A DNA stretch of 24,178 nucleotides from a virus (taxonomy: Duplodnaviria > Caudoviricetes). The translations under genes and the position numbers were made by a program. The notes under the pieces were generated by a model that saw nothing but the letters and a program-made list of their open reading frames with translations, was not told the origin of the DNA and did not search any database. Shown here piece by piece: positions 1 through 24,178 of this stretch. Within the stretch, counting starts at the first letter, position 1, and the number at the start of each line of letters is the position of its first letter. The stretch covers positions 1 through 24,178 of IMG/VR virus record IMGVR_UViG_3300047375_000921; one strand, written 5' to 3'.

Positions 1-545
1 CCGTAGTAAACTGCTTCAACAAGATCTGCAAGGTCACTTTCACAACTGCCAAATCTCAATTTCTCTGCATCAAATTCTTCGTCGGTATCTAAGAACCAAA
101 CTGCAAACGTACCTTTCTCTGAACTGTGGAATGCTAATACAGGCACTGTTTGGTCTGCATATTCCTCACTAATTTCATCTGAACTATAACATTCTCTGCT
201 GTACATGTGAGTAGGTTCAACAGTGATTTCATTTTCCCATGCCCAATCATCTGAACCGTCAGTTGGTACAGGGATAATTGTCCAAGTGCCATCTGAGTAT
301 GTGCCATTTTGATGTTCAAGGTCATCAACGTCATGCCAGTAACTGTCTAACATAGGTGGTGCATCAGGATTCTGTAATGCATCCTCTGGTTCTTCATCAC
401 TGTAATCATCAAAATCTGTTACTGCTTCTATGAGGTCTTCTTGATCCTCATGTTTCCAGTACTCTACAAATGCTTCTGATACTTCCCCGATGGTTAATTC
501 ACCACCGTAGTTGCCTGCTTCAATTCTATATCTATATTTTGCCAT
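1..545 (-). CDS. Acidic phage hypothetical protein, runs off the left edge (MAKYRYRIEAGNYGGELTIGEV...)
   Basis: Hand-translated open frame from ATG at 543-545 to the window edge with no stop; AAGGAG SD upstream; start overlaps the upstream TGA. Not in the ORF track. Confidence 0.85.
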   Translation of the reverse strand, partial: MAKYRYRIEAGNYGGELTIGEVSEAFVEYWKHEDQEDLIEAVTDFDDYSDEEPEDALQNPDAPPMLDSYWHDVDDLEHQNGTYSDGTWTIIPVPTDGSDDWAWENEITVEPTHMYSRECYSSDEISEEYADQTVPVLAFHSSEKGTFAVWFLDTDEEFDAEKLRFGSCESDLADLVEAVYY

Positions 546-1045
546 CATAAACTCCTTGGTATAACTCTAATTCCGGATGAGCAAGTATTATAACGTGAAT
601 ACTTGTTTGTGTCAAGAAAACCTGTTACCCAAACTGCATCACCTTTCTGATATTGTAAATTTGGATCTACTTCTTGAATTATACTTCGTGCTTTGCCTTT
701 GACTTCTATGATCAATTCAATACCATTTCTATCTTTGGATTTGCTAACAGCATTACCAACAGCATCACCTATAACTGCTCCTGCAAGTGTGGCTACTAAT
801 TGTGTTGCATCGTTCTCATCTTCTGTTGCTTCATTGGCTATATATCCGCCAATGCCTGCACCAACTGTTTTTGATGTTTGTCTACTTTCTTCTAACGTTA
901 CATTAAGTAGATCAATTATTGTGCCTGCGGTTACAGGGCATGAGTCTCTGGCATCACCAATGCTTGGAGCAGTTGGTGTGTAAGAGTTGCCAGTGGCACA
1001 TGCCTGTAATAACATTACTAAACTGATAGTGAATAATTTGTTCAT
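545..1045 (-). CDS. SlyB/Pcp-like glycine-zipper outer-membrane lipoprotein
   Basis: Start MNKLFTISLVMLLQAC with lipobox LQAC; glycine zipper GAGIGG...GAVIGDAVG; C-terminal IIQE...GDAV segment; ATGA overlap with the metK stop. Confidence 0.75.
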   Translation of the reverse strand: MNKLFTISLVMLLQACATGNSYTPTAPSIGDARDSCPVTAGTIIDLLNVTLEESRQTSKTVGAGIGGYIANEATEDENDATQLVATLAGAVIGDAVGNAVSKSKDRNGIELIIEVKGKARSIIQEVDPNLQYQKGDAVWVTGFLDTNKYSRYNTCSSGIRVIPRSL

Positions 1046-2139
1046 AGTGCTAAATTTATTTCTTCCCATGGTAATCCATTGTTCTTGCCAAAGTGTCCAT
1101 ATACTGTTGTTTGTGTGAGGTCTAATGAAAATAGATCAAACCTATCAACAATACCTTTGGGTGTTAAGTCTACTTTAGAGCAAATCAAATCTGCTAAGTC
1201 GGTTCTAACTTCACCGTCAGCATATACATAAACACTGGTTGGTTCTTTAACACCAATAGCATAACTTAATTGTACTGTGCAATTTTCTGCTTTACCTGAT
1301 GCTACAATGTTCTTTGCCAAATAGCGAGCCATATATGCGGCTGATCGGTCGACTTTAGTACAGTCCTTACCGCTAAATGCACCCCCACCATGTGGAGCAT
1401 ACCCGCCATAAGTATCAACAATAATTTTACGTCCAGTAAGTCCAGTGTCTCCATCTGGTCCTCCTATTACAAATCTGCCTGTTGGGTTAATTAAAAATTC
1501 TGTGTCTTTGAGATCGTAATCTGTAATCTCTTCTCTGATAATTTGTTCAACCCTATCACGTACCATTTGTGTGCTTACATCATCGCTATGCTGTGTGCTA
1601 CACACAATCTTAGTAATTGCTTCTGGTTGATTAGTTCCGCTGTATCTGAATGTAACCTGTGCTTTGCTGTCAGGTCCTAACCATTCTTCGCCATTTTCTC
1701 TTTCAATTTGCAGTCTGTGTAGGATCTTATGACTGTAGTAAATAGCACTTGGCATGTAACGGTCTGTTTCTTTACATGCATAGCCAAACATAAGTCCTTG
1801 ATCACCTGCACCAAAATCATCTGTGCCTAATGCAATGTCTGGTGATTGTCCGTGTAATTCATTATAAACTTTTAGATTTTCCCAATGGAAACCTTCCTGT
1901 TCATAACCAATCTCTTTTACTACAGCACGAATAATCTCTTCGATCACTGATTTGTTAAACTTATCACTTTTGTATTCACCTGCAACTGTGACCATATTTG
2001 TTGTTACCAATGTTTCAATTGCGGCTCTATGATTAATATTGCCGTCAATCAAATATGTTGCTATAGCATCAGAAATTAAATCTGCTACTTTGTCTGGGTG
2101 TCCAATGCTTACACTCTCACTTGTAAATTCATAACTCAT
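1042..2139 (-). CDS. metK: S-adenosylmethionine synthetase
   Basis: Motifs FTSESV, GHPDK, GAGDQG, GRKIIVDTYGG, GGGAFSGKD, YGHFG; start moved to MSYEFTSE, which has an AAGGA SD. Confidence 0.97.
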   Translation of the reverse strand: MSYEFTSESVSIGHPDKVADLISDAIATYLIDGNINHRAAIETLVTTNMVTVAGEYKSDKFNKSVIEEIIRAVVKEIGYEQEGFHWENLKVYNELHGQSPDIALGTDDFGAGDQGLMFGYACKETDRYMPSAIYYSHKILHRLQIERENGEEWLGPDSKAQVTFRYSGTNQPEAITKIVCSTQHSDDVSTQMVRDRVEQIIREEITDYDLKDTEFLINPTGRFVIGGPDGDTGLTGRKIIVDTYGGYAPHGGGAFSGKDCTKVDRSAAYMARYLAKNIVASGKAENCTVQLSYAIGVKEPTSVYVYADGEVRTDLADLICSKVDLTPKGIVDRFDLFSLDLTQTTVYGHFGKNNGLPWEEINLAL

Positions 2140-2153
2140 AATTTTTCCTTTGA

Positions 2154-2528
2154 TTAAGATTTGCTCCATTCTGCGTCCTGCTGTTGAGGACTAATTTGTA
2201 CAACATCATCTGCTGTTTCGATACCTTCTATGAAATACATCCACGAGTCGCCACGTGTTGTTTTAACTTTTTTACGGTTATAGAAATTAGGATATCCTTC
2301 GATGCCATCCAATACCTTCATGGTTGCTTTGTTGACGTCCCACACTTCACCCACAATGTTTTGTTTACCTTTGATGCTTACTGCAGGAAAGGCACCTAAG
2401 TCATATAGTGCGTATGTGGAATCTACTGTTGTTGCGGTACCAACAAATTTAGAGCCTTCTCCAAAGAAGTCTAATCCTCTAATGTTGTTACCTTTTTTTA
2501 AAGTTCCGTATACAAATACTTTAGCCAT
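2154..2528 (-). CDS. Gamma-glutamylcyclotransferase (AIG2-like) family protein
   Basis: VFVYGTLK N-terminal motif, GEVW, and LDxIEG carrying the catalytic Glu. Confidence 0.88.
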   Translation of the reverse strand: MAKVFVYGTLKKGNNIRGLDFFGEGSKFVGTATTVDSTYALYDLGAFPAVSIKGKQNIVGEVWDVNKATMKVLDGIEGYPNFYNRKKVKTTRGDSWMYFIEGIETADDVVQISPQQQDAEWSKS

Positions 2529-2733
2529 TTAATTTTTCTTCGAGTGTTTTAATGCGTTGATTCATTACTGTTAATAATCTACTGCTATCTGCATCCATGG
2601 GCACTGCTTGGCTTGTTATAGCCATGCCTTCCAACTCGTCGATTCTGGCGTTGAGATCAGCAATAATTATGTTCTTGTCGTTAAGCACTTCAAGTAATTC
2701 TGCCTTTGTCATCTGCGTGGTACTCTTTTTCAT
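2521..2733 (-). CDS. Small coiled-coil hypothetical protein
   Basis: 70-aa ORF overlapping the next gene; heptad-like Leu pattern. Confidence 0.7.
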   Translation of the reverse strand: MKKSTTQMTKAELLEVLNDKNIIIADLNARIDELEGMAITSQAVPMDADSSRLLTVMNQRIKTLEEKLNG

Positions 2734-2788
2734 ACTACTACTTAGTTCCTATGTGTGGTTAACAGTTGTTTTATTGAATTAGCACACA

Positions 2789-3154
2789 TTATACAAATTC
2801 CTTGAGGACAGTTATAATTATTTTACCGTACTTGGTAAAGAATCCAACTTCATCATTGATTGCTAAGCCTGAATGGGCGGCAATAATTTGTGCTGTTTCA
2901 GTGTCTAATAGAGAACCTACAACTACCACAAACCCTATGGTTGATAATAATTGTATACTTCTATCATGTGCGATAAGGCCGTACACTATAAAGCATACAG
3001 TACCTGTGAATATTAGTCCCAGTGATGCTAACAGCATTTCCTCTGAACTAATTGTAAGTTGCATAGAAAGACCAACAGCAACAAAAACAGTTGCCACCCA
3101 CTTAACCACATTTGAAATGCTGTTAAGTAAATTTTGTTTTTGCTTCTTAGTCAT
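2789..3154 (-). CDS. Membrane protein, DUF6552-like
   Basis: Three hydrophobic segments; KWVA...HDRSI resembles KWIA...WRDRAL of 16686-16985. Confidence 0.6.
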   Translation of the reverse strand: MTKKQKQNLLNSISNVVKWVATVFVAVGLSMQLTISSEEMLLASLGLIFTGTVCFIVYGLIAHDRSIQLLSTIGFVVVVGSLLDTETAQIIAAHSGLAINDEVGFFTKYGKIIITVLKEFV

Positions 3155-3501
3155 TATGCACTTTGCGTTTGTTTGTATTCAGCCATTGCTTCTTTGATCA
3201 TAGTCCTAAACTCGCCCATCAAACTCCAAGCATTGTAATCGCCTGTTGCTTGAATGTCAAATCCGTAACCTGACTTAGTCGGCTTACCTGCTCTGAACTC
3301 TTCTGTTACATAACCAAACACTACCTTGTAGTATTTGTTCTCATAAAAGTTACCACGGTTATCTCCGCTGATCCAAAATGCATCATTGTTATTAGCAACC
3401 GGAGTTAACTTAGCACCTGTGCAATGCACAAGGAACTTCTTCATTTGCTCTGTGGTCTGAATGTCAGAAGCAAGAACAGTTGTATTTCTATCCTTAATCA
3501 T
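3154..3501 (-). CDS. Phage hypothetical protein
   Basis: 115-aa ORF with TAATG coupling on both sides. Confidence 0.75.
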   Translation of the reverse strand: MIKDRNTTVLASDIQTTEQMKKFLVHCTGAKLTPVANNNDAFWISGDNRGNFYENKYYKVVFGYVTEEFRAGKPTKSGYGFDIQATGDYNAWSLMGEFRTMIKEAMAEYKQTQSA

Positions 3502-3872
3502 TATACATTCCTCACAACGTTTTCGTTACCATGGTCGATAATGTTACCGTTCTCATCTCTACCAGGTGATGATGAAGCATGAATAATGCTGTCAAAATCT
3601 CTAACGTTGATACCAGTTCTGTTAAAAACACTGTCAATAACTCTGTCTCTCATAATCTTCATATGAGGAACATTAATACTTACAGGGTATTCAGAACCTT
3701 CTGGGTGGTCTACATTCTCTTCATGACTGTACCACATTTCTTCAAGTGCTGTAAGTTGAATATTAGCACTATCATCATTGTTTGCATTATAGCAAGTCAA
3801 TGACCCGATATGGTAACCTGGTATAGATACAATCTTGTCCGGGTTTTGGTTTGTTGTGTTAACGTTTTGCAT
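3501..3872 (-). CDS. Phage early hypothetical protein
   Basis: Start reassigned to MQNVNTT, preceded by AGGAG; lies behind an early promoter. Confidence 0.75.
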   Translation of the reverse strand: MQNVNTTNQNPDKIVSIPGYHIGSLTCYNANNDDSANIQLTALEEMWYSHEENVDHPEGSEYPVSINVPHMKIMRDRVIDSVFNRTGINVRDFDSIIHASSSPGRDENGNIIDHGNENVVRNV

Positions 3873-3907
3873 AAAATCTCCTACTACTTTATTTAAACTA
3901 TACATAT

Positions 3908-3935
3908 ATTATAACAAATTTCTGCGATCTGTCAA
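3908..3935 (-). promoter_or_regulatory. Sigma70-type early promoter
   Basis: TTGACA-gatcgcagaaatttgt-TATAAT; 16-nt spacer, extended -10 TG. Confidence 0.85.
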
Positions 3936-3966
3936 CCGTTTTAGGCTAACAAATCGCATGTTATAA

Positions 3967-4377
3967 TTACATACTCCAATAAGATTCGCTTAGTGGTGAC
4001 AAGTAGTGAGGTTGATTAATACCTTCAGTTACAGTAATTTTCTTACCAGTACCCGGACAAGTACCTGTTCTGGTAATCATCGGCTCTTTGTACTCTGCTA
4101 AAGGAACAACCTTATAGTTGTTTACATCAGCACGGTGAGTTCTGCCTAACGCCTTATCAGTTGCGTCTCTGAAGTGGTTATAGTAAGGTGAGTAAAACTC
4201 TGACTTACCAGACTTGACAACTGCTTTTACATCAGCAATTGCTTTGTTATAGAACTTGATAGTTCTTGTGATTCCTGCCTTAGCCGCACCAGCACTTTTG
4301 TACTCGGTACTTGCATAAGATCTTTTGCTTGGCTCTCTGTGGATTGAACCGTTCTTCTTATTTACTATTACAAACAT
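3967..4377 (-). CDS. Phage early hypothetical protein (basic)
   Basis: Start reassigned to MFVIVNKK, preceded by AGGAG; lies behind an early promoter. Confidence 0.75.
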   Translation of the reverse strand: MFVIVNKKNGSIHREPSKRSYASTEYKSAGAAKAGITRTIKFYNKAIADVKAVVKSGKSEFYSPYYNHFRDATDKALGRTHRADVNNYKVVPLAEYKEPMITRTGTCPGTGKKITVTEGINQPHYLSPLSESYWSM

Positions 4378-4412
4378 AAAAACTCCTACCTTTTTATTTA
4401 ATCTATACATAT

Positions 4413-4440
4413 ATTATAGCAAATTTTGAGGATCTGTCAA
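4413..4440 (-). promoter_or_regulatory. Sigma70-type early promoter
   Basis: TTGACA-gatcctcaaaatttgc-TATAAT; near-duplicate of 3908-3935 including the leader. Confidence 0.85.
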
Positions 4441-4511
4441 CCTTTTTTATGTGTGTAAGTCATTGATTATACAGTCATTCTGTAATCAGTTAACGTTCCT
4501 GTTAATGATGA

Positions 4512-4628
4512 TAAATAATTCTGTAACATAATTGTAACATTACAGTTGCAAAAACGTAACAGTGCCCTTTAGGGTTAAAGTTACATGCATTTGTAATACA
4601 GTTTGGTTACCAAATTAAGGAGAATAAA
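4512..4628 (+). promoter_or_regulatory. Late-type promoter (TAAATA) plus structured leader with 11-bp-phased GTAACA repeats
   Basis: TAAATA 4512-4517; GTAACA at 4523, 4534 and 4556, GTTGCA at 4545; nested inverted repeats 4540-4597; AAGGAG SD. Confidence 0.55.
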
Positions 4629-4760
4629 ATGGCGAATCCATTAGGAATAGTAGCCAGATTAACTCGTCCATTACGTGACACGGCATCTGACTACTTCGAA
4701 AAATTTGACTCTATAATGAAATCCGGACATATGGAAAACATATTGCCTCGAGTTTCATAA
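4629..4760 (+). CDS. 43-aa microprotein (MANPLGIVARLTRPLRDTASDYFEKFDSIMKSGHMENILPRVS)
   Basis: AAGGAG SD, its own promoter and a terminator directly downstream. Below the ORF-track cutoff. Confidence 0.75.
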   Translation: MANPLGIVARLTRPLRDTASDYFEKFDSIMKSGHMENILPRVS

Positions 4761-4772
4761 TTTAGTTGACAT

Positions 4773-4800
4773 AAAAAAAGGGCCTCAATGGCCCTTTTTT
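4773..4800. terminator. Bidirectional intrinsic terminator
   Basis: A7-GGGCC-tcaat-GGCCC-T6 between two convergent small genes. Confidence 0.9.
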
Positions 4801-4806
4801 GTTACC

Positions 4807-4971
4807 TTAAGGATAAAACGGATTATCTGTGATATACGCAGGCCATTCAGTGTCTACTTTCTTTTGTTTTTCAACATGCGGAAAGTGGTATAGTCTTGCC
4901 ATAGCCTTTTTATTCTTTAGGGTTCTTTTGATAGCACGTTTGAGTTGTGCTACTTCTTGATACTTAGTCAT
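4807..4971 (-). CDS. 54-aa basic protein under tandem glutamine riboswitch control
   Basis: Start MTKYQEVAQLKR with GGAG 5 nt upstream; the longer track start lies inside the aptamer. Confidence 0.8.
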   Translation of the reverse strand: MTKYQEVAQLKRAIKRTLKNKKAMARLYHFPHVEKQKKVDTEWPAYITDNPFYP

Positions 4972-4989
4972 GTCATCTCCAATAGAGAT

Positions 4990-5037
4990 GCGTTCCTTCG
5001 GCTTCATTGCCTACTTCCGTCTGTTTCCAGATGAACG
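4990..5037 (-). ncRNA. Glutamine riboswitch aptamer (glnA motif), copy 2
   Basis: CGUUC-A-UCUG(GAAA)CAGA-CGGAAGUA-GGC(AAUGAA)GCC-GAAG-GAACG-C; three-way junction with AGUA/GAA E-loop. Confidence 0.88.
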
Positions 5038-5044
5038 TAACAAT

Positions 5045-5093
5045 GCGTTCCTTCGTCTACTGACTACTTCCGTTCACTTAGAGTGAATGAACG
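5045..5093 (-). ncRNA. Glutamine riboswitch aptamer (glnA motif), copy 1
   Basis: CGUUC-A-UUCAC(UCUAA)GUGAA-CGGAAGUA-GUC(AGUA)GAC-GAAG-GAACG-C; core identical to copy 2, while P2 and P3 differ in sequence but still pair. Confidence 0.88.
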
Positions 5094-5114
5094 ATGTAAT
5101 TTGCATTACACAAA

Positions 5115-5120
5115 TATTTA
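5115..5120 (-). promoter_or_regulatory. Late-type promoter for the riboswitch transcript
   Basis: gaTAAATA, followed after 4 nt by the hairpin UGUAAU-GCAA-AUUACA (5095-5110). Confidence 0.6.
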
Positions 5121-5705
5121 TCATTTATAGTAAGCATTATCCTTGTTAGAGTGATCAGTAACATCTAATACACCCTTTAGCTCTGGTATGCTTTCAAGTA
5201 ATGTGTTCTCAACACCATGCTTTAGTGTTAGGTCCACTTGGGCACATCCTTGGCACCCACCACCAAAACTCAATACTGCTACATCGTCTTTGGTAATTTC
5301 TACAAGATTAACTTCTCCGCTGTGTGCGGCAAGTCCTGGGTTTACTTCATTCCACAATAGATAATTGACTTTGTCTTGTAATGTTGCATCTTCTCCCAAC
5401 TTAGTCATCTTGCTGTTTGGTGCTTTGATTGTTAGTGTACCTGACCCTAACTCTGTGTTGAAGTCTACTAATGCTTCTTCTAAAAACTTAATGCAGTCGT
5501 TGTGCAAATACACTGCAAGTTTACCATGCTCTTCGAGTGTTACATCTGCAGGTGGATTGTCTGCTTTCACGTATGTCAGTATGGTTTCTGCTTTAGGTGT
5601 TCCTGGGTTGTCCACAAACATCCTAACACCAATCGTGTTCTCTTGTTTTTCTAATAGGTTAACTAAAAAGTCTTGTGCAGATTCGCTGACTGTGATTGTA
5701 TTCAT
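5121..5705 (-). CDS. nfuA: Fe-S biogenesis carrier NfuA
   Basis: N-terminal degenerate A-type domain (NPGTP, LTIKAPN) and C-terminal Nfu domain (NPGLAAHSG, FGGGCQGC, DVTDH). Confidence 0.93.
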   Translation of the reverse strand: MNTITVSESAQDFLVNLLEKQENTIGVRMFVDNPGTPKAETILTYVKADNPPADVTLEEHGKLAVYLHNDCIKFLEEALVDFNTELGSGTLTIKAPNSKMTKLGEDATLQDKVNYLLWNEVNPGLAAHSGEVNLVEITKDDVAVLSFGGGCQGCAQVDLTLKHGVENTLLESIPELKGVLDVTDHSNKDNAYYK

Positions 5706-6151
5706 GTTTGATCCTTTTGTATATAAAATGTTTCTATGGAACTCTTCTCTAAGAATTCACTGCCTGTTCCTTTTGCGGCATCGTATTTTTTACTATAGTA
5801 TACTTTACTTATGCCTGCTTGGTGAATTAATTTAGCACATTCGATACAAGGTTCGTGTGTGCAGAACAACGTTGCGTTTGTACTGCTTTCATTACTTTGT
5901 GCTACTTTGGCTATGGCGTTTGCTTCTGCATGTAATACCTCAGGCCTTGATTTCATTTCGTAGCCGCCATCCTCATACTGGTATTCATCTTCGCATCTAT
6001 TATCCCATCCACTGGGCATACCATTATATCCAATGCTTATAATACGATTGTCCTTTACAATGATTGCACCTACTTGGGCACGTTTGGCACTGCTAAGTTG
6101 TGCAAATCTTTCTGCTACATCGAGGAATGCATCTACATATTTTAGTTTCAT
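5702..6151 (-). CDS. dCMP deaminase
   Basis: GYNG, HAEANAI and PCIEC zinc motifs. Confidence 0.93.
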   Translation of the reverse strand: MKLKYVDAFLDVAERFAQLSSAKRAQVGAIIVKDNRIISIGYNGMPSGWDNRCEDEYQYEDGGYEMKSRPEVLHAEANAIAKVAQSNESSTNATLFCTHEPCIECAKLIHQAGISKVYYSKKYDAAKGTGSEFLEKSSIETFYIQKDQT

Positions 6152-6315
6152 TTCTGTTCTCTTTTAATATTTTTTATAGTTATATCCGTTCCTGGTATCT
6201 TGCCTTGTGCTATCCATTCCAAACATTTACCACATTTTGTTCCACACACTTTTATTAGTTCTGGTTTATCTTTGAGCATAGAATCTGTAATTTGATTACA
6301 GATGCAAACATACAC
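6148..6315 (-). CDS. bfd: Bacterioferritin-associated ferredoxin-like [2Fe-2S] protein, 55 aa
   Basis: Hand translation from GTG: MYVCICNQITDSMLKDKPELIKVCGTKCGKCLEW...; CxC...CGKC as in Bfd; coupled to both neighbours. Not in the ORF track. Confidence 0.8.
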   Translation of the reverse strand: MYVCICNQITDSMLKDKPELIKVCGTKCGKCLEWIAQGKIPGTDITIKNIKREQK

Positions 6316-6524
6316 TACTTTACCCCAAATCTACTATACTTGTACCATGCTCTTTCGTGCCAATAGTACAACACCATTTTTGTTAAAACTTCTATGCTGG
6401 CAATACTTGCCGCAAATGAAAACGTGCCTGTGATAATCCATGCAATAATAAATGTATCAGTTGTTGCAAGAACACGCCATGTTAATGTTTTTGCTAAATG
6501 ACGTTTCTTGGAAATACTTTTCAT
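6315..6524 (-). CDS. DUF2061 family small membrane protein
   Basis: RHLAKTLTWR...YYWHERAW signature. Confidence 0.85.
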   Translation of the reverse strand: MKSISKKRHLAKTLTWRVLATTDTFIIAWIITGTFSFAASIASIEVLTKMVLYYWHERAWYKYSRFGVK

Positions 6525-7165
6525 TAGTATTTGTAACCTACATTAAAACTCAATACGTTATTGCTCTCAGGATCTTGTGTGTATCTATTTCTAAGACCAA
6601 CTGTTAAATTAGTACCAATTAAATATGTAATATCAGTCTCACTTTTTAAGTATGTTTCTGTGCCTGATTCAAACAATAGTTTATTAGATACTTCAAGTGC
6701 ATCAGATAACTTATATGAGGATGTAATATTTTGTCTAAATATTGCTTCATCAACAAAGTCGTTTGTTAACAATGCAATAGAACTCTCTGTGCTTAATTTA
6801 AAGTTTTCTGTGCTATACCAGTTGTAACCTACACCGCTACCAAACACAGTCCTATCACCTGAGCTTCTAAATTTATCTGTGTCGTAACTGGTGATTGCAA
6901 ATGCATAAAATTCTTCACTGAACTTGTAATTGTATTTTCCCACTGTGTTAAACTTGTCTAACTTAACAACGTTATCGCTTTCCTTATAAGTGTAGTCTAC
7001 AGATACATTAAACGATTCCCATTTCTGATCCCAACTTGCATTAAATGTACTGTCAGTGTCATTTACAAATGTTCCACCCACTTTGATATTGCCTGTTGCG
7101 TTTACTTCCCAAGTAAACAGCATACCTAATACAATAGCAAAAATTATAGTTATTTTTCTTTTCAT
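6524..7165 (-). CDS. Outer-membrane beta-barrel protein, DUF481-like
   Basis: Start MKRKITIIF (ATGA overlap) with signal peptide ending VNA; alternating amphipathic strands; YDTDKF, GSGVGY; C-terminal FNVGYKY beta-signal. Confidence 0.75.
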   Translation of the reverse strand: MKRKITIIFAIVLGMLFTWEVNATGNIKVGGTFVNDTDSTFNASWDQKWESFNVSVDYTYKESDNVVKLDKFNTVGKYNYKFSEEFYAFAITSYDTDKFRSSGDRTVFGSGVGYNWYSTENFKLSTESSIALLTNDFVDEAIFRQNITSSYKLSDALEVSNKLLFESGTETYLKSETDITYLIGTNLTVGLRNRYTQDPESNNVLSFNVGYKY

Positions 7166-7593
7166 CCTTTGTACCTCTCGGATAAGTATTGTTCGTGTTG
7201 TTTCCACTCCCCGTTGTCTATGAATCCCCACTCTCTTACTGATGGACCGGGAATGAATAAAGTCCATACATCAGTGCCAGGCTCCAACTCAATGCGGTGA
7301 AGGCTACGACTGCCAGCAAAGCGGACAGTTCCGGGTGATTGCCACTTTCGCTCGCCAGTTGGTTGATGCTCCCAATACCCACCTTTAAGGATAATAGTGC
7401 AATAAGGCCAAGGATGGTCATGTAAATCATCTGGATCTCCTTTATGAAAGTTGTGTAAAAATATATTAAATGGGAACCACTTGCGTTCTTTAATGAACAA
7501 GTAGTATCTGGTTAGATATGGCTCATTGCTGAGTCTATCCATTATTACTCTTTTGCGACCCAATCGGTCTAAAAGTCTTAGTAAGATTTTCAT
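7162..7593 (-). CDS. Cupin-fold phage protein
   Basis: HDHPW...GGYWE...HRIEL...WGF metal-binding cupin pattern. Confidence 0.75.
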   Translation of the reverse strand: MKILLRLLDRLGRKRVIMDRLSNEPYLTRYYLFIKERKWFPFNIFLHNFHKGDPDDLHDHPWPYCTIILKGGYWEHQPTGERKWQSPGTVRFAGSRSLHRIELEPGTDVWTLFIPGPSVREWGFIDNGEWKQHEQYLSERYKG

Positions 7594-7599
7594 AGTGAT

Positions 7600-7627
7600 A
7601 TTATAGCACTTATAGAGTGCTTGTCAA
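7600..7627 (-). promoter_or_regulatory. Sigma70-type early promoter, probably giving a leaderless mRNA
   Basis: TTGACA-agcactctataagtgc-TATAAT, then 6 nt to ATG with no SD. Confidence 0.8.
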
Positions 7628-7630
7628 GTA

Positions 7631-8080
7631 TTATTTGCTGATAGTTTGTGAATTTTGGCTTAGCATACGATTAGCGACATCATACAGTACAACCACTGTT
7701 AATCCACTGGCAAGCAATCTCATATCAAATAATAATGCTTCTGGACTAAATGGTGGGAACCACTGTCCGGCATTTGCCATTACATGCCATACTAACCAAC
7801 TACTGCCCAATGCCATATACTTGCTGTCTAATGCTCTACTAATAAAGGGTGCTAATGCTAATGCACCATATGTCATTAACATGCTGTTGTGGAATCCAAT
7901 GAATAGATCGCTCACAAACATAACTGCTAATGGAAACAAGAATGCTAAATTGTTTTTACTTAGGTATGGTGTTAGTACTGCTAAACCTAATAGAGGTTCA
8001 CTGTTTGGTGGTAATGGTAAAAATCTACTGACTACTAATGCACCAAATAAAATTAAACCTGCTTTAATTGTGTTGTTCAT
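7631..8080 (-). CDS. DUF6580-like putative transporter (S-component-like membrane protein)
   Basis: SRFLPLPPNSEP, PLAVMFVSDLFIGFH and WHVMAN patterns; multiple TM segments. Confidence 0.65.
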   Translation of the reverse strand: MNNTIKAGLILFGALVVSRFLPLPPNSEPLLGLAVLTPYLSKNNLAFLFPLAVMFVSDLFIGFHNSMLMTYGALALAPFISRALDSKYMALGSSWLVWHVMANAGQWFPPFSPEALLFDMRLLASGLTVVVLYDVANRMLSQNSQTISK

Positions 8081-8104
8081 GTATGTATTTATTACCTTTT
8101 TAGA

Positions 8105-8563
8105 TTACTTGTTATTGTTTACGAAGTCACTGTCAGCAAATGCAACTCGCTTACGCAAACTGCTTGAACTAAATGAATGATCTCTGCCGTTGTAAATAAT
8201 CTTGCTACCACGTTGTTTAGCAATGTCCTTGCCTGTAAAGTCTTTGTTTTTGTATTCGTCACCCAGTATGCGAACATCAATAGGTAGTGTTAGTAACAAG
8301 TCCATTAAGTCCTGCTCTGTGTTGTAGATAACAATTTCATCTACATATTTAACTGCCGCTAATTGTATTTGTCTTTCAACAATGCTTTGTACTGGTTTGT
8401 TCTTCTCTGGTCTATCTTCTGTGGGGTCGTTTTGTAAGCCAACAATTAAAAAGTCACAATGTCGTTTTGCTTCTTCTAACATTGTAACATGTCCTGCATG
8501 TAGTAAATCAAATGTGCTACAAGTGAATCCTATCTTTCCGCAGTCTTTGTAATGTAATTTCAT
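8105..8563 (-). CDS. Cytidylyltransferase, TagD-like (HIGH nucleotidyltransferase)
   Basis: FDLLHAGH, KYVDE, GDEY, RDHSFSSS. Confidence 0.88.
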   Translation of the reverse strand: MKLHYKDCGKIGFTCSTFDLLHAGHVTMLEEAKRHCDFLIVGLQNDPTEDRPEKNKPVQSIVERQIQLAAVKYVDEIVIYNTEQDLMDLLLTLPIDVRILGDEYKNKDFTGKDIAKQRGSKIIYNGRDHSFSSSSLRKRVAFADSDFVNNNK

Positions 8564-9687
8564 TTGCTAAAACCTAATACCTCGTTTGGTGGAACATTAT
8601 CGTGTACAAATCCAAATATACGTTTGATGTGTTCCAAATCTTTTTCATCTCTCAAACTGCATAGCTCATTGGCAAAATGCAATTCTACATTACAATCCAG
8701 TGCCTTCTGTAATAATTCATGACGTTTAAATGGATTGTCTGGTAAACAGTATATACTACAAAGTACTATTCCGTCAACCTTTTCCAGGCCAATATATTGT
8801 TCAAGTCCTGGCATGAGATCGAAGTATTCGTTTTCAAATTGATAGTCGTTGATTTTAATGCCGTGTTTCTCGCAATAGTCATTAATAACTCTACGTTGCA
8901 TAGGCAATGGTAATTCTTTACTCCACTTGCTGTTCCAACCAGCATAACTAATCCATACCTTGTCAGTGTCGATTGGTCTGTTATCTGGTCTTTCACCTGG
9001 GAAACGGAAATAGCCTCCAGGTAATTTTCTATGGTAATCACCGCCCTTAATTAATATCCTACCGTCCATGCTCCAACGTGTGATATCTGTGTCATTGTTG
9101 ATATTACCATGTACAATTGTTTGATCAAATAAGTGAGATTGACCTGGTTCAAGTGTAACAGGCCAACAATGTTTAACACATTCTTTTTGTAATTTATCGT
9201 AGTCCCAATCCTCTCTGATTGAATCGTGTGTTATACGTTCTGACACATCACGTTCAAGCATCTGCATACTGTTACTCTCATAACATTTTGTGAATGGTGT
9301 CCATATAGTTCTAAGTCCTAAACCATTACCAACCCATACACCTTGATGGAATGCAAGTAGCCTACCTGCCTTTGCTTGGTCTGGTATAACCATTCTGATT
9401 GTAAAGAAACGTTGTACCATCCATTCGTCGCTGTCGATTAGATCTGGAACATATTGTGTATAGAATGCATCAACTCTATCCATGAACTCTGGTCTATCAC
9501 AAGCAAATTGTAAATGTCTACCTAATTCACTTATTTGAATTGGTGTTAATACTTTGTGTATTGTTTCAAGTGTTTCTATTTGTGGGAATTTTTCTTTAGC
9601 AACATCGAGCCAAAAAGTGGGCCAATCGTGTGTTTGTAAGTCATAATCAAGTGTTTTATTGTTCCACTTAGGGTCAAAGTAATGCAT
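8560..9687 (-). CDS. Fe(II)/2-oxoglutarate oxygenase-fold protein (HQG...H triad) fused to a TIGR04323-like sporadic carbohydrate cluster domain
   Basis: Jelly-roll pattern FHQG...IWTPFT...NSM...PGQ..LF...HGN..N....TRWSMDGR; C-terminal MQRRVINDYC...DGIVLCSIYCLP...LHFANE. Confidence 0.7.
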   Translation of the reverse strand: MHYFDPKWNNKTLDYDLQTHDWPTFWLDVAKEKFPQIETLETIHKVLTPIQISELGRHLQFACDRPEFMDRVDAFYTQYVPDLIDSDEWMVQRFFTIRMVIPDQAKAGRLLAFHQGVWVGNGLGLRTIWTPFTKCYESNSMQMLERDVSERITHDSIREDWDYDKLQKECVKHCWPVTLEPGQSHLFDQTIVHGNINNDTDITRWSMDGRILIKGGDYHRKLPGGYFRFPGERPDNRPIDTDKVWISYAGWNSKWSKELPLPMQRRVINDYCEKHGIKINDYQFENEYFDLMPGLEQYIGLEKVDGIVLCSIYCLPDNPFKRHELLQKALDCNVELHFANELCSLRDEKDLEHIKRIFGFVHDNVPPNEVLGFSK

Positions 9688-9720
9688 TAAAATAGTCCTA
9701 TTATTGTTTGGTCAATTAGA

Positions 9721-9726
9721 TAAATA
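9721..9726 (+). promoter_or_regulatory. Late-type promoter for the structural genes
   Basis: gaTAAATA 33 nt before a GTG start that has an AGGAG SD. Confidence 0.65.
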
Positions 9727-9759
9727 CTTATGTAAAAATTCAACTTAGGAGTACTTTAA

Positions 9760-12384
9760 GTGGCAGAACATAAAGATTACGGACTGGCAGGTTCAGGCAG
9801 AAGTTTACAACTTGGTAAACAAGGCCCTAAACTTGTTGGTAATGCAGATACAAGTGTGTTTGTCTTTACTTCAGAAGACGGCACAACTTTAACAAGAGCT
9901 CAAGGAGCAAATGCTACAACGGCCTCCGACTTAGTTACTAAGGCACAATTAGATGCACTTAGTAGCACAATATTAAGTGACGGTTTCAACCTACAACTTG
10001 GTGACATCTCAACAGAAGGAGATGCAAGTTGGACAGATGGAGCAGTACAAACATTAACTAATACCACAACTGTTTCAGAAGGCTTAGATAAGATTAATGA
10101 AGCATTAGAAAACGTTAGAAACAATACCTTTGTTAAGAGTGTTGATTTTTCAACTAACGTGACTTCAGGTGGTAATCCTTTAAGTGTAACATTATCAACA
10201 AGTGTTGTTGGTAGTGCAAACAGATACACTATTGCATGGGGAGATGGCCAAACAACTACTGCAACATCAGACAGTACTCCAAGCCATACATATACTGACA
10301 ATACTAATTCACCATACAGTGTAACCGTAACAGCATTTAATGTTAGTGGTTCAGGCGAAGGTAGTACTGCAAGTACAACAAAAGACAATTTCATAACACT
10401 ATACACTGCAACGCCAGTAGCAGACTTTGATCTGTATGCGGCTTCAAGTGGTGGTAGTGCATTAACTGGTAACAATAGACACATTGATGCTGGTGAAACA
10501 ATATACATTGAAAATACAACATCAAATTCAAGTACAGCAACATGTACATACGAAATTAGTTGGGGGGATGGCTCCGCCAATACTTCAGTAGCATCTGGAG
10601 AGGCTGGAGACGTAGGACAATCACGAGTAAGTCACACATATTCTGCAGATAGTGGCTTCTCGTCCTACACCATTACAATGCAACAAACAGCTCATAACAC
10701 TGCTGATCCAGGTGAAGTTGGTTCAACTACATCAGACTCAATTAAAGTTTACGATCCAGCAGAAGCGGCTCCAAACAATTTAAGTACAAAGACATTGGTA
10801 TTAGACGAAAGCAGTTCAGGTTCAAGTCCAAAACTTGCTGTAGGCTTTACACAAAACTTTAATGCATCAAGTTCAAGTGCAGGTGATACTGTAACAAGAA
10901 TTACATCCAGCAGTGGTGGAACATATATTGAAGCAAGTGCAGATGATTCATATTCATATGATGGTGATGACGGTGACATTAAAGTGTTTGACGGTGACAC
11001 TGAAGCAGGTTCATTAACACTTGCTACAGCAGGTGACGGTGACACTGATGCTAACGTACAATTAATTAACAAGAGTGATTATAACTTATTAACCAGTTCG
11101 GGTTCAAGTACAAGTTTCAGTAACAGTATTTACACACCAAACTTGTACAAAGGATTCAAGCCAAGAGCAAGATTTACGAACTCACAAGTAGCAACTGGTG
11201 TACACGAAATTAAATTAAGACATGACTTTGACGGTTCAGAGCATAGCACAAATACAGTAAAATTTGTGAAAGATGATATGACAAGTAGTCCAAGTATTAG
11301 CACAACTGGTGCAACATTAGTTGAATCAAGTGCAGGAACACTTGCATATGAATCAGGTATTCCTTACTACACAAACAATGCTACATTAACATTGTCAGGA
11401 CTAACTGTGCAGAACTTAACAGGTCAAACATATAAGAATACATCAACTCCAGTAGACCTCACTAACGGTACTAACTATGAAGGCACATCAGGTAGAACTG
11501 TGAATAACCAAGGTTATTCATATGCACAGATTGACGGTACAAGCTCAATGTTAACTGGTAGTATACCAAATGTTAACGTAGGTGTATCAAGTGCATACAG
11601 TTTAGGTGACTTATCAGTTAATGTAAATGGTGGACAAACTGGTGTAGAACAAATTAAGGTGAGAGTAGAAAATGTTAACGGAACATCTTCATACTCAGAA
11701 ATCACAGACAAGAAAATACAAACCAAGAACAGTAGCAGTGGTGTTAGCGAAATCATTCCAGTAGCAGACAGTTTAGGTGCTACACATGATGATGACGGTA
11801 AAAGAATTACAGGCTTTGGTGGTTCAGACGATACACCAACTTTCAGTAGTTCAACTAATTACTATACAGCAAACGCATGGAGCGGTGCTGTAACAGTTGC
11901 AGGAACATCAGAAGCAATAACACGTTTTGGTGACTTAGCTCACTTTAACACTGATTTAAGTACAGGTTACTTGCCAGTAGGGCCAGACTTATCTGGAAGA
12001 AGTGGAGATCAATACTTTACTTTTGCATTTAGAAGAACCACAATGGCTAACTTTGATATCACACTAAGTGGTTCAATTAGCGGATTATGGGTTGCGGCTC
12101 CAGGCACTGACATAGATGACACCAGTACAATTAACGGTTGGATAGATTCAAGTATCACTTACGGTGGTGCTGGTACTCCAGGTGCTGATACAGGTGCAGG
12201 TGGTAACGGCAGTAACGGTTGTGCATTTACATCAGGTGATAGGATACCAACAAGTGGTTCATCAAGTGGAACTTACACAATGACATTAGGTGATCAGAAC
12301 GGTACAGGTGCTACAGGTAATAACATTCTTGTGAGAATAAAACTTGAGTCAGGTGACTCATTAACAGCAGTGAGTATATCATAA
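9760..12384 (+). CDS. Large Ser/Thr/Gly-rich virion protein with two PKD-like domains
   Basis: IAWGDG...HTYTD and ISWGDG...HTYSA PKD motifs; beta-rich composition; no signal peptide; late promoter. Confidence 0.75.
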   Translation: MAEHKDYGLAGSGRSLQLGKQGPKLVGNADTSVFVFTSEDGTTLTRAQGANATTASDLVTKAQLDALSSTILSDGFNLQLGDISTEGDASWTDGAVQTLTNTTTVSEGLDKINEALENVRNNTFVKSVDFSTNVTSGGNPLSVTLSTSVVGSANRYTIAWGDGQTTTATSDSTPSHTYTDNTNSPYSVTVTAFNVSGSGEGSTASTTKDNFITLYTATPVADFDLYAASSGGSALTGNNRHIDAGETIYIENTTSNSSTATCTYEISWGDGSANTSVASGEAGDVGQSRVSHTYSADSGFSSYTITMQQTAHNTADPGEVGSTTSDSIKVYDPAEAAPNNLSTKTLVLDESSSGSSPKLAVGFTQNFNASSSSAGDTVTRITSSSGGTYIEASADDSYSYDGDDGDIKVFDGDTEAGSLTLATAGDGDTDANVQLINKSDYNLLTSSGSSTSFSNSIYTPNLYKGFKPRARFTNSQVATGVHEIKLRHDFDGSEHSTNTVKFVKDDMTSSPSISTTGATLVESSAGTLAYESGIPYYTNNATLTLSGLTVQNLTGQTYKNTSTPVDLTNGTNYEGTSGRTVNNQGYSYAQIDGTSSMLTGSIPNVNVGVSSAYSLGDLSVNVNGGQTGVEQIKVRVENVNGTSSYSEITDKKIQTKNSSSGVSEIIPVADSLGATHDDDGKRITGFGGSDDTPTFSSSTNYYTANAWSGAVTVAGTSEAITRFGDLAHFNTDLSTGYLPVGPDLSGRSGDQYFTFAFRRTTMANFDITLSGSISGLWVAAPGTDIDDTSTINGWIDSSITYGGAGTPGADTGAGGNGSNGCAFTSGDRIPTSGSSSGTYTMTLGDQNGTGATGNNILVRIKLESGDSLTAVSIS

Positions 12385-13451
12385 TGGCAATATCAGACAG
12401 TCAAAAGGTCGATTTACTTTGGAAGAAGGTAGGTTTTAGTAAGGCTAAAACTGATACCAATGCAAATAAAAAGGCTCCCAACGAAGCAATTGTTTCAGAA
12501 GCAATTATTAGACCATCACAGATATGGAACCAAAGTGCTTCGATACCAGTTGTAATACCTTCTGCAAGTTCAAGCCTTGTAACTGTGTACTCCGATACAT
12601 TAAGTAACACTGTAGAGTGTACAGAAGATGCAACATCAAGTAATAACAGAACGTGGAAAGCAGGTAGTACAAACTGGATACCACCTCTATTTGGTGCTAC
12701 ATATCAGTTGAAAGTATACGCATCTACATCAGGTGACAGTTCTCCACAAACTAACGGAACACAATTATTTGAAACTGGTTCCGGCAGTGACGACCAATGG
12801 TTCTTTGACTATCAATCAGGTACACTGAACTTTATTGGTAATAACTTACCTACTGCAATTGGCACAAGTACAAGTAATGTAATTTACATCAGTGGTGCAA
12901 GATACTCAGGTGCAGTTGGTTTAGCAGATGATGGTGCAACTCAAACATATCGTAAGTCATCATTAAGTGCTGTGTACTCAGACAGTGCTATTGCAACTGG
13001 TGACATCATTGAAGTAGCAGATAACGGTGACGGTGAATATGCTGTATACCTTGCTAAACAAGATAACCCAACATCAACAGGACACTTAACATTAATTAGT
13101 TCTAAAGACAGTGCAGGCGCCGATGCCGCTACGTTGAGTGCTAACATACATGAATCAAGTGGTACAGTAACACTTGGAGATTTAAGTGCTACATCAAGAC
13201 CATTAAGTGTTGTATTAGATGTTACTACTGCATTTGACGGTACAGGTTATTCAATAAGTGTTGGTGACGATAACGATAACGAAAGATTAATGACAAATGC
13301 TTATGTTGACTTAGGTGAGACAATAACGTTTATTACTAATCCAAACTATGTATATCAGAATGCCTTAGATGCAGATAATACTCTTAAAGTGTATGTAACT
13401 CAGGGAACTGCAACACAAGGTAATGCTACAGTATTAGTCAGTTATATGTAA
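12384..13451 (+). CDS. Probable virion structural protein
   Basis: TAATG-coupled to the preceding gene; Ser/Thr-rich; WFFDYQSGTLNF beta pattern. Confidence 0.65.
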   Translation: MAISDSQKVDLLWKKVGFSKAKTDTNANKKAPNEAIVSEAIIRPSQIWNQSASIPVVIPSASSSLVTVYSDTLSNTVECTEDATSSNNRTWKAGSTNWIPPLFGATYQLKVYASTSGDSSPQTNGTQLFETGSGSDDQWFFDYQSGTLNFIGNNLPTAIGTSTSNVIYISGARYSGAVGLADDGATQTYRKSSLSAVYSDSAIATGDIIEVADNGDGEYAVYLAKQDNPTSTGHLTLISSKDSAGADAATLSANIHESSGTVTLGDLSATSRPLSVVLDVTTAFDGTGYSISVGDDNDNERLMTNAYVDLGETITFITNPNYVYQNALDADNTLKVYVTQGTATQGNATVLVSYM

Positions 13452-13985
13452 TTTAACTGGTCGATTGTAACGCAATTCGTCAGAAGCAAAATCCTCATAA
13501 TAAACAACATCATGTTCATAGTGCTTGATTATTTTTTCTAATTGAGCATTTTGATTAGTAATAAAATTAGCATACTCTTCATATACGCCTTTAGCACAAT
13601 GTATTGTTACTTCGTCTTCAAATTCATCATGCCACCCTGCTTTATTAGATCTACCTAACAGTTTAGCAACCACATAACTTTTAATCTGTGCATCAGTATC
13701 TTTACGTTTAATAACTGTGAGTTTACTTAAACCAAGTATCTCGTCAAATATTTTTCTGCATGTGCTGTGATGTCCTGCAGGTTCAAGATTGTTTATGTGG
13801 TAAGGAAATACTTTGCCGACAACTGACTTTGATGTGATAAAATAACTGAGATTTTTTACCTTTTGATTATACGAACATTGCTCGTGTATAAACTCATCAA
13901 GATTTTCACATTGTTCTTGTTTAGCAAGATTTTCACAATACCATGTGGTGCCACACCTATAATTACTTAATACAATATGTTTCAT
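13434..13985 (-). CDS. Sulfotransferase-like P-loop protein
   Basis: N-terminal YRCGTT (RSGS/T-type PAPS loop), R.D...Q..S and YYEDF. Confidence 0.6.
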   Translation of the reverse strand: MKHIVLSNYRCGTTWYCENLAKQEQCENLDEFIHEQCSYNQKVKNLSYFITSKSVVGKVFPYHINNLEPAGHHSTCRKIFDEILGLSKLTVIKRKDTDAQIKSYVVAKLLGRSNKAGWHDEFEDEVTIHCAKGVYEEYANFITNQNAQLEKIIKHYEHDVVYYEDFASDELRYNRPVKLHITD

Positions 13986-14012
13986 AATACATATTTAGTA
14001 TTAAACAGCATA

Positions 14013-14020
14013 TATAAATA
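14013..14020 (+). promoter_or_regulatory. T4-type late promoter TATAAATA
   Basis: Exact T4 late consensus, 5 nt before the ATG. Confidence 0.7.
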
Positions 14021-14025
14021 TAATT

Positions 14026-14493
14026 ATGATCTTAACTAAACGTATCACGTTCGATGAAATACTGCCAATATGGAAAGATAAACTGTGGCCAGACAGAGAA
14101 AGTGCCATAGAACCAATGAGTGCAATGACGTGGCCTTTTGATGGCGACCCTGCTCCAATCGATATGGCAATATTTGACTATACTCCTACATTCTGGGGTG
14201 TGTACATAGATGATAAACTTATTGGTGTTAACAGTGGTCACCGTACAACAGATGAGGCATATCGTAGTAGAGGCATTTGGGTAGATCCTGCACATAGAGG
14301 TAAACGCATTTCACAAACATTGTTTGCCTTGCTCACACATCAAGCACAAATAGAAGGTTGTGATAAAGTATGGAGCATTCCACGTAAGAGTGCGTTACAG
14401 GCTTATACCAATGCTGGCTTCCAAACTGTGGGTGACTTTATAGAAACAGAAACATCAGAAGCAAATATCTACGCATACAAATTTTTGTCATAA
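14026..14493 (+). CDS. GNAT family acetyltransferase
   Basis: VDPAHRGKRIS acetyl-CoA motif A and AYTNAGF motif B. Confidence 0.85.
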   Translation: MILTKRITFDEILPIWKDKLWPDRESAIEPMSAMTWPFDGDPAPIDMAIFDYTPTFWGVYIDDKLIGVNSGHRTTDEAYRSRGIWVDPAHRGKRISQTLFALLTHQAQIEGCDKVWSIPRKSALQAYTNAGFQTVGDFIETETSEANIYAYKFLS

Positions 14494-14521
14494 AAAAAGC
14501 AACTAAAAAGTTGCTTCTTTA
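14492..14521. terminator. Intrinsic terminator between convergent GNAT and peroxiredoxin genes
   Basis: AAGCAACT-aaaa-AGTTGCTT flanked by A- and T-rich tracts. Confidence 0.75.
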
Positions 14522-14534
14522 TTAATCTGTATCT

Positions 14535-15068
14535 TTATTCAGAAACTACTTCAACGCCTTGTAAATATGCTAACAATGTTTGAGCATCGGATACTTCAAA
14601 CGGGTCGCCTTCTGCATTATCGCCTAAGCCTGGTTCAATAAAGAATTGTTCAACAACACCGTCATTAACAACCATGCTGTATCTCCAACATCTCATACCA
14701 AAACCAATATTAGTTTTATCTACAAGGAATCCCATTTTACGTGAAAATTCTCCTGCTCCATCTGGAATAGGTTTTACTTTTTCAATGCCCTGTGAACCCA
14801 TCCATGAGTTCATAACAAATGTATCATTAACACTTAAACAATAAATTTCGTCGACGCCTTCTTTGAGGATATCATCATATGCATCTTCGTAACCTGGCAA
14901 GTGTGTACTTGAACAAGTTGGTGTAAATGCTCCGGGTAATGAAAACAGCACAACTCTTTTGCCAGCAAATATATCTCTGGTTGTTAAGTCTTTCCAAGCA
15001 AAGCCAGGTGCTTCATCGATTGATATTCTTGTTTTGAAAGTAACTTCTGGTACTTTAACTACAAACAT
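14535..15068 (-). CDS. Peroxiredoxin (Prx5 class)
   Basis: [27 protein letters not shown]. Confidence 0.93.
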
Positions 15069-15108
15069 TTATTTCTCCGTGTATATGTGTATGTGCGAAT
15101 ATTTATTA

Positions 15109-15405
15109 TTAAACTTCATCCATGTCAATTTTTAATGGATGATTACTGTGTCTTGCTAACGTTGATGCTTCATAAACTTTTTGTTCTGCAACTTCAAAGT
15201 TATATGTGCCTGCAACTGCTGAACCTTCTTCGTGAATAGCCATTGTTATTTGTCTTGCTTTGTCTAAGTCTTTGTTAAACACTTCAATTAACAATTGGAT
15301 AACAAACTCCATAGGAGTGTAGTCATCGTTCATAAAGATCACATTCCATTGTTTAGGATATGATAGTTTAGTGCGTTCTCTTGTTGATGCTTTAGTTTGT
15401 GCCAT
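15109..15405 (-). CDS. clpS: Clp protease adaptor ClpS
   Basis: NDDYTPMEFV, IHEEG, EVAEQK, HPL. Confidence 0.93.
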   Translation of the reverse strand: MAQTKASTRERTKLSYPKQWNVIFMNDDYTPMEFVIQLLIEVFNKDLDKARQITMAIHEEGSAVAGTYNFEVAEQKVYEASTLARHSNHPLKIDMDEV

Positions 15406-15421
15406 AATAGTTTTTCTTAGT

Positions 15422-15445
15422 TGGGAGGAATTTATATCCCTCCCA
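15422..15445. other. Intergenic hairpin between hsp20 and clpS
   Basis: TGGGAGG...CCTCCCA inverted repeat with no clear U tract. Confidence 0.5.
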
Positions 15446-15461
15446 TTATTTAATAAGGATT

Positions 15462-15902
15462 CTATGAAATGTCAATAGATTGTGGTTTCATTGCTTCTGG
15501 AATATTCCTAAACAGTGAAATTCTCAATATACCATCCTCGAGGCTTGCCTTCTTCACTTCTACATATTCAGCAAGTTTAAAGGTTCTCACAAAATTGCGT
15601 TCAGCAATTCCTTTGTGTAAGTACTCTTTTTCATCTGAGTCAAGGACTTCAGACTTGCCTGTTATTTTAAGTGTGCCATCTTCGAGTTCAATATCAATAT
15701 CTGTTTTCTTAAAGCCTGCTACTGCAAGTGTAATCTCATAGATATCATCATTGTCTTTGCTGATGTTGTAAGGCGGGTAACCTGTTTGTGCATTGGTGAA
15801 ACCTGGGTCATTGAAGAACTCGTTGACCAAACGGTCGAAACCAATTGAGGATTTAAATAGTGGGGTTAATGTTTCGGTCGTGAAACGTAATTGCTTTGTC
15901 AT
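15462..15902 (-). CDS. Small heat-shock protein Hsp20 (IbpA-like)
   Basis: SIGFDR, YPPYNI, LAVAGF, YLHKGIAERNF, PEAMKP. Confidence 0.95.
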   Translation of the reverse strand: MTKQLRFTTETLTPLFKSSIGFDRLVNEFFNDPGFTNAQTGYPPYNISKDNDDIYEITLAVAGFKKTDIDIELEDGTLKITGKSEVLDSDEKEYLHKGIAERNFVRTFKLAEYVEVKKASLEDGILRISLFRNIPEAMKPQSIDIS

Positions 15903-15966
15903 AATAATCTCCTTTAGTAAGCAAGTTAATTTAAACTTTTAAAACCCGTATGGCGAATTAAAAGTT
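15903..15966 (-). promoter_or_regulatory. ROSE-like RNA thermometer
   Basis: CUUGCU-uacuaa-AGGAG anti-SD/SD hairpin, preceded by an AACUUUUA...UAAAAGUU stem. Confidence 0.65.
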
Positions 15967-16346
15967 CGCGGAGTAGAGCGGCATTCGTTAGTGTGTGTCC
16001 TGTCGCTCTATTCTACTTGATTGCACTTGTAAGTTGTCTTCATGTTGCCATTTAGATTCTTTTAGTGGGCAATCCCAAAAAATAATGTATTTGCATATAG
16101 CAGTTACATCATTCTAAACTTGGATGAATAAACCCGAGCACTTTTGAAGACCTACATTTAAAGGCCCGTGCTCTTTTGAAGATTTAATCTTCCGGTGTTC
16201 CAAATTATACTCGAAAGTATCAAAGCAGTTTTACATACTCTGTTAGTTTGCAACGTACAATATTGCGTATACAATAATTATATGTCCAAGTATTGCTACT
16301 TGTAGGAATACACCTTTTCAATATAACTTTGTATTGCTAATATTGT
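15967..16346 (-). ncRNA. Unclassified multi-hairpin structured RNA / long 5' leader
   Basis: No ORF of plausible length; consecutive inverted repeats; TAAATA at 16352-16357 just upstream. Strand assignment is uncertain. Confidence 0.55.
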
Positions 16347-16364
16347 AATTTTATTTATCATCTT

Positions 16365-16387
16365 AAAACCACTCATAGGGTTTTTTT
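16365..16387. terminator. Weak terminator-like hairpin
   Basis: AAAACC-actcatag-GGTTTTTTT. Confidence 0.45.
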
Positions 16388-16396
16388 GGTAAAAAT

Positions 16397-16693
16397 TTAT
16401 ATAAATTCCCAATTTTTCTCAGAATGTTTCATTGATGTCTTTGGTAATTCATTTAAGAATGTTAAATTAAACACTGCTAAGTCTTCTGCAGTTTCAAATT
16501 CAGCAGTAACAGTTAAGCCTAATCCGTAACCGTCTGGTTCTAAATGCTTAGTAAAATCTACATTACATTGTTGATCTTCTACCCAGTTACGGTATTTCCT
16601 AATGGTGTTGTGTATTGCTCCATCCATTATCCATTCGTAATCTGCATCGTCACTGACTTTACTTTTAATTATATTTGTTATGTAGTTAGCCAA
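16397..16693 (-). CDS. Phage hypothetical protein
   Basis: 98-aa ORF with TTG start overlapping the upstream gene. Confidence 0.65.
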   Translation of the reverse strand: MANYITNIIKSKVSDDADYEWIMDGAIHNTIRKYRNWVEDQQCNVDFTKHLEPDGYGLGLTVTAEFETAEDLAVFNLTFLNELPKTSMKHSEKNWEFI

Positions 16694-16985
16694 TTAAATA
16701 ATACTCCACAATTAATGTCCTCACAAATAAAACTATGCCTACACCATTCAACATTATTAACGCTCTGTCTCTCCACAGTAGGCCAACAATCATCCAACCT
16801 GTAACGCCAATTAAACTTAGTATGGTATCGTAAAATTGCAAGCCTTCTATGCCTCGCATACTCATACTGCTAAGAATAAAACAACTTGCTATCCATTTAA
16901 CGTACCAACTTATGTCGTACTTTGGAGTTGCACTTTTATATATTCTTTTACTGTTTTCCAATTCCTTCGGGTCAAATTTTGACAT
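16686..16985 (-). CDS. DUF6552-like membrane protein
   Basis: WYVKWIAS...LSLIG..GW..VG..WRDRAL..LN. Confidence 0.7.
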   Translation of the reverse strand: MSKFDPKELENSKRIYKSATPKYDISWYVKWIASCFILSSMSMRGIEGLQFYDTILSLIGVTGWMIVGLLWRDRALIMLNGVGIVLFVRTLIVEYYLIG

Positions 16986-17156
16986 TTAAAATATCCACTG
17001 TATAAGTAGAACTGTGATAATACCTTTAGCAAAGGCTAACCATAATGCGGTATAGTCGCTGATGTTGATATAATCTATAACTTGCCACGTTAGTTTTTCA
17101 TGCCATTTAAAAAACTTCTTATATTGTGATGCTAACATTTTTTGCATTTCAAACAT
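16986..17156 (-). CDS. 56-aa small membrane protein (MFEMQKMLASQYKKFFKWHEK...LWLAFAKGIITVLLIQWIF)
   Basis: Hand translation; AAGGAG SD; fills the gap exactly. Confidence 0.75.
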   Translation of the reverse strand: MFEMQKMLASQYKKFFKWHEKLTWQVIDYINISDYTALWLAFAKGIITVLLIQWIF

Positions 17157-17158
17157 TT

Positions 17159-17416
17159 TTACTCCTTTGAAATATTATCTGTGCCACTTGGCGGATTACG
17201 ATCAGTGCCTAACGAACCTTCGTGATCTTTAGTCTTTTCCCAAACAAGTCCATCGGGCCTTGCACGGTGAGGGAATTCATCTCTGGTATCGCCTTCGAGA
17301 CCAAGATCGGCATCATCCTTCTTGCCAAAAATTGCGTCCCAATTATCTCTGCCTTGCTTGGACAACGTACCCTTGGTTCTAATAGAATCACCAGTGATAT
17401 CGTTCTTACTCGTCAT
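17159..17416 (-). CDS. Phage hypothetical protein
   Basis: NDITGD.I...NWDAIF pattern recalled from small myovirus proteins; GAGG SD. Confidence 0.7.
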   Translation of the reverse strand: MTSKNDITGDSIRTKGTLSKQGRDNWDAIFGKKDDADLGLEGDTRDEFPHRARPDGLVWEKTKDHEGSLGTDRNPPSGTDNISKE

Positions 17417-17585
17417 GGTGCCTTCCTCTGATAGTTTGGTACTTTTGCCTTAGATGACGCATGTGAGCATAGTAACTACGTTGTATCTTTGCTCTTATTC
17501 TTTTAATAATTTTTCTCTTAGACCTTGCCTTTTCAGACTTGGCTATTCTCTCACCTCTGGTTTGATCTTTTTCCAATTCAGTCAT
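17406..17585 (-). CDS. Small highly basic protein
   Basis: Start MTELEK with GGAG SD; Arg/Lys-rich. Confidence 0.65.
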   Translation of the reverse strand: MTELEKDQTRGERIAKSEKARSKRKIIKRIRAKIQRSYYAHMRHLRQKYQTIRGRHHDE

Positions 17586-17598
17586 TGTATTCTCCAAT

Positions 17599-18120
17599 CT
17601 ATCGGTCATTATAAATTCTTATAAAATGCTCTTCACCTTTAGATACGTTTTCTATCCAGTTTGTGTCAGCATCTGAATCTGCACTGTCACTAACATACTT
17701 AAAACATTTGAAACTTACTCCAGCAGTTTGACATGCTTTAGCAATTGCAAATGCTTCCATGTCTACTACGTGTGCTGGTATTTCTAAATTAGGATCAGTG
17801 ACAAAGTTATCACCTGTACTACATGTATATCCTACGCCATTGTTTATTACATTTGGTTCTGTTGGTATCATTACTTCTAACGCAGGAGGACATTTACCTT
17901 TGTCACGTTCAACAAAATTTAACATTTCGTGGCATCCTGACTCTAACAATATACCACCTGCTGTGCCAAAGTTCCACACTGTTCGTGGATTAAGTCTTTC
18001 AATAATTCTTGCGGCCTGTAGTGCGGCATTAACTTTACCTACACCTGTAAAATACACATTATCCCATTTTGCCATTTCTGGCGCTTCTTGTTCTAATGCA
18101 ATTAAAATTACGTCTCTCAA
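17599..18120 (-). CDS. 5'-methylthioadenosine/S-adenosylhomocysteine nucleosidase (PNP/UDP family)
   Basis: GVGKVNAA, NFGTAG, TGDNF, DMEAFAIA, KYVSD. Confidence 0.85.
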   Translation of the reverse strand: MRDVILIALEQEAPEMAKWDNVYFTGVGKVNAALQAARIIERLNPRTVWNFGTAGGILLESGCHEMLNFVERDKGKCPPALEVMIPTEPNVINNGVGYTCSTGDNFVTDPNLEIPAHVVDMEAFAIAKACQTAGVSFKCFKYVSDSADSDADTNWIENVSKGEEHFIRIYNDR

Positions 18121-18121
18121 T

Positions 18122-18667
18122 TTACTCCCCTTCGAAGTCTATCAGTGTTTCGACATTGTATCCGTCATATTCTAATGATTCTGTACCATCTAAGTCAGGT
18201 AAATTAATCACTGCTAAAATAAGTATGTTATCTTTACTAATGCCAAACTCTTCATGTACAAGTTCTGCACATGCCTTTGCTGTACCACCTGTTGCTACTA
18301 AATCATCTACAATAACAACTTTGCCTTGTATTGGAGATACTTTTTGTATGTGGATTTCTGTTTCACCATACTCTAATGAGAATGCTTTGCTGTATGTATC
18401 GTTAGGTAATTTACCAGGCTTACGTGCAAGTATAAGTGGTAGCATTGCTTCTTCGGCAATGGGTGTACCAAATACAAATCCTCTGCTTTCTATACCTACA
18501 ATACAATCTGCACCAAACATAGCACTGCGTGATTTTAGTTCTGTCATTACACTTTTAAATGCCCATGGCTTTTCGAGTAGACTGGTAATGTCTCTAAACT
18601 GTATGCCTGGGATCGGATGATCGAGAACTGTTCTAATTGATTTTTTGATTTCGTCTGAATTAAACAT
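18122..18667 (-). CDS. apt: Adenine phosphoribosyltransferase
   Basis: PGIQFRDIT, GIESRGF, RKPGKLP, LEYG, VDDLVATGGT. Confidence 0.95.
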   Translation of the reverse strand: MFNSDEIKKSIRTVLDHPIPGIQFRDITSLLEKPWAFKSVMTELKSRSAMFGADCIVGIESRGFVFGTPIAEEAMLPLILARKPGKLPNDTYSKAFSLEYGETEIHIQKVSPIQGKVVIVDDLVATGGTAKACAELVHEEFGISKDNILILAVINLPDLDGTESLEYDGYNVETLIDFEGE

Positions 18668-18675
18668 GTTTATAT

Positions 18676-18969
18676 TTAGTACTGGTCCTTATCCCAATTG
18701 GCTATCATTTGGAGCAAATTATCTACTTCTGGATCATTCAAGTATCCAACAACATCATCAAATACTGTCATGTTGGCATTTTCTCTGATGTAGTACAAGT
18801 CGTCACCTTTAAGTAGAGCAACTTCCCATAAGCCTTTGTTAGCACCATAAGAATACTGATGTCTAATAACACTTGCACCATAACCATTAACGAAATGCCA
18901 TGTTTTCTGTTGACCACCATGATTTGGAGTTTCTGTATACTCCGCTACTCTGTGATCATTCTTGTTCAT
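18676..18969 (-). CDS. Conserved phage hypothetical protein
   Basis: F.NGYGASVI....SYG...GLWEVA pattern; AGGAG SD. Confidence 0.75.
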   Translation of the reverse strand: MNKNDHRVAEYTETPNHGGQQKTWHFVNGYGASVIRHQYSYGANKGLWEVALLKGDDLYYIRENANMTVFDDVVGYLNDPEVDNLLQMIANWDKDQY

Positions 18970-19099
18970 GTTTGTTCTCCTGGAACCATTTTAAACTGCA
19001 TTGTGCATCACAAAAGATATTTTTCTTATCTGGTGTGTGATATTTAATTGCAGGTAATGGAACATTCTGTCCGCATGTAGCACACGGTAATGCTCTCAT
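18956..19099 (-). CDS. 47-aa TRASH/MYM-like zinc-finger protein
   Basis: Hand translation MRALPCATCGQ...IFCDAQCSLKWF; ATGA coupling with the upstream gene. Confidence 0.7.
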   Translation of the reverse strand: MRALPCATCGQNVPLPAIKYHTPDKKNIFCDAQCSLKWFQENKHEQE

Positions 19100-19557
19100 C
19101 TACGCATCCTTGCAATATCAACAGCCTGTGTGGTGCCTTTCATTACTGGTACTGCGTTAGACTTATGCATTGTGGCAATGCCTGTTATAAGGTCGCCTGT
19201 GTACTTCATAGGCTCCTTCTTTGTGCCTCTGCTCATACTGTCGGTGTTAAATGTACCAGCCTTCATTTGCTCTTCCATTGCAGAAGGATAGTGCTTTGTT
19301 TCACGATATGCAGAGTTTTGTGTGCTGGTGTCCATAGGCTTAAATGCTTCTCTACTACGTGGGTCTACTTTAGGTCGAATGCCATGGCAGTAATCAACAT
19401 ACTGTTCGAATGTTAATTTTGGCTCACCAATACGTTTGCATATTCTGTTATGCTCAATCATGCCCCTTTCCCACTTGGCAACGTTTGCCTTAGTGTATTT
19501 GGGTGCATACTTCTTATTACGTATGGTTGTCATGCCCTGTTGAAGATGCATAGTCAT
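19096..19557 (-). CDS. Conserved T4-like phage early hypothetical protein
   Basis: C-terminal YTG...GIATMHKSNAVPV...A.MRR pattern; GAGGT SD; early promoter upstream. Confidence 0.75.
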   Translation of the reverse strand: MTMHLQQGMTTIRNKKYAPKYTKANVAKWERGMIEHNRICKRIGEPKLTFEQYVDYCHGIRPKVDPRSREAFKPMDTSTQNSAYRETKHYPSAMEEQMKAGTFNTDSMSRGTKKEPMKYTGDLITGIATMHKSNAVPVMKGTTQAVDIARMRR

Positions 19558-19595
19558 ATACGGCCACCTCTCGTTCTAACCTAATTTAGTCTATT

Positions 19596-19623
19596 ATTAT
19601 AGCAAATTGTAGTAGTTTGTCAA
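19596..19623 (-). promoter_or_regulatory. Sigma70-type early promoter
   Basis: TTGACA-aactactacaatttgc-TATAAT; 16-nt spacer. Confidence 0.85.
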
Positions 19624-19787
19624 CCGTTTATTACAAGACTTGCAAGTAATAATAGTATAGAGATGGAGCCTAAGAATGCAAAGCCTACTGCTATTGCTGT
19701 TATGAGGATCTGTGAGGGTGTTACAGTGTTGTTATGTGACTTACCTACACCTATTAGTAATCTAAATGTGTTTCTAAAATAAGACAC
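19620..19787 (-). CDS. 55-aa membrane microprotein, DUF2970-like
   Basis: Hand translation from GTG: MSYFRNTFRLLIGVGKS...PSQILITAIAVGFAFLGSISILLLLASLVING. Confidence 0.6.
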   Translation of the reverse strand: MSYFRNTFRLLIGVGKSHNNTVTPSQILITAIAVGFAFLGSISILLLLASLVING

Positions 19788-19962
19788 TGTTTAGGGCAAA
19801 CACGGCTAACATGGAAAAGAATACCACTATCTGTATGACTGCCGGTATAACCACAAACAATTGCATAGGGCTGAAGTCTCCTTTCATAAAGTAGTCTGTT
19901 TCAAACCACTCTGCTTGTTCTTCAGGTGTTGCGTCTCTTACTTGTAAGGTATTGGTGTCCAT
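19774..19962 (-). CDS. 62-aa membrane microprotein
   Basis: Start reassigned to MDTNTLQVRDATPEE; C-terminal TM segment. Confidence 0.65.
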   Translation of the reverse strand: MDTNTLQVRDATPEEQAEWFETDYFMKGDFSPMQLFVVIPAVIQIVVFFSMLAVFALNSVLF

Positions 19963-20006
19963 GGTGCTATCCAGTATTTGTAAAAAGTTTTTAAAAGTTT
20001 GTTCAT
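19938..20006 (-). CDS. 22-aa peptide MNKLLKTFYKYWIAPWTPIPYK
   Basis: ATGA overlap with the upstream micro-ORF. Confidence 0.45.
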   Translation of the reverse strand: MNKLLKTFYKYWIAPWTPIPYK

Positions 20007-20128
20007 GATTTGTATTCGTGTTCTGCCTGAGCAAAGTCTCTTAATGCACGATTTATACCAGCACCACTGTCAAGTGTGTGTAATGATACAATTAAAAAAC
20101 TGTAGAATAATACTCTTGCATTAAACAT
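20003..20128 (-). CDS. 41-aa microprotein MFNARVLFYSFLIVSLHTLDSGAGINRALRDFAQAEHEYKS
   Basis: TAATG overlap upstream and ATGA overlap downstream. Confidence 0.55.
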   Translation of the reverse strand: MFNARVLFYSFLIVSLHTLDSGAGINRALRDFAQAEHEYKS

Positions 20129-20238
20129 TATAAGCTCGGAGAAACACTTATTATCGATAATAAGAAAACCGCGGCAAGCACAACCAATTCTGCATCATGT
20201 TTGACGCGGTTGAAATCTATTTTAAATCTGTGTTTCAT
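20128..20238 (-). CDS. 36-aa single-TM microprotein MKHRFKIDFNRVKHDAELVVLAAVFLLSIISVSPSL
   Basis: First ORF after TAAATA at 20292-20297. Confidence 0.55.
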   Translation of the reverse strand: MKHRFKIDFNRVKHDAELVVLAAVFLLSIISVSPSL

Positions 20239-20339
20239 TTTTTTCTAAGATTGGAGTAACATAAGAAATTATTATAATAACTTATACACGATATTTATGA
20301 TGAAAAACAGATTACTTAATTATAAGCGGTTGTTTTGAT

Positions 20340-20741
20340 CTATTCTGAAGATTTGCCTTCCCAATCTTTAATTGCTTTTTTGATTGAGTCTTCTGCTAAC
20401 ACTGAACAGTGAATTTTAATTGGTGGTAAATCCAATGCCGCGGCAATATCTTTGTCTTTGATTTGCCTTGCTTCTTCCATTGTTTTACCTTTTAACATTT
20501 CTACAAACATAGTTGAACTTGCAATTGCACTACCGCAACCGTATGTTTTGAACATAACATCTTCTATGCGATCATTGTCATCAAGTTTAAGTTGTAGTCT
20601 CATTACATCACCACATGCTGGAGCACCGGTCATGCCAGTTGCTACCTTAGGATCAGTTGGATCAAACTTACCAACGTTAAACTTCTTAGGATTTGATAAT
20701 ACGCCTTTGAATCTTTTTGTTACTTCTTCTGAATATGCCAT
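20340..20741 (-). CDS. iscU: Fe-S scaffold IscU
   Basis: GAPACGDVM, FKTYGCGSAIAS, LPPIKIHCSVLAED. Confidence 0.95.
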   Translation of the reverse strand: MAYSEEVTKRFKGVLSNPKKFNVGKFDPTDPKVATGMTGAPACGDVMRLQLKLDDNDRIEDVMFKTYGCGSAIASSTMFVEMLKGKTMEEARQIKDKDIAAALDLPPIKIHCSVLAEDSIKKAIKDWEGKSSE

Positions 20742-20759
20742 AATGTTATTTATCTTTTT

Positions 20760-21977
20760 TTAATGCATGTATTCGTCCCAATCGAATGCGTCCATATCAA
20801 CACCGTCTTGGTACATGTCCCACAATGGGGATAGTTCTCTTAATTTCTCAACTACATCGAGCAACGTATCTGCTGTTTGGTCAATGTCTTCGAGCGTGGT
20901 TTGTCTTCCGAAACTGAATCGTATACTGCTGTGTGCTAACTCGTCTGCTCTGCCTAATGCACGTAATACATAACTTGGTTCAAGTGTTGCACTTGTACAT
21001 GCACTACCGCTACTAACAGCAACATTTTCTAAAGCCATAATCAAACTTTCGCCTTCAATAAAGTTAAAACTGACATTTAAAATGTTTTTAACTTTGTGAT
21101 CAAGACTGCCGTTTAAGTATACTTCCTCAACTTCTTTAACTCTTTCTAACAAACGATCATGTAACATACCTACATGAGCTTTGTCTTGTTCGAATCGCTC
21201 TTGGGCAATTCTGTATGCTTCCCCCATTCCTACAATTTGATGTGTAGGAAGTGTGCCACTCCTATTTCCTCTTTCGTGTCCACCACCATGCATTTGTGCT
21301 CTGATTCTTGCACGTGGCTTACGTCGAATATACAATGCACCTACGCCTTTTGGGCCATATGTTTTATGTGCTGATAAACTCATTAAATGTACAGGAAGTT
21401 CTGCTAAGTTTATTTCTACTTTGCCTGTGGCCTGAGCCGCATCCACATGGAACATAATTTTCTTATCAAAGCATAACTTACCAATACCTTCTATGTCGTT
21501 AAGTGTACCAAGTTCATTATTGATAAACATAATACTTACAAGTATTGTATCTTCTCTGATTGCTTCAGCAATCATGTCTGCTGTGATTATACCATCTTCG
21601 TTAGGTTCAAGATATGTAATCTCAAATCCATCACGTTCAAGTTCTCTGCAAGGATCAAGTACTGCTTTGTGTTCAATCTTACTTGTGACAATGTGTTTAC
21701 CATTTGTTTCGTAAAATTGTGCTGTACCTTTGATAGCAAGATTATCTGCTTCAGTGGCACCGCTGGTGAATACAATTTCTCTTGGGTCAGCACCAATAAG
21801 GTCTGCTACTTGTTGTCTTGCTGTGTCAATTGCTTGATCAGCCTCCCAACCGAAACTGTGACTTCTACTTGCAGGGTTTCCAAACTCGCCGTCAAATGTG
21901 AGGAATTTGGTCATTAACTCTGCAACATTTGGGTCGCAGGGTGTAGTTGATGCGTAATCTAAGTATATTCTTTTCAT
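20760..21977 (-). CDS. iscS: Cysteine desulfurase IscS
   Basis: [27 protein letters not shown] (PLP Lys), SSGSACTS (catalytic Cys), LSPLWDM tail. Confidence 0.97.
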
Positions 21978-21978
21978 A

Positions 21979-22686
21979 TTAGTATTTATTATCTATTAGG
22001 TTGTTGTTTTTTAATTCATGAAAAAGCCATGAATGCATGTGTTCGCCTGGGTGTCCGTGATCTGGATAATATTTTGATTCCCTCATGTAGTCCATTACTG
22101 TTACAGTGTTATTTTTTTCGTTGTGTGACAATACGTCCATTTCTAATATGCTATACCCATATGCTGTTGTAGGAAGTGGTCCCATCTCAGAGAAATCATC
22201 TTTGTTAAAAAATTCCTCTATCCACCAACGTAATTGATAGTCTGGCTTATATTCCATTATGTTATTAATAGAATCTTCAATAGGTGTTAGGCCGCCTATT
22301 ACAACTAATTTAGATTTGGGTAATAATTTCTTTAGTTTATTAAGTTTATGATATGTCTTCTCAAGTAACTTATCATGTGGTAAAACTTCACTTATTATGT
22401 CTGTTGTGCCATTGCGAATATAATCTCTTACAGGATCTGATTGGCAAAATATTATGAGGTCAATGTTTTGTTCTGGTGTTAGTGTCATTAATGCATCAGA
22501 AAGAAGTTGATCATTGCCATAACCGTTTATTGCAAAATTTATAATAGAATGACCTTCTGCTTCTAATAAACTTCTAATATGAATTTCTGGTGGTGCACCT
22601 GGAGTATCGATATCACTGTTTCTAAGATTCTCTTCATAATAATAGTTTGGTACAAGCCAACTACAACCAATTAGCATTATGTCCAT
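21979..22686 (-). CDS. SGNH/GDSL-like hydrolase-fold protein
   Basis: N-terminal GCSW, N.A..G.GN, C-terminal DHGHP. Confidence 0.6.
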
Positions 22687-23462
22687 ATTATTTTGTCATT
22701 TAACCATCTTGCAAACCATTCGTGACCACTTTCACTTAGGTGTGACGCATCATCGGGGGAATGTTGTATTTGACTCCACATTGATATTAATTCAGGGTGT
22801 GTTGCTATATCCTTGCCTTCTCTAAATAAACGTGTGAGTCCCATCTTTTCAAAATTATCTGGATGAAAATAACTGTGTGGGTGGAGAACTGTGTAACGTA
22901 TGTTTTTACTTTCAAGGAATGACATAAGCATAGCAAGTCTGGTCCAAGTAATATAAGTATCAGCAGTGATATCCACTGTTGCTTCTTCTATGCTTTTTTG
23001 AACCAGCTCATCCGTTTTGTTTTCTTGCCACGTCCAACTGTGCATTTTAAAACGGCCCCACCTAAAATCTTTTACTGTGTTATCTACAAGATCATTCAAT
23101 GGCATACTGTCCCAAGGATGTATGGCTTTAATGTTAGGATTGCTTTCTACTGGTGTTTCTTGTTGTGTAATGAATACACTGTGATCAAATGTTGTTTTGC
23201 CAATTCTTGTGTGCGTTAAATAATTTGAGAATACTTCTTTTCTTTCAGGTGATGTAAGTTGAATAATTACATGATCGTTTTCATTAATCTTATTTAATAA
23301 AACGTTTGTAACTATTAATCGCATACTGCGATCATTACTGCCACATCCACCTGCAAGATGTAAATAGTCTATATTTAATAATTTTGATAAATGGTCGCCG
23401 TAGCACTCTTCTACAAGTGTTCTGTCAGAAAAACTGCAACCTGCTACAACCAGTTTGGGCAC
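22677..23462 (-). CDS. SGNH/GDSL-like hydrolase-fold protein
   Basis: GCSFS, LAGGCGSN, T.PER, DASHL...GH. Confidence 0.65.
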   Translation of the reverse strand: MPKLVVAGCSFSDRTLVEECYGDHLSKLLNIDYLHLAGGCGSNDRSMRLIVTNVLLNKINENDHVIIQLTSPERKEVFSNYLTHTRIGKTTFDHSVFITQQETPVESNPNIKAIHPWDSMPLNDLVDNTVKDFRWGRFKMHSWTWQENKTDELVQKSIEEATVDITADTYITWTRLAMLMSFLESKNIRYTVLHPHSYFHPDNFEKMGLTRLFREGKDIATHPELISMWSQIQHSPDDASHLSESGHEWFARWLNDKIIWT

Positions 23463-23896
23463 TACGCAAAATCCTTCAACATCTTGCTAAGTTCTAATGC
23501 ATGTTGCTCCTCTTGGCCTATTTGTCCTCTGGCATATTCCTCAAGCATGATACTTGCATCCGCTACTTCCATTAGCAGTTCTTTGTATTTTCCTACAGCA
23601 CGTACTTCGTGTTCTAAACTTTCAGTGAGTATTTGATTAACACTGTGATCGTGATTTTCTTCTATCTTTGCAATTTTCTGACTTGGGTGTCCACCAAATC
23701 CTGTGATGTATTCGCCTGCTTGTAAGGCATGTGCTAAACTTTCGTTTGCCTGTTCCTGTAGGAATGCTACAATAGGTATCCTGTTAGGACCGCTAATCAT
23801 TAATGAACTGTGTGCATACCTTACCACACCAGCCATTTCCAATTCAACTATTTCATTTAATAGTTCGCATACTTTCTGTGTGTTTAATTCTCTCAT
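23462..23896 (-). CDS. Bacterioferritin/ferritin-like protein
   Basis: Four-helix ferritin pattern ELE...Y, ESLAH, GGHP, LEHE...Y, EEQH. Confidence 0.85.
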   Translation of the reverse strand: MRELNTQKVCELLNEIVELEMAGVVRYAHSSLMISGPNRIPIVAFLQEQANESLAHALQAGEYITGFGGHPSQKIAKIEENHDHSVNQILTESLEHEVRAVGKYKELLMEVADASIMLEEYARGQIGQEEQHALELSKMLKDFA

Positions 23897-23899
23897 TGT

Positions 23900-23977
23900 T
23901 TACTCGTCGTCGTTTAAAATTGTTAATATTATAGTTCCGATAACCATAATGCATATCAGTAATACTAATTCGTACAT
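23900..23977 (-). CDS. 25-aa single-TM peptide MYELVLLICIMVIGTIILTILNDDE
   Basis: TAATG coupling; AGGA upstream; fills the gap. Confidence 0.55.
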   Translation of the reverse strand: MYELVLLICIMVIGTIILTILNDDE

Positions 23978-24051
23978 TATTCGTCCTGATTTTTTATTAC
24001 TACCCAAACTACCAGTAAAGTAAAAAACATTCCTGCAAATACATATTCCAT
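23977..24051 (-). CDS. 24-aa single-TM peptide MEYVFAGMFFTLLVVWVVIKNQDE
   Basis: GGAG SD; starts 1 nt after the upstream stop. Confidence 0.55.
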   Translation of the reverse strand: MEYVFAGMFFTLLVVWVVIKNQDE

Positions 24052-24052
24052 A

Positions 24053-24178
24053 CTATTCTCCGTCGTAATATTCAAGACGCTCTATGTCGTCTTCTGTTGT
24101 TTCTTCGCCGTACTGTATTTCTATTATATGGCAAGGTACTTTACCTTTGTTTACAATCTGATGCCATGCTTTTGCTCT
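24053..24178 (-). CDS. C-terminus of a type II mannose-6-phosphate isomerase-like cupin (partial)
   Basis: WHQIVN....CHIIEIQYG....EDDIER. Confidence 0.75.
   Translation of the reverse strand, partial: RAKAWHQIVNKGKVPCHIIEIQYGEETTEDDIERLEYYDGE

Follow-up and report, generated by a model that had tools for sequence, protein, structure and literature searches.

The window analysed here, a stretch of viral DNA of 24,178 bases, holds on its minus strand a compact cassette in which a pair of RNA aptamers precedes a short open reading frame (ORF). In the direction of transcription, a promoter-like element, a small 5' hairpin, aptamer 1, aptamer 2, a hairpin pairing the Shine-Dalgarno (SD) sequence, an ORF of 54 codons and a terminator-like hairpin follow one another. 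The cassette abuts an upstream nfuA-like gene (5705-5121) whose product carries NifU and Fe-S_biosyn domains.

Both aptamers were matched in Infernal searches with Rfam by RF01739 (glnA, the type-1 glutamine riboswitch or Glutamine-I), over the whole model (positions 1-53 of 53) and above its gathering score of 35. Aptamer 1 (5042-5095, minus strand; core 5093-5045) scored 60.4 bits (E 2.9e-11) and aptamer 2 (4987-5039, minus strand; core 5037-4990) 59.4 bits (E 5.4e-11). The two are the sole Rfam matches within the 24 kb window, and their cores are separated by a linker of 7 nt (5044-5038, minus strand). The P1/P2/P3 junction, the conserved J2/3 and the 3' linchpin C that define RF01739 are all present, and the last conserved C of aptamer 2, C4990, maps in all likelihood to the linchpin C60. 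A first-pass annotation, made from the letters alone, had described two glnA-class copies 7 nt apart; the covariance-model check bears this out, and the tandem pair belongs almost certainly to the glnA class. In the alignment of the aptamer stems, 98.1% of 213 cells are paired and 20 cells show a two-sided change, a level reached in 0 of 500 shuffles, where row L025 is misaligned in P1/P2 and the aligned sequences are related, so that the shuffle counts are not probabilities. P2 and P3 of aptamer 2 covary across 12 relatives, and P1 never does. A hairpin between the two aptamers was considered as a mechanism of cooperativity and found unsupported for the window's leader, since the inter-aptamer pairing probability is 0.02 in the identical leader of L001; the mean over 31 leaders is 0.15. 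Aptamer 1 may sharpen or stabilise the response, yet it would be dispensable, because 4 of 31 viral relatives carry a single aptamer. In 34 of 45 phage and host leaders (L003-L040), a P2 arm holds an identical 14-nt sequence although the proteins are only 40-50% alike, which suggests recent exchange or an extra binding site; the window is without this sequence, which is therefore not essential.

The expression platform that follows is a hairpin at 4974-4990 (minus strand; -7.6 kcal/mol, z -3.2) in which the SD sequence GGAG (4980-4977) is paired. Its first base is C4990 itself, 19 nt 5' of the ATG, a placement in the leader befitting an expression platform. The earlier description of an SD-burying hairpin sharing the aptamer's final C stands in position and in the pairing of the SD; its shape of 6 pairs and a 5-nt loop does not, as RNAfold closes 7 pairs with a 3-nt loop. 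Among the distinct platforms displayed for the small-protein family, the hairpin begins at the first C in 24 of 24, and a 12-sequence alignment shows two-sided changes at 3 of 6 pairs with 98.6% of the cells paired. A wider viral sample comprised 120 loci with an aptamer core, in 105 of which both P1 strand and SD were recognised (9 and 6 were dropped), giving 87 distinct platforms; 58 of these pair the first C and the SD together, compared with 35.5 ± 2.9 (maximum 44) after the 5' arms were swapped. In the ligand-free ensembles of 31 tandem leaders, the C is held in the SD hairpin with a mean probability of 0.97.

According to the structural work summarised in passages of PMC11477058, glutamine orders J2/3 so that G23 pairs with C60, the linchpin. 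The gifB leader of Synechocystis activates in vivo, and the relevant part of PMC6212724 (Klahn et al. 2018) postulates that the linchpin pairing melts the helix holding the gifB ribosome-binding site. Carried over from this published structure and reporter work, glutamine binding would pull C4990 into the G23-C60 linchpin pair, and the loss of this C would weaken the SD hairpin and let ribosomes load. In the nearest-neighbour model, freeing the C takes the window's hairpin from -7.4 to -4.5 kcal/mol, a cost of 2.9 kcal/mol. With one or two bases freed the SD is still mostly paired in that model (unpaired probability at most 0.2), so that opening would depend on competition with the ribosome. 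The same residual pairing is what one would expect if the aptamers were real and the hairpin were unswitched by glutamine, serving constitutively low expression, control of RNA stability or an OFF switch, and a passage of PMC6212724 itself terms the mode of action unclear. Activation by the gifB leader in vivo argues against this alternative, as do the covariation of the hairpin and its start exactly at the linchpin C in all 24 platforms, and we find it scarcely plausible. Because the hairpin covaries and always begins at that C, the leader is very probably a translational ON switch responding to glutamine, the arrangement that had been proposed at first reading.

The promoter-like ATAAATA element (5115-5121, minus strand) overlaps the stop codon of the nfuA-like gene, and we take it to resemble the T4 late promoter. 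Such an element lies no more than 45 nt from aptamer 1 at 37 of the 39 viral loci and at none of the 6 chromosomal ones, and TAAATA is also found 5' of several other window genes. At the likely transcript start, folding gives a hairpin with a GNRA tetraloop (5095-5110, minus strand), which had been overlooked at first reading. It recurs in many relatives with altered stem letters and loop length, is missing from leaders in which just 6-11 nt separate promoter and aptamer, and is predicted to stabilise the RNA. An NtcA box at the same place (5110-5095), read by what we take to be its consensus, was dropped in favour of the RNA hairpin, as spacing and stem letters vary together. At the other end, a bidirectional intrinsic-terminator-like hairpin (4773-4800; -15.8 kcal/mol, z -3.1) is shared with a converging unit on the plus strand; it is not among the calls of a simple terminator scan, and a hairpin stands 3' of the stop codon in every relative displayed. 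Between the nfuA-like gene and the leader no terminator was found, and therefore read-through from that gene may also occur. The cassette had been presented as a stand-alone unit with its own promoter and terminator: both signals are there, and the possible read-through qualifies its independence. Contigs of four RNA runs (X2, X3, X9 and X10; 4 of 21 listed runs examined) span the cassette in whole or in part, and the X3 (4832-5151) and X9 (4827-5092) contigs are nearly confined to it; such contigs show neither strand nor level and may stem from DNA, and they give a weak hint of transcription.

Two neighbouring arrangements deserve description. The converging unit (4508-4760, plus strand) combines a 43-aa ORF and a leader of 110 nt with an ATAAATA at 4511 and a pair of TGTAAC repeats lying 11 bp apart, and searches of Rfam and Pfam gave no match for it. 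The repeats presumably resemble a PhoB/OmpR-type box. The 43-aa ORF recurs beside the cassette in L001, L002, L003, L005 and L019, and its leader also in L027 and L028. On the minus strand, two perfect sigma-70 promoters (12/12; 3908-3935 and 4413-4440) precede genes whose starts are almost the same, MYSLNK and MYRLNK, and which are probably early-gene cassettes.

The ORF (4971-4807, minus strand, ATG at 4971) encodes a basic protein of 54 residues built from a helix, a variable linker and a near-invariant C-terminal motif, PxYITDNPFYP. AlphaFold2 predicts the helix at residues 3-27, with a pLDDT of 95 over residues 1-20, and a low-confidence tail. A 66-aa ORF from an ATG at 5007 was rejected, as its start codon falls within aptamer 2 and the conserved stretch opens with Met 4971 (73 of 73 sequences, these having been chosen at family length). 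phmmer returned 18 matches, a profile of 29 sequences 132, and a library of 50% representatives 30, two of which are long proteins matching only partly. M1, T2, P44, Y46, N50, P51 and Y53 are invariant in the 73 aligned members, and the I, T, D, N, P and F codons of the motif vary synonymously among 36 distinct coding sequences; these two features together point to a specific binding partner. On comparative grounds the ORF is demonstrably under protein-level selection, and its product constitutes a real family without a name. Pfam, PHROGs and NCBIfam hold no family for it and the ESM Atlas no usable match. The PDB sequence search gave a best E of 0.67, Foldseek against viral models a best E of 6.8 (a single helix being uninformative), and tblastn and blastn against GenBank phages found none. 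An arrest peptide (Pro-stop) and an HbYX tail were also weighed as possible readings; the final Pro is missing in some relatives.

A recount of charges reproduced the figures of the first-pass annotation, 12 K/R against 5 D/E, and the K/R count is 10-13 in all 33 family rows tabulated. R12 is the sole conserved arginine (67/73), the other basic columns mixing K and R, and the best-kept part of the family is the neutral aromatic tail, not the charges. Side-chain nitrogen reaches 0.51 per residue against 0.33 for 19 window genes, as might be expected if the product were mainly a nitrogen sink. Alternatively, the peptide could be secondary and the transcript a glutamine-controlled RNA decoy that captures, for instance, a regulator acting at the start region of glnII: in carrier genomes the 5' end of the ORF is similar to that of host glnII, and at the DNA level the final Tyr codon, the Pro codon and the stop hardly vary (36/36, 34/36 and 34/36) and form a short palindrome with the next bases (4810-4817 in the window, and in relatives). 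Neither sink nor decoy accounts for a motif kept through synonymous changes and for seven positions invariant in 73 sequences, and we consider both very unlikely.

In IMG/VR, 33 loci of the small protein were collected, 32 of them scanned with Rfam and one (L033) by a pattern search, which gave two cores. The aptamer is kept in 31 of the 32 scanned relatives (27 tandem, 4 single), the remaining one, L026, being cut by a contig end. In the SAR86-type order to which genome G001 belongs, the gene occurs in 8 of 251 genomes. Seven of these eight chromosomal loci have tandem aptamers and the same SD hairpin, and the eighth is cut at the gene start, beside ilv and pssA-like genes (named by eye). The homolog check proposed at first reading was thus run, and riboswitch and ORF proved to be co-conserved in viruses and chromosomes alike, the exceptions being loci cut by contig ends. 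By this comparison the cassette is demonstrably a mobile unit, the ORF travelling with its leader among large T4-like phages and SAR86-type chromosomes. In viruses it occupies about 12 gene neighbourhoods, by our reading of upstream neighbour types, and the upstream neighbours include two divergent major head proteins and a single-strand binding protein.

This distribution bears on whether the protein could serve the phage programme, in lysis timing, as a protease adaptor or at an assembly checkpoint, with the chromosomal copies as phage-derived passengers. Most known copies are viral, they often lie 3' of capsid or other phage genes and behind the late-type promoter motif, and PMC9004378 speculates, in the part concerned, on glutamine-timed lysis in the phage Melnitz. 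The chromosomal copies are rare, four are near a tRNA gene, and the five distinct chromosomal proteins form one branch (93/92) of a tree of 53 columns which, with 14 of 30 inner branches open, gives no direction of phage-host transfer. The chromosomal copies are nevertheless intact and stand among host genes; they keep the whole leader and the motif, and the six loci with a complete ORF have a terminator-like hairpin and have lost ATAAATA. The viral neighbourhood, moreover, is not fixed. The presence of the cassette on bacterial chromosomes weakens a purely phage-timing role, and we regard a phage-programme function as decidedly unlikely.

The same type of leader is found before many other small ORFs. 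In a set that includes some chromosomal loci, the distinct small proteins behind it number 110 and fall into 17 clusters; 106 have a positive net charge, without shared sequence. Some 1300 IMG/VR stretches hold the aptamer core, as estimated from 7 of 64 parts. One leader gating so many unrelated small proteins argues for a general nitrogen-status gate in phages. Consistent positive charge is also what a ribosome- or RNA-binding factor would show, and the 54-aa protein, small and very basic in all 33 rows, might tune translation when amino acids are plentiful, with the switch as described; a 55-aa cyanobacterial ribosome-associated protein affects C/N metabolism (PMC13640635, in part). Searches of Pfam, NCBIfam and PDB, however, matched no ribosomal or RNA-binding family, and the neutral aromatic tail is better kept than the charges, so that such a function appears unlikely, if less so than the phage-programme one.

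Several further small proteins were seen behind these aptamers. Those of marine viruses (L043-L162) include YRG-repeat peptides, all with covarying SD hairpins. On SAR86-type chromosomes, other small ORFs behind ON-type hairpins (L214-L228) comprise a family ending FFPYYL, YRG-repeat peptides and a 71-aa protein, and the ORF of L219 is a distant relative of the small-protein family (E 3.7e-6 in a small set).

The phage is likely large or jumbo, because contigs bearing relatives of the small protein reach 322 kb; one structural gene of the window is nearest to those of large phages of Salicola and Caulobacter, at 32-37% identity. A domain search found many host-type genes in this virus record, including MetK, ClpS, Hsp20, peroxiredoxin, IscS/IscU-type and ferritin-like genes. 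Among them is an Fe-S assembly set (NfuA-like, IscU and IscS-type) with a ferritin-like gene, at 5121-5705, 20340-21977 and 23462-23896 (minus strand). When the phage IscU was scored against 300 gammaproteobacterial genomes (three of them unpublished, with no part in the ranking), the top scores were 184 bits for G005 and 177 bits for G001, followed by 163. Both best genomes are members of the order in which the cassette also occurs, and a chromosomal homolog whose protein is identical to the L038 copy is named 'SAR86 cluster bacterium' by NCBI. From the IscU ranking and this name we infer a SAR86-type host; a passage of PMC5332604 uses the IscU argument for the host of another phage. A proteobacterial host, suggested at the outset by the look of the phage's other genes, is supported by the ranking and by the distribution of RF01739 in the class sample.

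Of 150 genomes of the SAR86-type order, 63 have RF01739 over the cut-off; a class-wide sample, also of 150 genomes, yielded one, G005, itself of this order. These counts firmly anchor the type-1 glutamine riboswitch in an abundant group of heterotrophs. PMC12379486 reports, in the passage concerned, RF01739 in SAR86 deletions. The best 30 chromosomal loci precede GS (glutamine synthetase), gltB (glutamate synthase), a porin-amtB pair and an ATP-grasp-type gene, all but GS being named by eye. Of the order's 150 genomes, which are incomplete, none gave a GlnE match and 113 gave a PII match. The common GS of the order is GlnII-like (364 bits, below the cut-off of 500; 55 of 61 genomes), its nearest solved structures being those of eukaryotic and type II enzymes; in some genomes a canonical GSI takes its place. 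Among 20 listed PII-negative genomes, 17 (G005, G009, G013, G017 and others) carry RF01739 over the cut-off, often 5' of GS or porin-amtB, and 17 more PII-negative genomes lie outside that list; in one SAR86-type lineage, riboswitches may have taken over from PII control. In L177, L188 and L189, a glutamate-synthase-like gene stands behind an ON-type SD hairpin, the leaders of GS and porin-amtB are longer, and these two leader types may switch in opposite directions.

In 7 of 8 carrier genomes (L196-L200, L234-L241) the GlnII-like GS begins with MTKYE, a start shared by the majority of the chromosomal small proteins; two of these have MTSYE instead, and the window protein has MTKYQ. The chance of such a shared N-terminus is about 5e-5, a rough product of background frequencies from 119 N-termini that is post hoc and comes from carriers mostly of one lineage. 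An unrelated ORF behind the same hairpin also has a similar start.

We propose that the small protein is an effector made only at high glutamine, which would damp host nitrogen assimilation, most likely by binding to GS. Its basic helix and aromatic C-terminal motif might dock, by our guess, on a conserved host protein, the likeliest target being the GlnII-like GS in a host group where GlnE was not found. The whole chain, from tandem aptamers through an ON switch to an effector in nitrogen metabolism, has in our estimate a probability of roughly 0.55. That the effector is a GS inhibitor is our best single guess, a tentative one that leans on analogy and indirect host evidence. Several observations bear on it. 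The window protein has no Pfam match at E 0.01 to IF7/IF17 or DUF4278 (PF14105), 1 of 73 members reaching E 0.15; an NCBIfam search for IF/DUF4278 gave none at a useful level, and profile-profile comparison with the YRG peptide clusters stayed below 3% probability. With R12 alone conserved, the three arginines of IF7/IF17 have no counterpart. Carried by just 8 of 251 genomes, the gene is not the regulator of GS for the order as a whole, and a leader shared by 17 clusters of unrelated proteins gives, taken alone, no reason to single out GS. In SAR11, host transcripts of glnA, gltBD and amt go up on phage infection (PMC12753301, in part), which fits poorly with a phage wanting GS off. The fullest version, in which SAR86 bacteria and their large phages have in common a small protein under glutamine control that shuts down GlnII-type GS in cells without GlnE, is more doubtful still. 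If true, it would bring to light an inactivating factor without precedent for type II GS or among viruses, extending a mode of control known only from cyanobacteria to another enzyme class and to phages, and the protein would be one of at least a dozen unrelated mini-protein families under glutamine control in marine phages.

The closest parallel is the gifB (IF17) riboswitch of Synechocystis, which is of the same aptamer family, gates a small protein and, in the relevant part of PMC6212724, has the equivalent of C60 (C68) at the start of the helix that holds the ribosome-binding site, as here. The cyanobacterial factors IF7 and IF17 act where GS is without adenylylation control, and IF7 needs three arginines (PMC6316151, in part); the lack of any GlnE among 150 genomes of the SAR86-type group is comparable. 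The differences are equally clear: the gifB leader has a single aptamer, whereas ours is tandem; our cassette is found in phage and gammaproteobacteria, whereas a passage of PMC6212724 calls the class exclusive to cyanobacterial genomes; and the product here has no significant DUF4278/IF match, the host GS being mostly GlnII-like and not GSI. IF7/IF17 and DUF4278 peptides are likewise small and basic, and those are made under nitrogen excess. The YRG tripeptide, a motif typical of DUF4278, is present in 19 of 73 family members and absent from the window's protein. Profile comparison nevertheless gives no significant match, one conserved arginine stands here against three there, and no counterpart of the C-terminal motif was found in DUF4278/IF proteins.

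The riboswitch class, its tandem form and its occurrence in phages are already published, and with the RNA class and its switching logic known the surprise is limited. Weinberg et al. 2010 (PMC2864571) described, in the passages concerned, the glnA RNA motif as marine, sometimes tandem, and 5' of genes for GS, glutamate synthase, an ammonium transporter and PII, a list that the SAR86-type chromosomal aptamers fit; those main-text passages make no mention of a 54-aa ORF family or a phage cassette. In the main texts of mostly open papers, we found neither the 54-aa family described nor a cassette common to SAR86 and phages. What the cassette offers is a compact, testable unit by which a virus could read host nitrogen status without a protein regulator, and a new conserved small protein as a handle for finding its partner.

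Buchholz et al. 2022 (PMC9004378) report, in the part concerned, glnA-class aptamers in marine phages including those of heterotrophs, namely Methylophilales phage Melnitz, Pelagibacter phage Mosig and Prochlorococcus phage AG-345-P14. They link the phage glutamine riboswitch to ssrA, whereas that of the window gates a 54-aa ORF. In Melnitz-2 (MZ577096.1, L264:901-1069), a single aptamer is followed on the same strand by an SD hairpin of the same type and an unannotated basic ORF of 32 aa, unrelated in sequence to the 54-aa protein, where GenBank annotates the opposite strand. Judged from this arrangement, the target of the Melnitz riboswitch is likely the 32-aa ORF, not ssrA.
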